Below, one piece after another: positions 1-64,000 of a DNA stretch of 64,000 nucleotides; positions within the stretch are counted from its first letter, which is position 1, and each line of letters starts with the position of its first letter. Position numbers and translations under genes: made by a program. Under the pieces are notes generated by a model. The model saw only the letters and a program-made list of their open reading frames with translations. It made no database searches and was not told where the DNA came from. The stretch spans positions 27,090 to 91,089 of the forward strand of contig JBQLZK010000024.1 in the NCBI GenBank assembly GCA_052168235.1, written 5' to 3'. The DNA is from Thainema sp. (GTDB lineage Bacteria > Cyanobacteriota > Cyanobacteriia > Phormidesmidales > Phormidesmidaceae).

Positions 1-327
1 CTCAATTACGTTGGTTGCACAGCTCTGGTAGGCACCACCAATTTGCTGGGCCATTGTGTCAGGAAAAACGTGGAACTCTCCATTGGCCAAAGCTTTGATA
101 ATTCCATCGGCGACGAGGGTTGGCGGTTCGGAAATTTCGGCCAGTTCTGCCGCATCGCCTATTCGGTTGAGATCGGGCCAGGATGAACGCTCAATACCAT
201 CGTGCCTTGTTCACTCAGTAATTCTCGAAGCGCTTGAGTAATGGAATAAGCTGCCGCTTTGGAGGTCGAGTAGGCCGCGATTTGCGCCCGTCACTAGAAC
301 AGTTTTGTTGCGGATGTCGTAAGCCAT
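1..327 (-). pseudogene. Short-chain dehydrogenase/reductase (SDR) pseudogene, runs off the left edge
   Basis: AGGAGG RBS, then ATG at 327 gives [18 protein letters not shown] (Rossmann start). This joins out of frame to [32 protein letters not shown] (YxxxK motif). A further frameshift gives GDAAELAE..VADGIIKAL..FHVFPD. The middle of the gene is missing. Confidence 0.85.
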
Positions 328-428
328 GTTGATACCTCCTTTGGGGTTAAAAGTAAACCAAAAGCCTTGAACGATTGGTATAAGTTAAAACAAAAAAATT
401 TAAAAGAAATCCGGTTTCTGAGGCAGCA

Positions 429-2030
429 TCACGTCATAAACTCATCCAGGATCAGTCCCTCATTGGGCAACAGATCCGTTGCTGATTCACCGACGGAGCG
501 ATCCGGACGGGTCGATAGCACCACCCGTCCCGCGACTTGGAGCGGTTGTGGATCTGCGGTTAGGTTAAGCGCGATCGCAAATCGCCGATCCCGCCGATCA
601 GACTGCGATCGCTCATAGACAAACACCCCCTCATCAACCTGCAGCGTCCGATATGCACCCCGGCAAAGGGCTGGCTCCGACTGCCGCAGCGCAATTAGCT
701 TACGGTAAAGCGACAGCATCGATTTTGGATCATCAGCCTGTTCACTCACCGGAGCAGCCTGCGACAGCGGTAGCCAAGGTTGACCTGTCGTAAATCCCGC
801 ATTCGCACTGTCATCCCACAGCATCGGTGTCCGCACCGGATCGCGGCCTAGCCCCTGCCCTGGCACGTTGATCTCCCACGGATCGCGCACCGCTTCCGGC
901 GGAATCACCCCGTTTAGCATTCCTAACTCATCGCCTTGATAGATAGTTGGTGTGCCCCGCAGCGTCAGCAGCAGCATCGCCGCCACCCGCGCCTGCTTTT
1001 GGCCCACACGGCTGGCAATTCGCGGTCGGTCGTGGTTGCCCAACACCCAGTTCGGCCACGCCCCCGGCGGCAGCGCCTCTTCATAGGCTTCCACCAGTGC
1101 GGATAACTTTCTCACATCCCACGCTGCGGTAATCAGCTCAAAGTTAAACGGCAGGTGAAACCCATCATGATTCTGTCCGTAGTAGGCCATCACTTCCGGA
1201 ATCGAACCATAGGCTTCCCCAACCAGCACCCGATTTGCATACTCGTCCGCCACCTGCCGCATCTGTCGCGCAACGGTCAGCACCTCCGGCTGATGAGCCG
1301 TGAATGCTCGCAGGTGACTGCGCGCTGGCCCCATGTGGGTCTGCCAGTCTGGATTAGGCGGATTATTTCGCAGCAGGTAGTCCGGCACCAGATTCTCCAC
1401 CGCATCAATCCGAAAGCCATCCACACCCCAGTCAAACCAAAACCGCATCACGTTCAGCATCTCCGCCTGCACCTCCGGATTGCGCCAGTTGAGCGTCGGC
1501 TGCTGCCGCAGGTAAATGTGCAGATAATACTGGCCCGTCGCCTGATCCAGCGTCCAGGCCGAACCGCCAAACTCACTGATCCAGTTGCTCGGTGGCCCAC
1601 CATCAGCGGCAGGATCGCGCCAAATATACCAGTCTCGCTTGGGATTATCGCGGGAGGAACGGCTAGCGGCGAACCAGGGATGCAGGTCAGAGGTATGCCC
1701 CGGCACAAAGTCCAGCAGAATCTTCAAACCATAGCGGTGAGCAGACTCCATCAGTTGGTCAAACTGCTCCAGACTGCCGAAGATTGGCTCAATGTCGCAA
1801 TAATTCGAGATGTCGTAACCAAAGTCTCGCATCGGCGAGGGAAAAATCGGCGAAATCCAAATGGCGCTTACGCCCAGGTCTGCCAGATAGCCCAGCCGCT
1901 GCTCTATTCCCCGCAGATCACCCACTCCATCACCGTTGCTATCCTGAAACGAACGCGGATAAATCTGGTAAATAATTCCCGTTTGCCACCACAAGTCCTG
2001 TGCAGAATCCTGTTGCCCTGTTACGACCAT
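429..2030 (-). CDS. GH13 alpha-glucosidase / oligo-1,6-glucosidase-like alpha-amylase family protein
   Basis: WWQTGIIYQIYPRSFQDSNGDGVGDLRGI, GFRIDAV, VLVGE, VLGNHD and GRDPVRTPM motifs. Confidence 0.93.
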   Translation of the reverse strand: MVVTGQQDSAQDLWWQTGIIYQIYPRSFQDSNGDGVGDLRGIEQRLGYLADLGVSAIWISPIFPSPMRDFGYDISNYCDIEPIFGSLEQFDQLMESAHRYGLKILLDFVPGHTSDLHPWFAASRSSRDNPKRDWYIWRDPAADGGPPSNWISEFGGSAWTLDQATGQYYLHIYLRQQPTLNWRNPEVQAEMLNVMRFWFDWGVDGFRIDAVENLVPDYLLRNNPPNPDWQTHMGPARSHLRAFTAHQPEVLTVARQMRQVADEYANRVLVGEAYGSIPEVMAYYGQNHDGFHLPFNFELITAAWDVRKLSALVEAYEEALPPGAWPNWVLGNHDRPRIASRVGQKQARVAAMLLLTLRGTPTIYQGDELGMLNGVIPPEAVRDPWEINVPGQGLGRDPVRTPMLWDDSANAGFTTGQPWLPLSQAAPVSEQADDPKSMLSLYRKLIALRQSEPALCRGAYRTLQVDEGVFVYERSQSDRRDRRFAIALNLTADPQPLQVAGRVVLSTRPDRSVGESATDLLPNEGLILDEFMT

Positions 2031-2186
2031 GCGCGTCTCCTAACCGATACCAAGCAATCCAGCCTCACATGGTAATCGGCGGAATCTGAGGTCGCCTAAT
2101 TCTTGGGGCAGAAAAGTTGGAAAAGTGCGATCGCAGTCCTTGCCACTCAATATAAAATCCGAACCCAACGTAAAAACAGGTTGCAC

Positions 2187-2576
2187 TTATCCTTTCGCGA
2201 TTCTTTTGCCAGCTTCAATAGCAGAATTTATTTTCTTCTGAGGTATTCTATTTTTTCGAGCTTCACTAGTCATTAGTTTAAGTTTCTCGACGAAAAAGCC
2301 ACATTGGCTTTCCGACCTCATTTGTTGGTTATAAATAATACTTTTTTTAGAGTTTCGTTTTTGTTTGGTTTTACATAAAGCTAAATCTCGACTCGTATAT
2401 TTAATTTGTTCTAGCTGTAGCTCTGATGGCTGAAATATCTTGCCTCTTTGAGCCTCTAAATGGTGCCGTTCATGATCAGTCAAAAACATGTCTGAAGAGC
2501 AGCCCAGTGCAACATAACAAACGAGGAAGATAACTGCATTTTTCCCGTATTCAAGTATGGTTTCTATTTGCTGCAT
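2187..2576 (-). CDS. Hypothetical AT-rich protein, possible lipoprotein
   Basis: 129-aa ORF; hydrophobic stretch ending in lipobox-like ALGC; no recognisable family. Confidence 0.5.
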   Translation of the reverse strand: MQQIETILEYGKNAVIFLVCYVALGCSSDMFLTDHERHHLEAQRGKIFQPSELQLEQIKYTSRDLALCKTKQKRNSKKSIIYNQQMRSESQCGFFVEKLKLMTSEARKNRIPQKKINSAIEAGKRIAKG

Positions 2577-2629
2577 AGACTGATTGAAAGCTGAATCTAT
2601 ATATCACACTGAGTTTATCAACACTAAAT

Positions 2630-3226
2630 TTAGGTTGAATTCCTGCCAAGCACAATTCCATTAATTAGGCCAACAATTAACCAAGTTATTACCAGTCCAA
2701 ACACCTCACTTACAAATAGATTAGTAACTTGACGTAGCTCTCTTGCGATCGCCCATCCAGCAGCGAGGCCAATCATCCAGGCGAAAGCATTCCAGGCAAT
2801 CCACCAGGTAGAAAATCGAGGCACCGTTTGCCGAATGGCAAACCACTGAACAAACCCAGTCATAACGCCAATTTTCAAGCCGTCGAATGCGCCGTAGATC
2901 AACCGAGCTGACAAAAGCGATAATCCGTCTGGGGCGAACCAGCCAACCACACCAATTGAACTGGCACCTGCAACCCCCCAGGCTAAGGCATTGGCTACAA
3001 TCCACCAGCCGCTTCTCAGTCCGTACCCCATCAGCACCAAGTCTTGAAACAGCCCAACAATGCCGCCACCCAGCAGCCCCTGCCATAGGCCCAGATTGGA
3101 GCGCTCCCCAACCACCACTACAGTCAGACTGAGCATAAAGCCCAGCGTAGTTGCCGCGATCCAAGCAATACTAAAAAGATAGCGGGAGCCTTGAAACGTT
3201 GGTAGAGAACGAGTTTCTGGGCGCAT
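2630..3226 (-). CDS. Hypothetical multi-pass membrane protein
   Basis: 198 aa, about 6 Gly/Trp-rich hydrophobic segments; directly downstream of the GHL10 gene. Confidence 0.8.
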   Translation of the reverse strand: MRPETRSLPTFQGSRYLFSIAWIAATTLGFMLSLTVVVVGERSNLGLWQGLLGGGIVGLFQDLVLMGYGLRSGWWIVANALAWGVAGASSIGVVGWFAPDGLSLLSARLIYGAFDGLKIGVMTGFVQWFAIRQTVPRFSTWWIAWNAFAWMIGLAAGWAIARELRQVTNLFVSEVFGLVITWLIVGLINGIVLGRNST

Positions 3227-3235
3227 TCTGTCATC

Positions 3236-4468
3236 CTAAGAATCTGCAAAAATCGTTTTCAGAAAGTGCTGACGTTGAGCCGGAGACTCCGGGGCTAAGT
3301 AGCCCATTAAGCTTTCCCAGTAGAAGAATGAGACACCATCAAACTGATTTTGGCGAACCAGATCCACTTGTGCCTGAAGCTGGGGGATGCCGACCGGATT
3401 ACTCCAAATTCCGCTGAGCAACGCGATCGCAACTGGAATCTGCTGCTGAGCCGCTTTCACTGAAGCGCGAGACAGCTCAGCCTGCAACTGACTCAACTCA
3501 TTGCGATAAACCTGTAGCACGAGTTCATCAATCCAGCCTTGCTCCACCCAGTGCTGCCAGTCTTGCAGATAGCGGCTGTAGGCAAAGTCTTGAGGATTGG
3601 GAGAAAGGGAGATTATGCAGTCTGGCTTAACTGCCCGAATGGCCCCAACCACTTTCCCCATAAAGGCGCTGATCTGATCGGCTCGCCACCGCATCCATTC
3701 CGGATCAGCGGGATTCGCTGGCGGAGACTGTCCCTGATGCGATCTCTGATAGAGCTGAATCGTCACTGGGTCATATCCCATTTCAATCGGCAATCCAAAG
3801 TGATCGTCCAGTTGAATGCCGTCTACGTTATAGTGGGTGACCACTTCGAGAATGAGTTGCAGAATAAAGTCCTGTACCTCTGGATGAAAGGGATTCAGCC
3901 AGAGATTGGCGCTGCTCGTCCAATCTGCGATCGCAGGTTTATCTCGCTTAAAAAGGACTGTCCAATCTGTCACACTCTCCGGAGTGCTGGCAGCAGTCGT
4001 CGTAAGCCATTCTGGATGGGTTACGGCCAATTTGGATCGAGGCGGCACCATAAATCCGTACTCAAACCAGGGGATGACGTTCAACTGATGCCGATGCCCG
4101 ACTCGAATCATGCTCTTGAGCACATCGGTTCCAGGATGCATGACTGAAAACAGCGGTGCCTGACGACGCCCAATGATGTGTTGAGCGGTATCGCTGGGAT
4201 AAAAGGTATAGCCACGATTCCAAACGACGGGATAGATCGTGTTGAAGTTGAGGCTGGCCAGTTGGTGCAGCGCTCGGTGAATTCCCCAAGGCGCAAATAA
4301 GACGCTACTGCCCACATTGGTCAACCAAACGCCTCGAATTTCATCCGTCCTTGACTGAGTTGGCTGAGCACTTGCCAATCCAGATACCGACAGCAGATGA
4401 GTGGCAATCAACAAGCAGGCAATTCCCAGAATCAGGCTGATCTGTTGCTTAATAGAAACTTGCTTCAT
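3236..4468 (-). CDS. Glycoside hydrolase-like family 10 (DUF187/GHL10) protein
   Basis: Signal peptide; EIRGVWLTN, NTIYPVVWNRG, IPWFEYG, WLNPFHPEVQ and DGIQLDDHF motifs; start placed at MKQV (4468). Confidence 0.88.
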   Translation of the reverse strand: MKQVSIKQQISLILGIACLLIATHLLSVSGLASAQPTQSRTDEIRGVWLTNVGSSVLFAPWGIHRALHQLASLNFNTIYPVVWNRGYTFYPSDTAQHIIGRRQAPLFSVMHPGTDVLKSMIRVGHRHQLNVIPWFEYGFMVPPRSKLAVTHPEWLTTTAASTPESVTDWTVLFKRDKPAIADWTSSANLWLNPFHPEVQDFILQLILEVVTHYNVDGIQLDDHFGLPIEMGYDPVTIQLYQRSHQGQSPPANPADPEWMRWRADQISAFMGKVVGAIRAVKPDCIISLSPNPQDFAYSRYLQDWQHWVEQGWIDELVLQVYRNELSQLQAELSRASVKAAQQQIPVAIALLSGIWSNPVGIPQLQAQVDLVRQNQFDGVSFFYWESLMGYLAPESPAQRQHFLKTIFADS

Positions 4469-4495
4469 ATGAATGCATACGTGCGATCGCACTTG

Positions 4496-4558
4496 AGAAA
4501 CCGGATTTCTTGAGTCTGGGTAACGGGTTGGCAATGCGATCGCAGAAACCCGGTTTCT
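4496..4558. repeat. Two copies of a short dispersed palindrome AGAAACC(C/G)G(G/A)TTTCT, each just after a HIP1 site; third copy at 405-419
   Basis: AGAAACCGGATTTCT 4496-4510; AGAAACCCGGTTTCT 4544-4558; AGAAATCCGGTTTCT 405-419. Confidence 0.65.
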
Positions 4559-5064
4559 GGCATTTCACCCACTTGCCTGTAATTGGCTGATGGCAATGGA
4601 CAGTTCCTGGACGATTGCGGCGATGTTGTCTTTGAATTTATCCATCGATCCACGTGCCAATCTAATTTCCCGAAAAATCTTCAATCCTGCCAACATGCCC
4701 GACAGCTTCATCCAGCGTTGACTGTGCCGCTGAAAAAATTGGGTCAGGTCAGGATAAAAATCTATCCGTAGATATAAGTAATTTGATGACGCAAAATCGC
4801 GGTGTAAGGTGCCCAGCGTCAGGACAGCACAGCAAGTGCAACAAATTGACCCAGTATTTTTGTGGATTCTGTGGATGATGGTTCCAAGCTGAATCAGTTC
4901 TGTTTTATGTTGTTTGCCCTAAAGGATTTGATAGAACGGCGCAGCCGTTCCATCAAAATCCTATGAATAGCAATTGCTAGGACTAACACCATAGCGCAGG
5001 ACTCAAATTTCGGAATCAGAATCAGAAAGTTTACGTTCCTCCACAGAATCACAGAATTGGCACC

Positions 5065-7026
5065 ATGAAATCCGTTATTCACCGTTTAACAACCCTAGCC
5101 GTTGCCACAACGACTGCTGCTCTGGGTCATCTCGCCGTTGGCCCTGCGGCGATGGCAAACCAGTTTGGTCAGCAGGAAATTAGCTCCAATCGTGCGATCG
5201 CAGTTGCGGCCCCCGTCAACAACGGGTCGGCTCACCAACTGCTCATCCTGGAGCAAGTCAGCAGCAGTCGCTCCTGCTGGCAGGAGCAGGCCGGTAATCC
5301 CACAATTGTCGATCCGCTGTTGCTCAACTTTGATTTTTCGGGCATCTGTGGCCGCAGCACCGACAGTAATGGCTACTCTGTGCGGCTCGGTGGTGAGGAT
5401 ATGAACTGGCGCTACAGCCTGCGGGTTGTCCGGCAGAATAACGATATCGTGCTGTATGCCGCCCCGGCTTCCGATCGGACACTGCCGACGCTGGAAATTG
5501 GTCGGGTCGGTGGCGCAACTACTGATTTTGCCAAGATTCGGCTGAATCCCGGCTGGCGATTGACCAAGCGTACCTACAACGGCTCTACGCTAGGCCATTT
5601 CTACCTCACTAACGATCAAACCCTGGCCCAACTGCGAGCATCTTCGACGATTGCGGCTGCGCCACCCAGCTCAACCGGATCGTCTACGAATACGCCATCC
5701 TCTACCACTCCCTCCAGCACAGGCTCAACCACCAGTTCAACAGGCAGCTCAACTTCGGGTTCAACCAGTGGTTCGGTTTCCATTCCCACTGCCAGTTCCA
5801 ATCGTCCTCAGTTGCCTGCGCCACCCTCTACGTCGGTTCCGACCACTTCAACCCCGTCTTCCACCACCTCTGGCTCCAGCACTAGCACCAGTGGCACGTA
5901 TTACCGAGTCACAGTTCCAGTGAATCCCGGTGAGGAAGACAAAGTTCGCGCCGTCGTACCCGATGCCTTCCGCACAACGGTTAACGGACAGTTGGTAATG
6001 CAGACGGGTCTATTCCGCGATCGCGTTGCGGCCACCAGCCAAATTCAGCAGCTCAGCCGCGCTGGTTTAAGGCCGTCACTGGGAACAGTGACGGGTACGA
6101 TTGCCTCATCGGGATCTTCCACATCAACACCTGGCACATCTGGTTCCACAGGTTCGACAGGCTCGACGACTGTGCCGACCACCTCAACTGGATCAACCAG
6201 CTCCAATAGCAACGTTTACTATCGAGTTTCAGTCCCCATCCAAACGCCCAGTCAGGAAGCTCAGGTTCGCGCTATTGAGCCAGGTGCCTTCCGCACGGTC
6301 GTCAACGGTCAGCCGTCGCTGCAAGTTGGCCTTTATCGTGATCGCGCTACCGCGCAAGAGATGCAGCAGCGGGTGGCTAGTGCGACTCGTCTACAAGCCG
6401 TCGTTTCCACCTATAGCGGCCCCATTGCCACGCCCGCACCGTCCACCACTACTCCGACCACTCGCCCCGTACCTCAAACTGGCCTCGTCGTCATGCTTGA
6501 TCCCGGTCATGGCGGCAGAGACCCTGGTGCAGTCGGCATTGGCAGTATCAAAGAGAAGGATATTAACCTATCAATTGCTCAGCGGGTGGCCAGTCGGCTA
6601 GAGCAAAACGGCATCCGGGTAATTATGACCCGCTCCGACGACCGCGAGATTGACTTAGACCCACGGGTGCGAATGGCTGAGCGCTCCAATGTTGACCTCT
6701 TCGTTAGCATCCACGCCAATGCCATCAGCATGAGTCGTCCGGATGTCAACGGCTTAGAAACCTATTACTACTCATCGGGTCTCAATCTAGCTCGTGCTAT
6801 CCACAGCAGCGTTTTGCGCAACACCGATATGCGCGATCGTGGAGTTCGCCAAGCTAATTTCTACGTGATTAGAAACACGTCGATGCCTGCGGTGTTGGTC
6901 GAAACGGGCTTTGTCACAGGCCGCGAGGATGCAGCCCGATTAAGCAATATCAACACTCGCAATCAAATTGCAGATGCGATCGCAGATGGCATTCTGACCT
7001 ACTCTGGCCAAACCGCTTCCCGCTAA
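5065..7026 (+). CDS. N-acetylmuramoyl-L-alanine amidase (Amidase_3) with N-terminal DUF3747-like domain and two SPOR-like repeats
   Basis: Signal peptide; QLLILEQ..CW..VDPLLLNFDFSGICGRSTDSNGYS; S/T linkers; two YYRVxVP..AFRTxVNGQ..QxGLxRDR repeats; catalytic DPGHGG, EK, SIHAN, LVETG. Confidence 0.9.
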   Translation: MKSVIHRLTTLAVATTTAALGHLAVGPAAMANQFGQQEISSNRAIAVAAPVNNGSAHQLLILEQVSSSRSCWQEQAGNPTIVDPLLLNFDFSGICGRSTDSNGYSVRLGGEDMNWRYSLRVVRQNNDIVLYAAPASDRTLPTLEIGRVGGATTDFAKIRLNPGWRLTKRTYNGSTLGHFYLTNDQTLAQLRASSTIAAAPPSSTGSSTNTPSSTTPSSTGSTTSSTGSSTSGSTSGSVSIPTASSNRPQLPAPPSTSVPTTSTPSSTTSGSSTSTSGTYYRVTVPVNPGEEDKVRAVVPDAFRTTVNGQLVMQTGLFRDRVAATSQIQQLSRAGLRPSLGTVTGTIASSGSSTSTPGTSGSTGSTGSTTVPTTSTGSTSSNSNVYYRVSVPIQTPSQEAQVRAIEPGAFRTVVNGQPSLQVGLYRDRATAQEMQQRVASATRLQAVVSTYSGPIATPAPSTTTPTTRPVPQTGLVVMLDPGHGGRDPGAVGIGSIKEKDINLSIAQRVASRLEQNGIRVIMTRSDDREIDLDPRVRMAERSNVDLFVSIHANAISMSRPDVNGLETYYYSSGLNLARAIHSSVLRNTDMRDRGVRQANFYVIRNTSMPAVLVETGFVTGREDAARLSNINTRNQIADAIADGILTYSGQTASR

Positions 7027-7036
7027 TCAAAACCAT

Positions 7037-7080
7037 AAAAAGCGAAGAGTCGCCGCGACGCGGCGACTCTTCGCTTTTTT
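7037..7080. terminator. Bidirectional intrinsic terminator
   Basis: Perfect 21-bp inverted repeat AAAAAGCGAAGAGTCGCCGCG-A-CGCGGCGACTCTTCGCTTTTT between convergent genes. Confidence 0.9.
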
Positions 7081-7086
7081 GAAAAC

Positions 7087-7788
7087 CTAACAAGCCGACA
7101 TGGTGCAGGGCGATTGCAGAACAATATCTGCCGCCTGCCCCAGATTATCCACGATGTAGTCCGGGTTGTACTGGGCCAGATTATTGCGATCGCGGATGCC
7201 ACTCAGCAAGGCAATTATCGGGACACCGTGGAGCTGAGCCGCCACAATATCGGCTTCCGTGTCGCCCGCCATCCACACCTGAGCCGCCGGTTCCAGTTCA
7301 AGTTGCGATCGCTCCATCAGCAGCGGCTTTTCCTGCACGTCGGTCGTCTTCACGTAGTCATTTTCCAGGTAATACCGACAGTGCGACGCAAAAAAGCGAT
7401 GCAGGTCATATTGATCCAGCGCATGTTCCAGTTCGCGCTGTTTCCGCATCGTCATCACCACCAGTTCAACCCCTTTAGCCTGGAGCCGCTCTAGGGCTTC
7501 CACCGCTCCTGGTACCAGTCGATCGTGAATCAAATTGGGCAGCGCGTGAACATTCTCTCGCCGTAGTCGGGCAAACTTCTGCGCCTGTTCAGCATCTAAG
7601 CCAGACATTTGACCAATTTTGCGCTCAGGCACCCGTGCCCGCTTCAATTTCCAAAATTCGGCTTTCTCTAACGGCGTGACAGACTGGGATGAATATCGGG
7701 TTTCCGCTAAACAGAACTGATACACCCGATAGTAACGCTCTGACACATCAATAATCGGGCCATCGAAATCGGTAATGAGTCTTAGCAT
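7087..7788 (-). CDS. HAD-family hydrolase (phosphoglycolate phosphatase-like)
   Basis: LITDFDGPI motif I, VVMT motif II, K, GDTEAD motif IV. Confidence 0.9.
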   Translation of the reverse strand: MLRLITDFDGPIIDVSERYYRVYQFCLAETRYSSQSVTPLEKAEFWKLKRARVPERKIGQMSGLDAEQAQKFARLRRENVHALPNLIHDRLVPGAVEALERLQAKGVELVVMTMRKQRELEHALDQYDLHRFFASHCRYYLENDYVKTTDVQEKPLLMERSQLELEPAAQVWMAGDTEADIVAAQLHGVPIIALLSGIRDRNNLAQYNPDYIVDNLGQAADIVLQSPCTMSAC

Positions 7789-8078
7789 GAGCGATATAAA
7801 TCAATCTCCCAGGATGAATATAAAGAGTAGTTAACGGGTAACGGCGGTTTGCAGTATGAGCAGATCTGACTCCAGCTATATATGAACTTCTATTAACACT
7901 AGTGTCTAGCCTACCGACTCTATTAGCGGCTTGCAGCAATCTTCATCACGCTCTGCTCAGATTACCGATAAGTTTTACCTGAATCGATTAATAAAAACTA
8001 AAGCGTACAGGTAAAAGAGACATACTCGCACGCTTTTCACCTGAACGCTTTCAATGACTGGAATCCGAGTGAAGTTCA

Positions 8079-9350
8079 CTATCCGGCTTGCGAAGGAGCT
8101 GTGCCCGGACTGAGGCAATTTTCGCCGTCGTAGTCTACATTGACTCGAAACGTGTAGGCTCTTGGCCCTTCCGCTGCAGGTATATCGTATGATTGCACAG
8201 CTTGTAATGCGTCCTCATTCAGTCCTTTGTAGCCCGTACTACGGAGCAACTGTGGCTCTGCCAGCAATTCACCGTTGGCATCAGCGACTACACCGATGGA
8301 TGCATTCCGTGGCTCTTGCCCTGGCAAGCAGGTGCGTAGCGGATATTCAATCGTCAAATCGATGGGTTCATTGACATTGAGGGTTTCGCCTTCACTGATT
8401 TCTGGCGGTAGCGAGGCAATCCAATCTTCCATGTTCTGACTCGCTGCTTCACCACTTGTATTCTCAGGGTTGTAGCTATAGAGTTCGCGCAGTTGAGCAT
8501 ACTCTGCGGCAGCCGTGCCCGCTTCTGGTGAGGGAGAAGGCGATGGAGAAGGCGATACGACCACTTCTTCATCGGGATTTTCAGACTCTTCACCCGGATC
8601 ACCCGCTTCAGCATCCGGAGAAGAACTTCCTTCAGGGGATGGACTGGTTTCGGGATCAGACGGCGAGGGTGAAGCCCCAGGTGTCACAGGAGGAATCAAA
8701 TCTTCAGCACTGCCATTTTCCGCTTCCGACGATTGGGGCTGTCGCGATCGCGCAATTAAATCATCCAAAGCTGGAATGCTGCCACTGGTGCCAAATGAGC
8801 CAGAGGCCAGCGGATCGCTGGGTGTAGCAGGTGCGCTGGGCTGCGGCTGCGGCTGTGGTTGACGCGGAATAGCTGGCCTAACCGTTCGTGGAGCAGGTAC
8901 GGCTCCCGGAATCGAGCGGGAAGTTGGATAGCGTGTCGATGGCAAACCCGACGAAACAGAAGGCCGACGGCCAATAATTCCGCCAGGACTAATTGGTGAT
9001 GAGGGAACCCGACGACTACCAGAGGGAGACGAAAACGAATCCGCTCCTGGGAACAAATCTCCATTGGGGGGCGGTGGTGTTAAACCGAAGGAACCCGAAT
9101 CAAATGGACTAGATGGCAACAGCGATCGCGGCGATCGCTCCAAGTCCGGTAGCCGCGACTGCTGTTCAGGAGTCAGCTCAACCACTGACACAGGTTCTGG
9201 TGGCTGTGCCTCTGCGCTGGAGGTGCCGCTAGAAAATAGAGGCAAAAACGCGAAAACCAACCCGTGAATCCCCAACGAAATCAAAATGGCCAGCGTTGAA
9301 GGTTCTGTGAACAAATTGGATGCGGACTTCGCAGATGAAGAAACAGTCAT
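8079..9350 (-). CDS. TonB-like protein (N-terminal TM, Pro/Ser-rich linker, TonB C-terminal-like domain)
   Basis: ISLGIHGLVF TM with SxxxH; long P/S-rich region; C-terminal YP..V.V.ANGE..LLRSTGY.GLNEDALQAV; start placed at MTVSS. Confidence 0.7.
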   Translation of the reverse strand: MTVSSSAKSASNLFTEPSTLAILISLGIHGLVFAFLPLFSSGTSSAEAQPPEPVSVVELTPEQQSRLPDLERSPRSLLPSSPFDSGSFGLTPPPPNGDLFPGADSFSSPSGSRRVPSSPISPGGIIGRRPSVSSGLPSTRYPTSRSIPGAVPAPRTVRPAIPRQPQPQPQPSAPATPSDPLASGSFGTSGSIPALDDLIARSRQPQSSEAENGSAEDLIPPVTPGASPSPSDPETSPSPEGSSSPDAEAGDPGEESENPDEEVVVSPSPSPSPSPEAGTAAAEYAQLRELYSYNPENTSGEAASQNMEDWIASLPPEISEGETLNVNEPIDLTIEYPLRTCLPGQEPRNASIGVVADANGELLAEPQLLRSTGYKGLNEDALQAVQSYDIPAAEGPRAYTFRVNVDYDGENCLSPGTAPSQAG

Positions 9351-9629
9351 ACCAAAATTAAGAGTGGAGGGCTTTATTCCCAAAATAGTTAATCTTCGGA
9401 TCGGGATCAGCGCGGTTTCAGTTTTACCAACGAGAAATCAATCCGTTATCGATCTGTTTCATTGTGCCAGAAAGCATTCGTGATCGGCGTAAGACTGGGT
9501 CGGCAAAATTAATACCAGCGAGAGTGCTGAGAGCTGAGCACTGAGTTAGATTGCATTACGCCTCACTCTTCACTCCTCTCGCCTCACTTCTTTCCCTCTG
9601 GACGCGATTGCCGTGATAAAGTTGCGTCT

Positions 9630-10370
9630 TCAAACCAACGAGCGCGTCTCCTGCCGCGCTGAATTGTAAATCACCATCAGTGAAAAATACGGTAACGCCA
9701 GATCGGGGAAGTTGGCCAAATCACGATAGATTTTTTGGCGCAGATGTGTGGCGCGTTCAACCACGTAGCTGTGCTGGAGCAACTGTTGCTGGTGCAGGAT
9801 TTTCCAGACCTGTGAATAGACCGAACTGACTTTCATTAACACGACAACATCGGCCCAGGATAAAGCGGTTTCCAGTGCCTCAACGCAGTAAAGCGTGGGC
9901 AAAATGGCGAGCTGCTGGTGCTGAATCGTCAGCGGAATGCCCAGAGCTGCCGCCGCTGCCATTGGTGAACAAACGCCCGGAATGGTTTGCACCTTGGCGT
10001 CGGGATGGGCCTGCTTCAGGGCCTGGGCTAAATAGGTGAACGTGCTGTAAAAGCTGGTGTCGCCTTCCGAGGCAAAAGCAATATCCTGTCCCTGAGCTAG
10101 ATAGGGCCAAACTGTTGCCGCCGCTTTTTGCCAGGCGGTTTCAAGTGCGATCGCATCTTGCACGTAGGGAAAATGCAGCGGCAGGCGAATTTGATGTCCC
10201 TTCAGCCACGGCGCGATAATTTGCTCGGCAACTCCTTGACGCTGCTGAAGTCCGGCTGGAAAGGCAACCACAGGTGATGATTGCAGTCGGCGCAGTCCTT
10301 TAACGGTGATCAGATCTGGATCACCTGGCCCCACACCAATTCCATAGAGCGTCCCAATCTCTAAATTCAT
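9630..10370 (-). CDS. cobI: Precorrin-2 C20-methyltransferase
   Basis: GTLYGIGVGPGDPDLITVKG, SEGDxSFYSTF, IPGV and VVLMKV motifs; 4-nt overlap with the upstream antiporter. Confidence 0.9.
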   Translation of the reverse strand: MNLEIGTLYGIGVGPGDPDLITVKGLRRLQSSPVVAFPAGLQQRQGVAEQIIAPWLKGHQIRLPLHFPYVQDAIALETAWQKAAATVWPYLAQGQDIAFASEGDTSFYSTFTYLAQALKQAHPDAKVQTIPGVCSPMAAAAALGIPLTIQHQQLAILPTLYCVEALETALSWADVVVLMKVSSVYSQVWKILHQQQLLQHSYVVERATHLRQKIYRDLANFPDLALPYFSLMVIYNSARQETRSLV

Positions 10371-12544
10371 GGCGGTGATTGGTCAGGAGTTGATACATTA
10401 TCGGCTCCGCGCTGTTTATCTGCATCCGAACGAGCGGCTGTATCCAGTTCCAAATTAGCCTGTTCAGCATTTTTAACCTGCCCGTTATCTTGTCCAGGCG
10501 CAGTTTGACTATTGGATGGAGCTGAACCTTGAGCCGATTGTTTTTGTTTTGAATTAGCTGAGCCAGTGATAGCGGTAGGCTTAGATTTGCTACTACTCTC
10601 TTTTGAGTCGGCGTCTTTAGCCTCTACTTTGGCCTCACTGGTGCCGTTTTTGGCAGGTGTGTTAGGCACCGGGGCTTCTTCAACTTCCGGTAGAGTTTCA
10701 ACTACCAGCCGCGCTGGACTCTTGCCGCCTGAGAGCCGCTTCAGCAGTTTGGGCTTCGGATCATGCAGCAGGTAAATAATGCGATCGCCCGCTTGCCATT
10801 CATGATTCGCTGCGGCTACTAGGAGCTGTTCACCCCGCTCAACGAGTAGCGGAATCAGTTCGCCAGAGCGCATCAGTGCTTTCAAATGCGCTTGTTGAAA
10901 TAGCACTCCTGGCTGACGCAGCGTAGTCTGGCCCAGCTTTACGGCCCCATCGGTCAGATATCCGTTCCAGGTTTTAATCGGAAATTCGGGCATAAACGCC
11001 TGCTGCACTTTTGTCTTGGCAGGCAGCTTATTATCCGGTTTACCGCTGGGATAAATCGCCAGCACCCTCGGCGGCTGAAACTCGTCAGAAGCTTGTTGAG
11101 CAACAACAGCGTTTACTTCACCATTATTGGTAACAGCCAGAAACGTGCCTACATTGGCCAAGCCTGCTTCTTCCAGCACCTCATTATCGAGGGCGCTGCT
11201 GATAAACACTTTAATATTTTCAGCTTCAGCCTGCTGGCGGGCTTCCTCTTGCGTATCGATCAGGACAACGGATTCTCCTCGCTCTTTGAACAGGCGAGCA
11301 ATCAGCAAACTAAGCGGATTGCAGCCCACAATCACCACCCCAGTTGCCTGATGCGAGGTCAAATTGAGCAACCGCGCAATCCAGCCAGCGGAAAGACCCT
11401 GGAGGAAAACGGTAGAAATAATGGTCAAAAAGACTAAGGCTTTAATCGAGTCGCCACCGTTGATTCCCCGCTCCGTCAGCAGAATCGCAAACAGGGAGGC
11501 AACGGAGGCGGAAACAATTCCCCGTGGCGCAATCCAGGCCAAAAATAGCTTCTGTCGCCAGTTGAGGTCGCTATTCCAGGTGCAGAACCAGATGGTAATC
11601 GGTCGCACCACAAACATCAAAATTGCAACGGTAAACACCGCTCCCCGCCCCAAGGCGAAAATACTGGCAATCGACAAATCTGCCGACAGCAGAATAAACA
11701 GGACGGAAACGGCCAGAATGGTGAGCTGTCCCTTGAAGCGGCGCAGCAGTCGCTCCTCAGGTACCGATAACGCCCGCACCACGATTCCGGCGATAACCGT
11801 CGTCATCAAACCTGATTCGCTGCGAATCGTCTGAGCTAATCCGAACAGGCCCCACAATCCGGCTAAAACCACCAGGTTCTTTAGATCTTCCGACAAGAAG
11901 GTGGCTTTCTTGAGGATGAATCCCAGTAAAGCGCCACCGACCAGGCCAATCAGCGCTCCCAGGCTGAGGCGAATCAGCAGGCCGCTAATCACGGCCCAGG
12001 GGTCGGTATCGCCGTTGAGAATAATGTCGAGGACAACCACGGCCAGAATCGCGCCGACTGGGTCGATTAGGACTCCTTCCCCTTCCAGCAGGGTAGCAAC
12101 GGAGCGATCCACTTTGACCTGCCGCAGCAGCGGGTTGATTACGGTCGGTCCTGTCACCACGACCAGCGAGGCATACAAAAAAGCGATCGGCCAGGGAAAC
12201 TCCGCCAGCCAGTGTGCGGCCATACCGCCACCAATCAAGGTGATAAAAATGCCGACAGTGACTAAGTTACGCAGACTACCCGAAACTCGTCCTAGCTCTT
12301 TCAGCTCTAGGTTGAGGCCGCCTTCAAATAGGATCAGCGCTACGGATAGGCCGACCATCACCTCTAGGCCAATGCCTAGAACTTGAGGTGAAAGGATTCC
12401 TACTCCGTCCGGGCCTAGGGCAATGCCAAATAGCAGCAAGAAAATGATGCTAGGCACTTTTAGATACTCAGCCACCACCTGAGCACCAATTCCTGCCAGG
12501 ACGGTGAGAACCATCTGCAGTGTGATTTCAAACGGTGCATCCAT
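10367..12544 (-). CDS. Cation:proton antiporter (CPA1/NhaP-type) with TrkA-N domain
   Basis: Many TM helices, LFEGGL, VTGPTV, LEGEGVLIDP, APRGIV; C-terminal VVIVG..VVLID Rossmann-like domain and a disordered tail. Confidence 0.92.
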   Translation of the reverse strand: MDAPFEITLQMVLTVLAGIGAQVVAEYLKVPSIIFLLLFGIALGPDGVGILSPQVLGIGLEVMVGLSVALILFEGGLNLELKELGRVSGSLRNLVTVGIFITLIGGGMAAHWLAEFPWPIAFLYASLVVVTGPTVINPLLRQVKVDRSVATLLEGEGVLIDPVGAILAVVVLDIILNGDTDPWAVISGLLIRLSLGALIGLVGGALLGFILKKATFLSEDLKNLVVLAGLWGLFGLAQTIRSESGLMTTVIAGIVVRALSVPEERLLRRFKGQLTILAVSVLFILLSADLSIASIFALGRGAVFTVAILMFVVRPITIWFCTWNSDLNWRQKLFLAWIAPRGIVSASVASLFAILLTERGINGGDSIKALVFLTIISTVFLQGLSAGWIARLLNLTSHQATGVVIVGCNPLSLLIARLFKERGESVVLIDTQEEARQQAEAENIKVFISSALDNEVLEEAGLANVGTFLAVTNNGEVNAVVAQQASDEFQPPRVLAIYPSGKPDNKLPAKTKVQQAFMPEFPIKTWNGYLTDGAVKLGQTTLRQPGVLFQQAHLKALMRSGELIPLLVERGEQLLVAAANHEWQAGDRIIYLLHDPKPKLLKRLSGGKSPARLVVETLPEVEEAPVPNTPAKNGTSEAKVEAKDADSKESSSKSKPTAITGSANSKQKQSAQGSAPSNSQTAPGQDNGQVKNAEQANLELDTAARSDADKQRGADNVSTPDQSPP

Positions 12545-12732
12545 AAACGTCTAAAGCGCGCAGCGGGCTATTGGGCACACGCAGAGTGCGCTAAACCGCA
12601 AAACATCCCTAACAAGTTTTGGCGGTTGGAACAATTGAATGTGATGGTCTGACACAGCAATAGGGATTACGTAGACTTTCTACTTTATCAAGTTATAGCT
12701 CTAATCGAAAATCCTTGCTGATTTGTTTAGTT

Positions 12733-12768
12733 GGTAGTCCTCAAAAGGTCATGATTTTGGGGACTACC
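12733..12768. terminator. Hairpin downstream of the histidine kinase
   Basis: GGTAGTCCTCAAAA...TTTTGGGGACTACC inverted repeat. Confidence 0.55.
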
Positions 12769-12795
12769 GTTTATTTGAGTGTGAGTTGATCGCTT

Positions 12796-12897
12796 ATAGC
12801 TATCGCCACTTTGGTTAGATATCTACCAAATTCAGCGTTTAACCATTTGAACGTTTTCAGAGTCTGCCAATGGCCTAACCAATCTGACAACTGCTAT
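12796..12897 (+). mobile_element. ~100-bp MITE-like element, copy 1
   Basis: Imperfect terminal inverted repeats ATAGCTATCGCCACTTTGGTTAG / CTAACCAATCTGACAACTGCTAT; related copy at 15290-15381. Confidence 0.65.
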
Positions 12898-12938
12898 TAT
12901 GACGACTGCCTGAAATTGGAGTTGGCTAAAACCGTTTA

Positions 12939-15149
12939 TTAGTCAGCATTTACAGTGCTTCTCACTAGGCTGAGCTTTTCACTAGACTGAGAACGGGTAT
13001 CGGTCACTAAAGCTGGCAGTGTGATGGGCAGATAAATCGTAAAAGTGCTGCCTTTACCGATAGCTGAGGTGCAAGTCAGACTGCCGCCGTGGGTGTCAGT
13101 AATAATTTGATAGCTGGTCGATAAGCCCATGCCAATCCCTCTACCGACAGGTTTTGTGGTGAAAAATGGGTCGAAGATGCGCTCTTGGAGCGATTCTGAA
13201 ATGCCGGAGCCATTATCTGCGATCGCAATTTCTACGGTTTTGGAGTCAACTAAGCGAGTTTGAATGCGGATTTCTGGTTGAGGCTGTTGGCTATCTTCAA
13301 ATGCATCAATGGCGTTGTTCAACAGGTGCATGATCACCTGATTGAGCTGTCCTGCATAGCATTGAATGTTCGGTAATTGACTGTAGTCTTTGATCACCGC
13401 GATCGGGGGATGCGTCTTCTGCTCCCTTAAGCGATGCGCCAGAACCATCAGGGTGCTGTCGATGCTGGCATGGAGATCAATATCTTTGAATTCCGCTTCA
13501 TCTAGGCGCGAGAAGGTTCGGAGTGATTCCACAATAGCCTTGACCCGATCCGTGCCCGTTCTCATCGAACCAAACAGATGCGGCAAATCCTCGCGCAAAA
13601 AGTCCAAGTCAATGGTCTCAATGTGATCTGCGATCGCGGGTTGGGGGGTGGGATGGTAGTGCTGATAGCAGTCAATCAGGCTCAATAGGTCGCTGCAGTA
13701 GCCCTGAGCATGGATCAAATTAGTATGGATAAAGCCGATTGGATTATTGATTTCATGGGCAATTCCGGCCACGAGCTGGCCCAAACTCGACATTTTTTCA
13801 GTCTGGATCATGTGAGTCTGGGTCTGTTGCAGCGCTTGCAAGGTTTCTTGTAGTTTCTTGGCTTGATCCTTTTGTTCGGTGAGGTCTCGAATAATCGTCG
13901 AGAAATACTCCACGTCACCCTGATCATTTTTGTGGGCGATCACCATTTGGGACGCGGGCATCCGATCGCCTTGCTCATTCACCAGATTGATTTCGCCGAA
14001 CCAGTAGCCATTTTGAATCGCTGTCGGCATACTTTCGGTCATAAACGTTTCAGCCAGCGCCGTTGGCATCACCTCCGTTACGTTAAAGTTCTGAGTTTGC
14101 TCAGGTAAAATACCCCAAAAATCCTGTCCGGCTTGATTGAGATAAAGACTTTGCCCCTCTGCGTTGATCATCCCAACAATATCAGGCGTGGTTTCTAAAA
14201 TGGCCAATAAGCGATCGCGTTCCTGCTGTAGCTGACGCTGTTCCGTCACATCCATTAAGATGCCGTACCACAGGATTGACCGATCTGCCTGTAGCTCTGG
14301 AGTTGACTGAATTTGCAGCCATTTTTCTTGGCCAGAGGCCAGCGTGATCGGCACTATCCAGTCAAAATTTTGTAGCGTCTGAGCCGATTGCCTCAATGAC
14401 TGCTCAAACTGTTCGGTATATCCGGGAGAAACGACACTGAGAATCGTGTTGGCATCCGCCATAATTTCGGCTGGGGTAAGACCATAAATTTCCTGACAGC
14501 GATCACTGACATAGGGAAATGAAGCTTGCCCGTCCGCAGCCAAGCGAAATTGAAACAGCATGCCTGGTACTTTGCCAATCAACTGCGCGAACTTCTGTTC
14601 TTGCTGTTCAAGTGCGACCTCAGCCTGCTGACGCTGGTTAGCTTCCTGTGAAATCTGCTTTAAGCTGTGCTGGAGTTCTATCTGGTTGATCACCAAGCGG
14701 CTTAACGCTACCAGTGCTTCAAGTTGCTGATCGGATAGCTCGCGGGGTTGAATATCAATGGCACATAAGCTACCAATCGCGTATCCATCCGACGTGATTA
14801 AAGGCGCACCTGCATAAAAGCGAATATGGGGATCGCCTGTGACCAGTGGATTATTCGCAAACCGAGGGTCAATCGTGGCATCGTGAATCACCATCGGTTC
14901 GTGCTGCCAAACGGTGTGTGTGCAAAACGAAATGTCGCGGTCTGTCTGATTCGCATCAAGCCCTTGAACGGATTTAAACCACTGTCGATCGCGATCAACC
15001 AGACTAATCACAGCGATTGGGACATTGCAGATTTGCGCAACTAACCGAGTAATGTCGTCGTAAGCGGTCTCGCTCTCGGTATCCAGAATGTCGTAGCTGA
15101 GCAGCTTAGCCAGTCGCTGTTCTTCATTTGCAGGCAAGGGTGTGATCAT
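12939..15149 (-). CDS. GAF-PAS-PAS sensor histidine kinase
   Basis: GAF ([19 protein letters not shown]), two PAS domains, H-box [10 protein letters not shown], N box, DNGSG, FFTTK.G.G.GMGL; start placed at MITP. Confidence 0.93.
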   Translation of the reverse strand: [736 protein letters not shown]

Positions 15150-15289
15150 ACAATTCCTTTCAATGAAACAAAAGATCAATGCAGGTTCATCAGACTATCG
15201 GTGTTGATCAAGATTGACTGTTGTTTCATCTTGAATTTGGCTACAGCGCTGCTGCTGGCGAAACACACCGTAAATCTCACTCGGTTGAT

Positions 15290-15381
15290 ATAGCTGTAGT
15301 ATTGGCGAGGACGATGGGGAACGTTGAAAACGTTCAAACGTTTGATTTCGTAGATGTCTCGACCAAAGTGGCGACGGCTAC
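15290..15381 (-). mobile_element. MITE-like element, copy 2 (inverted relative to copy 1)
   Basis: Minus strand GTAGCCGTCGCCACTTTGGTCGAGACATCTACGAAAT..TTTGAACGTTTTCA..GTCCTCGCCAAT..CAGCTAT aligns along its length with 12796-12897. Confidence 0.65.
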
Positions 15382-15603
15382 AAATACAGCTTGATGCCGC
15401 AGTCAAGGCCAGAAAATCATTTATAAAAAGAAAATTCGACGCACGCCTGCCAAGTCTTAATATCTTGATTTGAACAGTTCGTGACAATGACTAATAATGA
15501 GAGCGTTTGATAAAGTCTTTAAAGATCTTTACATTCATAGATAGTACTAGCCTACCCACCTGGATAGAGTTGAGCAACAATGGCAGTCCCGCAAAAATCT
15601 ATC

Positions 15604-16800
15604 TTAAGGATGTTTGAGCAGTAGGTAATACATTTCGCCTTCGGCATTGAGCAAACCAGCCTGCTCGCCTGCTTCGGTGCCTGTGCCCATAAAGACATCG
15701 ACTCGTCCTGCTCCCCGGATAGCGCTGCCTGTGTCTTGGTCGAGGACGTAGCGGCTGGTGGGGGAGGTTGTCCATGCTCCGGTGCTGTCTCGCATCGGTA
15801 GGGGAGCGTAGATTAATGCGATCGCACCAGGCGGCATGATGGATTTATCGGTGGCAATCGAGCGCATAGGCGTCACGGGAACACCTAGACTGCCTGTAGC
15901 AGGCCGACCATAGGTTTCTTCAAAGAAAATGAATCGCTGATTGCGCGGTAGGTACAGATCCAGTTCGTCAGGATTGGCCTTGAAGTAGTCCAGCAGCAGC
16001 GGCAGAGTAAGTTCTTCCAGGCTAAACTTGCCTGCGTCAACGAGCTGACGACCAATGCTGGTATAGGGATACTCCGTTCGTCCGGCGTAGCCTACGCTCA
16101 TGGTGCTACCGTCCGTAAGCTGCAATCGAGCGGAGCCTTGCACCTGGACTAGAAAAGCTTCTAAGCGATCGCGCAGCCAAACCAGTTCATAGCCCCGCAG
16201 CGGCCCCTGACTGCCCTGAAGCCCGTCGGCTCCTTCTAGTTCTAGACGAGTGGGATGAGGCAGCGGCCAGCGGCTTAAACTCGCCGGGGGCGAGTAAAGG
16301 GGATAGCGATATTCTGCCGTTGGTGCGCGACTAGCCAAATAGGTCGGCTCAAAATAGCCCGTAAAGCTGACGCTGCCCTGTCCGTCATGTCCCACCGAGC
16401 GGTAAAAGGTAAACTCTCTTTGCACGGCTTGCTGAAATTCGCTGGCTGATTGGCTGGACAGCAAAAGCTGACGAAACCGCTGCAAACTGCGATAAACGCG
16501 ATCGCGAGTTACTCCCGCCACCGGATAGTTGCGATATGCTTCAACCGCCTCAGCAGATTGAAGGTAGCGCAAGCTGTTGTCAATCGAGGCCAACAGCGCA
16601 GCCCGATCGCCAGCTTGACTTCCCTCACCCCACAACCGCTCATCCAGCCCTAAATCCGGAAATGCTACAGCCGTCATGTCCGTGATGGACACTGGCTCTA
16701 GTGGCAGCCTATCGGTGAGTGGAACCTGACCGGATGCTGGACTCAGCCAGAGGGCGAGCCCCAATCCGAGCAGGAATCCAATAATGTTGAAGCCTCGCAT
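15604..16800 (-). CDS. mltA: Membrane-bound lytic murein transglycosylase A
   Basis: FTGYFEP, QVQGSARL, Y.SIG, N.R.IFF, RSIATD and DQDTGSAIRGAGRVDVFMG (3D domain). Confidence 0.92.
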   Translation of the reverse strand: MRGFNIIGFLLGLGLALWLSPASGQVPLTDRLPLEPVSITDMTAVAFPDLGLDERLWGEGSQAGDRAALLASIDNSLRYLQSAEAVEAYRNYPVAGVTRDRVYRSLQRFRQLLLSSQSASEFQQAVQREFTFYRSVGHDGQGSVSFTGYFEPTYLASRAPTAEYRYPLYSPPASLSRWPLPHPTRLELEGADGLQGSQGPLRGYELVWLRDRLEAFLVQVQGSARLQLTDGSTMSVGYAGRTEYPYTSIGRQLVDAGKFSLEELTLPLLLDYFKANPDELDLYLPRNQRFIFFEETYGRPATGSLGVPVTPMRSIATDKSIMPPGAIALIYAPLPMRDSTGAWTTSPTSRYVLDQDTGSAIRGAGRVDVFMGTGTEAGEQAGLLNAEGEMYYLLLKHP

Positions 16801-16838
16801 GCGATCTCAATTCACCTGGCAAATTACCTACTCAATGT

Positions 16839-17090
16839 CTAGTATCGTTCGACGCTAGAACTGAAGATCGGTTCCACCCGAATCGCAATCACCTTAGAGG
16901 GACGAATCACCATGTACTCGCCCTGAATGTTCTTGATCGGTACGCTGATAAAGTCATCGGACGTACTCTTGGGGACGAGTTCGCCGCTGTACCACTTTTG
17001 GAAATCCTGAATAGTCGAAAACCGCACTTCTTCGCGATGTCCGCCGTCAATCAAAATATGAACCACAAATTCACTGGGTGTTCTGGGCAT
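16839..17090 (-). CDS. Conserved small cyanobacterial hypothetical protein
   Basis: 83-aa ORF with protein-like composition, co-oriented with mltA. Confidence 0.8.
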   Translation of the reverse strand: MPRTPSEFVVHILIDGGHREEVRFSTIQDFQKWYSGELVPKSTSDDFISVPIKNIQGEYMVIRPSKVIAIRVEPIFSSSVERY

Positions 17091-17230
17091 AATCTACCTT
17101 TACTCAAAACGCACCGTCCTCATTATGGGCTGGTGATGCTCGAAAATAACGCACATCCACAAAAATCAGCAAATTTTAGGATTTGCGCTGAACGAGAACA
17201 TGTCCAGATTACAGATTCCATTCATATTGC

Positions 17231-17258
17231 GTAGGGGCGAATGGCCATTCGCCCCTAC
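17231..17258. repeat. GTAG-type REP-like perfect palindrome
   Basis: GTAGGGGCGAATGG|CCATTCGCCCCTAC, 28-bp perfect palindrome. Confidence 0.8.
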
Positions 17259-17278
17259 CAGATAACTTGCCTACAGAC

Positions 17279-18049
17279 CTAGCGTGCAAGGAGATTAAAG
17301 CGCTGTAGCCGCTCTTTCACTAAATCGGGTAAGCTCTTCCGCATTTCGGCAGCAGTTTGAAAAATCAGCCGATTTTGACCCGGTACGTCAAACGGGAACT
17401 GTCCGGCAAAATCCGTCCGCTCCATTTGCGCCAGGATAATCTGCTCTGGTCGCTTACACTGCAACGCATAGCCAACTTCGACGCTGACCTGCGGACTGGG
17501 TAAAACCTGGGCCGGTGTGCCTGGAATCTGAGCGATTGGCGTGCCGTCCGCAATAAATAGCAAACTCTGGCGCAGCTTACGCATCAGCGTACTCTGGAGC
17601 CGAATCGGGCCTTCCGTCAGCCGATGGGATTCTTCTAGCGCTAGCGGTAGACGCAGTTTGGGATTCAGCTTTTCAATCACGGCTGTCAGTTCTTCCCGCA
17701 GAATTGAGCTGGACTCGCTATATTCCGTTTGGTAGCTCAGGAAAATCGTCGGCTCCAAATGCGTCATCACTTCGCGCTTGGTGAAATACAGCTCATGGCT
17801 GATCAGGTCGATATTAGAAATCGCGTAGCCACCGCTGCCTTCAATGTAAAACTCCACCATCTCCCCAGCCAGATAGCGCTGAAACCAGTCCGACTGCTTG
17901 ACATCTTCCGCGTCATCTAAAAAATCAGCCCGCAGGCCAGATTTCAGCAAACTGTTTTTACTCAAGCGCAAATCATGAGGCCGCTTTTCCAGTTCTTGAA
18001 TCGGCTCATATTCTCCGAGATACCAAGCTTTCAGCGCAATAATGGCCAT
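17279..18049 (-). CDS. Conserved cyanobacterial hypothetical protein (C-terminal TIR-like/nucleotide-binding-like segment)
   Basis: 256 aa; MAIIALKAWYL start; IFLSYQ..LFIADGTP..PSPQVSVEVGYAL..FPFD. Confidence 0.8.
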   Translation of the reverse strand: MAIIALKAWYLGEYEPIQELEKRPHDLRLSKNSLLKSGLRADFLDDAEDVKQSDWFQRYLAGEMVEFYIEGSGGYAISNIDLISHELYFTKREVMTHLEPTIFLSYQTEYSESSSILREELTAVIEKLNPKLRLPLALEESHRLTEGPIRLQSTLMRKLRQSLLFIADGTPIAQIPGTPAQVLPSPQVSVEVGYALQCKRPEQIILAQMERTDFAGQFPFDVPGQNRLIFQTAAEMRKSLPDLVKERLQRFNLLAR

Positions 18050-18314
18050 AATTTGCGTCTACCTGCCTTATGATTGCGATCGCAGTGGGCGATAAGTGGG
18101 CATAATTAACGCCATTTTAACCGCGCCGATTAGAAAAATGAGCAAGAATTGAATGAAGCGAAAACCTTCGTAATCCCGAAATGGAGCGTTTTGTACCCAA
18201 TTGCTCCCATTTACCTGAAAATTTAGCAATTAGGCGATAAAAATCAGCCCTCCCGGCATGACAACTCAGAATAGAAAGTAATAGCGCAATAACTCGTCGC
18301 CTCGAAAATCAGCC

Positions 18315-18374
18315 ACTATAAAGCCGGACGACTCATCACACGCAACGTAGCGATGAATCGTCCGGCTTTATAGT
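18315..18374. terminator. Long hairpin ending the putative ncRNA
   Basis: ACTATAAAGCCGGACGA (18315-18331) / TCGTCCGGCTTTATAGT (18358-18374), with additional inner pairing. Confidence 0.75.
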
Positions 18375-18742
18375 TAACGAATAAGTTTGCGTATCAAAAA
18401 AGAACTAGGTGCTGTAGAGTTTGCTCCTTTTAATTAGATTAGGAAGTACCGAAGTTTTACCACCTAATTCGTTTATCCAAAGACGCAAGTTCCTTTTAAA
18501 TCAACAACACCCAAACCGACTCAGGGAATTCTTCACTTTCTTCGATCATGAATAGAGTTATGACTGAATCGCAAATTATTTTACGTTAATTATCTCAGTC
18601 AAATTGCTCCCTTCTTTTCAATTTGAAGAAATATAAGCAACTTTGTTTGGGTGTTGTGGTTGACGAGACAGACTTAGATTAATCAGAGGTTCTCTCCTTT
18701 TTCCTTAACTAGCTGTATCTGTCAGGGAAGCATCTCTGCTTC
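18315..18742 (-). ncRNA. Putative ~430-nt structured non-coding RNA
   Basis: -10 TATAGT (18750-18755); 5' hairpin GAAGCA-GAGA-UGCUUC; 13-bp long-range helix 18504-18516/18645-18657; cUUCGg loop 18448-18455; 17-bp terminal stem; no ORF of 60 aa or more. Confidence 0.65.
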
Positions 18743-19261
18743 AATTACAACTATAGCCCCTTGGCCTATCGAGATCGCGGTCGGTTTAACAAAGTTTACT
18801 TTTGCGATAGTTGCGATCGCACTTCGTTCTCTAAGCAGGGATCACTGAGTACAGAAGGGCTATAGCATCGCAACGCTATATCTAGAGTCAGATAATCCAC
18901 GAGCAGCAACTGCACTTAATCTAGATCCCGCAAAATTGCTGATTTGGTTCGATACGGTCTGAGAAGAGGAATTTGAACACAGTCAATTTAACGAATAAAG
19001 CCAGTTTAGGATCTTACCTAAACGCTCTGATTCCCATTCAATCAGTTCAAAATAATTGGTTGATGCAGCAGTTGGTGAAGCAATATTTTAAGCAGTAAAT
19101 AATCCAGAGGGCATACGATTTTCAATGCTAAGTCAGTTTGTTTGCTGATTTTAGATATTCTTATATTCAGTGCTGATAATTATTGATCAAAACAAAATTA
19201 ATTAAAAACGTGAGCCAGTTTGGATAATGACTTTCAGTAATTTCAACAGCAGTAGTTTAAT

Positions 19262-19296
19262 AAAGCCAAAGTCAAAGTCAAGGTCAAAGCCAAAGC
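19262..19296. repeat. Hexamer tandem repeat (AAAGYC)x~6
   Basis: AAAGCC AAAGTC AAAGTC AAGGTC AAAGCC AAAGC. Confidence 0.6.
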
Positions 19297-19577
19297 ACTG
19301 GGCCTGATGCATGATCTAGCCCTCTAAATCTAGTTCTCTAAAATTTGATTGCTCGGATATATTTCATTAAGAACCAGCTTCAGTAAAACGTGAACGGCGT
19401 AAACATAAAACACCTGCACAAGCATTTTTACCTAATCAAGATCGCCCGTAATGTCCTGCATTACATCAATTCGTAACTGAACTGCTTGCAACATCTCCAA
19501 TTCCTGGTATCACGGGAGATGATTATTAAAATTGTCAGTTGTAAGCGTAAGCACTGGGGCTGCGGGAGATTTGGGTT

Positions 19578-22500
19578 ATGGATGGCGATATTTCATATAG
19601 CTTGACCGCAATTGTTGGCATTATCACCTTTATCATTGGGCTAATGGTGCAGCCATCCTCAAAGCAAAAGCTCAAGGAGATTGAGGGTACGACCGAACGG
19701 TTAGAGCAGGAAAAAGAGCAGCTTACCCATAATTTGCAACAGGCAACTGACACCGTGGCCCAGCTGCAGCGCCAGATCGAAAACGTGTCTCAAGAGCGCC
19801 AAACCCTACAAGAGGCGATGGACTTGACTCGCAATGTGGTGACCGCCTTAGAGCAACAAGTTAGCGAGGCCAACCAGGCCAAAGAGCAGCTTGAAGCCAC
19901 TTTAGGTGAGCAAAACACAGACGCCGATACACTGCAAACCCGATTAAAGGATCTCACCGAGCAAAATGCACAGTTAGAAGAGCAGTTAAATGAAACACTG
20001 CGCGATCGCAATTCTCTAGTTGAAACCCTACAGCAGCAGCTTGAGGATCTTAGTCAAGCGAATGAAGCACTCCAGCGTGAAGACGGACAAGATGCCGCAG
20101 CGAATGAAGCGCTACAGCAGGCCCTAGATGAGGCACAAGCAACCGCACAAGCATTGGAACAGCAGGTCAATAGCCTCACCCAGGAAAATGCCACCATGCA
20201 GGAAACCGTGACGCTGGCTCAGCAAACGGTACAGGCACTAGAACAACAGATCAGTGAACTGTCCCAAGACAAGACGACGCTGGAAGAGGCAATGACGCTG
20301 GCCCAGCAAACCGCGCAGTCGCTGCAAGAGCAGGTAGATGACTTGAGTCGTCACCGCAGCGCCCTAGAGAAGTTGTTGGAAGATGCCCAGAAGTCAGTTG
20401 AAGCTCTGCACCAACGAGCAGAACGCTTAGAAGAGCAGAAGGCTGCACTGGAGCAGGAGTTTCGACAAGAGAATACGTCCTCCGAACAATTGCAGGCTGA
20501 AATTCAAGCACTCACAGCCACCCAGATGCAGCTGACAGAAGAACTCGAAACGGCTCAGGCCCAAATTGCCGCACTTCAACCCCAGATGGCCGCACTGAAT
20601 CAAGATAAGCGGACGCTGTCTGAGGCACTGCAGATTGCAGAAGCCAGTGTGAGATCGCTGGAGCAGCAGCAGCTTGAGTTGGAACAGGCCACTGCGGCTG
20701 AAACCACCTCCAGCCAGGAAATTCAGGCTCAAATCAATGGGCTGAACCAAGAGCGATCGCAACTGCTGGCGGATCTCAATACGGCGCAACAGACAATTCA
20801 ATCGCTCCAGCCCCAAATTGAATCGCTGACCAGCGACCGACAAACATTGGAAGAAGCCCTAAATCTGGCCCAGCAAACCGTCACTGCTCTAGAACAGCAA
20901 ATCACGGAGCTATCATCCGCAGGGCAACGAGATGTAGATGAAGCGCTGGAGCAGGAGCGCCAGTCAGCAGCCGAGTTGCGGCAGCAAATTGCCGCTCTAG
21001 AGCAGCAGCGACAGCAACTTGAAACCCAATTTCAGACGCAGCAAACCTCCGCTGCTGATCTGCGTAACCAGGTGCAAACGCTCAATCACGAAAAAGAGCG
21101 GCTGGCTGAACAGCTCAGCGACAAGGAAAGCGCGATCGCAACTCTGCAAACCCAGTTGAAAACCGCTGAACAACAGCAAATTCGGCTAAAAGAACTTGAA
21201 ACAGAGCTAGAACAGGAGCGTACATCAGCGACGATCCTGCAAGAACAGATTGCGCAGCTCACTCAGGATAGTGATGATTTACTAGAAGAGCTAGAGGCTA
21301 AAGAAATTGCCATTGCAGGACTACAGGCGCAACTGCGAGATGCATCGAGCCATGCCGATCGCCTGACCGAGCTTGAAGCCGAACTGGCCCAGGAGCGCAC
21401 CGCAAAACAAACGCTCCAGCAAGAATTCAATCAGATTCGAGATCGCAATGCCAGCCTGACCCGCGACCTAGAAGAACAGGAAGGTGCGATCGCAGTCTTA
21501 CAAACCCAGCTTCAACAGGCAGAACAGCAGGAATCACGCCTATTAGAACTAGAGACCGAGCTAGACGCTGCCCAAGCCCAATCTACAGCGCTTCAGCAGC
21601 AAATTGACACCTTGACCCAGGAAAAAGACCAACTTGCGGCAGATCTTGACGAAAAAGAAGCTGCGATCGCAGTTCTGCAAACCCAGGTGGAATCACAATC
21701 TGCCGCCGCAGATGCCCAGGCCAAACTCGAAGAACTCACCGCTCAACTGCACAGTGAGCAGGACACGGTACAAGACCTACGGCAGCAAATTCAGAATCTA
21801 GCTGCCGAAAAAGATGAGTTAGCCGCTCAACTGGCTGAGCGAGAAACGATTATCACCGAACTGGAACAAGCCTCAATGCCCAGTACGGATGGTGCCGACT
21901 GGCAAACTCAAATCGACGAGCTAGAAATTGCACTGCAGCAGGAACAAGATGCGGCCAGTACTCTAAGACAGCAGCTGACGGAGCTGACGCAGATCAATGA
22001 GCAACTTCAGGCAGACTTAGCAACCGTTGAAACGCAATCCAGCCGTACCACCGAGGATCTACAGACCCAAGTCGATGAGCTGACCCAGCAAAAGCAGCAG
22101 TTGGAAAAGGCGCTGCAAGAATCGCAATCAACTGTTGATTCACTCGACGCTCTTGTCCGCGACCTCAGTCAGGATCGCGAACATCTCGAACAGGAAACCG
22201 AAAATGCTCAAACTGCGATCGCGCCGCTGCAAGCTGAAATTGAACGACTTGAACAGCAGCTTGCTCTGGTCACCTCGACAGAATCTGAGGTAGATACGGC
22301 TGAACTGGAAGACCAAATTGCTGCTCTCCAGCAGGAACGGGATGAACTTCAGACGAATCTGCGATCGCTGCAAGATAATTTGGCAGCGGTGCAAAGCCGA
22401 CTGAGTGAACTCCAGCAGGAGAACTCGCAGCTTAACTCGCAACTGGCAGAGGCACTGAATACCGCAATCGATACCACTGATTTAGAACGTGAACTCCAAC

Positions 22501-23870
22501 AGCTACAGCAGGAACGGGAGCGACTCACCCAGGAACTTCAAGACGCCCAAACCACTGCGCAAACGTCACTCGACGAGCTACAAGCCCAGCTACAAACTCT
22601 AAAGCAGCAAAATGCCGAACTAACCACCGCATTGGAGCAAGCGGCTGACACGGACGAACTAGAAATTCAACTCATATCCCTGACGCAAGAACGCGATCAG
22701 CTCGAGCAAGAACTCCAGACCAGTCAGGACACCCTCAAGGATTTGCAAAGCCAGATTAGCGATCTGGAGCATCAAAATGAAAACTTATCCCTATCGCTGG
22801 AACAAGCCGCTGATACAAGTGAATTTGAGTCCCAAATCGAAGCACTGCATGAAGAACGGCAGCAGCTTACCCAAGATTTACAAGCTGCTCAGGATACTTC
22901 GGCAACATTAGAACAGCAGATTCAGGCTTTGCAGCAACAACTCCAAACCTTGCAGCAGCAAAACGCTGAACTCGACGATATGCTGCAAGCGATGGAAGAT
23001 CCAACCGAGCTGGAAGCGCAAATCGAACAATTGACCCAGGAACGCGATCGCACTCGTCAGGATCTCAACACCCTGCAGGAAACCGTCATTAGCCTACAGA
23101 CGCAAATCGACCAGCTTACCCAAGAGCGACAGCAGTTTAGCCAGCAAGTTCAGACGGCTGAACAGACAATTAGTGAGTTGCGATCGCAAATTGCATCCCT
23201 AGAACAGTCCGCTCAAGCTGTGTCTGGCACTGATGCCGATTTAAAAGAAACTTTAGAGGCACTAACCGCTGAACGGCAGCAGCTTGAACAAGCATTAGAA
23301 CAAACCCAGACAACGGTTCAGTCTCTCGAAACTCAGGTGCAAAAACTCACAGGCGAAAAACGCACCCTGGAAGAAGCAATGAAAATGGCCCAGGAAGTTG
23401 TTGGCAGCTTGCAGCAGCAAATCGCCGCATTAGCTCAAGAAAATGAGCAATTAAGCGCTCAGTCATCGACTGTCCAAAATCAACCTCAATACCAACCATC
23501 TCCACCATCAGCTAGTCCTGCTTCCCCACCAGCAGAGGAAAAATCGGCTACGCCAGAAATCCCTGCGGCACCATCGGCTGAATCACCTGAGCCAGGAGAA
23601 TTACTCTCTGAAGATGCCGCTGCAAATTCATCCCTAGAAGACAAAACTATCGTGATTACAGGTACATTCAAAGGAATTGACGTCAACAAATTACGCGACA
23701 TGGTGCAAGCCGCAGGTGCCCGCATCACCAGTATGCCCAGTGCTCAAACAGACTACATTGTGGTTGGCGACAACCCCAGCGGTAACAAGCTCGCCAAAGC
23801 CGAAAAGGTAGGAGTGCCGCAAATATCTGAGGATCAGTTATTTGCGATGCTCGGCATCTCAGAACTGTAG
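19578..23870 (+). CDS. Giant coiled-coil protein with N-terminal membrane anchor and C-terminal BRCT domain
   Basis: TM AIVGIITFIIGLMV; ~1250 aa of Q/E/L heptads; Pro-rich linker; LEDKTIVITGTF..GARITS..TDYIVVG..GNKLAKAEKVGVPQISED (LigA-type BRCT). Confidence 0.9.
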   Translation: MDGDISYSLTAIVGIITFIIGLMVQPSSKQKLKEIEGTTERLEQEKEQLTHNLQQATDTVAQLQRQIENVSQERQTLQEAMDLTRNVVTALEQQVSEANQAKEQLEATLGEQNTDADTLQTRLKDLTEQNAQLEEQLNETLRDRNSLVETLQQQLEDLSQANEALQREDGQDAAANEALQQALDEAQATAQALEQQVNSLTQENATMQETVTLAQQTVQALEQQISELSQDKTTLEEAMTLAQQTAQSLQEQVDDLSRHRSALEKLLEDAQKSVEALHQRAERLEEQKAALEQEFRQENTSSEQLQAEIQALTATQMQLTEELETAQAQIAALQPQMAALNQDKRTLSEALQIAEASVRSLEQQQLELEQATAAETTSSQEIQAQINGLNQERSQLLADLNTAQQTIQSLQPQIESLTSDRQTLEEALNLAQQTVTALEQQITELSSAGQRDVDEALEQERQSAAELRQQIAALEQQRQQLETQFQTQQTSAADLRNQVQTLNHEKERLAEQLSDKESAIATLQTQLKTAEQQQIRLKELETELEQERTSATILQEQIAQLTQDSDDLLEELEAKEIAIAGLQAQLRDASSHADRLTELEAELAQERTAKQTLQQEFNQIRDRNASLTRDLEEQEGAIAVLQTQLQQAEQQESRLLELETELDAAQAQSTALQQQIDTLTQEKDQLAADLDEKEAAIAVLQTQVESQSAAADAQAKLEELTAQLHSEQDTVQDLRQQIQNLAAEKDELAAQLAERETIITELEQASMPSTDGADWQTQIDELEIALQQEQDAASTLRQQLTELTQINEQLQADLATVETQSSRTTEDLQTQVDELTQQKQQLEKALQESQSTVDSLDALVRDLSQDREHLEQETENAQTAIAPLQAEIERLEQQLALVTSTESEVDTAELEDQIAALQQERDELQTNLRSLQDNLAAVQSRLSELQQENSQLNSQLAEALNTAIDTTDLERELQQLQQERERLTQELQDAQTTAQTSLDELQAQLQTLKQQNAELTTALEQAADTDELEIQLISLTQERDQLEQELQTSQDTLKDLQSQISDLEHQNENLSLSLEQAADTSEFESQIEALHEERQQLTQDLQAAQDTSATLEQQIQALQQQLQTLQQQNAELDDMLQAMEDPTELEAQIEQLTQERDRTRQDLNTLQETVISLQTQIDQLTQERQQFSQQVQTAEQTISELRSQIASLEQSAQAVSGTDADLKETLEALTAERQQLEQALEQTQTTVQSLETQVQKLTGEKRTLEEAMKMAQEVVGSLQQQIAALAQENEQLSAQSSTVQNQPQYQPSPPSASPASPPAEEKSATPEIPAAPSAESPEPGELLSEDAAANSSLEDKTIVITGTFKGIDVNKLRDMVQAAGARITSMPSAQTDYIVVGDNPSGNKLAKAEKVGVPQISEDQLFAMLGISEL

Positions 23871-23918
23871 TTCTATGTAGAGATAGCCGCCTTGGGCGAG
23901 CACCGCTGTTTCACTGGG

Positions 23919-23947
23919 GTAGGGATACGGCCAATGCCGTGTCCCTA
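23919..23947. repeat. Degenerate GTAG-type REP-like palindrome
   Basis: GTAGGGATACGGC-CAAT-GCCGTGTCCCTA. Confidence 0.65.
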
Positions 23948-24273
23948 AGAATGGAGCGGTTTACAGGCTATTTAATCCACAATTCTGAGTGCTGTAGCTT
24001 GCTCATGCGTAGCGATGGCCTGAGTACTGAGAACTTATCCGAATACCCCGATCTGGCTACGACGCATTAGGGGTTTGAGAGGGTTTCTAGATAGGCTCTG
24101 AGTGGTAAGAATATGCCTTGCGCTCATCTCTTTAAGCGGCAAAAGTTCTAAGATCCTCTGCCCCCCTGCTCCCGCTCCCCTTAAGCCTTTTTACTCCTGC
24201 CCTCCTCTCGCTTCACTTACCTCAGTGCCACCACAGTCCAAAAGAACAGTAATTGACTAACGCTATACACAAC

Positions 24274-24304
24274 AAAAAAGCGCCTTCCTCAGGGAAGGCG
24301 CTTT
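24274..24304 (-). terminator. psbA terminator
   Basis: AAAGCGCCTTCC-TCAG-GGAAGGCGCTTT with a U-tract on the minus strand. Confidence 0.85.
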
Positions 24305-24339
24305 CCGCTAGTTTCTGAGAGCTAGCCGACTAAGCAAGC

Positions 24340-25422
24340 TTAGCCGTTGATTGCGGGGGCTTGTAGAGCAACTGGAGAAACATCACTAGATGCCAAGTCA
24401 AGCGGGAAGTTGTGAGCATTGCGCTCGTGCATCACTTCCATACCCAGGTTCGCCCGGTTGATCACATCCGCCCAGGTGCCAATCACACGACCCTGAGAGT
24501 CGATGATGGACTGGTTGAAGTTGAAGCCGTTCAGGTTGAAGGCCATCGTGCTGATGCCCAACGCCGTGAACCAGATGCCCACCACGGGCCATGCAGCCAA
24601 GAAGAAGTGCAAGGAGCGGCTGTTGTTGAAGCTCGCATATTGGAAGATGAGCCGACCGAAGTAGCCGTGGGCTGCCACGATGTTGTAGGTCTCTTCTTCT
24701 TGACCGAACTTGTAGCCGTAGTTCTGAGACTCGGTCTCGGTAGTCTCACGTACCAGAGAGCTGGTCACCAAAGAACCGTGCATCGCGGAGAACAAGCTGC
24801 CGCCGAATACACCCGCCACACCGAGCATATGGAAGGGGTGCATCAGAATGTTGTGCTCAGCTTGGAACACGAACATAAAGTTGAAGGTACCGCTGATTCC
24901 CAGAGGCATACCATCAGAGAAGGAGCCTTGGCCCAGGGGATAAATTAGGAATACTGCGAAAGCGGCAGACAGCGGAGCGCTGTAAGCTACGCAGATCCAG
25001 GGACGCATACCCAGGCGGTAGGACAACTCCCACTGACGACCCATATAGCAAGAAATGCCGAGTAAGAAGTGGAAGATAATCAGCTGGTAAGGGCCACCGT
25101 TGTACAACCACTCATCGAGGGAAGCCGCTTCCCAGATGGGGTAAAAGTGCAGACCGATAGCGTTGGAAGAGGGAACAACTGCACCAGAGATGATGTTGTT
25201 ACCGTAGATCAGAGAACCTGCAACAGGCTCACGGATACCGTCGATGTCAACGGGAGGAGCTGCGATGAACGCAATGATGAAGCAAGTGGTTGCGGTCAGC
25301 AGGGTAGGGATCATAATCACACCAAACCAACCTACATAGAGGCGGTTATCGGTGCTGGTCACCCACTGACAAAAACGCTCCCATGCACCAGCGCGATCGC
25401 GCTGCTGTAGAGTCGTAGTCAT
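24340..25422 (-). CDS. psbA: Photosystem II D1 protein (Q130, D1:1-like)
   Basis: 360 aa [36 protein letters not shown]; Mn-cluster ligands intact. Confidence 0.99.
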
Positions 25423-25499
25423 AGTAAATAATGCCAGTGAAAATACTACAGATGGTTAAAGATTACAGAGCAGTAAAAATAATTACTCTGTTGTTGCTC

Positions 25500-25528
25500 A
25501 ATATGAAACTAACCTTGCAAAATGTCTA
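25500..25528 (-). promoter_or_regulatory. Putative sigma70-type psbA promoter
   Basis: Minus strand TAGACA-N17-CATATT about 80 nt upstream of the ATG. Confidence 0.65.
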
Positions 25529-26110
25529 GATATGCGCATTATTTCTTTGCCTACCTAAATATTTTGTTACAAATAGATTTGCGTCGCGCAAGATTGTTGT
25601 TTAGCAGCATTTACAGCATCTATTGTAGCGAAAATGAAGCAAAAAAGTGATCGATTTAACAGTCTTAAAGTCATTGTAATTGAGCGGATCAAATTTGAGG
25701 ATTTGGATAAAAGTGAATCACAGAAGCATCGCTATGACAGGGTTGAACGGACACTGAAAAGGTGCGATCGCACAATGCTAAAACCACCTTGAGGCAATCA
25801 AACTCCAAATTCATTCTGTCAAGTCAATCGACAAACAAATACATTAAAATTTACAGGACACAACATTATTTACATTTGTATACGGAAAATTCAATTCCCA
25901 CTCTCATGGCTTTGTTTGTCAGTCTTGAGATTCTTTTAGACTGCTGTCAAAATCATTAACCTAGTCTTAAGGCATCGTGTGACTGGGTCATCCGAAAGAC
26001 ATGCTGTAAAAAGCCATCATGGTAAGACAGCTGCAGAAATAGTGAGAATGCCCCGACCCCAAATCTCTTTGTTTACTTTTTGTTTGCCCCAAGCTTAATC
26101 CAGATGAATT

Positions 26111-26131
26111 TGTTAAGCATCTGTTAAGCAT
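26111..26131. promoter_or_regulatory. 11-bp-period direct repeat, candidate OmpR/PhoB-family site upstream of cdsA
   Basis: TGTTAAGCAT-C-TGTTAAGCAT. Confidence 0.4.
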
Positions 26132-26218
26132 TGCTTCAACTGCCCTTGGCTTCCTAGCAGAGGCTCCTCGATTCGCCTAAATTATCAAAAATACTTTTTT
26201 ATATACGAGAGTTGTTTC

Positions 26219-27097
26219 ATGCCTTGGTCTCGCATCCTTAGCGGAATTGTCGCCATCGTTTTTGCCCTTGGAATTGTGATCACTGGGGGCTGGTACTTTA
26301 CGGCTGGTTTCGGCATCATCATTTATCTGGGGCAGCAAGAAATTTTTGAGATGGTGCGGGCTAAAGGCATTGCCCCAGCGGCCAAGACCACGCTGGTAGT
26401 CAGCCAAATCTTGCTGATCGTTTCAACATTATCGCCGGATTTGGCCGATGCGATTTTTCCGGTGGCTGGAACCGCTATCTGCTTTTATCTGCTCTTTCAA
26501 CCCAACTTTGCCACGATTGCTGATATAGCAGCGTCCGTATTGGGTTTATTCTACGGTGGCTATCTGCCGAGTTACTGGGTCAGACTGCGCGCATTGGGCA
26601 GCGTCGAAAGCGCCAATCTGCCGCTGGACGGTTTCTGGCCAGAACAGTGGTCAGACTGGCTTGATATTCAACATCTGCCCCAGGGCTTAATGGTGACGCT
26701 GATTGCATTTGGCTGTATTTGGGCGGCGGATATTGGTGCATATATCTTTGGCAAACTGTTTGGCCGCACTCGTCTCTCAGATATTAGCCCTAAGAAAACG
26801 GTCGAAGGGGCCGTTTTTGGCGTAGCAGGTAGCGTCACAATTGCCGTTTTGGGAGCCTGGGGACTCGGCTGGCCGATTTGGCCGCTGACGGGCGTGGCAC
26901 TCGGTTTAATTATTGGATTAGCCAGTTTGCTCGGTGACTTAACTGAATCGATGATGAAGCGAGATGCAGGCGTGAAAGATTCCGGCCAGTTAATTCCAGG
27001 ACACGGTGGCATCTTAGACCGGGCTGATAGCTATGTCTTCACAGCACCGCTAGTGTTCTATTTCGTGACGCTGTTTTTGCCAATTGTGCCGCACTGA
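26219..27097 (+). CDS. cdsA: Phosphatidate cytidylyltransferase
   Basis: WAADIGAY..G..ISPKKTVEG, GDLTESMMKRDAGVKDSG..PGHGGILDRAD. Confidence 0.96.
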   Translation: MPWSRILSGIVAIVFALGIVITGGWYFTAGFGIIIYLGQQEIFEMVRAKGIAPAAKTTLVVSQILLIVSTLSPDLADAIFPVAGTAICFYLLFQPNFATIADIAASVLGLFYGGYLPSYWVRLRALGSVESANLPLDGFWPEQWSDWLDIQHLPQGLMVTLIAFGCIWAADIGAYIFGKLFGRTRLSDISPKKTVEGAVFGVAGSVTIAVLGAWGLGWPIWPLTGVALGLIIGLASLLGDLTESMMKRDAGVKDSGQLIPGHGGILDRADSYVFTAPLVFYFVTLFLPIVPH

Positions 27098-27150
27098 TTT
27101 GTACCAGTGTGGGCTTCAGCGATATAGATAGAGCAGTAGAACGCTAAACC

Positions 27151-27411
27151 ATGACAGATCCATCACCATCACCAGAGCAGCCGGATTCATCCAGTGAACC
27201 GTCAGTTCAAGCAGTCGTGGCGGATCTGGTAGAGCGCTATGGCGTTTCTGGACTACTACAGGGCATTTGGCAATATGCACAAAGCAAAGCAGCTCTATTC
27301 CGAGCTGTCGATAGCGATCGCAGTTATGCTTGGGTGGGTTTAGCTCACCTGCTGAAGCAAGCATTAGATATTGCTCAGCGAATTGAAAGTGATGAAGAAC
27401 GGGGTCGGTAA
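27151..27411 (+). CDS. Small hypothetical protein
   Basis: 86-aa helical ORF between the co-oriented cdsA and ddl. Confidence 0.65.
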
Positions 27412-27470
27412 ATCGTGCTACCCTAGCTGAAATTTGGCTGCGAGTTGATGTAGGAAAAGAGGTGGGCACG

Positions 27471-28541
27471 ATGGCAACGCAAACGGTCGGACTCTTATTT
27501 GGCGGTCGTTCGGGTGAACATGAGGTATCCATTAGCTCGGCACGGGCCATTTTTGCGGCCTTGACCACTGCTCCAAATACCGAAAAATACGCTGTTGTCC
27601 CGTTTTATATTCAGAAAAACGGCGTTTGGTGTGATTCGGCCACAGCGCAACAGGTTTTGGAATCAGGCCAGCCAATTGTGACCGACACGGATCAAGCAGA
27701 TGGACAACAGCTTTGGCAGTTTCCAACAGCCGTGGCTGATGTAGACGTTTGGTTTCCCATCCTGCACGGCCCCAATGGCGAAGACGGCACGATTCAGGGA
27801 CTGTTTCAGCTCATGCAGGTGCCCTACGTGGGGAACGGGGTTTTGGCATCCTCAGTAGGAATGGACAAGATCGCTATGAAACAAGCCTTTGCTCAGGTTG
27901 GGCTGCCCCAAGTTGACTATGAAATCGTCACGCGTGATGAGGTTTGGTCGAATCCCTGCGTTTTTCCTAAAGTTTGCGATCGCATTGAGGCCAAACTGGA
28001 CTATCCCTGCTTTGTCAAACCCGCTAATCTCGGCTCATCAGTCGGCATTTCCAAAGTGAGATCGCGCTCCGAGTTAGAAGCGGCATTGGACAGCGCTGCC
28101 AGCTACGACCGGCGGATTATTGTTGAAGCAGGCGTGACTGCGCGCGAAGTGGAGTGTGCCGTTCTCGGCAACAGCGAGCCACAGGCATCAACGCTGGGTG
28201 AGATTAGCTTTGACAGCGATTTTTACGATTACGAAACTAAGTACACAGAAGGCAGCGCTGATTTAGCGATTCCGGCCCCAGTGCCCGATGATGTCAAAGC
28301 CAAAATTCAAGAGTACGCCGTGCGCGCGTTTCAAGCCATTGATGGAGCGGGAATTGCGCGGGTTGATTTCTTCTATGTCGAAGCGACGGGCAATATACTG
28401 ATTAATGAAATCAACACCATGCCCGGATTTACCTCGACGAGCATGTATCCGATGCTGTGGAAAGCCAGCGGTATTGACTTTGTAGAACTCGTGGATCGAC
28501 TAGTTCAGCTTGGGCTGGAGCGAATGCAGCCAAAACCTTGA
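27471..28541 (+). CDS. ddl: D-alanine--D-alanine ligase
   Basis: [42 protein letters not shown] and [10 protein letters not shown] motifs. Confidence 0.97.
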
Positions 28542-28575
28542 AATTAAATCTGGCGGCCAAAATCAAATAGACGGA

Positions 28576-28608
28576 AAGAGGGCACAGTAGCGCTGCTGCC
28601 CTTTTTTT
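28576..28608 (+). terminator. ddl terminator
   Basis: AGAGGGCA..TGCCCT stem followed by a T-run. Confidence 0.65.
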
Positions 28609-28796
28609 GTTGCAAAGCGATATAGCGATATATAGCAATAGCAGTATCAGCATCAGCATCAGCGCCACTAAATTCAGTCAAGCAGAAACAGAAATGCATA
28701 AACCGCTACATTTGTGAATATTTTATTAGCAATTCTTTGAAATCTATTAGCATTGTTGTTACATTGCAGGGGTACTCCTCACACCTCAGTTACTCC

Positions 28797-29174
28797 ATGA
28801 GCAACTTTCTACGGATTTTTCCGATCCCGGCACCCTTCAAACCCAAATCGCGGGTTTACGATCTCAAATCGCGCCTCGACTGGGGTGAACCTGCGCTCAC
28901 GATTATTGATGTTTCCAACCGCGAATCATTTAACTATTGCCATATTCGAGGCGCGATTCATCTGCCGATGGACTCATTGGCGGCGCAGGCTCGGCTCAGT
29001 TTAGAGCTTAATCGAGATATTTATGTATACGGCGAAACCGATGATGAGACGGCGATCGCAGCCCAGGCACTGCGGGCTGCAGGCTTCCAAAATGTGGCGG
29101 AGATCATCGGTGGCCTGGGTGCATGGAAGGCAGTAGGCTTTCCAGTGGAATCGACAACTGCGATCGCAGTCTAG
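28797..29174 (+). CDS. Rhodanese-like domain protein lacking the catalytic Cys
   Basis: IIDV..F..HIRGA, DIYVYG (Gly at the usual Cys position), GF.NV..I.GGL.AW. Confidence 0.88.
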   Translation: MSNFLRIFPIPAPFKPKSRVYDLKSRLDWGEPALTIIDVSNRESFNYCHIRGAIHLPMDSLAAQARLSLELNRDIYVYGETDDETAIAAQALRAAGFQNVAEIIGGLGAWKAVGFPVESTTAIAV

Positions 29175-29479
29175 AAATACATGTAGTGAACGCAACAGTT
29201 ACAGCTTGCGATCGCAGCTTAAATTAACTTCAGGTTTGCCTATATAACTTGGCAATCCTTAATCCTGGTGAATCACTGCAAGTCTTGTCCTCGATTGGGC
29301 AAGGCTTTTTTGTTGTGCGGATTAACGCTGACAGGCCACATAATATTCCGTAGCTATTCCCCTTTTTGAGGACACCCCACCAGCGTTCCGTGAAGTTCAC
29401 CTTGGCAAACGTCCAGCAAAACGCGAGAATAAAGATCGTGCCACACATGCTCTTATATAAAAATTGATCAGACTTGCCC

Positions 29480-30238
29480 GTGAATACTGACGTTCGTACT
29501 GTTTCAGATACCAAGCGCTCCTTCTACGCCCACCATAAGCGTCCGATCAATTCCATCTATCGTCGGGTAGTGGAAGAGATGATGGTGGAAATGCACCTGC
29601 TTTCTGTAAATGTCGATTTCAAATACGATCCCATTTACGCTCTAGGTGTGGTTACAACCTTTGACCGCTTCATGCAGGGCTACATCCCTGAGCAAGATAA
29701 GACCTCTATCTTTAACGCTCTGTGCCAATCTGTGGAAGTGAGTCCAGAGCAATACCGACAGGACGCAGCCCAATTGGCTGCCAGTGTAGAAGGCCTGTCC
29801 CTCGATGAATTTAAACGTCAACTACCGGGAGCAGAAGGGGCTGGCTCTGGCGCACTAGGCGGCTATTTTCAAACTATTGCCAACGACCCAAACTACAAAT
29901 ACAGCCGACTGCTGGCAATTGGCCTATACACTCTACTCGAAAAGGTTGCTCCAGAGGCGATTGCAGACGATGGTAAGCGTAAAGAACTCATCACGCAGGT
30001 CTGCACGGCCATCGGCTTTAGCGACGAGAAAATGCAGAAGGATCTAGACCTGTATCGCAGCAACCTGGAGAAGATCTCGCAGGCCCAAGAAGTGATGAAA
30101 GATATCTTGGAAGCCAGCCGCAAACAGCGCGAAGAGCGGGGTAAGCGCCTTCAGGAAAAGCAAACTAGCGATGGTGAAACGGGTGCTGTTTCTGACAGCA
30201 CATCCGAAAACACGCCCGAGTCCACTGAGGCAAATTAG
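29480..30238 (+). CDS. psb29: Photosystem II biogenesis protein Psb29/Thf1
   Basis: RTVSDTKR.FY..RPINSIYRRVVEE.MVEMHLL, YSRL.AIGL, KDLDLYRSNLEK. Confidence 0.96.
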   Translation: MNTDVRTVSDTKRSFYAHHKRPINSIYRRVVEEMMVEMHLLSVNVDFKYDPIYALGVVTTFDRFMQGYIPEQDKTSIFNALCQSVEVSPEQYRQDAAQLAASVEGLSLDEFKRQLPGAEGAGSGALGGYFQTIANDPNYKYSRLLAIGLYTLLEKVAPEAIADDGKRKELITQVCTAIGFSDEKMQKDLDLYRSNLEKISQAQEVMKDILEASRKQREERGKRLQEKQTSDGETGAVSDSTSENTPESTEAN

Positions 30239-30290
30239 ACATTGATACGAAATCCGCTCCTAACAACCAGGTTTAGCTGTCAGTTTTAGC

Positions 30291-30329
30291 TGTTTGTGAT
30301 CGTCAGGCATGGCCTAACGATCACAAACA
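30291..30329. terminator. Hairpin between the convergent psb29 and glutaminase genes
   Basis: TGTTTGTGATCGT..ACGATCACAAACA. Confidence 0.75.
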
Positions 30330-30376
30330 ATAATTCGGTTTTCTATAAACGGTCTGCGGTTTCAACAAGATCAGCG

Positions 30377-31345
30377 TCAGCTCAAGCAGCTCAGAGGCAG
30401 ATGCTTGGCCAACTGTTCAATTAAAGTGATACCTGCCACTGAATTGCCAATTTTATCCAGCGGGGGACTGTACACTGCGATCGCACCTTGACTGGGCACC
30501 ACGGCCAGGATCGCGCCGCTGATGCCAGATTTCATTGGCAACCCCACACGCACCGCAAACTGGGCCGACGCTTCGTACAGGCCACAGGTCAACATCAGCG
30601 CATTCACCGCCTGCCGATGACGGTCTTTGACTCGACTGGATGAAACGGCCAGTAGATAACCTAATTTCACTAAATCAGTCACCGTGCCCGCCAAACAGCA
30701 AATCTGCTGATAGGTATCCAGAGCTTGGCCGTCGTTTTTTAAGCGTCCAGCTTCCTGTAAAACCGCAGCCAGTGCTTCGTTACGGGCTTGTCCTAATGTG
30801 CGAACAGAGTTCAGCATGGCCTGGTCAAGCGCAAGATGGGTCTGAGCCTTGTCGTTGAGCCAGTCACAGAGCAACTGGCAGCAGTGGGCGGCAGTGGAGC
30901 CAGGGATTTTGTCGGCAAGTGCGATCGCGCCGCTGTTGATCATGGGATTACGAGGATAGCCCTGGTCGGCCTGGAGCTGATCGAGGGAATTAAACGGTTG
31001 GTCGGAAGGCTGGACACCAACCCAATCAAACACCTGCTCGGCACCAAACTGCTCTAGCAGGTACAGCAGCAGCAGCGGCTTAATCACGCTCATCAAAACA
31101 AAAGAATGCGCTAAATCCCCAGTTTGATAAACGAGGCGTTCCGTTGTCTCGTTCGTACCATCAGCCGCATCGTTGACATAAATCTGGGCCGCAAACCAGT
31201 TGGGATTGGCCGTCGCCAGTAACGTAATTCGATTCGGTACATGTCCCTGAATAGCTTGATGCCGCGCCTGTTCAGCCCATGCGTCAAACTGCGCCGCTGA
31301 TAGTGCTTTAAACGGAGAAACCATACCGAATCCACTGGGCTGCAC
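30377..31345 (-). CDS. glsA: Glutaminase
   Basis: SVIK (SxxK), VG..PS..PFNS, PRNPMINSGAI, CGLY, PMKSGISG, SPPLD..GNS motifs. Confidence 0.9.
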   Translation of the reverse strand: MQPSGFGMVSPFKALSAAQFDAWAEQARHQAIQGHVPNRITLLATANPNWFAAQIYVNDAADGTNETTERLVYQTGDLAHSFVLMSVIKPLLLLYLLEQFGAEQVFDWVGVQPSDQPFNSLDQLQADQGYPRNPMINSGAIALADKIPGSTAAHCCQLLCDWLNDKAQTHLALDQAMLNSVRTLGQARNEALAAVLQEAGRLKNDGQALDTYQQICCLAGTVTDLVKLGYLLAVSSSRVKDRHRQAVNALMLTCGLYEASAQFAVRVGLPMKSGISGAILAVVPSQGAIAVYSPPLDKIGNSVAGITLIEQLAKHLPLSCLS

Positions 31346-32748
31346 TATTCCATCTCGTCTACTTCGCCACCAACAACAACATTACGAATCCGCAGGCTAG
31401 GCCCACCGCAACCAACTGGCAGACCACTCTGTCCACCCTTGCCACAACCGCCGGACTCGTCCCAGTAAAAATCATCGCCGATCGCCTCAATGTCGGCCAG
31501 AGTGCGAAAGACATTGCCCGATAGCGTCACATCCCGCACGGGTTCGGCAATCTCGCCATTGCGAATCATCCAGGCTTCCCCGGCTGTGAAGGTGAACATC
31601 TCGCCGTTGGTCATACCGCCCAACCAGTTACGAGCATAAACGCCTTGCTCAATGCCGCTAAACAGGTCTTTAACCGGAGTTTTGCCCCGCTCAATCCAGG
31701 TATTGGTCATCCGGACAATTGGTGGATAGTGGTAGTTCAAGCAGCGGGCGTTTCCCGTGGGAGCTTCACCCAGCTTGCCAGCGGTTTCGCGAGAGTGCAG
31801 GCGTCCGACGAGTACCCCATCCTGAATCAACTGCGTCGTTGTGGCCGGAGTGCCCTCGTCATCATAGTAATAGCTGCCTCGGTGGCCTGCCGGAGCGGCT
31901 CCATCAAAAATCTGCAGATCCGCTGGCCCAAATCGCCGCCCCAGCGTCATTACTTCCAGCAAATCGGGATTCTCATAGGCCATGTCTGCCTCGGACAGAT
32001 GACCAAACGCTTCATGCACAAACAACCCGGTCAAAATTGGGTCGATGACAACGGTGTACACATCGCCGCGCACCGAGGGCAAATTTAGAGCCGCAACCGC
32101 TCGCTGAGCTGCACTTCTGACTTGCTCGTCCAGATCAGTCATATCTTCATAAGCGCTGCGGGAACCCGTGGTTTCCCGCCCCGTTTGCACGGTTTCGCCA
32201 TTACGAGCCGTGGCCGCAAACCGCATTTCCATATCTGTCCAGGACTGCTCAATCAGGCTGCCGTCAGAGGTGGCGAGAATAATCCGCTGGGAACTGTCAC
32301 CGTAGCGGACTGATGCAGTGGTGATACAGTCATCTACACCGCGCAAAATATCGGAGTAGTGCTGGCAGAGCGCTTTTTTGTCGGCCAGCGGTACCTGACG
32401 CGGGTCGGTTCCAGTCAGCGGCAGACGGCGCACGGTTTGAATCGCCTCTACCGGAGCCAGATTGGTATCTCCTTCGCCGATGATGCGAGCTGAGGAAATG
32501 GCTTCTTCGATGCGATCGCGCAGTGTGCCCAGTTGATTAAAGCTGGCGAATCCCCAACCGCCTTTGTAGCAAGCCCGTACCTGCCCACCAATGGAGATGC
32601 CTTCGCTGAGAGTTTCAATCTTGTCACCCCGCAGCATAATATCGGTGCCTTCCGATTCTTCTAGGCGAATGGCGAGATAGTCAACGCGATCGCGATAGCG
32701 GTTAATCAAGTCAGACAGCAGATTACGATGATCATCCAGGATGGGCAT
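31345..32748 (-). CDS. tldD: TldD/PmbA-family metalloprotease (TldD-type)
   Basis: HEAFGH zinc motif, YDDEG, TGNAR, RMTNT, GCGKGGQ..VGCGGP. Confidence 0.9.
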   Translation of the reverse strand: MPILDDHRNLLSDLINRYRDRVDYLAIRLEESEGTDIMLRGDKIETLSEGISIGGQVRACYKGGWGFASFNQLGTLRDRIEEAISSARIIGEGDTNLAPVEAIQTVRRLPLTGTDPRQVPLADKKALCQHYSDILRGVDDCITTASVRYGDSSQRIILATSDGSLIEQSWTDMEMRFAATARNGETVQTGRETTGSRSAYEDMTDLDEQVRSAAQRAVAALNLPSVRGDVYTVVIDPILTGLFVHEAFGHLSEADMAYENPDLLEVMTLGRRFGPADLQIFDGAAPAGHRGSYYYDDEGTPATTTQLIQDGVLVGRLHSRETAGKLGEAPTGNARCLNYHYPPIVRMTNTWIERGKTPVKDLFSGIEQGVYARNWLGGMTNGEMFTFTAGEAWMIRNGEIAEPVRDVTLSGNVFRTLADIEAIGDDFYWDESGGCGKGGQSGLPVGCGGPSLRIRNVVVGGEVDEME

Positions 32749-32809
32749 GGCCGTAAACCGAACTAAAGAAGCTTGCCATCATTGTGCCGTTAAATGGGGT
32801 GAAACGTCA

Positions 32810-32925
32810 GGGGGGTTGATGGTTTTTGGTTGATGGGTGGTGGTTAGTGGTTGGTTGATAGGGATGTTTAAGGGAGTGGGGGAGTAGGGGAGCAGGACAG
32901 AAAGGGAGTAGGGGAGAAAGGGAGC
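32810..32925. repeat. STRR-like short tandem repeats
   Basis: TGGTTGA/TGGTTAG-type then GGGGAGTA/GGGAGCA-type 7-8-mer runs. Confidence 0.6.
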
Positions 32926-32926
32926 G

Positions 32927-33304
32927 TTATTCTCGGGGTTCGTAGAATTGGCAGCCGTCGCAGGGGCCATTGGGATTGACGGCACAGCGCATAATCTCTG
33001 ATTGGGCATTGTAGCGACAGGAGGCGTCGCCCACTACCCAATGCTGCGCGACCCAACTGCGCTCGTCTAGATGGGGAGCTGATTGGACGTAGAGGGCAAT
33101 TTTATGCAGCTGATACTGCCCCGATCGCAACTGATAACGATGGCGGCGTTCCAGAACCGTGTAGGTTTTTCCCTCGACGTCAAGATAGGAACCGGGTTGA
33201 GGTACCCAATCTAAATAAAGCTGCCCAAGAGACTGCCGTGAATGGCTGAGAATAAGCTCCGTAGGCAATTCGGTCGGAGATTGATTAGGCATAGGGTGAG
33301 ACAC
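32927..33304 (-). CDS. DUF6464-family protein
   Basis: PQPG.Y..YTVLERRHRYQLR.G.Y.L; GDASC.YNA.S..RCAVNP.GPC..C. Confidence 0.85.
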   Translation of the reverse strand: MSHPMPNQSPTELPTELILSHSRQSLGQLYLDWVPQPGSYLDVEGKTYTVLERRHRYQLRSGQYQLHKIALYVQSAPHLDERSWVAQHWVVGDASCRYNAQSEIMRCAVNPNGPCDGCQFYEPRE

Positions 33305-33654
33305 TGCGATCGCAGATTTTAGCTTTACATGCGATGAGTGATTGATTCACGTTCTGATAAATCGCTGGCATGCATCGTATTGTACAGCGTTCATCATAGA
33401 CTTGTTGGCTCAGCGGTGCAGTTCCGACTCATGCCGTGCACAGTTTGTATCCTCATCACAACTTCATAAACAACTGGTCTATTCGGCACTCACTTCATCT
33501 GAACCTCATATTCATTCCTTCTGCGTAAAAAAACGTATGGAAACAGCAGAAAAGCCTTTGAAATTCGTTATCTTGCTACAAGAGGAAACTAGGATTATGC
33601 ATCGTGTTTGTGCGTATAACTACTAAAAATTCTCTCTAAACCCTAAGCCCCCTT

Positions 33655-34698
33655 ATGAAACACTATTTTGCTGCTGCTGGCATTGCCTGCATGGCTGCGA
33701 TCTCACCCCTCGAAGCCAGTGCCGCCACGTTTAATCAAATTTTTGTGTTTGGCGACAGCCTTGCCGATCCGGGCAATCTTTTTCAGGCATCAGGTGGGCT
33801 TGTGCCGCAAACACCTCCCTATGCTCAGCGGTTTTCTAACGGCCCCGTTTGGGTTGAATACCTGGCGGATTCTCTCAATCTCGACCCAATCCGAGCAACC
33901 GATTTTTTAAGCGGCTTACCGCTCAATGGGGAGGATGGCGTTAATTTTGCCGTTGGTGGAGCCAGTACCGGCACAAATTTAGCAAATTTTCCGCTGCCGC
34001 TTGGTGTGTTGTCTCAGGTTGAATCGTTTGAGCAACTGGTGAGCAGCAACGTGCTTCAGCCTGCTGATGATGCGCTCTATATCTATGTAGCAGGCGGCAA
34101 TGATATTGCGGCCAATCTTGCTGGTACACCTGGCTTTGCTGATATCAGCACTTTTCTGTCCAATACAACCGCAGCACTCCAAGACTTAATCAACATCGGA
34201 GCGCAAAATATTCTGGTGAGCAATGTGCCGGATCTGGGGGCAACGCCACGGTTTAACGGATTACCCAGTGCTGGCGTAATTACTAATATCGTCAACAGCT
34301 ATAACCAATCTTTGGCTGCAATTTTGGATTCATTATCGCTTAGTAATCCAACCGCGAATCTGATTGGGTTTGACCTGAATGGATTATTCGGAGATGCGAT
34401 CGCAAATCCAACTAATTACGGATTTATGAACGTTACTGACGCTTGCCTCAGTGGTTTCGACTCATTTCCACCCGACGATAGTTTTAACATTTGTGATGCT
34501 CCAGATTCTTATCTGTTCTGGGACAACTTCCATCCGTCCACTGCCGCCCATGCCATCGTCGCTGATGTTGCCTTGGCCCAACTGCATGAACCCGAAGCTG
34601 TGCCGGAACCCAGCGTACGCTGGAGTTTGGTTGCGTTGGGTACGGTTGTTGTGGGTGGAACGCTACATCGGCGATGCGCTCGACTAAAGTTGCGCTGA
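33655..34698 (+). CDS. SGNH/GDSL hydrolase with PEP-CTERM sorting tail
   Basis: Signal peptide; FGDSL, RFSNG, NFAVGGA, GGND, FWDNFHP; C-terminal VPEP + TM + basic residues. Confidence 0.93.
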   Translation: MKHYFAAAGIACMAAISPLEASAATFNQIFVFGDSLADPGNLFQASGGLVPQTPPYAQRFSNGPVWVEYLADSLNLDPIRATDFLSGLPLNGEDGVNFAVGGASTGTNLANFPLPLGVLSQVESFEQLVSSNVLQPADDALYIYVAGGNDIAANLAGTPGFADISTFLSNTTAALQDLINIGAQNILVSNVPDLGATPRFNGLPSAGVITNIVNSYNQSLAAILDSLSLSNPTANLIGFDLNGLFGDAIANPTNYGFMNVTDACLSGFDSFPPDDSFNICDAPDSYLFWDNFHPSTAAHAIVADVALAQLHEPEAVPEPSVRWSLVALGTVVVGGTLHRRCARLKLR

Positions 34699-34739
34699 GA
34701 ATTGAGCTAAACAGAGTGTTAACTTTATCGTTGGCTGCT

Positions 34740-34957
34740 TGAAAACCTAGTCTTGGGTTGCTAATCTGAGGGGGTCGGACGAACCTGGAAAACCGCATAA
34801 CTTCGTTGACCCCCTCAGATTGCTCTCCGTGCAAGGGTTTGAGCCTTGTTAGTAGAAGGGTTATTGATAGGTATTCTCAATTAACTGGCTCCAAGTTTGA
34901 CCCCCTCAGATTTGGGGCATTGAAAGCCTTGCCCAGTAAAGGCTCCAGATCGAGGGG
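34740..34957 (+). promoter_or_regulatory. CRISPR leader
   Basis: Abuts repeat 1; motif GACCCCCTCAGATT at 34808-34821 and 34899-34912 and inverted at 34763-34776. Confidence 0.8.
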
Positions 34958-35424
34958 GTTTCATTTCACTCACCCCGCAAGGGGACGGAAACAACCAGTC
35001 GCAAAGCATACGAGACATCTACGCTCTCGTTTCATTTCACTCACCCCGCAAGGGGACGGAAACTCGTCAGTGATACTACCCCATCTTAGGACAATATAAT
35101 AGTTTCATTTCACTCACCCCGCAAGGGGACGGAAACGCTCTTGGCAGGCAGCAGGCGCTTGTGGTTGTTCGTTGTTTCATTTCACTCACCCCGCAAGGGG
35201 AAGGAAACCTATGGAGGCTGATTAAACGGTGGGTCGTATCATCCGGTTTCATTTCACTCACCCCGCAAGGGGACGGAAACGTTAAAGCCACCTGCGATCC
35301 CGCTTCCGTTTACATAAGGTTTCATTTCACTCACCCCGCAAGGGGACGGAAACTCTCCCGAGACATCATATTTTGACTGAATTCTGATCGTTTCATTTCA
35401 CTCACCCCGCAAGGGGACGGAAAC
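34958..35424 (+). CRISPR. Orphan CRISPR array: 7 repeats (35 bp), 6 spacers (36-38 bp)
   Basis: Repeat GTTTCATTTCACTCACCCCGCAAGGGGACGGAAAC at 34958, 35029, 35102, 35174 (one C>A), 35246, 35319 and 35390; no cas genes in the window. Confidence 0.98.
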
Positions 35425-35431
35425 CTTAACC

Positions 35432-35607
35432 AAGGCAGAAGGATGAAGGCAGAAGGATGAACAACGGATCTGGTTGGGAGTCAGAGCTGTCAGCAAAAGG
35501 TTAAAAAAGCTTGGTTCGATATCAAGCCAACGCTCACCGAACTAAAATCATGATTCCTCAGCAGGCAACCTTTCTGCCTTCTGCCTTCTGCCTTTACCTC
35601 TGCCTTT
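35432..35607. repeat. Inverted STRR heptamer blocks (AGGCAGA/AGGATGA ... TCTGCCT)
   Basis: AAGGCAGAAGGATGAAGGCAGAAGGATGA at ~35432; TTCTGCCTTCTGCCTTCTGCCT at ~35572. Confidence 0.7.
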
Positions 35608-35657
35608 CCTCAAGGGACTGTACGATACAAACAGATCCCGTCATAGGAACCAACCCC

Positions 35658-36728
35658 ATGTCTGCGTTGAATGCTGCATCGAATCAGCCAACTTTCGACA
35701 CTCTGTTTAACACTATTGAATCGCTGGTCATGTGTCACTCGCCCAGCGGCGTGGAAACGGAGATTAATCAAACGCTGCTGGAGCGATTTCAGGCATTAAA
35801 CGTCCAGGTTTGGCAGGACGACGCAGACAATATCATTGCTCATTTACCCGGAAAAAACCGCGATCGCAGTTTAGCCATCACCGCCCACAAAGATGAAATT
35901 GGGGCCATCGTCAAAACTGTAGAAATCGAGGGGCGTGTCCAGGTACGTAAGCTGGGCGGCGCGTTTCCCTGGGTGTATGGCGAAGGAGTCGTAGACCTAC
36001 TAGGGGATGAGCAAACCCTCAGCGGCATTTTGTCCTTTGGGTCGCGCCATGTCTCCCACGAATCGCTACAGAAAGATTTGCAAGACACGGCACCCTTACG
36101 CTGGGAAGATGCCTGGGTAGAAACTAAGCAGTCCAACGAGGCGCTGGTTGCCGCCGGAATTCGCCCCGGCACGAGAGTGGTGGTTGGCAAACACCGCAAG
36201 CGCCCGTTTCGCATGGGAGACCATATCGCCAGCTACACACTCGATAACAAGGCATCGTTAGCAATCCTCCTCGCCCTCGCTGAGCAAATTGAACAGCCTG
36301 CGGTTGATTTGTATTTAGTTGCATCGGCCAAAGAAGAAGTTGGCGCAATCGGCGCACTCTATTTCACCCAGCGCCAGAAAATTGACGGCCTGATTGCGCT
36401 AGAAATTAGTCCCCTCGCCCCGGAATATCCCATCGAAGGCGGTGAATTTCCGGTGCTGCTCTCGCAGGATAGCTATGGCCTCTACGACGAAGGCTTGAAC
36501 CGTGAGATTCGGCGAGCGGCGGATCGGGTAAATATTCCACTTCAGCTCGCCGCGATCAGCGGCTTCGGTAGCGATGGTTCAATTGCTATGAAATTTGGAC
36601 ATGTATCTCGTGCCGCTTGTCTGGGCTTTCCGACACAGAATACCCACGGGTATGAAATTGCCCATTTGGGTGCGATCGCAAATTGCATTACCGTCCTTAA
36701 ACATTACTGCGAAACCAGCGGGCTATAG
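35658..36728 (+). CDS. M42-family metallopeptidase
   Basis: SPSGVE, TAHKDEIG, LDNK, EEVG..GA, GSD, THGYE motifs; start placed at MSALN. Confidence 0.9.
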   Translation: MSALNAASNQPTFDTLFNTIESLVMCHSPSGVETEINQTLLERFQALNVQVWQDDADNIIAHLPGKNRDRSLAITAHKDEIGAIVKTVEIEGRVQVRKLGGAFPWVYGEGVVDLLGDEQTLSGILSFGSRHVSHESLQKDLQDTAPLRWEDAWVETKQSNEALVAAGIRPGTRVVVGKHRKRPFRMGDHIASYTLDNKASLAILLALAEQIEQPAVDLYLVASAKEEVGAIGALYFTQRQKIDGLIALEISPLAPEYPIEGGEFPVLLSQDSYGLYDEGLNREIRRAADRVNIPLQLAAISGFGSDGSIAMKFGHVSRAACLGFPTQNTHGYEIAHLGAIANCITVLKHYCETSGL

Positions 36729-36812
36729 CGCTATACAATGATCATCAGAAGTTCGTGACAAAAAAGCGCGATCAATCGGCGTAATCAAGGTTTATCAGCC
36801 CCTTCCATTCCT

Positions 36813-37283
36813 ATGGCCAAAACTGTTGCAGACGTAATGAACCGTGATATCGTCACGGTCAAGCCAGAAACTCCCATTAATGACGCGATTCACTTGCTTT
36901 CCGAGCGCAAAATCAGCGGCTTGCCCGTTGTCAATGATGAAGGCAAACTGGTCGGTGTCCTGTCTGAGTCCGACTTGATGTGGCGCGAGAGCGGTGTCAC
37001 TCCGCCCGCTTACATCATGGTGCTGGATAGCGTTATTTATCTCGAAAATCCAGCCCGCTACGAGCGTGAACTGCACAAGGCGCTGGGTCAGACGGTTAAA
37101 GAAGTAATGACCGAGAAATCTATCACCACGATCCGCCCGGATCAGCCGTTAGCAAAAGCGGCTCAACTTTTGCTGCATCGCGATATTCGCCGCCTGCCCG
37201 TAGTCGATGAGCAAAATCATCTGGTGGGCATTCTCACCCGTGGCGATGTCATGCGCGTAATTGCCGCCGATGCCGAAGAATAG
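36813..37283 (+). CDS. Tandem CBS-domain protein
   Basis: ISGLPVV..LVGVLSESD and IRRLPVV..LVGILTRGD. Confidence 0.93.
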   Translation: MAKTVADVMNRDIVTVKPETPINDAIHLLSERKISGLPVVNDEGKLVGVLSESDLMWRESGVTPPAYIMVLDSVIYLENPARYERELHKALGQTVKEVMTEKSITTIRPDQPLAKAAQLLLHRDIRRLPVVDEQNHLVGILTRGDVMRVIAADAEE

Positions 37284-37410
37284 GCTGTAGTTTTGTTAAT
37301 CCACGGCAAAGTCATCAATCTCACCACTTTTTCCAAGCTCCACTATTAACGATCAACTATTCACATTCCTTTAATTTCCTACTTTTTATACATTAGTTTT
37401 TCGGATTGCC

Positions 37411-38076
37411 ATGAGCGTTACCCCCGATTCCGTCCAGCAAATGATCGCCTCTGAAGACTATGGCGATCGACTCAAAGGTATTAACCAACTGCGTGACCTA
37501 GAACCTGCCACTGCATTTGAGCTGATCAAGCAGGTTGTAGCCGATACGAATCCGCGTGTTCGCTATGCTGCCGTCAGTCAAGTGTCTAGCTTAGGTCATC
37601 AAGATCGACAGCAGGCGCTCGATATCTTGCGCGATCGCTTACTGCACGATTCCGAGGTCGATGTGCAAGCCGCCGCTGCCGATTCGTTGGGCGCATTGAA
37701 GCTCACAGAAGCCTACAGCGATCTAGAAGCCAGCTATCAAAACTCATCCGAATGGCTGCTCCAGTTCAGTATCATTGCCGCCTTAGGTGAACTGGGCGAC
37801 CCTCGTTCCTTCGATTTGCTCGAACAGGCGCTTTCCTCTGAAAATGAATTGGTACAAACGGCAGCAATCGGCTCACTAGGCGAACTGGGCGACGATCGAG
37901 CAGTCGCGCTGCTCGTCCCTTACTGCTCCAGCCCAGACTGGCAAATTCGCCATCGCCTCGTGCAAGCCCTTGGTCGTCTCAATAACCCAGAGGCTCAGTC
38001 AGCGCTGAAAAAACTAGCCGATGACGAAATGGAAATTGTTGCACAAGAAGCTCAAGCAACATTGCAACGCGGCTAA
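37411..38076 (+). CDS. nblB: Phycobilisome degradation HEAT-repeat protein NblB
   Basis: SEDYGDRL..INQLR, RVRYAAVSQ, DVQAAAADSLGAL, WLLQFSIIAALGELGD; PBS-lyase HEAT repeats. Confidence 0.85.
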   Translation: MSVTPDSVQQMIASEDYGDRLKGINQLRDLEPATAFELIKQVVADTNPRVRYAAVSQVSSLGHQDRQQALDILRDRLLHDSEVDVQAAAADSLGALKLTEAYSDLEASYQNSSEWLLQFSIIAALGELGDPRSFDLLEQALSSENELVQTAAIGSLGELGDDRAVALLVPYCSSPDWQIRHRLVQALGRLNNPEAQSALKKLADDEMEIVAQEAQATLQRG

Positions 38077-38100
38077 TTAAGCCTTTACTAGCTTTTTTCT

Positions 38101-38134
38101 AAAAGGAAGTAACTCAAAGTTACTTCCTTTTTTT
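38101..38134 (+). terminator. nblB terminator
   Basis: AAAAGGAAGTAAC-TCAAA-GTTACTTCCTTTTTTT. Confidence 0.85.
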
Positions 38135-38516
38135 AGCTACGGATTCAAGTTTTATTTTGAAGTATGAAATTAGCTCAGTATTTGAAACTCCTTATCTCTT
38201 GTTGTACTAAAGCCTAGAAGGATGATTTGTTATCGCATCGTGGCAGCAAAGTCATTACTTTGAACTCGTACTTTAAATGCATAAAAAAGTGAAATTCACG
38301 AGTATTTCTAATATTTATTCGGATAAATTTTATTCTTAAACATAATATTAGCTCAATGTTACTGACTGCTTTTGTGAGGGAATGATAAAGCAGTGAGACG
38401 CATCGTGATAGCGCATGTCCTGATTTAGAGCCAATTTTTAGAGAAATCAGTATTCCTGATCGCCAAAAATTGGCTACGAGCATTGATCTACTATTTATTA
38501 AGGGAAGATCTCCAAC

Positions 38517-39263
38517 ATGAAGAAAATTCTGCAGCTCATTGATCAAAAGAATGAAGAGTTTGCGAAACTGCCGTTCTTCCAGTTTATGGAAGATGAGAGC
38601 ATTGATCCTCGACAAAAACTGGCCTTCTCACCCGTCATCACCCCTCTAGCACTAGAGTTTAGTAAGCTTTGTACACAGGTTTTTCGTCAGGAAGCAGCAG
38701 GCAACCGCGTGCAGGAAATCGTCAATAAGCACACCCAAGAGGAGCATTTCCATTGGCAGTGGCTCCTCGAAGACATGGGTAAGATGGGTACCGATTACAC
38801 CATGCGCTTCAGCGATGTTGTAAGGTTTTTGTGGAGCGATCATACGAAAGTTTCTCGCTCTATGTATTCTTTATTTGAGCGCTATACTCGCGATGCTGAT
38901 CCCGTAATGCGGCTAATTGCGATCGAAGTTTCTGAAGTGACGGCGAACGTATTTTTTCACTCAACCAAATCAGCAGCGCTGCAACTGCAAGAAATGACTG
39001 GGCAAGAATTCCGCTACTACGGAATGTGCCACAATCATATCGAAAATACTCATACTCTACGCACGCCAGAGGTTACAGCTTATATTCAAAGCATTGAGCT
39101 GACCGACGACGTTCGCCAGCAGGCTCTTGAATTGATTGATAAGTCGTTTGACTACTTTGCAGATTTAGTAGACGAGTTTTTGGTATTTGCTCAAGCTCAT
39201 CCATACCAAGAACCTCCATCTGTAAACATCAAGAAAGATTATCTACTCAGCTCTGTCGCTTAA
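38517..39263 (+). CDS. Heme-oxygenase-like diiron oxidase (HDO), AetD-like
   Basis: All-helical 248 aa with E76-x-x-H79, E140 and H172-x3-E176-x2-H179; overall pattern resembles AetD as I recall it. Confidence 0.8.
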   Translation: MKKILQLIDQKNEEFAKLPFFQFMEDESIDPRQKLAFSPVITPLALEFSKLCTQVFRQEAAGNRVQEIVNKHTQEEHFHWQWLLEDMGKMGTDYTMRFSDVVRFLWSDHTKVSRSMYSLFERYTRDADPVMRLIAIEVSEVTANVFFHSTKSAALQLQEMTGQEFRYYGMCHNHIENTHTLRTPEVTAYIQSIELTDDVRQQALELIDKSFDYFADLVDEFLVFAQAHPYQEPPSVNIKKDYLLSSVA

Positions 39264-39320
39264 TTCAATAAGCAATCGATACGGTATTTCAAAAGTATCA
39301 TTTAACTGTGATACTTAATG

Positions 39321-39364
39321 AGTGTACTGCTCAGCCTCCAAAAGATAGCTGAGCAGTACACTTT
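39321..39364 (+). terminator. Terminator after the HDO gene
   Basis: AGTGTACTGCTCAGC..GCTGAGCAGTACACT-TT, 15-bp stem. Confidence 0.8.
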
Positions 39365-39642
39365 GCCTTATTTATTTATAGGGAAATGTGCGATCGCAAT
39401 ATCGTCATCAGAATATAGCAGCTCAAAAAATAAATCTAGAAACCAAGCTTTACTAAATTCAGGTATCTAAAAACGACTCGCACATTTTATTGATTTATTT
39501 AACAATTGCGAAATAATCAAGAATTCTTGTTTTTCATTGACCAATTAGAGTTGACTGAAGCACAAATACAGTATTTATAAGGTTGTTCAAATTACAGAAT
39601 ACTGGGAATACTGGAATGTGATTTATCTTTGCTCGACCAGTA

Positions 39643-42600
39643 GTGCTATCACCCATGCAAGCAACTCTTAGTGTTCCCGGATATCGGCTTGATCACCTTT
39701 TACATTCCAGCTCTAGAACTCTTGTTTATCGAGGAGTAAAAGAGCATGATCAACAACCAGTAGTGGTAAAACTACTGAAAAATCCTTATCCCAGTGCGGT
39801 TGAATTGATGCAGTTTCGCAATCAATACACAATCGCCAAAGCGCTTGATTCACCAGGCGTTGTCCAATTTTATAGTCTCAGCACAGAGCAATCTCAATTT
39901 GCGCTGATTATGGAAGACTTTGGGGGGATTTCTCTCAAAGAATATATCAATTGTCAGGCTGCAAATTTAGAACCAGCAGCTAAGCTGATGGAATTTTTGC
40001 AAGTTGCGATCGCAGTTGCTGACATCCTGCACGATATCTATCGGCACCGGATTATTCATAAAGATATTAAACCAAGCAATATTTTAATTAATCCCGAAAC
40101 GAAGCAGGTTAAGCTGATTGACTTCAGCATTGCTTCGCTGCTGCCGCGCGAAACTCAAGCTCTCACCAGTCCCAATGTATTGGAAGGAACGTTAGCCTAT
40201 CTGTCGCCGGAGCAAACGGGGCGGATGAATCGCGGCATTGACTACCGCACCGATTTTTATTCCCTGGGCGTTACCTTCTATGAGCTGCTGACGGGACAAC
40301 TGCCGTTTCAGGTCGAGGATGCGATGGAGCTGATCCATTGCCATATTGCCAAGCAGCCTGTGCCGCCGTGTGAGGTCGAGGGGAGCAGGGGAGCAAGGGG
40401 GCAAGGGGGTAAGGGAGCAAGAGGGATGCGCGCGCAAGACGGCTCCCCATCTCCCCATCTCCCCATCTCCTCATCTCCCATTCCCACAGTTCTGTCAGAC
40501 ATCGTCATGAAGCTGATGGCGAAAAATGCCGAGGATCGCTATCAGAGTGCGCTGGGGCTGAAGTATGACCTGGAGCAGTGCTTATCCCAACTGAAAGAAA
40601 CAGGTCGGATCGAACCTTTCCAGTTAGCGGAGCGGGATGTGTGCGATCGCTTTTCGATTCCGGAAAAGCTGTATGGGCGCGAGCAGGAAGTTGACACCTT
40701 ACTGGCAGCGTTTGATCGGGTGAAGGAAGGAGCCACCGAACTGATGCTAGTGGCGGGTTTCTCCGGCATTGGCAAAACCGCTGTCGTAAATGAGGTGCAT
40801 AAGCCGATTGTCCGGCAGCGGGGCTATTTCATTCAGGGTAAGTTCGACCAGCTGCAGCGCAATATTCCGTTTTCGGCTTTTGTGCAGGCGTTTCGCGATT
40901 TGATGCGGCAACTGCTGACCGAAAGCGAGGCTCAGCTAGAGCGCTGGAAGCTGAAAATTCTGCGATCGCTGGGTGAAAACGCTCAGGTCATCATTGATGT
41001 CATTCCCGAACTGGAGCAAATCATCGGTGCTCAACCTGCTGCGCCAGAACTGTCCGGCGTGGCGGCTCAAACTCGCTTCAATCTGCTCTGCCAGAAGTTT
41101 ACGCAGGTGTTCACCACCCAGGAGCACCCGCTGGTCATCTTCCTGGACGATTTACAGTGGGCGGATTTGGCCTCTCTGAAATTGATGCAGACGCTCTGCC
41201 GGGATGTAGACATCCAGTATCTGCTGCTGATTGGAGCTTACCGCGATAATGAAGTCTCTTCGGCCCATCCCCTGATGCTGGCCGTGGAGGAACTGCGGCA
41301 AGCAGAAGTCGTCGTAAATGCGATCGCACTTGCTTCCCTCAGCCAGTCTCATTTGAATCATCTGGTTGCCGATACCCTACTCTACTCGGCAGACGAAGCC
41401 CTGCCGTTAACTCAACTGGTTTATCAGAAAACCCAAGGCAATCCCTTCTTCAGCAGTCAGTTTCTCAAATCGCTCTATCAGGACAAACTGCTGAGTTTTG
41501 ATGTTGGCCACGGGAAATGGCAGTGTGACCTAGTTGGTATCCAAACGGCAGCTTTGACGGATGACATTGTCCAATTTGTGGCTTGTCAGCTGCAAAAGTT
41601 GCCCGCAACCACTCAAGATGTGCTCAAGCTAGCGGCTTGCATTGGCAACACCTTTGACCTGGCAACGCTCTCTATCGTTTACGGCCAGTCGTTCGCGGAA
41701 ACGGCAACGGAGCTATGGTCAGCCCTGGAAGAAGGGTTAATTGTGCCCACAAATGATGCCTATAAAGCCTTTCAAGATGAGGTTGAACATTCGCTCAACG
41801 GCAAATCAAGATCCGGTTCAGCGCTATCCCATCTGTCTCCTGACCAATTGCCGACCTACAAATTTCTCCATGACCGCATTCAGCAGGCCGCTTATTCGCT
41901 GATCCCGGCGGATCAGAAGCAGGTGACGCACCTCCAAATCGGTCAGCGATTGCTGTGCAACACCTCTGCCGAAAATTGGGACGAGAAGCTGTTTGAAATT
42001 GTCAACTCGCTCAATATTGGAGCAGCGCTGATTACCGAGCAAAGCCAGCGTGAGGATCTGGCTCGGTTAAATTTGCAAGCAGGGGAAAAGGCCAAAGCTG
42101 CGACTGCATTTGGTACCGCGCTGGAATACTGCCAAGCGGGAATTGCCCTGCTGCCGACCGATGGTTGGCACAGTCAGTATGACCTGACACTAGCGCTGCA
42201 CGAGATTGCTGCCGAGGCGGCCTATCTGTGTGGTGAGTTTGAGGCGATGGAGCAGTTGACCACCGCCGTCATGAATCAGGCTACAGCGCTGCTGGATCAG
42301 GTGAATGTGTATGACATTCGGGTGCAAGCTTATACCGCGCAAAATGATGTACTGGCTGCGATCGCAACTGCGCGTCAGGCCATGAGCCTATTTGGGGTCA
42401 ACTTTCCAGACAATCCCACCCCAGCCGACATTCAACAGGCGCTCCAGGAAACGACTGAACTGGCAAATAGCAAGTCCCTAGACGAACTGCTCAACTTACC
42501 GACCATGACCGACGCTGAAAAGCTGGCCGTCATGCGAATTGCCGTTAGCGTGGCTCCGGCAGTTTATATCGCGATGCCCAATCTGTTCGCCCTGCTGACG

Positions 42601-45303
42601 CTTTCTCAGGTCAAAGCATCGGTTGAATTTGGCAACACGCCCTTCTCAGCCTTCTTCTATGCCTGCTACGGCATTCCGCTCAGCAGTGCGCTGGGCAATA
42701 TTGCCGCCGCCGACAAGTTTGGCAAAGTCGCTCTCGGCCTGAATGAGATCTTCAACATCAGCGCCCTGCAACCCACGACGCTTTATGTAGTGGGCGCGTT
42801 CTTGGTTCACCAAACCTCCCATCTGCAAGACTCTCTGCAACTGATGCTGGATGGCTATCAGCTTGCTCTCGAAACGGGCAACCTCTACTACGTCGGCTTC
42901 AACACTAAGGATATCTGTCAGTACTCCTACTTCATGGGGCAGGAACTCACCAGCCTGGAGCAGGACATGCAGGCATATGGCCAGGTGCTGACCAATTTTA
43001 AGCAAATTACCACGCTCAACTACTGCCGGATTTATCATCAAGCCGTCTTGAACCTGTTGGGGCAGAGTGAAAATCCCTCTGCCATGCGGGGTAGTGTCCT
43101 GGATGAAGATCAGTTTCTACCACAGTTGCAAACAGCGAATGAGTTCACTGGGCTGCACTATTTCCATCTGCATAAGCTCATCCTTTGCTACTTATTTGGC
43201 GACCTGCCACGGGCGCTCAAAACCGCCGCTCAATCCAGAGAATACTTAGCCGCTGGCACAGGTTACGCCACAGAACCCACGTTTTATTTCTACGACTCGC
43301 TGACTGCGTTGGCGGTCTATCCCACTGCTTCTTCCGCTGAGCAAACTGAACTGCTGAAGCGCGTCGCTGACAATCAGGCGCACCTAAAGCGACTCGCTGA
43401 CCATGCGCCGATGAATTATCGTCATAAGTTTGATTTGGTTGCCGCAGAGCGCTATCGCGTCTTGAATCAAAATACAGAAGCGCTGGAAGCCTACGATTGT
43501 GCGATCGCAGGTGCAAGAGAACATGGCTTTACTCAAGATGAAGCTCTAGCCAATGAACTAGCAGCTCGTTTCTACCTAAACTGGGGTAAAGAGAAGATAG
43601 CCCAGGTCTATCTAGCTGATGCCTACTATGCCTATGTGCGATGGGGCGCAACGGCCAAAGTGCAGGATCTGGAAGCTCGCTATCCGAATCTGCTCACCCC
43701 CATGCTGCATCGGGAGGAGGGATTTACAACCCGCCGATCGCTGAAGGCCACCACGACAGGCAGCGGCACCAGCGGCAGCACCAGCGTTTCGGACATGCTG
43801 GATCTGGCCACGGTGATGAAATCTTCGCAAGCGCTTTCGGGTGAAATTCAGCTCGACACGCTGCTATCAACGCTGATGCAGGTGCTAATTGAAAATGCGG
43901 GTGCCGAAACCTGTGCGCTCCTGCTGCGCCAAGACGGTGAGTGGATTGTCTCGGCCCAGGGCATGAGCCATCAGCCCACCGTATTTCCCAACCACCCCCT
44001 CGCCGATAGCCAATCCCTGGCTCAGTCTGTGGTCAATTACGTGATTCGCACGTCCGAAACGCTGGTTTTAGACAGCGCCTGCACTGAAACGACCTTTGCC
44101 AACGATGCTTACATTTTGGCCCATCGGCCCAAGAGCATCCTCTGCACCCCTGTCCGCAATCGGGGTCAGGTGATTGGCATTCTGTATCTGGAAAATAAGC
44201 TGACCAATGGGGCGTTTACCCATAATCGGCTGGAGGTGCTGCGTCTGCTGACGGCGCAAGCGGCCATTTCGCTGCAAAATGCCCTGCTCTACAACAAGCT
44301 GGCGGTGGCGAAGGAGCAACTGGAGGAATATAGCCATACGCTGGAGCAAAAAGTTGAACAGCGTACCCAGGAGTTGAACGATAAGAATCAGTGTCTGTCG
44401 GACGCGCTGGAGCAGCTCCAGCAAACTCAAACCCAGTTGATTCAGACGGAAAAGATGTCCTCGCTGGGCCAAATGGTGGCCGGAATTGCCCATGAAATCA
44501 ACAATCCCATCAACTTTATCTACGGCAATCTCACCCATGCCGATGGCTATTGCAGCGATTTGCTGGGACTTGTGGACTGCTATCAGCAGCACTATCCTGA
44601 TCCGGTAGCTGCGATCGCAGATGAGATGGCGGCGATTGAGTTTGATTTTCTAAAAGACGATTTGCACAAGCTGCTGCAGTCGATGAAGGTGGGAGCCGAC
44701 CGGATTCGCCAAATTGTCCTGTCGCTGCGTAACTTCTCGCGGCTAGATGAGGCGGAAATGAAACCCGTCGATATCCATGAAGGGATTGACAGCACACTGC
44801 TGATTCTGCATCACCGGATCAAAGGCAACGATAATCACACCGCCATTCAAATCATTAAAGAATACGGCTCACTGCCTAAAATTACCTGCTTTGCCAGTCA
44901 GCTCAACCAGGTGTTTATGAATATTCTGAGTAATGCCTTGGATGCGCTAGAACCCAAAAGTCGCAAGCTGCCGGGAGTCAAGCATAAAGCTGAAGCCGTA
45001 GCGTCGCTGCCAACTGCCTTCCCCTTTGCATCTGATTGCACGGCCCCCACGATTCGCATCCGGACAGCCATGAAAGATGACACGGTTCACATCTGGATCG
45101 CAGACAACGGCTCTGGCATTCCCAAAAAGGCTCAGTCCCACCTATTTGATCCCTTTTTCACAACCAAGGAAATCGGCAAAGGCACCGGACTGGGACTATC
45201 GATCAGCTACTCCATCGTGGTAGACAAGCACGGCGGCCAGCTCAGCGTAGTTTCAGAACTGGGACAGGGAACAGAGTTTGCGATCGCAATTCCAAGGCAG
45301 TAG
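39643..45303 (+). CDS. Ser/Thr kinase - AAA ATPase - GAF - histidine kinase hybrid (HstK-type)
   Basis: HKDIKPSN, DFS, YLSPEQTGR; P-loop GFSGIGKT; FLDDLQWAD; GAF; AHEINNP; DNGSG; GTGLGL. Confidence 0.95.
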   Translation: MLSPMQATLSVPGYRLDHLLHSSSRTLVYRGVKEHDQQPVVVKLLKNPYPSAVELMQFRNQYTIAKALDSPGVVQFYSLSTEQSQFALIMEDFGGISLKEYINCQAANLEPAAKLMEFLQVAIAVADILHDIYRHRIIHKDIKPSNILINPETKQVKLIDFSIASLLPRETQALTSPNVLEGTLAYLSPEQTGRMNRGIDYRTDFYSLGVTFYELLTGQLPFQVEDAMELIHCHIAKQPVPPCEVEGSRGARGQGGKGARGMRAQDGSPSPHLPISSSPIPTVLSDIVMKLMAKNAEDRYQSALGLKYDLEQCLSQLKETGRIEPFQLAERDVCDRFSIPEKLYGREQEVDTLLAAFDRVKEGATELMLVAGFSGIGKTAVVNEVHKPIVRQRGYFIQGKFDQLQRNIPFSAFVQAFRDLMRQLLTESEAQLERWKLKILRSLGENAQVIIDVIPELEQIIGAQPAAPELSGVAAQTRFNLLCQKFTQVFTTQEHPLVIFLDDLQWADLASLKLMQTLCRDVDIQYLLLIGAYRDNEVSSAHPLMLAVEELRQAEVVVNAIALASLSQSHLNHLVADTLLYSADEALPLTQLVYQKTQGNPFFSSQFLKSLYQDKLLSFDVGHGKWQCDLVGIQTAALTDDIVQFVACQLQKLPATTQDVLKLAACIGNTFDLATLSIVYGQSFAETATELWSALEEGLIVPTNDAYKAFQDEVEHSLNGKSRSGSALSHLSPDQLPTYKFLHDRIQQAAYSLIPADQKQVTHLQIGQRLLCNTSAENWDEKLFEIVNSLNIGAALITEQSQREDLARLNLQAGEKAKAATAFGTALEYCQAGIALLPTDGWHSQYDLTLALHEIAAEAAYLCGEFEAMEQLTTAVMNQATALLDQVNVYDIRVQAYTAQNDVLAAIATARQAMSLFGVNFPDNPTPADIQQALQETTELANSKSLDELLNLPTMTDAEKLAVMRIAVSVAPAVYIAMPNLFALLTLSQVKASVEFGNTPFSAFFYACYGIPLSSALGNIAAADKFGKVALGLNEIFNISALQPTTLYVVGAFLVHQTSHLQDSLQLMLDGYQLALETGNLYYVGFNTKDICQYSYFMGQELTSLEQDMQAYGQVLTNFKQITTLNYCRIYHQAVLNLLGQSENPSAMRGSVLDEDQFLPQLQTANEFTGLHYFHLHKLILCYLFGDLPRALKTAAQSREYLAAGTGYATEPTFYFYDSLTALAVYPTASSAEQTELLKRVADNQAHLKRLADHAPMNYRHKFDLVAAERYRVLNQNTEALEAYDCAIAGAREHGFTQDEALANELAARFYLNWGKEKIAQVYLADAYYAYVRWGATAKVQDLEARYPNLLTPMLHREEGFTTRRSLKATTTGSGTSGSTSVSDMLDLATVMKSSQALSGEIQLDTLLSTLMQVLIENAGAETCALLLRQDGEWIVSAQGMSHQPTVFPNHPLADSQSLAQSVVNYVIRTSETLVLDSACTETTFANDAYILAHRPKSILCTPVRNRGQVIGILYLENKLTNGAFTHNRLEVLRLLTAQAAISLQNALLYNKLAVAKEQLEEYSHTLEQKVEQRTQELNDKNQCLSDALEQLQQTQTQLIQTEKMSSLGQMVAGIAHEINNPINFIYGNLTHADGYCSDLLGLVDCYQQHYPDPVAAIADEMAAIEFDFLKDDLHKLLQSMKVGADRIRQIVLSLRNFSRLDEAEMKPVDIHEGIDSTLLILHHRIKGNDNHTAIQIIKEYGSLPKITCFASQLNQVFMNILSNALDALEPKSRKLPGVKHKAEAVASLPTAFPFASDCTAPTIRIRTAMKDDTVHIWIADNGSGIPKKAQSHLFDPFFTTKEIGKGTGLGLSISYSIVVDKHGGQLSVVSELGQGTEFAIAIPRQ
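40379..40480. repeat. In-frame STRR insertion within the kinase gene
   Basis: GGGAGCAG/GGGAGCAA/GGGGGCAA run followed by (CTCCCCAT)x3. Confidence 0.75.
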
Positions 45304-45530
45304 GAGCAAGGAGGCAGGAGAGAAAGGGGGCGAAAGGAAACCTGGTGTGTAGCTGCTGCAACTTGAGAAACGATACTGCATCAGTTCTCCAAAATTGCAG
45401 CAATGAAAAGCTCTCCGGCTCCTTCACTCCCTCGCCCTTCTTCATAGCAAATGTCTTTGATTCCCTAACTCTCTGAAAAAGCTCTCCTGCTCCCTTTCTC
45501 CCCTACTCCCCTGCTCCTTTTCCCACTCTA
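45301..45530. repeat. Inverted STRR-like blocks between convergent genes
   Basis: GGAGCAAGGAGGCAGGAGAG... and ...CTCCTGCTCCCTTTCTCCCCTACTCCCCTGCTCC. Confidence 0.55.
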
Positions 45531-45531
45531 C

Positions 45532-46965
45532 CTACCCGTCAAACCGTACCCGCATCACTTTAGGAATTTGCGATTGCAGTCGTCCCGGCGTGTAGCGACC
45601 GCAGCCAAGCTGGATATCGCCGTAGCGCACATGCACATAGCAGGGCGTTTCTTCGGCAAGCTGCACGGTGTCCGGATCGACGAGTACGGTTTCGCCCATG
45701 ATGAACTGCTGGGCAATGGTCGCTGTGGGTAGGTTCACAATTTGACGCTGCGCCCAGTGGCCAAATCGCTGTAGGCCATAACTACTGGGCTTCCACGTAC
45801 CGGACGACAGCCGAAAAATGGGCAGTCCAATGCCCTGAATTGCCAAGGGTTTACCTGTTTCTGTCGGCGGTAGCGGCACCTGTTGCTCAGCTAGCCAGCA
45901 GGTGGATTTGCCTTTTTGCCAGAGGGTGAACGGTTCAAAATGTGCGGGATCGATATAAAAGCGATCGCAAAATTCCAGTAGCACCGATCGATCCACTAAC
46001 GGTTCAACCAAATCCTGGGCAGAGGCACTCGGTTCAGGCAGAACGGCATCCGATAGTTGCGCCTCTGTGCGCCGAATGCGGGCGGCAAAAAATCCACCTG
46101 TATTGTTGAAGTGCGGAAAATAGCGCTGAGCATGGGCCACGTCAGCACGATAGGTTTTTCCTTGCCACTCGGTTAACCCCGGCATGGCGGTTAGCCCAGG
46201 AATCGACACGGATTCAATCACACCCCGATCGCCCAGTACCTTATCGAGTACCGCTTCATTTTCTTCCGGTGCAAACGTGCAGGTGCTATAGACCACCACG
46301 CCGCCCGGTTTCACCAGTTGCAGCGCCCGATCCAAAATCTGCCGCTGCACGGACGAAACCCATTCGCTGTAGCCCGGTCGCCAGTTGATATTTTGAAACC
46401 CCTTGCGCACCGTGCCTTCACCAGAACACGGGACATCGATTAGGATGCGATCGCAACTATGAGGCGCAAGGGGAATACTGCGACCGTCATAGTTCGTGAC
46501 GACAACATTAGTTAAGCCCAAGCGGCCAACCGTGCTAGATAAGCTAGACAGTCGGCCAATATTTTTTTCGTTAGCGATGACAGTTCCGGTGCTAGCTAGC
46601 CGCATGGCAATTTGGGCCGTTTTCCCACCGGGTGCGGCACAGAGATCCAGCACGCACTCACCGGGCTGTGGGTCGAGCAGTTCAACTGCCGTCAGCGCAA
46701 TTTCTTCCTGGACATAGTACCAGCCCGCCACAAACGGAATTGTACTGCCTGGTTTCGACCAATTATGGCTACGAAAGGCATCAGAATACCAGGACAGGGG
46801 TTCTAGCTCAACGCCAGATGACACAAGCTGAACGATTAGGTTGGCCGAAGTGGTTTTAAGTGGATTGCTCCACATGCAGACGGGTAACGGCTGGACAATA
46901 CACTGAGTAAAGGCTTCCGGATCGGGCAGCAGCGACTGATAACGGTCAAGAATGGATTCAGACAT
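45532..46965 (-). CDS. RsmB/NOP (RsmF/YebU-like) RNA m5C methyltransferase
   Basis: YYVQE, VLDLCAAPGGKT, ILIDVPCSGEG, YSTCTFAPEENE, GFF motifs. Confidence 0.92.
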   Translation of the reverse strand: MSESILDRYQSLLPDPEAFTQCIVQPLPVCMWSNPLKTTSANLIVQLVSSGVELEPLSWYSDAFRSHNWSKPGSTIPFVAGWYYVQEEIALTAVELLDPQPGECVLDLCAAPGGKTAQIAMRLASTGTVIANEKNIGRLSSLSSTVGRLGLTNVVVTNYDGRSIPLAPHSCDRILIDVPCSGEGTVRKGFQNINWRPGYSEWVSSVQRQILDRALQLVKPGGVVVYSTCTFAPEENEAVLDKVLGDRGVIESVSIPGLTAMPGLTEWQGKTYRADVAHAQRYFPHFNNTGGFFAARIRRTEAQLSDAVLPEPSASAQDLVEPLVDRSVLLEFCDRFYIDPAHFEPFTLWQKGKSTCWLAEQQVPLPPTETGKPLAIQGIGLPIFRLSSGTWKPSSYGLQRFGHWAQRQIVNLPTATIAQQFIMGETVLVDPDTVQLAEETPCYVHVRYGDIQLGCGRYTPGRLQSQIPKVMRVRFDG

Positions 46966-47087
46966 ACTTTAATTGGGCAGAAAAATAAGCACCCTTCTAT
47001 AGACAGATGCCATAAATCCATCTAGGGATTGTTGGTATTTATAAGTGAGCTTGAAAAGATGGAGGTAGTAATTGGGAAATAACAAAA

Positions 47088-47270
47088 ATGGACATTATTC
47101 GAATCATTTGTGCCATTATCCTACCGCCACTCGGTGTCTTTCTTCAGGTTGGCTTGGGAGCGCAATTTTGGATTAACATTCTCCTCACTCTTCTGGGCTA
47201 CATCCCCGGCATTATTCACGCTATTTGGGTCATCGCTAAATATCCTAGACGCTCACCCAGCCAGTTCTAA
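47088..47270 (+). CDS. YqaE/Pmp3-family small membrane protein
   Basis: AIILPPLGVFL..FWINILLTLLGYIPGIIHAIW. Confidence 0.95.
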   Translation: MDIIRIICAIILPPLGVFLQVGLGAQFWINILLTLLGYIPGIIHAIWVIAKYPRRSPSQF

Positions 47271-47347
47271 TCAGCACGTGAATCATCTACAGTACGCTTA
47301 GTGAGATGACCACGGGGTAACGACAGAAAAACTTTTAATGCACTGAA

Positions 47348-47387
47348 ACAAGAAGCAGAAAGGCATTTCATCCTTTCTGCTTCTTGT
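47348..47387. terminator. Bidirectional hairpin
   Basis: ACAAGAAGCAGAAAGG..CCTTTCTGCTTCTTGT, 16-bp stem. Confidence 0.8.
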
Positions 47388-47431
47388 GCTGACAAATTGA
47401 GCTTAGGTAGCGGCGGCGCTGTGCTCAGCGA

Positions 47432-47764
47432 CTATGCAACCAGGACAGAATCGAGAGCAGCAACCAACTTATCTTGGGAAACAACACCCGACAGCATGTT
47501 GACCATGCGGCCTTCATGAAAGATCACAAAGGTTGGGACAGCGCTAATTCCATAGCGGCTAGCCAATCGAACATTGTCATCAATGTTCAGCTTTGTGACT
47601 TTAGCTTTTCCATCTAGTTCGTTGGCCAATGCATCAATCACAGGATTCATGACGCGACAGGGGCCACACCAGGGAGCCCAAAAGTCTACCAGTACCGGAA
47701 TCGAGCTGTTTAAGACTTCGGCTTCGAAGTTGTCAGTATTGAGCTGGATAGGGTGAATGGACAT
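47432..47764 (-). CDS. trxA: Thioredoxin
   Basis: PVLVDFWAPWCGPC; AGGAGG RBS. Confidence 0.93.
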   Translation of the reverse strand: MSIHPIQLNTDNFEAEVLNSSIPVLVDFWAPWCGPCRVMNPVIDALANELDGKAKVTKLNIDDNVRLASRYGISAVPTFVIFHEGRMVNMLSGVVSQDKLVAALDSVLVA

Positions 47765-48175
47765 GTGAGTTTAGCCTCCTATTGAAATCCATCATGAACG
47801 ATTTTGGAACGATCGCTGCCGTAGAGCCTTGATACTTCTGCCCAATTATCTCTGCTAAATTTATCGCCAATGCCTGGACTGGAAATCCCACTTTGCGATC
47901 GCAAAGCACAGTACCTGCGTTCAGCCATCAGCTATCCCGTTGAGCAGAAATTTGAACGTTCGTTCCAAAATATCACCTAACAAAACTATGAACGTTCATG
48001 CAGTTCATTAACCAGGATGACGCATTAATCTGAATTAGGTCTGACAAAACGCTGAGAATAGGCTGAGGAAGCGTGAACGCTATCATCCATCTGCTGAAGT
48101 CTTTCGAGAGAACGAGCACCAAACTATAAACTTATATTAAGTTGAGGCAGTAGTAAAAACATAAACTGAGGAGAT

Positions 48176-48430
48176 ATGTCGCGCCAGCTAGATCTTGATC
48201 CCGTAGTGATTGATCGCATTATCGAAATGGCTTGGGAGGATCGGACTCCGTTCAGTGCAATCGAGTATCAATTTGGGCTGAAAGAAAAAGACGTAATCGC
48301 CTTGATGCGCCGAGAGATGAAAGCCTCTAGTTTTCGGATATGGCGCAAGCGGGTAACAGGCCGCAAAACCAAACATCGTCAAAATAGAGACTTTCTAGTC
48401 GGTCGATTTAAGTCCGACAACCAGCGATAG
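48176..48430 (+). CDS. TIGR03643/DUF2805-family protein
   Basis: IDRIIEMAWEDRTPF.AI..QFGL.E..VI.LMR..SF..WRKRV.GRKTKH. Confidence 0.92.
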   Translation: MSRQLDLDPVVIDRIIEMAWEDRTPFSAIEYQFGLKEKDVIALMRREMKASSFRIWRKRVTGRKTKHRQNRDFLVGRFKSDNQR

Positions 48431-48661
48431 CGCTAGTGCCAGTTGAGGGAAAAAACTGCTGAGAAACAGCCGCAGTCCAAGCAAATCTGCGGACAAATTC
48501 TCACTATTTGAGTCGCTAGATATACCCAAATGCATAGCTGATTCTTCACGTAATTATCCTGATCGCCTAAAGATTGGATGAAAGGGGGAACAGGATGATG
48601 CCTAGAAGTGTCGTCTTATATTAGACCGATGGGTAATAAGAGATTCAGAGGGGGAATTGTG

Positions 48662-50239
48662 ATGAAGCTAGGGCGCACTGCCACTCGTTTGACTTGCGCT
48701 GCCCTGCTAAGTTTTAGCATGGTGTTGCCAACCAATCCAGCTTCAGCCAGTACCCCTCTAACACGGGCTGTTATTGAAGCCTTACGAAATCAGGTGCGGT
48801 TGTTACAGGAGAACCAATCAACCCGTCCAGCCAATGTATCTGACACGATTACACCTGGTGATGGGGTGGCCACAGGGCAATTCTCGCTGGCTGAACTCCG
48901 CTTCAACGATGGTTCTTTAGCACGCGTGGGCGAACAAGTCGTTTTCTGGTTTACGCCTCAAACCCGCTCCTTTCGTTTATCAAACGGAACGCTGCTGATG
49001 CTAATTCCGCCGGGACGAGGCGGTACGCGCATTCACACACCTAACGTCACGACCGGCATCCGGGGCTCAGCTCTATTTGTTCGCCATGATGCCGAGACTA
49101 ATACAACCTTGGTCGGTGCTTTGACCGATAGCGGCATTGAAGTGACCAATGCTGACAATACAGAACGCCTTGAACTCCAGGCCGGTCAGATGGCGGTTGT
49201 GGTAGAGAATACGATTCAGCAGCTGTATGAGTTTGATCTAGATACGTTCTATCAAACCAGTCCTTTAGTGGAAGGTTTAAAACTCAACCAGGCCGTCACG
49301 GACGATGAAATGGAAGCCTCTTCTGAGGAAGAGCGTGCGATCGCAGCCGTCCGAGCCGAAACCGTCATCGCACTACAGACACAGCAGTTTAATCAAGATA
49401 CAGCAGTTGCCACACAAGTTTTCGAGCTGGATGCTCAGCGGACAACAACGTCAGACACTCCAGATACTGCTGATAGCGTTGGTGTAGATACGATTGAAGC
49501 CCCTGTTTCAACCGATCTAAATCAGATCACCACAGATGTAACCGTTCCTCTAGAAGGAGTTGTGAATGGAGTGGTGGATTCTGTTGCAGATGATCTAGTT
49601 GACGCGGTAGTTGATGATGCCATCAATGATGTCGGTAACGCTGTCGATGGTGTCGGCAATGTTGCAGATGATGTCGGAAATATCCCAGTTGTTGGCAATA
49701 GCCCTATCGATGACATTGTGGAGGGCGTTGTCGATGTTACTGAGGGTGCAATAGACAACACTGTCGATACTGTCGATGATTTGGTGGAGGGTCCAGATAT
49801 AGTGCCGGATGCCGATCTAATGGACTTGATCAATGAGGGCGTTTTCCCAGGCCAAGGGAACGGCGTTGAAGATGGATTTCCAGGCCAAGGGAATGGGGTG
49901 CTAGATGGATTTCCGGGTCGAGGCAACGGTGTGCAAAACGGCAACAGTGGCCAAGGCAATAACGGCGTTGGTAACGGAAATGGCATGGGGAACGACAATC
50001 CGGGCGGCAATAATGGCGTCGGCAACAGCGTCGGAAATGGTAATCAAGGTGGCAATAACGGCGTTGACAACGGCGTCGGAAATGGTATTGGAAATGGCAA
50101 CCAAGGTGGCAACGGTATCGGAAATGGCAACAACAGCCTGGGCAATGGTCTCGTAAACGATTTAGGCAATGGCCTACGTAATGGTTTAGGTAACGGTTTA
50201 GGTAACGGTCTAAGCAATGGTAATGGGCGCAATAACTGA
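48662..50239 (+). CDS. Secreted FecR-domain protein with D/V-rich and Gly/Asn-rich tail
   Basis: Signal peptide; GD.V.TG..S.AELRFNDGSLARVG, TP....GIRGS; tail of FPGQGNGV and GNG repeats. Confidence 0.85.
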   Translation: MKLGRTATRLTCAALLSFSMVLPTNPASASTPLTRAVIEALRNQVRLLQENQSTRPANVSDTITPGDGVATGQFSLAELRFNDGSLARVGEQVVFWFTPQTRSFRLSNGTLLMLIPPGRGGTRIHTPNVTTGIRGSALFVRHDAETNTTLVGALTDSGIEVTNADNTERLELQAGQMAVVVENTIQQLYEFDLDTFYQTSPLVEGLKLNQAVTDDEMEASSEEERAIAAVRAETVIALQTQQFNQDTAVATQVFELDAQRTTTSDTPDTADSVGVDTIEAPVSTDLNQITTDVTVPLEGVVNGVVDSVADDLVDAVVDDAINDVGNAVDGVGNVADDVGNIPVVGNSPIDDIVEGVVDVTEGAIDNTVDTVDDLVEGPDIVPDADLMDLINEGVFPGQGNGVEDGFPGQGNGVLDGFPGRGNGVQNGNSGQGNNGVGNGNGMGNDNPGGNNGVGNSVGNGNQGGNNGVDNGVGNGIGNGNQGGNGIGNGNNSLGNGLVNDLGNGLRNGLGNGLGNGLSNGNGRNN

Positions 50240-50335
50240 ACCTGAACCAATAGGTTAGGATGAGGCATCTGCGATCGCAGCAACTGCAACCAAAGTTGTG
50301 TCTAGGAGCCTATCACTGCACTTCATCATCCTTGG

Positions 50336-51574
50336 ATGGCTACTTCTCCTCAGTCAAAGGGTCAAATTCTTGTCATTGACGATGAACCCGCCATTCGTGC
50401 GAGCTTGTCCGATTTGCTGCAGCTAACTGGCTACACCGTCAAAACAGCAGAAAGCGGTTATCAAGGTTTAGACTTGATGACACAGAATCCACCAGATGTC
50501 GTGCTGCTGGACTTAAAGTTGCCGGATCTAGATGGTTATCAGCTTTGCCAATCTATTAAAGCGAATACGCAAACCAAAGATATTCCCGTTATTTTTATCA
50601 GCGCTAGTCAGGATGAAATGGATCGCGCATTTGACGTAGGCGGAGCCGATTACATTAGCAAGCCGTTTCGCAATCAAGAAGTTATTACCCGTATCGAAAA
50701 CCAGTTGACTATTCAGCGTTTGCAAAAGCAGCTCGTGCAGCAGCAGACTCAGCGCCTAATGCAGTTTAGCGGTACGTCACCTCTCCTGAGCCATCTGCAA
50801 CGTCGCCTCCATCAACAGGCCCAATTGCTGCAGGAACGGAATGCACAACTGCGCCAAGAAATTCAAGAACGTCAGCAAGCTGAAGCAGCTCTCCGGGCTG
50901 AGCAAGAAGTGTCTGAACGGTTGCTGCTCAATATTTTACCCAGTGCGATCGCAGAACAACTTAAGCGAGATGATCCGGGTGCTTTAGCAGAACGGTTGGA
51001 TAACGTCACGATTCTGTTTGCAGATATCGTTGATTTCACGCCGCTCGCTGCCCGATTGCCACCACTAGAAGTCGTCAGCATCTTGAATCACGTTTTTTCA
51101 GCCTTCGATCGCCTAACCGAACATTTAGGACTCGAAAAAATCAAAACCGTTGGTGATGCCTACATGGTGGCGGCTGGAGTTCCTGTCCCACGCGACGACC
51201 ATGCTGAGGTGATTATTGAAATGGCACTTGCCATGCGCCGAAGGCTAAAGCAAGTCAATAAAGAAACGGGTTATCCGCTGCAAATTCGGATTGGCATCAA
51301 TACTGGCACGGTTGTGGCAGGCGTAATTGGGCTAAAGAAGTTTAGTTACGACCTGTGGGGAGATGCTGTTAACATTGCCAGCCGAATGGAGTCGCAGGGC
51401 TTCCCAGGCAAAGTTCAGGTCACAGAGGCTACTTATCAGCAGCTTAAGGATAAATATCACTTCGAGCCTTGGGGCAATGTCAAAATCAAAGGCCGAGGCC
51501 GCATGTTGACCTACCTACTTGTAGGGCGGCTTCCAGATGCCAAATCCGCAAATAATCCAGGTTCTACAAAATAG
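50336..51574 (+). CDS. Response regulator-fused class III adenylate cyclase
   Basis: REC domain (ILVIDD, LLD, KP); TILFADIVDFT, KIKTVGDAYM, YDLWGDAVNIASRMES; K/D specificity residues point to ATP. Confidence 0.93.
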   Translation: MATSPQSKGQILVIDDEPAIRASLSDLLQLTGYTVKTAESGYQGLDLMTQNPPDVVLLDLKLPDLDGYQLCQSIKANTQTKDIPVIFISASQDEMDRAFDVGGADYISKPFRNQEVITRIENQLTIQRLQKQLVQQQTQRLMQFSGTSPLLSHLQRRLHQQAQLLQERNAQLRQEIQERQQAEAALRAEQEVSERLLLNILPSAIAEQLKRDDPGALAERLDNVTILFADIVDFTPLAARLPPLEVVSILNHVFSAFDRLTEHLGLEKIKTVGDAYMVAAGVPVPRDDHAEVIIEMALAMRRRLKQVNKETGYPLQIRIGINTGTVVAGVIGLKKFSYDLWGDAVNIASRMESQGFPGKVQVTEATYQQLKDKYHFEPWGNVKIKGRGRMLTYLLVGRLPDAKSANNPGSTK

Positions 51575-51610
51575 CGCTACAGATTCTTCATCCTCACTGA
51601 TTGGTTACAG

Positions 51611-51644
51611 GGAGCGATTGCACGATGTGCGACTGCTCCTTTTT
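51611..51644 (+). terminator. Cyclase terminator
   Basis: GGAGC..TTGCAC-GAT-GTGCGA..GCTCC-TTTTT. Confidence 0.6.
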
Positions 51645-51666
51645 GCTGCATGATGTCAAAGCGCAA

Positions 51667-51996
51667 TTATTCAACCGATTGTGCCTCTACATCAATGGTT
51701 TCCGTGTAATCAGCTGTTGTCGATGAGTTTGGACTCGCATCATAATTTCCAGTCGTAGAGGTCGGATTGCCGGCCTGTAGCGACAGCTTCTCCACCAGCC
51801 ACTGAGAGAATTCCATCAGTAGAATGGAAATCAAGACAACATCATCTACTTGGCCCAAAATCGGGATTAAGTCAGGCGCAATATCAATCGGACTAACTAG
51901 GTACACTAAAGACCCCAGCACAATCCACCAGCGATATTTAGGGTTGCGTAACAAACCACGAAACCCCTGATAAACAAACTGACCAGGGAATTTCAT
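51667..51996 (-). CDS. YkvA/DUF1232-family membrane protein
   Basis: YLVSPIDIAPDLIPILGQVDD. Confidence 0.92.
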   Translation of the reverse strand: MKFPGQFVYQGFRGLLRNPKYRWWIVLGSLVYLVSPIDIAPDLIPILGQVDDVVLISILLMEFSQWLVEKLSLQAGNPTSTTGNYDASPNSSTTADYTETIDVEAQSVE

Positions 51997-52457
51997 ATAC
52001 TTCAGCTCCTCGAAAATTCTTAAAATATTTCTTTGGGGTGGCGTATCAGTTTATCAAAGTTAATAAACTTGGAGATGCATAGATAGTCAATATTTACGGC
52101 CTCAGGTTAGGTTGAACCACAAACCTATCGTTATTTTTATCAAGGGTTTGGCACAATCAATTTTGCGATCGCAGGATTTAACTCAACTCACCCTGCGCTT
52201 TTACCAGCATAGTAAAAATTTAAGCATCCAGGATACGTCGTTAATTCGCGTGCCGTAGCTAACTAAAGCGTCATAAACGCGTCATAAAAAGGGCTAGCCA
52301 ATCCCGAAATCGCAGGCAAGAGCGGACGCATCAGCCCGGCAGATCACGGTTTACACAAATGTTACAGATCAAAAACTTTAATTTTCCAATATAAATTTTT
52401 CCAGTTTTTTTGAGCATTTCGCCCCTTTCAAGCTCTGATGTCCCTTAAATCATAAGT

Positions 52458-52928
52458 ATGGCTTCAACACAAGACGTTAAACAATATCTGGCCTACTGGT
52501 TTCAGTTAGGTAAGCGAGTAATCACTCACAGCGGCAATCAGTCGGCACTGCCTCGACCTGTAATTCGGGGCAATTCTTATAGCCAGGAGTTCGAGGACTG
52601 CTGGAACTTAATCTTGTCGTCGGAATCAAAGGATTGCTATCTCGAAGGCACAGAGCAAACCATCAGTGATTTGCTGGAGTCAAATTGGCAAGTCAACTCC
52701 TGTGCGCGCTGCGGCATGCCAGTACCTATGCCTGTCATCTATCGGCCAACCGACACGATTTGCCCCTGCTTTGATTTGCCGTTTTGGCCCGACTCTGAAA
52801 TGCCTCAACCTCGCAAACCAATTGACACGCAAGAGCATCTCTCACAACTGCGATCGCGCTTGCAAAGCTGGAAGCCTAGAGCTGTACCAGATTCCGAATC
52901 CACAGAGAACGCAGAACAGGCGAGCTAA
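52458..52928 (+). CDS. Conserved cyanobacterial hypothetical protein with Cys motifs
   Basis: MAS..VKQYLAYWFQLGK..CYLEGT.QTI..CARC.MP..CPC.D. Confidence 0.85.
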   Translation: MASTQDVKQYLAYWFQLGKRVITHSGNQSALPRPVIRGNSYSQEFEDCWNLILSSESKDCYLEGTEQTISDLLESNWQVNSCARCGMPVPMPVIYRPTDTICPCFDLPFWPDSEMPQPRKPIDTQEHLSQLRSRLQSWKPRAVPDSESTENAEQAS

Positions 52929-52975
52929 CTAAATATCACCTCGCAACTCTTAGTCACCAGATAAAATGAGACGTC

Positions 52976-53016
52976 AAACAAAGGGCGGCCCGTTGTAAAC
53001 GGGCCGCCCTTTGTTT
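52976..53016. terminator. Bidirectional terminator
   Basis: AAACAAAGGGCGGCCCGTT-GTA-AACGGGCCGCCCTTTGTTT, 19-bp perfect stem. Confidence 0.88.
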
Positions 53017-53037
53017 ACGGACATGGTTGTATATGTT

Positions 53038-54705
53038 TTATGGCGATGATTTAGGCGTGACGAGCATCACATCTAGCGGCATCTCATAATCCATGCCGTT
53101 TGAAACACGTGTCTCCTGGTCAATTTCAAACGGCTGATCCATAATTCTGCTCAAGATGCGATCGCGCTCTTCTGTATCTGCACAGTCTCGGCAGACAAAC
53201 CAGAGACGCGAGTCAACCTGAGGCCAGTTCTGTACGGACAGTGCTGCTTCAATTTCGCTGTCCTCAAGCTGAGTATTTTCTGGTAAATCTGCCTCTTTGG
53301 GTAGCTCTCCGCTGCTCAGAATATCCGCCTTTCGCTCCAGCAGCATTTGATTCCACTGGAGCCGTTCTTGCTCAGTCATCTCTGACAGCGGTTCTTCTGG
53401 TTCCACGGGGCTTGCAGAAGAGTGTCTAATAAAGTAGGCCGGACTGTCACCCTCGTAGTAGCGCAACAGCCCCATATCGGCCCTGGGAATATCGGCAAAC
53501 TGGCCTACGACATCTCCAGGCTGTTCATTTTGTTCAATGATCGCCGCTGCTGCCTGCCAGTTATCTCGATACGTCGCTTGATAGTAAAACCCGAGACTGC
53601 CAATTATCGCGACGCCGTAGATAAAAGCTAACGCGATACCTAACCACTTTTTATGATTTAGAATGCCCAGAAAACCGTGGACGAGCAAAATGATGGAGTA
53701 AGGGGCCGTGAAAATGAGGTAGCGAGCAACCCACAGCGAACTGGAAACCCAGGATTTAATCAAAATGGGCAGCAGGGGCACAATTGCCCAGACAATAATC
53801 CAAACTAGGCGATTAGAATACCGTCGCCGATTCAGCAATCCGTAGCCTAGAACAGCTGTTAGACCAACGGTATAAACCGCATAGGCTAATTTAAGGCTGA
53901 GTGGTTCCACCAAAGCGCTAGACGGCCAGAATGTCGTGAAGTTGGTCAGTTTTGCCATAATATCGAACGGATCCGGCGGCGGTAGTCCTGCGGACCAACT
54001 GGCGGAAAACTTTTCGAGCGCTTCTAACAAAATTGGAATAAACGGAATCCACAGCAGGCCGAGAATGACCAAACCAATACCGAATCCCATCAGCAACCGT
54101 TTGCGATCGCGAAATCGCCACACCAGCAACATGGCATCTGCCAGCAGGATCATTAGGTTCAGGGGGAAGGTCAAAATGGCCAGTAATCGTAAGACAATCC
54201 AGCCAACGATATGCTTAGGCTGAGGCTGCTCCAGCCCGTGAGCCAGTACCAGCGTCCCCGCTAAACAGAGGAATGTACTTAAACTGTACATCCGGATCTC
54301 TTGAGCATGGTTGATGAAAATGGGCGAAATCGAATAAATCAGAGCAGCCAACGTTCCGGTCGTGCGATTCAGAACGTACTGCCCAAGCTGATAGATCAGG
54401 ACAACACTACCCAAGTCAAACAAGACGGCTAGACTGCGCAGCCAGACATCACTGCTGCCGAGGGCCATCCACTGCTGGAGTAAGAAATAATACAGTGGCC
54501 GAATACCGGGATCTGACCAGGTAAACACCTCTGCATCCTCGATACTCAGCATTTCGTCGATCCACAAGCTTTCAGCACCGAGTTGGTAAAACCGAAGTGC
54601 GATCGCAATTAACATAACAACGGCTAACGGAATCCAGCTAGCCTGAAGATTGACCTGATCTGGCAATTTGAATTTACGAGATAAGGATGCACTCATAACG
54701 CTCAA
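53038..54705 (-). CDS. GT-C glycosyltransferase (family 39/PMT-like)
   Basis: LRFYQLGAESLWIDE, PLYY, AQEIRMYSL, RYL; multiple TM helices. Confidence 0.88.
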   Translation of the reverse strand: MSVMSASLSRKFKLPDQVNLQASWIPLAVVMLIAIALRFYQLGAESLWIDEMLSIEDAEVFTWSDPGIRPLYYFLLQQWMALGSSDVWLRSLAVLFDLGSVVLIYQLGQYVLNRTTGTLAALIYSISPIFINHAQEIRMYSLSTFLCLAGTLVLAHGLEQPQPKHIVGWIVLRLLAILTFPLNLMILLADAMLLVWRFRDRKRLLMGFGIGLVILGLLWIPFIPILLEALEKFSASWSAGLPPPDPFDIMAKLTNFTTFWPSSALVEPLSLKLAYAVYTVGLTAVLGYGLLNRRRYSNRLVWIIVWAIVPLLPILIKSWVSSSLWVARYLIFTAPYSIILLVHGFLGILNHKKWLGIALAFIYGVAIIGSLGFYYQATYRDNWQAAAAIIEQNEQPGDVVGQFADIPRADMGLLRYYEGDSPAYFIRHSSASPVEPEEPLSEMTEQERLQWNQMLLERKADILSSGELPKEADLPENTQLEDSEIEAALSVQNWPQVDSRLWFVCRDCADTEERDRILSRIMDQPFEIDQETRVSNGMDYEMPLDVMLVTPKSSP

Positions 54706-54842
54706 TAACTGCTTAAAGGAATAGCTTAAAATCTGGGATAAATTAAAATACGTTGATGCAAAACACTGGAAACACGGTAATTTTGGCCTAGATGATTCCC
54801 ACTCAATCGTTATCTATGATTCGTCACTGGCTGCTTGGTGGT

Positions 54843-56063
54843 TCAGCCACTGCGTTCACCAACCGTTGCTTCAAATAGCGAAACTAGACGCCCTGATTCT
54901 ACCGTCACGCTATGAGCCTGATTGACTCGGGCAGCACCCACTTTACCCATTTGCTGGAGTTGGGCGGGTGAGAAATCAAGCGCCGATTGCATTGCCTGCG
55001 TGAGGTCTTTCACTGATCCAGCAACGACTAGCCAACCGTTTGCGCCGGGTTCAACTAGTTCTGGAATCCCAGCCACATAGGTGCTAATCACTGGACGCCC
55101 CAAAGCCAGTGCTTCCATAATCACGACGGGTAGTCCTTCTGCGAAGCTGGGCAACACCATTGCCCGCGCATTGATGAGCTGCTGGCGAACTTCCGCGCCA
55201 GAGGCCCAGCCCGTAATCGTGACATATTCGTTCAAACCATACTGCCGAATCAGCGATTCGATTTGGGGGCGCATATCGCCATCACCGACCAGCGTGAGGT
55301 GTAACTGATGCCCATCTTCAACCAACTGCTTAACGGCTTCAATCAACAAAATCTGCCCTTTTTGTTCACAGAGCCGTCCCACACAAACGAAGTTGGGCTG
55401 GTCAGGAACGTTCGTTAATCCCGCTTGGGCAAAACTGGCATCTATCCCGCAGCGCACCACTTGAATTTTGGGCCAGTCGGCATAGTCACACCACCGATAC
55501 AGCTGGCTGCGTCCAAACGATGAGATCGCAACCACAAACGCTGAACGCTGAATCTTTTCTGTGAGCCCTAACTCCCAGGGATGATCAAACTCCTCCGGCC
55601 CATGTACCGTGAAGCTATAGGTGGGGCCACCCAGCATTCGACACAGCATCGCGACCGTGGCTGGATTCGTACCAAAGTGGCAGTGAACATGATCCACATT
55701 GGCTTGCTTAAATAACTGCACCAGCCGACAGGCTTCAACTAAATAAGCGAGATGGCGCACAATCCCTCGTTCGGAGTGGCGAATACCCAGTTGAATCGTC
55801 ATTTTCAACGCATTCAGCCACTGAGGAAAACGGGTCAGACCAACCAGGACAAAGCTCAGCAGTAACCGCACAGCGCCTTCTGCCAGCAGCATGTGCGTCC
55901 GCTCTAGTTCCTGTAAGTCGTCTGGATCAACCAGTTCAGCCGCGCAGGAACGGATGGAGTACCGCTTGACGGTAACGCCGTGAGATTCGACCCCTGCAAT
56001 CTCTCGTCGGATAAAGCTATGGCTGACCTTGGGATACTGATTGATCAGGTAGGCAACAATCAT
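54843..56063 (-). CDS. Glycosyltransferase family 4 (WcaL-like)
   Basis: YP..SHSFIRREI, HVHCHF, VGRL.EQKG, EGLPVVIMEA motifs. Confidence 0.93.
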   Translation of the reverse strand: MIVAYLINQYPKVSHSFIRREIAGVESHGVTVKRYSIRSCAAELVDPDDLQELERTHMLLAEGAVRLLLSFVLVGLTRFPQWLNALKMTIQLGIRHSERGIVRHLAYLVEACRLVQLFKQANVDHVHCHFGTNPATVAMLCRMLGGPTYSFTVHGPEEFDHPWELGLTEKIQRSAFVVAISSFGRSQLYRWCDYADWPKIQVVRCGIDASFAQAGLTNVPDQPNFVCVGRLCEQKGQILLIEAVKQLVEDGHQLHLTLVGDGDMRPQIESLIRQYGLNEYVTITGWASGAEVRQQLINARAMVLPSFAEGLPVVIMEALALGRPVISTYVAGIPELVEPGANGWLVVAGSVKDLTQAMQSALDFSPAQLQQMGKVGAARVNQAHSVTVESGRLVSLFEATVGERSG

Positions 56064-56229
56064 AAAACGTTAATGGATATTGCTGGCAGAGTGCGCACCT
56101 CTACCATACAAACCCGATCCCAAAATGGTAAAACTCAGCCATTCGGGCTTACAGGATAAAAATATTGTGTTGAATAAACGTAAAGGAGGGATGAATTCTC
56201 TTTGAAGAACCCTCTGATCATCAGCAGAA

Positions 56230-58194
56230 TTACGCTTGCGCCTTCATTTGCTGGCGAGTGATCTCCATTTCGGTTTCACACCGAATTCGTTCTGCGGCTT
56301 CTTCTTCACGCTTCAGGGCATCTTGCAAATGCATCAGATAGAGCTCCATGCTGTGATCAGCCAAAAAGTCCCAGCTTGGCTGGCCAATTCCAGCCATACT
56401 GCCCAGAAGGACATCAAACACTCGCGCGACAAAGGTGCTGTTATGCCACAGCCGACCACGAAAATTGAAGTATTTCAGCGTTCCGCCATGTCCATACAGC
56501 GATCGCAGATTCCAGGGGGCAAACCAAAATCGACGTGACAGCGCCCGCAGCGGCACACGAGGCACAATATCCGTATTATTCACGAAGCGAAAAGCTTGCT
56601 CTTTAAAGCCTAAGCTGGTGTTGAAATAGTCAAGGAAAATGCCGTTTCCGGTGCGCGGTTGACCAAATGTGTACAGTTTGGTGACTGGAATGCCCTGTTC
56701 TTTGAGACTGGTGGCGGCTAGTGTCGCTAATGCCCCGCCGAGGCTGTGTCCTGTAACCCAGACTTCCATATTGGTTCCGGGTTCAGCTTCACACCACTTT
56801 TGCAGCGTTTTTGAGACTTGCCGATAAATGCTGCGCCAGCCGCTTTGAAAGCCGTTGTGCACTTGTCCGAGCTTAATGGCGTCTAAGTTGCCAAAACTTT
56901 GCAGATTGGCCTGCACAACATCGGCATTGGTCAGCCAGTCTCGCAATTGCTGCGTGCCGCGAAAGGCCAGGATGATGCGGTGATCGATCCGAAAGGCAAA
57001 GGCTTGGGTATCGCGATCGCGACTGTCAAAAAACTGAAATTGAATATTGGCCTGGGCTTTTTCGGACTTCATCTGTGCGTTGTAGCGCATCACTGCCAGG
57101 ACAAACTCCTTATCGTCATCAATTCGACGATAGTCCGGATAGTGAGTGGGTTTGACCCAGTAGCGCACCATGTCTTCGATAAAATGCTCGTGTTCGTAGA
57201 CTAGGTAGGCCGCTTTGGCCAGTGCGATCGCAACTCGCGTGTCGTATCCCGGCAGCGGTGGTTTACGGTTGCTGAACTGATGAAAGTCGTCGGCTTCGTA
57301 GGGTGGGGGAATGATGGTATAACCATAGCGCTTGCAGAGCGCTTGCACCCCTTTGTATTGGGAATGAAAAATATAGAGGAAGAGCTGATCGTAAAAGCTA
57401 GAACCATCAAATCGCCGAAAACTGCGATCGGCAATCAGCCGAATCCAGTTGCGGATATACGGTTCGAAATCTTTCGCACTGACAAGCTTCGCCTCAATCA
57501 TGGAGTTGAGGTGTTCCAGCCCGTCTAGAAACTCATCAAACCAGTCCCGCAACACCATTTCAATCTGGAAGTCTTGCTGAAAGCGCCGAATCGCCTCCGC
57601 TAGATCCAGATCCAGAAATTTCTCTTGGGTCTGGGCCTGTTCGACATCGAGATAGACATCCAGAATTTGATTAAAGCCCCGCTTCAGCTTCACCATTTCG
57701 CCGTGCCGCCGCAGCGCGTGGCGCAAACGAGTATCCGTCGCCTCGAACACCACCGTCTCACCGGTCACGGGCAGCTCTACCCGCAAATCCCGATATTCTT
57801 CAAAATCGAGAATGGACAATACGCGCTGGGTTGACTCTTTTTGGCAGAACTCATGAATAGTCTGCCGCGCCAATTCCGCCCGCTGCCAGCGACCCTGCCG
57901 CTGATAGCGCAGCACTGCAATGCCAAAGATGCCTGCAAACGAAATTGCGCCTACCGCAATGCCCCAATAGGCTGCAATCTGAATCGTGCGTAAGGGATCT
58001 GTAGAATTTCTTGCCTGAGCCAGGTTTAACGTTTCCACCTTGGGCAGTAACGCAATCTGCTCAATATCAGGATGTGTTGGATTTGAGGAGGAAACTGCGA
58101 TCGCACTTCCAGCCTTCACGCCAATATCCAAACCAACGGGAACGACAAACCCTAGAAATAACCCAATCCAGGTCGAACGTCGCAAAATATTCAT
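56230..58194 (-). CDS. Membrane-anchored class 3 lipase with an uncharacterised middle domain
   Basis: AFRGT, VHNGF, VTGHSLGGALA, YTFGQPR, NNTDIVP, DHSM; N-terminal hydrophobic segments; start uncertain. Confidence 0.85.
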   Translation of the reverse strand: MNILRRSTWIGLFLGFVVPVGLDIGVKAGSAIAVSSSNPTHPDIEQIALLPKVETLNLAQARNSTDPLRTIQIAAYWGIAVGAISFAGIFGIAVLRYQRQGRWQRAELARQTIHEFCQKESTQRVLSILDFEEYRDLRVELPVTGETVVFEATDTRLRHALRRHGEMVKLKRGFNQILDVYLDVEQAQTQEKFLDLDLAEAIRRFQQDFQIEMVLRDWFDEFLDGLEHLNSMIEAKLVSAKDFEPYIRNWIRLIADRSFRRFDGSSFYDQLFLYIFHSQYKGVQALCKRYGYTIIPPPYEADDFHQFSNRKPPLPGYDTRVAIALAKAAYLVYEHEHFIEDMVRYWVKPTHYPDYRRIDDDKEFVLAVMRYNAQMKSEKAQANIQFQFFDSRDRDTQAFAFRIDHRIILAFRGTQQLRDWLTNADVVQANLQSFGNLDAIKLGQVHNGFQSGWRSIYRQVSKTLQKWCEAEPGTNMEVWVTGHSLGGALATLAATSLKEQGIPVTKLYTFGQPRTGNGIFLDYFNTSLGFKEQAFRFVNNTDIVPRVPLRALSRRFWFAPWNLRSLYGHGGTLKYFNFRGRLWHNSTFVARVFDVLLGSMAGIGQPSWDFLADHSMELYLMHLQDALKREEEAAERIRCETEMEITRQQMKAQA

Positions 58195-58317
58195 GGTGAA
58201 ACTCATCTGCAAAAGGGGCTGCAATGAGCAAGTAGATGCTCCAGATGCCTTATGCTACTGAAGAAATCAGCCGATGAGAACGGTTTTGTATTGGTGTGTT
58301 ACGCTTCGCTGCTGGTG

Positions 58318-58629
58318 TTAACTGTTACCGGCTGATGCGCCACTGATAAGAGCATTAATGGCAGGCGCGACGGCTTGCAGAACGGGCGACAAAATTACAA
58401 CCGAGGCGGCAGCAATCACAATCGTGGTGGCTAATCGAACCACTTGATCCGATGCTTTTTGATAGGTGTCGAATTTAAAGTCGATCTTTTCAACGTCACT
58501 TTCGATCTTTTCAACGTCTGTTTCTAAGCGATCGAGTCGCTGATTGAATTGATCCATTTGTTGATTAATCTGCTTCAGCTCTGAGAGCACCTGCTGCTGA
58601 AAATCATTGGACATTTCATCTGCTTGCAT
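58318..58629 (-). CDS. Small coiled-coil + C-terminal TM protein
   Basis: Heptad region with a 21-bp internal tandem duplication (DVEKIES/DVEKIDF), FDTYQKAS, hydrophobic tail. Confidence 0.75.
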   Translation of the reverse strand: MQADEMSNDFQQQVLSELKQINQQMDQFNQRLDRLETDVEKIESDVEKIDFKFDTYQKASDQVVRLATTIVIAAASVVILSPVLQAVAPAINALISGASAGNS

Positions 58630-58687
58630 GGCTCAATCAAGACCCAAAACACGACTTGCCTCTATTGTGCCTGATCTTGATTAAGAA

Positions 58688-59983
58688 CTACTGTTTGCGA
58701 CCAAAGCGGAACAGCCCCCGTTTCACCGATTTGACCGCATCTTCAGCCGCTTGTGTTTTCTCCGTGACAGCATTATTAGAGGTTAATGCCTGCGTAATCG
58801 CTTCAATTACAGCCGATTCTTCTTCGGTGACAATGCCGTCAGCTTCAGCAATTTTTTGACACTGGGCCAACAGCGGAATCGCAAAGTCTTGACTTACCTG
58901 GGCGAGAAGCTGCTCCAGCGGTGTCGGAGTCGCATGTTGTCGCTCAATTACCTGAATCGAGGCTGGACTAAAGCTGAGCCGTTCTAATTCCGGTGCGATG
59001 TTCTCCCAAGATTGCTCCGGTTGCCCTGCAATCACCACATGGGCCAGGATTTGATCCATGATGATCTGCTGTGCGATCGCATCTTGTAAAAACTGATCGC
59101 TTTCCGCCTGTGCCTTGGCAACAGCAGCGTCTGAGGTTAACGGACTCACCTTGGCTTCGTAAAAGTGGCAAGCCGCATAGCCCACAGTATAGAGTGCGAC
59201 AGCATTTGTACTGGCACCAATTACCGCACCTGCGATCGGAATATTGCGGAGCAAACCTAAACCTGCTTTCAGGGCATAGCTACTGCCCAGCGACAGTCCA
59301 AAAATGGCGAGCAGTTCGCCTTTGCGGGCTGGATCATGCAAGTCCAAACCATAGGCTGCCGCAATTTGATAGCCCATTTCAGCTTGGATCGCAGTCGTTG
59401 CCGCTAAATCAACCGCAAACATTGCTGTCGCAAATCCGGGCACAAAGCTACTGGCCATGCCGGAACCGCCCACATACAGCACTTTCTCCATCATGATCCG
59501 ATGGGCGATTTCGCGGGGAGATTCCTTGGGATACTTGGTCTGTAGCCGCTTAACCGCTGTTTCAGCCTTGACGACATCAACCCGATCCAAAATTGGTAAC
59601 AACCAGTCAAGATTGACCGCTTTTGTGAGCGACTGGAGCTGAACACTGTTTTGAATCAGTTCTGCAACGTAGCCCAGACCATTGGTAATGTGCTGCGTTG
59701 AATCGTTAAACCAATTCGCGGTATCCGTCTCCTGAGATGCCAACTGAGGTGCATTGTCATCCTGATCTGAGTCTTTAGGCGCTGAACCCCAAATTGCCTG
59801 AGACAGCGCTTGTCCGCTCTGTGTGGCAGCATCACTGATTGATTCGACTGCTGATGTGATATTTGTTGCGATCTCATCACTACTTTGAGCGGCTGCATTG
59901 CCTACAGCGTTTAGCATTTCATCAAACCATGAATGCTCCTGAGACTGCGGCTGATCGTCAGGGGTCGGCTGTTCAGTTGTCAT
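58688..59983 (-). CDS. EcsC-like protein with TerB-like C-terminal motif
   Basis: PG..A..VDL..QAEM.YQIAAAYGLD; C-terminal IAEADGIVTEEE..I..I. Confidence 0.7.
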   Translation of the reverse strand: MTTEQPTPDDQPQSQEHSWFDEMLNAVGNAAAQSSDEIATNITSAVESISDAATQSGQALSQAIWGSAPKDSDQDDNAPQLASQETDTANWFNDSTQHITNGLGYVAELIQNSVQLQSLTKAVNLDWLLPILDRVDVVKAETAVKRLQTKYPKESPREIAHRIMMEKVLYVGGSGMASSFVPGFATAMFAVDLAATTAIQAEMGYQIAAAYGLDLHDPARKGELLAIFGLSLGSSYALKAGLGLLRNIPIAGAVIGASTNAVALYTVGYAACHFYEAKVSPLTSDAAVAKAQAESDQFLQDAIAQQIIMDQILAHVVIAGQPEQSWENIAPELERLSFSPASIQVIERQHATPTPLEQLLAQVSQDFAIPLLAQCQKIAEADGIVTEEESAVIEAITQALTSNNAVTEKTQAAEDAVKSVKRGLFRFGRKQ

Positions 59984-60070
59984 GATCAGAAAGAGGGCAA
60001 GGAGTAGTTTATTGTTCTAGCATTCCCACCCAAATCTGGATGTTTCCCAATGCTCAGATGCTTGAGATCC

Positions 60071-61480
60071 TTACAAAAGATGGCATTTTTTAAAGCGATC
60101 GCACATCCACTGCATATGCTGCCACCAGTGATAGCCACCTGCCCAGTTGCGCGAGGGTAAATGCCCCGCAGGAGCTTTGCGATCAAACTGAAGATAGGGT
60201 GTGCGCGTCGAAGCAACAGGCCAGCCCACTTGCTCACAGAAGCGGTGATAATCTTCACCTAGCGTGATGTAAAGCCGCACTTGCGGACTAAAGCCAAACT
60301 GCTGCCGACTGTAGCGTGTCCATAACCAGTCCAGCTTTTCCAACACACCACAGGGAATGCGATTGACATCGTCAATCGTCAAACCTTGTGTGGGACGGCA
60401 ATTTGTGGCTTCACATAGCAAATTCAGCGTTTCCAGATCGGCTTGTTCCCAGTTATTGGCAGTGAGAGCCTTTTGCAGCGCCTTGTAATTCAGCTTTGGC
60501 GGTGGCACAACAGTGGGTAAAGCCGTGACAATTCCAGCTTGCGATGTCGGTAACTGAGCCACTGGCGTGACTGCCACCCGCGACACAGCAGACCGTCCGT
60601 AGCGTTTAACATCCAGCAGCACCTCCTGCACCGATTGGTAGCGTTGGCTGAGCGAGGGATGCGTCAGCTTTTCTAGAATATGAGTCAAGCCATTGCTAAC
60701 ACTGTGATGCGACGGTAAATACTTGTGCCACTGCCAGCGATCGCAGTTGACATCATAGAGTTCAAACGGCGACTGCTGGGTGAGCAGGTGTAGGCAGGTC
60801 GAACCCAGACTATATAGATCACTGGCGGGTAAGCTCTTGCCCCGCTGCTGTTCAGGAGCCATATATTCAGGACTACCGACCACGGTGCCCGTCAACGTCG
60901 GCTGATCAGCGGTGATCACTTTGGCAATACCAAAGTCGATCAGGATTAAACTGCGATCGCACTGTCGCCGCATAATATTGGCGGGTTTGATATCGCGATG
61001 CACCACCTGCTGCTGATGAATAAACTGCAGCACGGGCAGCAATGACTTCAACAGTTCCCAAATTTGCGCCTCGGAAAATGCGCCTTGTGCCTGCAATTCT
61101 TCCTTCAAATTTTGGCCGTCAATCCACTCCTGCACCAGATACAGCAGTCGATTTTGTTCACAGTAGGCCAATAGTTTCGGAATCTGGGCGTGAGCACCCA
61201 AGCGATCAAGCTGTTCCGCTTCTCGATAAAACAGCTCCATTGCCTTCTGGTTACTGCTCGCCTGAAAATTTTGGAGACACAACTGTTTAATTACGCAGTG
61301 AGGATGAGACGGCAAATCTTCATCCACGGCCAAAAACGTACGGCCAAATCCACCCTGGCCAATTACCCGCACCGGACGATACCGATCCTTCAGCCACAGT
61401 TTTGTGCCGCAGGTGCGACAATACTGGGCTTCATCCAGGTTTTCTGGCTGAAAGCATCCGGGTAATAAACAGTAGGTCAT
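60071..61480 (-). CDS. Ser/Thr protein kinase with N-terminal Cys4 motif and C-terminal GUN4 domain
   Basis: YCL.PGC..N..C..CG; GQGGFG, HRDIKPAN, DFG, YMAPE; W..AD.ET..LD.LW..S..FGFS.Q..P.GHLP. Confidence 0.92.
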   Translation of the reverse strand: MTYCLLPGCFQPENLDEAQYCRTCGTKLWLKDRYRPVRVIGQGGFGRTFLAVDEDLPSHPHCVIKQLCLQNFQASSNQKAMELFYREAEQLDRLGAHAQIPKLLAYCEQNRLLYLVQEWIDGQNLKEELQAQGAFSEAQIWELLKSLLPVLQFIHQQQVVHRDIKPANIMRRQCDRSLILIDFGIAKVITADQPTLTGTVVGSPEYMAPEQQRGKSLPASDLYSLGSTCLHLLTQQSPFELYDVNCDRWQWHKYLPSHHSVSNGLTHILEKLTHPSLSQRYQSVQEVLLDVKRYGRSAVSRVAVTPVAQLPTSQAGIVTALPTVVPPPKLNYKALQKALTANNWEQADLETLNLLCEATNCRPTQGLTIDDVNRIPCGVLEKLDWLWTRYSRQQFGFSPQVRLYITLGEDYHRFCEQVGWPVASTRTPYLQFDRKAPAGHLPSRNWAGGYHWWQHMQWMCDRFKKCHLL

Positions 61481-61608
61481 GGCAAGCGAGGGACGTAAGG
61501 TGAGAGGAGTAACGTTTAGAAATTCCTCAATCATTCAGGCTGTGTCTTTAAAGTATCCTGCTAACCAGCAATCAGCCGCTAGGCTTGCAACAGATAGCAA
61601 CTTTACAG

Positions 61609-62184
61609 ATGAAACCTGAGCAATCTGAGTCACAGCTCATCCTACTCATCGGCCTACCGGGCAGCGGCAAGTCCACTTGGGCGCAGGCTCTCCAGCAATT
61701 TTCGCAGCAGCAGCCCGATGCGCCAGCGATCCTGATTTCAACCGATCGGATTCGGGCCACCTGTTTTGGCAATGAGGCGGTTCAAGGAGCGTGGCCTGTC
61801 GTATGGAGAGCAGTCGAGCAGCAGTTTCAGCAAGCCGTGCAGCTCATACAATCAGGCCAGTCTCGCTATGCCATCTACGACGCGACCAATGCCGCTCGGA
61901 AGCAGCGCCGCTTAGCCATTCAACTGGCGCATCAGGTTGGTTTTCAACTCGTAACTGGCATCTGGATTGATACACCATTAGCCCTCTGCCTTGCCCGCAA
62001 TCAACAGCGCGATCGCACTGTGCCCGAAGCCGTCATTCTTAAAATGCAGCGTCAGCTCTGGGGCGCGCCACCAAACCTAGATGAAGGGTTGTCCAGGCTC
62101 GTACAAATTGGAAGTCAGCAGGTTCCCACTGTGGAAGATGTGCGGTTTATCTGCGATCGCATGTTTACTCACCATAATGAGTGA
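61609..62184 (+). CDS. AAA_33 / polynucleotide-kinase-like P-loop protein
   Basis: GLPGSGKST, ISTDRIR, DATN..R, RN..R.R.VP..PP..EG. Confidence 0.88.
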   Translation: MKPEQSESQLILLIGLPGSGKSTWAQALQQFSQQQPDAPAILISTDRIRATCFGNEAVQGAWPVVWRAVEQQFQQAVQLIQSGQSRYAIYDATNAARKQRRLAIQLAHQVGFQLVTGIWIDTPLALCLARNQQRDRTVPEAVILKMQRQLWGAPPNLDEGLSRLVQIGSQQVPTVEDVRFICDRMFTHHNE

Positions 62185-62232
62185 CGCAATACGCTACGTT
62201 GGCCGAAAACACGTTACCGTTGCCCTGTTGTC

Positions 62233-63822
62233 ATGCGGGACAGATTCATGCGTCTGACGTTTATGCGAGGGTTTAACCCAGTTCAACCACGGTGGAAAGT
62301 TGCGATCGCACTTTTGCTGGTGTTCGGCATTGCAGTACGGTGCATCAATCTGGAGCAGAAGGTCTACTGGCACGACGAGGTCTTCACCTCCATTCGAGTG
62401 TTGGGCTACAGCCAAGCCGATATTGAAGCCGTGGCATTAATGGGAGAGCCCGTCCGGGTGGATGACCTGCTTCAACTCCAGCGACTATCCCCCGACAAAA
62501 CGCTGGCTGATACGATGACCGCACTCGTCGGCCATCCCGAACATCCGCCACTGTACTATCTCCTGCTGCGGGGTTGGGTGGCCGTGGCAGGTGACTCTAT
62601 CACCGCAATTCGTAGTTTATCGGTGCTGTTTAGCCTGCTGGCCTTTCCCCTGATGTACTGGCTGTGCTGGACACTGTTCCAATCCGCTCAAGTTGGCTGG
62701 ATTGCGATCGCACTGCTCACCGTCTCGCCAGTTCATCTCCTATATGCTCAAGAAGCACGGGAATATAGCCTGTGGGTCGCCACCATTTTGCTAGCCAGCA
62801 TCACGCTGATGCAAGCTGTCAAGCAACCCAATTGGCGCAGTTGGAGCATATACGCTCTTGCCCTCGCGACCGGATTGTATACCACATTACTCACGGGAGC
62901 CGTTGCGATCGCGCATGGCCTCTTCATCCTAATCACGCAGCGCTGGTCGGGATGGGCTCAATGGCGCAATTTCCTATTGGCTGGAATTAGCTCAATAGGG
63001 CTGTTTAGCCCCTGGCTCCTCGTCATGCAAACCCAGTCCAACAACCTGGAACGGGTCACCCAATGGACGCAAGTTCCAGCCCCGCTATCATTCCTCAGCA
63101 AAATTTGGGGATTACACTTCAGCTCAGTCTGGTTTGATGTAGGCTTGCCGTTTGATCATCCGCTCAATCACGTCGTTATCGCACTGGCGCTGGCGCTATT
63201 GATTGGCAGTTTGTACATCACCTGGCGTCGCGCTGATCGATCGGCGGCTTGGTTCTTAATTACGCTGGCCGTCATTCCCGCTCTGTGCCTCATCCTGCCA
63301 GATGTACTGCGCGGGGGACGCGTGTCTAGCATGACGCGCTACTTTTTCCCAAGCCTATTAGCTATGCAGATCGCACTCGCGTTTGGCGCGAGTTGGTTGC
63401 TAAGCACCAAAGCTCAAGCACGACAGCGGTTGGGGCAAATCGTTTTAGTCGGATTGATTACGGTAGGTGTAGTTTCAAATATTGCGATCGCACGTTCTCC
63501 CACCTGGTGGAGCAAAGTTGTGAGCTACCCGAATGCTGGCATTGCAGGTGTTATTAATCAGTCAAACCAACCGTTGGTACTCATTCCCAGAGGAGATACT
63601 GCGGTTGGCAACACCATTTCACTCAGCCACCGATTAGATTCTGATGCTTCAGTTCTTCTATTAGATGCCGCTATTTTGCCCGCCTTACCGACCGATACGG
63701 ATATTTTCCTAACCCATCAGAACGATGGTCAAATATTTGCAACGCTTGAGCAAAATGGAGTGCCGTTTGAAATCGTAGAAGCACCCAATGTTTATGAACT
63801 ATGGCGCGTGCTTCCAAAATAA
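62233..63822 (+). CDS. GT-C glycosyltransferase (family 39/PMT-like)
   Basis: KVYWHDE, HPPLYY, YAQEAREYSL, RYFFP; many TM helices. Confidence 0.9.
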   Translation: MRDRFMRLTFMRGFNPVQPRWKVAIALLLVFGIAVRCINLEQKVYWHDEVFTSIRVLGYSQADIEAVALMGEPVRVDDLLQLQRLSPDKTLADTMTALVGHPEHPPLYYLLLRGWVAVAGDSITAIRSLSVLFSLLAFPLMYWLCWTLFQSAQVGWIAIALLTVSPVHLLYAQEAREYSLWVATILLASITLMQAVKQPNWRSWSIYALALATGLYTTLLTGAVAIAHGLFILITQRWSGWAQWRNFLLAGISSIGLFSPWLLVMQTQSNNLERVTQWTQVPAPLSFLSKIWGLHFSSVWFDVGLPFDHPLNHVVIALALALLIGSLYITWRRADRSAAWFLITLAVIPALCLILPDVLRGGRVSSMTRYFFPSLLAMQIALAFGASWLLSTKAQARQRLGQIVLVGLITVGVVSNIAIARSPTWWSKVVSYPNAGIAGVINQSNQPLVLIPRGDTAVGNTISLSHRLDSDASVLLLDAAILPALPTDTDIFLTHQNDGQIFATLEQNGVPFEIVEAPNVYELWRVLPK

Positions 63823-63832
63823 CCTGAGCAAT

Positions 63833-63867
63833 AAAAAAGCGTCCCTCGCAATGCGAGGGGCGCTTTT
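63833..63867. terminator. Bidirectional terminator
   Basis: AAAAAAGCGTCCCTCGC-AAT-GCGAGGGGCGCTTTT. Confidence 0.85.
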
Positions 63868-63902
63868 CGCTATTCATTCAAGCACGAATGCACTGGGTGA
63901 AA

Positions 63903-64000
63903 TTAGCCGTTGATGGCAGGTGCTTGAAGAGCCACAGGCTGTGCATCAACAGACGCCAGGTCGAGCGGGAAGTTGTGAGCATTGCGCTCGTGCATCACTT
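63903..64000 (-). CDS. psbA: 3' end of a second psbA (D1) copy, truncated by the window edge
   Basis: Minus strand reads [31 protein letters not shown]. Confidence 0.97.

Follow-up and report, generated by a model that had tools for sequence, protein, structure and literature searches.

A 64,000-nt stretch of Thainema sp. DNA (the window, analysed at its full length) had been predicted to carry, on its minus strand, a free-standing structured RNA of about 430 nt in an ORF-free gap upstream of a gene for a 256-aa protein. The locus raises the question of how far such an RNA extends, what it is, and whether it acts on the neighbouring gene or independently of it. Comparison with related loci supported a structured minus-strand RNA with a promoter and revised its length: the conserved unit measures about 255 nt, and the 3' 180 nt of the proposed unit are spacer. 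The features discussed below are collected in Table 1.

Table 1. Predicted features of the RNA locus and the genes downstream of it (window coordinates).
Feature	Position	Strand	Remarks
Promoter-upstream motif GTAAACTTTGTTAAAC	18784–18799	−	family consensus GTAAACTTTGgTTTCA
-10 box TATAGT	18750–18755	−	TAnnnT hexamer 6–8 nt ahead of the 5' hairpin in 40/45 copies
H1, 5' hairpin GAAGCA-GAGA-UGCUUC	18727–18742	−	paired in 86.2% of cells; one pair with two-sided change
Domain 1	18667–18723	−	closed by H2; inner helix H3 (family ACAGC/GCUGU) and purine-rich loop
H2	GACAGAU 18717–18723 with GUCUGUC 18667–18673	−	family GGCAGAU/AUCUGUC
Near-invariant segment GUCUGUCUCG	18664–18673	−	family AUCUGUCUCG; invariant alignment columns; 3' strand of H2
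Domain 2, rod of nested helices	18498–18661	−	covariance model R1, 90.6 bits, E 5.8e-21
HA, 13-bp rod-closing helix	18645–18657 with 18504–18516	−	domain 2
HB	18625–18637 with 18520–18534	−	domain 2
HC	GGAG in 18607–18611 with CUCU in 18554–18557	−	domain 2
HD	GACUGA in 18592–18600 with UCAGUC in 18558–18567	−	domain 2; with variable tip
UUUAAAA	18494–18500	−	immediately 3' of HA; UUU(U)AA after HA in 39/45 copies in relatives
Lineage-specific spacer (448-nt)	18050–18493	−	between conserved RNA and start codon; holds UUGCGU/ACGCAA domain and cUUCGg stem
Long hairpin	18315–18374	−	23-nt arms, 96% complementary; 28 MFE pairs; followed by UUUAUAGU
AGGCAGGU	18061–18068	−	12–19 nt before AUG; window version of CGAG(G/A)CAG(A/G); 8 nt complementary to GUCUGUCUCG
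256-aa gene	17279–18049	−	N-terminal beta-rich domain; C-terminal flavodoxin-like nucleotide N-glycosidase/TIR-like fold
83-aa gene	16839–17090	−	downstream in 48/80 loci at 73–86% identity

Extent and distribution of the conserved RNA

Homologues of the element were sought by nhmmer and a covariance model in 80 fetched cyanobacterial loci (12 kb each) and in the 64-kb window. Forty-five copies were identified in 42 of the 80 loci, upstream of orthologues of the 256-aa gene and in the same orientation, and the copies scored 69–155 bits on the gene's strand and 17–33 bits on the reverse strand. The window copy, at 90.6 bits, had the lowest score among the non-duplicated copies. All 42 element-bearing loci came from different species, and all were from filamentous cyanobacteria; carriers include Leptolyngbya sp. 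JSC-1 (L024), Leptothermofonsia sp. ETS-13 (L060) and Elainella saxicola (L009). In the 12-kb loci and the 64-kb window, no copy was found except beside the 256-aa gene. As delimited by these alignments, the element is a conserved, predicted folded RNA of about 255–300 nt, corresponding in the window to positions 18494–18748 of the minus strand plus a promoter that reaches up to ∼18812; nhmmer and covariance-model homology ends at about 18431–18498. Its occurrence is confined to part of the filamentous cyanobacteria, with repeated loss or degradation (the gene tree requires at least 14 changes). Plasmid and phage collections searched by blastn with positions 18250–18800 gave no match.

Searched in full against Rfam 15 (4227 models) at gathering thresholds, the window returned no matches. 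Permissive filters applied to positions 17900–19700 yielded three chance-level matches only (best E 0.43), none over the conserved core, and the same outcome, without a family match, was obtained for the high-scoring relative L060. Ten whole loci contained just two Rfam-matching tRNAs, both clear of the element, at over 6 kb downstream from the start of the gene, and no T-box leader was matched at E up to 10 in the window region or in L060. The element is an RNA family without a counterpart in Rfam 15, and the original prediction that it is unlike known families held for the window and for its best relatives alike.

No conserved ATG column or ORF was found in the alignment, and the lengths of the element are evenly distributed over the three classes modulo 3; the element was therefore judged non-coding and a small ORF or leader peptide was rejected. 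The gap is not strictly ORF-free, as had been supposed, since several ORFs of 31–53 aa are listed in it; what stood of that claim is that no small ORF is conserved. The 53-aa ORF (18068–18229) lies in non-conserved spacer and had no Pfam or PADLOC match. We conclude that the element is a minus-strand structured non-coding RNA with its own predicted promoter. Its strand is indicated by the model scores rather than by folding energy. The full 431-nt region folded at −135.6 kcal/mol compared with −94.25 ± 5.75 for 100 dinucleotide shuffles (z −7.19, 0/100 as good), in keeping with the strong structure first proposed, with much of this excess coming from the terminal hairpin. The core alone (18493–18748) had a z-score of −3.63 and the opposite strand −3.55; values this close make folding energy uninformative about strand.

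Fold and promoter of the RNA

The alignments support a predicted two-domain fold, in which a 5' hairpin and small domain are followed by a rod, 170 nt in length, in which four helices are nested. Of the 38 rod pairs, 28 changed on both sides in the model-fitted 46-copy alignment, and 90.1% of cells were paired versus 36–43% with slid partners. The whole family fold behaved similarly in an unfitted MAFFT alignment of 39 copies (90.6% of cells paired versus 37–44% with partners slid), where two-sided change was observed in 29 of 56 pairs, amounting to 140 cells versus 46 ± 6.6 in shuffled data (0/500 as high). RNAalifold recovered only H2, HA and HB from the MAFFT alignment; column statistics served to place HC, HD, H1 and H3 manually, and these were then tested on that alignment. 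H1 also appears in single-sequence folds of domain 1 from relatives. Pairing reaches 99.6% of cells in H2, where four of the seven pairs are invariant, and 93.3% in H3; both are nearly invariant in sequence, and they therefore attest conservation with little covariation. The family fold is the MFE fold in L060, and in the window copy it is 12 kcal/mol worse than the MFE (−54.5 versus −66.7 kcal/mol). The purine-rich loop of domain 1 reads AAAAAGGAG in the window and AAGAGGUAAAAG in the family. Weak column statistics hint at a possible contact of this loop with the UUUUAAA tail. No tandem or direct repeat family was found inside 18494–18748.

Conservation across cyanobacteria and, chiefly in the rod, covariation, named in advance as checks on the structure, were thus borne out, and several elements read from the window alone proved accurate. 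The TATAGT box does lie 7 nt ahead of the GAAGCA-GAGA-UGCUUC hairpin, the perfect 13-nt inverted repeat is the rod-closing helix HA, and both GACUGA/UCAGUC and the cUUCGg loop (18449–18454) are present. The terminal stem also exists, at greater length than the 17 bp given for it. The four-way junction with three sub-hairpins is not kept in relatives, where the interior forms the nested rod: across 39 aligned relatives, AAGUUGCUU/GAGCAAUUU was paired in 49.7% of cells, ACUC/GAGU in 48.1% and AUUC/GAAU in 34.6%. Nor did the UGAC/GUCA closing stem gain support, being paired in 78.8% of cells without two-sided change; it is the neighbouring helix GACAGAU/GUCUGUC, H2, that is conserved.

Upstream of the RNA, the conserved promoter motif would span about −55 to −40 relative to a transcription start predicted near 18743–18745. 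Its GTAAAYTTT portion is exact in 38 of 45 copies, and in the 35 copies where both were found its end lies 34 nt (33–36) from the −10 hexamer. The cyanobacterial LexA box, described as RGTACNNNDGTWCB or AGTACWNWTGTACT (PMC3091678), was considered as the identity of GTAAACTTTGgTTTCA and rejected because the strict pattern does not occur at the RNA promoter: it is absent from the intergenic region of the window and present in just one of 42 element loci. The two share a similar AAC-N4-GTT core and differ in their half-sites. LexA-box-like sites do occur between element and gene in L062 and L069, and relatives without the RNA have LexA-box-like operators at the 256-aa gene.

A candidate translational switch and its alternatives

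The 256-aa gene is conserved at 67–75% identity across the loci of 80 species, with at least 554 confirmed genome matches. MltA follows next after the 83-aa gene in 44 of 80 loci, and the 83-aa gene probably belongs to the same operon as the 256-aa gene. Neither the 256-aa nor the 83-aa protein had a Pfam, NCBIfam or PADLOC match; searching the PDB by sequence gave a chance match only (E 0.64), and the N-terminal 98 residues of the 256-aa protein had no usable match in the ESM Atlas. An AlphaFold2 model built on a 44-row alignment reached pLDDT 94 (a shallow 21-row alignment gave 45.9 and was discarded), and Foldseek matched it to MilB, BcmB, DNPH1, an SfSTING entry (7un8_A) and SARM1.

The distance from rod end to AUG was 23–40 nt in 18 of 42 loci and 41–80 nt in 13 more. 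Distances of 23–40 nt leave no space for a separate promoter, and in those 18 loci the gene must therefore be read from the promoter of the RNA. A conserved, covariation-supported, predicted aptamer-like structure thus occupies the inferred 5' UTR, within 80 nt of the AUG in 31 of 42 loci. The translation-initiation region, shortly ahead of the start codon, holds a conserved motif, CGAG(G/A)CAG(A/G). In 28 of 42 loci, the 45 nt that precede the AUG contained at least seven contiguous bases complementary to AUCUGUCUCG, versus 8.1 ± 2.5 loci (maximum 16) in shuffles. In the MFE folds of short-spacer leaders, AUCUGUCUCG paired with the leader in 21 of 27 cases, versus 70 of 270 (26%) with shuffled tails, and in full-leader ensembles its pairing probability was 0.72 with the leader versus 0.17 with the 5' strand. 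L060 folded at −94.2 kcal/mol versus −76.8 with the leader kept free. The leader motif was also seen in 10 of 23 loci without a detected element, and it may be conserved for translation itself. AUCUGUCUCG and both of its partners hardly vary, and consequently covariation supports neither H2 nor the alternative helix.

That AUCUGUCUCG can pair with either the 5' strand or the ribosome-binding region points to a translational switch. On the strength of these comparisons, the best explanation, to which we assign a probability of roughly one half, is that the RNA is the leader of the operon headed by the 256-aa gene and that its fold together with AUCUGUCUCG forms such a switch. AUCUGUCUCG would be one segment with two mutually exclusive partners and a putative sequestrator of the ribosome-binding region. 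Paired with the 5' strand GGCAGAU, it would allow domain 1 to form and leave the ribosome-binding region free; paired with CGAG(G/A)CAG upstream of the AUG, it would extend the rod and bury that region. Stabilisation of domain 1 would then turn translation on, with co-transcriptional folding, a ligand or a protein as candidate causes.

In the window itself this switch is not predicted to operate. The 448-nt spacer has been inserted between RNA and gene in the window lineage, and the locus probably has one of two products: a ∼430-nt free RNA, or else a very long 5' UTR. Neither spacer nor hairpin resembled anything in the 80 loci or elsewhere in the window, apart from the hairpin's own arms; a repeated or mobile element was considered as their origin and rejected, there being no second copy in the window or the 80 loci. 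In the 714-nt window leader, H2 was kept (p 0.73) and GUCUGUCUCG did not pair with the leader (p 0.0), a pairing that other long-spacer loci lack as well. Read by eye, the long hairpin may be an intrinsic terminator, possibly a bidirectional one: a G+C-rich core stem is followed by UUUAUAGU, and the consensus terminator scan, whose rules allow only loops of 3–8, was silent there. The window element looks uncoupled from the gene, and its transcript may end at this terminator-like hairpin. The claim of a free-standing RNA may accordingly hold in the window and does not describe most relatives, in which the RNA abuts the start codon.

A free-standing role is nevertheless a serious rival for the family as a whole, one that we regard as possible and on balance doubtful. 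It describes an independent, stable structured RNA, acting in trans or within a ribonucleoprotein, which would end either with the rod-closing helix and its UUUU or further downstream, at a terminator; its place beside the gene would stem from a common history or from a functional tie to the gene product and not from control of translation in cis. This accords with the conserved promoter and its fixed-distance upstream motif, with the UUU(U)AA that follows the 12–17 bp closing helix in most copies, and with the strong hairpins or terminator-like sites behind the RNA in the window and in L062, L069, L053 and L049 (spacers 270–415 nt). In those four loci the element scores 122–129 bits though seemingly uncoupled from the gene, and L062 and L069 have no complementarity to AUCUGUCUCG at the ribosome-binding region (a run of 3). 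The invariant segments are kept in the uncoupled loci and the window, and domain 1 stays folded in the full window leader. Such apparent conservation where RNA and gene are uncoupled counts against the leader reading, and the two tandem copies in each of L015, L042 and L054, every one with its own promoter, are more typical of independent small-RNA genes. An independent RNA is harder to reconcile with the 23–40 nt that separate rod and AUG in 18 loci and with copies occurring solely beside the 256-aa gene in the regions searched. The terminator scan was empty after the rod in L060, and a closing helix spanning 170 nt with only 3–4 U makes a poor intrinsic terminator.

The fold of the 256-aa protein, common to CMP N-glycosidases and to the TIR-containing SfSTING and SARM1, invites the further thought that the RNA is the antitoxin or partner of a toxic effector in the manner of type III toxin-antitoxin systems, where the RNA gene also sits directly upstream; distant relatives of the protein have matches to the Pfam CAP12/Pycsar TIR model whose scores do not exceed its cut-off. 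We think this very improbable. The RNA has none of the tandem direct repeats expected of type III systems, PADLOC gave no match, and the high conservation of the gene and its stable synteny with the 83-aa gene and MltA are unlike mobile defence or toxin modules; moreover, the gene has persisted through repeated losses of the RNA, and such losses would be lethal were it a true antitoxin. Equally little credence attaches to the proposal that the RNA acts as a sponge, its recurrent purine motifs of the AAAAGGA type titrating either a protein or an anti-Shine-Dalgarno RNA. The family does conserve three Shine-Dalgarno-like motifs, namely AAGAGGU in the loop of domain 1, GGGAG and GAGAGGAA, but GGGAG and GAGAGGAA are strands of the covarying helices HC and HB and so not exposed. 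Two of the four motifs first listed lie in conserved sequence (18694–18702 and GGGAG at 18607–18611, the latter base-paired in the family fold), and the other two mostly or wholly in the spacer (18489–18497 and 18423–18431); there is no repeat family, and as recurrent purine motifs do not characterise the RNA family, the sponge proposal is left without foundation. Least credible, and already disfavoured, is a non-functional origin as a chance fold, a decaying mobile element or a mere promoter region. The divergent window copy, whose family fold is not its MFE fold, the frequent loss of the RNA, and core z-scores that are modest and alike on both strands would fit it; 45 further copies in the loci of 42 species, compensatory change throughout most of the rod, and strongly strand-asymmetric model scores speak against it, as does the lack in the window and loci of the stray copies expected of a mobile element.

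Within the leader reading, an unlikely extension is that a riboswitch-like sensor of a small molecule or protein took over control of an N-glycosidase-like, DNA-damage-linked gene in a large filamentous group, with the LexA-box-like operator found in RNA-less sisters. As signal it could sense a nucleotide that is damaged or modified, or some other DNA-damage product; the modelled nucleotide N-glycosidase/TIR-like fold of the gene product gives a vague hint toward nucleotides as ligand.

Significance and comparison with known systems

Fewer than 60 Rfam families have been reported to include a cyanobacterial sequence in their seed alignment (PMC12873609). The element adds a large, well-supported structured RNA family of Leptolyngbya-like cyanobacteria that has no Rfam entry and few cyanobacterial peers. 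The family is tied to a highly conserved gene pair and offers a handle on their function; should the RNA be a sensor, knowing what triggers it would reveal the purpose of the gene. Insertions that uncouple a leader RNA from its gene could, in addition, be a route from cis-regulator to free-standing RNA.

The glutamine riboswitch of the gifB 5' UTR (PMC6212724) exemplifies a structured leader in cyanobacteria. Like translational riboswitches, the element is a conserved structured 5' leader on the strand of the gene, its conserved nucleotides lie in loops and at helix ends, and one segment is predicted to pair either within the sensor or with the ribosome-binding region. Unlike them, it has no Rfam match and, at 255–300 nt in two domains, is larger than most aptamers; the gene suggests no ligand for it, and it is kept far from the gene in some loci and occurs as tandem copies with their own promoters.

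6S RNA (ssrS) is a rod-shaped stable RNA located directly upstream of, and co-transcribed with, a conserved protein gene. The element resembles it in its long irregular rod with large internal loops, in its own strong-looking promoter and in same-strand synteny with a downstream protein gene. It differs in having an extra 5' domain and no Rfam 6S match even at E up to 10, and whereas 6S RNA is near-universal, the element is restricted to part of the filamentous cyanobacteria and has been repeatedly lost. With PmgR1 (Ncr0700) of Synechocystis it shares the status of a cyanobacterial non-coding RNA without a known direct target (PMC8682795); none of the present observations suggests kinship between the two.

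Finally, Geissler et al. (2026) predicted conserved RNA structures across 202 genomes of cyanobacteria, in a screen anchored on 931 gene groups by KEGG orthology terms (PMC12873609). Because the 256-aa gene matches no Pfam, NCBIfam or PADLOC family, it probably fell outside that search space as described. The element is nonetheless of the same kind as those predictions, being a conserved RNA structure beside an orthologous cyanobacterial gene that was recognised by comparative analysis.

Distribution of the element and its promoter

Relatives of the 256-aa gene downstream of the element were collected by scanning one genome per species, which yielded at least 554 genomic relatives, and the best 80 loci were kept (designated by L-numbers). 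Homology upstream of the gene was assessed in these 80 loci by blastn, nhmmer and a covariance model. Window positions 18494-18812 were homologous to the region upstream of the gene in 42 of the 80, which together carry 45 copies of the element because three loci (L015, L042 and L054) each have two in tandem. Covariance model scores were 69-155 bits on the gene's strand versus 17-33 bits on the opposite strand; the RNA was therefore assigned to the minus strand of the window, where its sole copy within the 64 kb scored 90.6 bits. In 14 further loci only the 3' half is retained, comprising the corresponding half of the nested-helix rod together with UUUUAAA and the leader motif; these loci may carry the RNA in truncated or variant form. 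In a Stenomitos-like group among these, the rest is replaced by a different 5' part containing GUCUGUCUCU. No trace was found in 24/80 loci, including L079 and L034, where there is too little upstream sequence to judge. RNA-bearing loci are scattered over the gene tree, forcing at least 14 changes; the RNA is thus old in the group, with many losses or truncations.

The region originally predicted as a single ∼430-nt RNA is conserved up to its 13-bp helix; homology to relatives ends just past this helix. For the following stretch (18050-18493), neither the 80 loci nor the remainder of the window offered a counterpart, and beyond it the conserved motif adjacent to the start codon, AGGCAGGU, recurs. 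This spacer is therefore considered an insertion into the leader rather than part of the family, and two of the four 'AAAAGGA' motifs in the original prediction fall within it. An 11-nt inverted repeat (91% complementary) links the start of the spacer to the bases preceding the AUG, and when the 714-nt window leader is folded in silico the spacer closes on itself. The palindrome GCGATCGC occurs 85 times in the window (1.6 expected), an over-representation characteristic of cyanobacterial genomes and known as the HIP1 signature, and is present on both flanks of the element.

Upstream of the element, 40/45 copies have a TAnnnT hexamer separated by 6-8 nt from H1, the 5' hairpin. GTAAAYTTT is exact in 38/45 and nearly always ends 34 nt ahead of the hexamer. 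Read by eye, many copies have a TTGAT-type -35 between the two. For the upstream motif, a transcription-factor site and an UP-like element are both possible; it does not match the cyanobacterial LexA box (PMC3091678). A hexamer tandem repeat (AAAGTC, 5.7 copies) occupies the non-conserved intergenic part upstream of the promoter.

Rfam 15 yielded no matching family, whether the whole window was searched at gathering scores or positions 17900-19700 with permissive filters, and the best relatives of the element had no Rfam match either. We found no description of it in Rfam 15, in full-text literature searches or in the main text of a 202-genome screen for cyanobacterial RNA structures (PMC12873609), which, by that text, was anchored on KEGG-defined gene groups.

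Coordinates of features in the window (strand in parentheses) and in related loci
Feature	Location	Description
83-aa gene	16839-17090 (-)	downstream of 256-aa gene
256-aa gene	17279-18049 (-)	downstream of element
Spacer	18050-18493	UUGCGU/ACGCAA domain, UUCG stem, long hairpin, 2/4 'AAAAGGA' motifs; non-conserved
Inverted repeat	18050-18060 with 18481-18491	11 nt
AGGCAGGU	18061-18068	next to start codon
GCGATCGC	18076-18083; 18813-18820	flanking element
Terminal stem	18315-18374	in spacer
Element	18494-18748 (-)	promoter up to ∼18812
UUU(U)AA(A)	18494-18500	after rod-closing helix
H1		5' hairpin
H2		GGCAGAU/AUCUGUC; closes small domain holding H3 and purine-rich loop
H3		ACAGC/GCUGU; inside H2-closed domain
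HA	18504-18516 with 18645-18657	13-bp helix of original prediction; nested rod
HB		UUGA-AUUUCCUC with GAGGAAAU-UCAG; nested rod
HC		GGAG/CUCY; nested rod
HD		ACUGAUUG/CAAUCAGU; nested rod, variable tip
GNRA-type hairpin	18727-18742	same hairpin as H1
-10 box	18750-18755
AAAGTC repeat	19262-19295	upstream of promoter
Coiled-coil/BRCT gene	19578-23870 (+)	1430 aa
Tandem RNA copies	L015:4897-5558; L042:5215-5868; L054:5081-5859	own upstream motif and -10 box per copy
3' half only	∼150 nt before gene start	L006, L010, L012, L014, L016, L022, L026, L029, L033, L038, L063, L070, L074, L080
LexA-like 14-mer	14-215 nt before gene start	L027, L028, L032, L050, L051, L058, L061, L065, L071, L075, L076, L077, L078

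Fold of the element

The helices came from an unfitted MAFFT alignment of 39 copies, analysed by column statistics and with RNAalifold. The resulting family fold was paired in 90.6% of cells in this alignment versus 37-44% with partners slid, and 29 of its 56 pairs showed two-sided changes, amounting to 140 cells compared with 46 ± 6.6 in shuffles (0/500 as high). Within the rod, 28/38 pairs changed on both sides in a 46-copy model-fitted alignment, which is itself biased towards the structure. Comparative support for the family fold is strong; H2 and H3 are nearly invariant and are thus conserved without covariation support. No conserved ATG or ORF was found inside the element among the relatives' copies.

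The -10 box, the GNRA-type hairpin, the perfect 13-nt inverted repeat, the GACUGA/UCAGUC stem and the cUUCGg loop of the original prediction were all located in the window, as was its terminal stem, with arms (23 nt) longer than predicted. The interior hairpins were not kept, being paired in only 35-50% of cells in the relatives' alignment; they are what the window sequence on its own forms in its MFE fold, which is 12 kcal/mol more stable than the family fold. In L060, a high-scoring relative, the family and MFE folds coincide. The 431-nt stretch folded much better than shuffles (z -7.19, 0/100 as good), with much of the excess supplied by the terminal hairpin; z was -3.63 for the conserved part and -3.55 for its complementary strand.

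A candidate leader switch and a possible free RNA

Across the 42 element loci, the distance from the end of the rod to the AUG is 23-40 nt in 18, 41-80 nt in 13, 81-200 nt in four and >200 nt in seven (448 nt in the window). Immediately after the rod-closing helix, 39/45 copies have a strongly conserved UUU(U)AA(A) that might serve as a short terminator U-tract, be cut by a nuclease or provide ribosome standby. The near-invariant 3' strand of H2, AUCUGUCUCG, is complementary to CGAG(G/A)CAG(A/G), situated 7-23 nt before the AUG and also present in 10/23 loci without the RNA. Runs of at least seven bases complementary to AUCUGUCUCG occurred in 28/42 element loci versus 8.1 ± 2.5 in shuffles. 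In whole-leader MFE folds this segment pairs with the leader in 21/27 short-spacer loci (70/270 folds with shuffled tails), with ensemble probabilities of 0.72 for the leader versus 0.17 for the 5' strand of H2, and in L060 the buried state is predicted to be 17 kcal/mol more stable than the free-leader state. This architecture may be that of a translational switch (probability about 0.5), a model that draws on predicted energies and invariant sequence and is limited by the occurrence of the leader motif in RNA-less loci. In it, domain 1 (H1 with H2/H3) would act as an anti-sequestrator, with the rod keeping both ends together. The transcript ends, like the mechanism, are inferred.

Several copies appear uncoupled from the gene. 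L062 and L069 have a perfect hairpin of 30 bp after the RNA and a LexA-box-like site between RNA and gene, and their leader complementarity is gone; L053 and L049 have a terminator-like hairpin with a U tail after the RNA, and the window has a 28-bp hairpin with UUUAUAGU downstream of it. In the predicted fold of the window leader, H2 is retained (p 0.73) and the invariant segment is unpaired with the leader. The RNA copies in these five loci are still well conserved, and in the three tandem loci each copy has a promoter. On these grounds the RNA may additionally act as a free molecule, a tentative reading that we consider less probable than the leader switch. The upstream tandem copy is more divergent (69-79 bits vs 91-96), and the tandem arrangement is common to L015 and L042.

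The downstream gene and LexA-like sites

Judged from its sequence, the 256-aa product is strongly conserved among cyanobacteria (1818 database proteins at E ≤0.001; the best 120 are 70-97% identical), with no match in Pfam, NCBIfam or PADLOC. An AlphaFold2 model from a deeper alignment was confident (pLDDT 94), with a beta-rich N-terminal domain, for which an ESM Atlas search gave no usable hit, and a flavodoxin-like C-terminal half, to which the nearest solved structures are the CMP N-glycosidases MilB and BcmB, DNPH1, and the TIR-containing SfSTING and SARM1. Two Pfam models, CAP12/Pycsar TIR and nucleoside deoxyribosyltransferase, are reached by distant sequence relatives at scores no better than their cut-offs. 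An 83-aa ORF (73-86% identical; no Pfam, NCBIfam or PADLOC match) follows in 48/80 loci and is a conserved partner gene; MltA then follows in 44/80. On the divergent side, the window encodes a 1430-aa coiled-coil protein with BRCT at its C-terminus; none of the 80 loci has this protein beside the RNA.

Among RNA-less loci, 13/22 carry a 14-mer upstream of the 256-aa gene (e.g. AGTACAATTGTTCT and AGTACAAATGAACT; 0.86 in shuffles), and four RNA-bearing loci (L062, L069, L030 and L052) have one between RNA and gene. These 14-mers resemble published cyanobacterial LexA sites (PMC3091678), which suggests that the gene belongs to the DNA-damage regulon where the RNA is absent.

Follow-up and report, generated by a model that had tools for sequence, protein, structure and literature searches.

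An AetD/SktA-family diiron oxidase gene and its conserved pairing with a giant dual kinase in the cyanobacterium Thainema sp.

The small gene analysed here, which encodes a predicted heme-oxygenase-like diiron oxidase, belongs, together with the kinase gene beside it, to a conserved two-gene unit. In the initial annotation, made from a 64,000-nucleotide stretch of DNA (hereafter the window), it had been called stand-alone; this proved wrong, as the kinase is a conserved partner that is present in the fetched flanks of 29 of the 33 distinct loci of the enzyme's clade. A survey of homologue neighbourhoods, proposed at the time as a check, contradicts the picture of a lone gene as well: when 401 genomes were sampled evenly, 51 family genes had an intact ligand set, and within 7 kb of 32 of these lay the ATPase or TPR part of such a kinase. 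The enzyme itself belongs to a family known for unusual C–C cleavage chemistry, in which it represents a branch that is new and uncharacterised. We lean towards the view that enzyme and kinase constitute a minimal synthase-plus-receptor module, in which a small diffusible molecule would be made and then sensed.

Table 1. Features of the enzyme–kinase locus, in window coordinates, and loci of related gene sets
Feature	Position or loci	Strand	Details
AetD/SktA-family heme-oxygenase-like diiron oxidase, Glu76/Cys52/Leu44 clade	38517..39263	+	248 aa
Hairpin of 14 bp with U-tail, terminator-like, end of the upstream nblB unit	38101..38131		z -3.9 (folded stretch)
Probable 5' leader, including the RBS-like sequence	38383..38516	+	RNA contig starts
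RBS-like AAGGGAAG ahead of the enzyme ORF	38500..38507		
Perfect inverted repeat of 15 bp between enzyme and kinase genes	39321..39362		z -7.5; U-tract weak
Partner dual kinase, cbSTKIII type	39643..45303	+	1886 aa; Pfam, motifs
Clade-specific TPR-like region, candidate ligand-sensing part of the kinase	42163..43422	+	kinase residues 841-1260
Pocket of the window enzyme			I41, L44, F48, S139, T142, F146, Y167, F214, F221
Clade loci with molybdoenzyme	L002-L004, L006, L008, L012, L015, L016, L019, L022, L023, L026, L032, L033		
Further loci with short repeat ORF	L037, L076, L079, L083, L085, L087, L089, L090, L092, L093, L097, L105, L108, L115, L131		
Pseudo-enzyme loci	L117-L122, L124, L127-L130, L132-L136, L138, L139, L142		

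The enzyme and its place in the AetD/SktA family

The open reading frame carries E76, H79, E140, H172, E176 and H179, the residues picked out in the initial annotation, and none of the six varies across the 26 sequences aligned. The heme-oxygenase-like diiron oxidase (HDO) fold proposed from this layout was borne out: the predicted model (pLDDT 89) contains the seven-helix bundle of the superfamily, with the set of three histidines and three carboxylates on the core helices, and VIA superimposes 224 of its residues on AetD with Z 28.1 and an rmsd of 1.7 Å, whereas other HDO matches score far lower (BesC 14.8, CADD 14.2 and UndA 13.8). Going by this superposition, the ligands probably cluster in three dimensions. 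The resemblance to AetD suggested in the initial annotation likewise holds: AetD is the sole significant solved relative found by phmmer (E 9e-46) and matches the model with a Foldseek TM-score of 0.85; the two sequences are 33–35% identical. The iron ligands of AetD as given in the available text of two papers, namely D76, H79, E140, H172, E176 and H179 (PMC10654658; PMC11611611), align in register with those of the window enzyme, in which position 76 is Glu and not the Asp of AetD and SktA. Pfam returned only a sub-threshold HisKA match for the enzyme, and NCBIfam none.

According to the accessible parts of the respective reports, AetD is the nitrile synthase of aetokthonotoxin biosynthesis, a toxin pathway (PMC10654658), and SktA is the skatole synthase of the sktABC cluster of Nostoc punctiforme NIES-2108, which acts alone on plain L-Trp or on 5-bromo-Trp to give skatole, cyanide and bicarbonate (PMC11869266). 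The conversion of an amino acid by a single gene product, as envisaged in the initial annotation, is thus already known for the family, as far as the available text on SktA goes, while the accompanying notion of an orphan gene did not stand. The substrate contacts described for AetD, again in the text available, are I41, F44, F48, M139, A142, I146, Y167, S214 and F221 (PMC10654658; PMC11611611; PMC13108848). Comparison of the two pockets gave a divided answer: I41, F48, Y167 and F221 are kept, whereas M139, A142, S214, F44 and I146 are S139, T142, F214, L44 and F146 in the window enzyme, the last two changes amounting to a swapped ring clamp. Positions 139, 142 and 214 are the three that set AetD apart from SktA (PMC13108848), and here the window enzyme falls on the side of SktA (T139/T142/F214), its serine being a conservative exchange. 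T142 and F214 are common throughout the family and hence weakly diagnostic; they speak more against AetD-type specificity than for SktA chemistry, and since M139, A142 and S214 of AetD are replaced by S, T and F, 7-bromo substrates are probably disfavoured. Judged from sequence, the pocket appears to fit an unsubstituted aromatic amino acid, and it fixes neither substrate nor reaction. A crude sum of side-chain volumes over the nine positions (1492 cubic Å for the window enzyme, 1437 for AetD and 1414 for SktA) also fits an unsubstituted substrate and does not discriminate between Trp and Phe or Tyr. Among the literature matches listed, none describes the AetD-Tyr/Phe structures 8ZVG/8ZVH.

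With SktA the window enzyme shares family, length, ligand spacing, F48, Y167, T142, F214 and, at position 139, a residue with a hydroxyl group, but it is 34% identical to the stand-in used for SktA (L096, which by eye is about 89% identical to the printed SktA sequence) and has E76 for D76, C52 for N52, L44 for F44 and F146 for M146. A tree of the cyanobacterial members places it apart from the SktA branch, which has D76, F44 and N52, in a branch characterised by E76, L44 and C52. The window enzyme is an orthologue of neither AetD nor SktA, and no member of its clade has been characterised. The gene sets of the two characterised enzymes are missing too: the halogenases, P450 and tryptophanase of the aet cluster are absent around the window enzyme, and the sktB halogenase and sktC monooxygenase are found neither at the window locus nor in any of the 33 clade loci. 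The early observation that no halogenase or other pathway gene surrounds the enzyme gene is upheld more widely, as none of the 33 clade loci has a halogenase or flavin monooxygenase nearby and two halogenase queries gave no match at E<1e-8 in this genome. At E≤0.001 the family as a whole counts 692 representatives. Some are fused to Trp prenyltransferase or to flavin monooxygenase, suggesting that Trp is a common substrate in the family.

The enzyme gene is present in a single copy in its own genome and is under purifying selection, with 69 synonymous and 4 non-synonymous codon differences from its counterpart at locus L001. The window is cyanobacterial, with an nblB equivalog just upstream of the enzyme gene; further neighbours are the genes for the kinase, a CBS protein and an M42 peptidase. 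Strong hairpins on both sides of the gene, initially described as terminators, and the AT-rich DNA were confirmed: GC content is 33% and 32% in the flanks, compared with 45% in the gene and 50% in the window, and the hairpin towards the kinase, given its weak U-tract, may be a terminator or an RNA-stabilising element. A scan for consensus promoters and terminators, the output of which was at chance level, listed neither hairpin. Rfam gave no match in 34500–46000, an NtcA-like GTA-N8-TAC site is absent from both flanks of the enzyme gene, and an alignment of 22 promoter regions shows no shared upstream motif beyond the RBS. In two of the three runs of a single biofilm study (not in run X1), RNA contigs from a relative about 96% alike cover the enzyme gene; those of two runs start at 38383 and 38385, a weak hint only of where the leader begins. 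Separate contigs cover the start of the kinase gene, and none in the three runs spans both genes. As these contigs show neither expression level nor strand, they hint weakly at expression of the enzyme gene in a close relative. Elsewhere in the window, seven repeats spaced 71–73 nt form a CRISPR-like array (34952–35424), which has no Rfam match at gathering score and no cas gene among the ORFs of 28000–50000, and at 48608–50239 lies an ORF of 543 aa whose N-terminus is signal-like and whose tail is of low complexity and rich in Gly and Asn.

Conservation of the enzyme–kinase pair

The clade was counted as distinct loci of at least 54% identity, drawn from the window, a further set of loci and the phylum sample; where a gene had been fetched twice, the second copy was discarded (six cases). 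L099, which has a kinase and lies just under the cut-off, was left out. The 29 loci with a kinase include one in which only the kinase start is seen at a contig end and one broken locus. Among the four without, one is cut by a contig end, two are second copies whose genomes hold another linked copy, and G307 is a true exception, its best kinase being only 49% identical. The nearest upstream gene falls into 21 clusters across the clade loci, or about 18 once truncated cases are merged by eye, and throughout these outer contexts the pair is kept, in tandem and head-to-head orientation.

In the sample of 401 genomes, 48 carry a family gene, and each of the 71 family matches outside the window's own genome was retrieved together with as much as 7 kb of sequence per side. 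Apart from the 32 ligand-intact genes with a kinase, 19 of the 51 have none within this distance, and neither does any of the 20 family genes lacking intact ligands, 19 of which represent one syntenic locus. The chance expectation is 1.9%, from random windows of this genome, and is estimated at 1.3–6.1% in five others. Conversely, a search of the 401 genomes with the TPR region of the kinase (E≤1e-200, three candidates scored per genome) reached seven other genomes, and in 7/7 a family gene lay no more than 7 kb from the match, four times one of the window clade and three times a sister gene. The adjacency of putative synthase and sensor is accordingly conserved and reciprocal, as in a synthase–receptor pair, and the linkage turns up in three orientations and in four separate groups of kinases; the loci and genomes are related, so that the counts are not independent and serve as description.

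The match between enzyme and kinase is not one-to-one. At L099 the pocket is nearly that of the window enzyme, but the kinase belongs to another branch (46% identity in the TPR region), one that also serves halogenase-bearing and terpene gene sets; together with the intervening hairpin, this locus speaks against a strict lock-and-key relationship. A dual kinase follows the enzyme gene in four of five SktA-like loci as well, where it is convergent, whereas the window kinase is in tandem and of a different branch. In the sktABC-like clusters L080, L094, L096 and L098, the next gene is a convergent cbSTKIII kinase. The word 'kinase' is absent from the main text of the SktA paper (PMC11869266).

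Accessory genes vary between loci. A sulfite-oxidase-family molybdoenzyme occurs in 14 of the 33 clade loci and an alpha/beta hydrolase in two; neither stands beside the window enzyme gene, and the best match to the molybdoenzyme gene in this genome is 26%. In Nostoc-type loci the molybdoenzyme gene is tail-to-tail with the enzyme gene and usually lies between enzyme and kinase; a sulfite link to cyanide detoxification would be speculation. Assignment of the hydrolase as a kynurenine formamidase was considered and set aside, the match being weak (E 2e-14), below two esterase/lipase matches and level with a third.

Other loci of the family show arrangements of their own. At all 16 loci with a CmlS-like flavin halogenase, a short ORF with two to nine tandem Trp-containing motifs of ten to twelve residues (HTWTENLDI-A/S type) sits between halogenase and AetD-family gene, for example at L075:6638-6892 on the minus strand; it resembles a multi-core peptide precursor and is perhaps a scaffold for Trp halogenation. 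Nineteen loci of genus g5 hold, between ndk and proB and with no kinase nearby, an AetD-family pseudo-enzyme in which H79 is replaced by Y, H172 mostly by Y or D, and position 76 is mostly K or E; a role as a non-catalytic amino-acid-binding regulator is possible. L114, L123, P0073, P0084 and P0045 pair the family gene with an aromatic prenyltransferase or aminotransferase, or are fusions, in this set to Trp dimethylallyltransferase or flavin monooxygenase. L104, L110 and L113, and likewise L034, L036, L038 and L041, mostly lack an adjacent dual kinase and have large sensor-type genes instead, which were a PAS-GAF histidine kinase in L104 and a dCache hybrid histidine kinase in L036, the loci scanned.

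The partner kinase and its TPR-like region

The kinase gene starts 380 bp downstream of the enzyme gene, and its product comprises, in order, a Ser/Thr kinase, a STAND-type P-loop ATPase, a TPR-like helical region, a GAF domain and a His kinase, with the motifs HKDIKP at 139, DFS at 160 and HEINNP at 1617 and, in the ATPase, GFSGIGKT and LDDLQW. Its Pfam domains and motifs agree with the definition of cbSTKIII kinases in the available text of PMC2176072, i.e. Ser/Thr kinase, GAF and His kinase with KD and DFS motifs, and like HstK and Pkn41 it joins an N-terminal KD-type Ser/Thr kinase carrying DFS to GAF and a C-terminal His kinase. As far as that text extends, this literature names nitrogen- and iron-dependent expression and neither a ligand nor a partner enzyme (PMC2176072). 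Such kinases are numerous, with 11 in this genome and 4–24 matches in each of five others.

Identity in the TPR-like region is 58–77% among 15 orthologues against 29–41% among 25 paralogues; expressed as excess of orthologue over paralogue identity, the difference is 0.02–0.14 in the kinase and ATPase parts, 0.22–0.49 at residues 841–1260 and 0.26–0.40 in parts of the stretch from GAF to His kinase. Clade partners are 59–64% identical to the window kinase in the TPR region, compared with 33–46% for ten paralogues of the same genome. Residues 735–1375 are predicted to fold as an all-helical repeat (pLDDT 92.9), the best match of which by target TM-score is MalT domain III (0.67, rmsd 5.9 Å, E 4e-4), one among many generic helical-repeat matches. 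In MalT, a STAND protein switched by maltotriose, domain III is the inducer-binding part.

The clade partner kinases form one branch (26 rows, SH-aLRT 100), and in a kinase tree of 88 rows the enzyme-adjacent kinases fall in four groups; thinned to 56 rows, the tree requires 4 label changes, against 17.6 +/- 1.8 in 500 shuffles. The kinase of L177 is not beside a family gene, yet it sits inside a branch of enzyme-adjacent kinases; this dual kinase (L177:4853-13246) is convergent with a P450 and a terpene synthase gene, and its TPR region nests among those of AetD-family-adjacent kinases. Agger 2008 is reportedly the original paper on a comparable gene cluster. In the available text of PMC4558948, such a cyanobacterial cluster consists of a sesquiterpene synthase, a P450 plus a 'hybrid two-component protein'; it resembles the window locus in that a small-molecule synthase set adjoins a dual kinase, and differs in its terpene chemistry, convergent layout and kinase branch. 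By contrast, 46 proteins selected from the neighbourhoods of background kinases (the other 17 in G355 and two in G323) were scanned. Most belong to transport, regulation or housekeeping, and a single one is NRPS-like, which argues that pairing with a synthase is not general to such kinases.

A possible make-and-detect module and its alternatives

Modelled on AetD and SktA, the first step would be substrate-triggered: very probably the amino acid binds Fe1 via its amine and carboxylate, aided by Y167, and O2 is activated at the diiron site. We slightly favour unmodified L-Trp as the substrate; Phe or Tyr would be a possible, if rather unlikely, alternative. The amino acid may then undergo SktA-type C-alpha/C-beta cleavage to skatole, cyanide and CO2, a step that we put forward only tentatively. 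Skatole plus cyanide is the single most likely outcome and nevertheless a doubtful one; new chemistry is roughly as probable, since this enzyme has Glu in place of Asp76 and Cys in place of Asn52. The hydrophobic product would probably diffuse within or between cells and bind the TPR-like region, which could switch the STAND ATPase in the way maltotriose does for MalT and thereby activate both the Ser/Thr and the His kinase, whose outputs would reach a response regulator encoded at another locus. LuxI and LuxR form an adjacent synthase–receptor pair, and the present arrangement follows the same logic, although family scans report no sequence relationship. The helical-repeat sensor after a STAND ATPase is reminiscent of MalT, but the output here consists of two kinase domains and not of DNA binding as in LuxR and MalT. 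The initial guess of a small signalling molecule as the product gains support.

Regulators often adjoin the genes that they control, and the enzyme could instead make a deterrent or allelopathic metabolite (e.g. skatole plus cyanide), with the kinase governing its production on an unrelated cue and not serving as product receptor. The release of cyanide by SktA, the toxin pathway served by AetD and, more speculatively, a part of the molybdoenzyme in by-product handling would agree with this; however, the partner-specific portion of the kinase is a TPR-like putative sensor that varies between gene sets, the same kinase branch recurs beside a terpene synthase, and the unit has neither a conserved response-regulator gene nor a conserved DNA-binding gene, and we consider such an arrangement unlikely. 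Alternatively, the enzyme might stand on the input side, destroying or converting the molecule sensed by the kinase, or touching the kinase as an Fe-, O2- or amino-acid-sensing subunit. No clade locus has tailoring enzymes, the ligand-less pseudo-enzymes retained in one genus indicate that the fold can be non-catalytic, and the accessory molybdoenzyme and formamidase-like hydrolase could be catabolic. Yet the sister sets with halogenases, prenyltransferase and monooxygenases, like the Trp-prenyltransferase fusions, fit biosynthesis, and the pseudo-enzymes have no kinase neighbour. An input role is in our judgement quite improbable.

That the enzyme stands alone after all, its kinase neighbour being incidental and co-inherited by chance, is strongly disfavoured and has in our estimate a very small probability. 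The hairpins on each side of the enzyme gene and the abundance of such kinases in cyanobacteria are compatible with it, and the clade trees follow host groups, so that vertical inheritance contributes to the linkage; against it stand the persistence of the pair in about 18 outer contexts, the outcome of the reciprocal search and the recurrence across kinase groups and orientations.

In the open-access literature searched, the pairing of such an enzyme with a kinase was not found, apart from the terpene-cluster precedent as contained in the available text of PMC4558948, and no ligand is named for any giant dual kinase. The locus contributes a minimal, tailoring-free enzyme–kinase form with a tandem partner. 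More speculatively, and with considerable doubt, it may be the smallest form of an undescribed mode of cyanobacterial signalling, in which a volatile that a single diiron enzyme derives from an ordinary amino acid, by chemistry new to the family (Glu76/Cys52), is read by a swappable TPR sensor on a STAND-type dual kinase, and in which the halogenases, prenyltransferases, monooxygenases or terpene synthases of sister loci would create strain-specific dialects.

Giant dual kinases number up to two dozen per filamentous cyanobacterium, and a soluble 248-aa enzyme that has no tailoring partner and adjoins its kinase offers the simplest route to a kinase ligand. If the proposal is true, HstK-type kinases would gain a first ligand, cyanobacteria that form mats and crusts would have a circuit resembling quorum sensing, and the sktABC and sesquiterpene clusters would be recast as signalling modules rather than orphan pathways.
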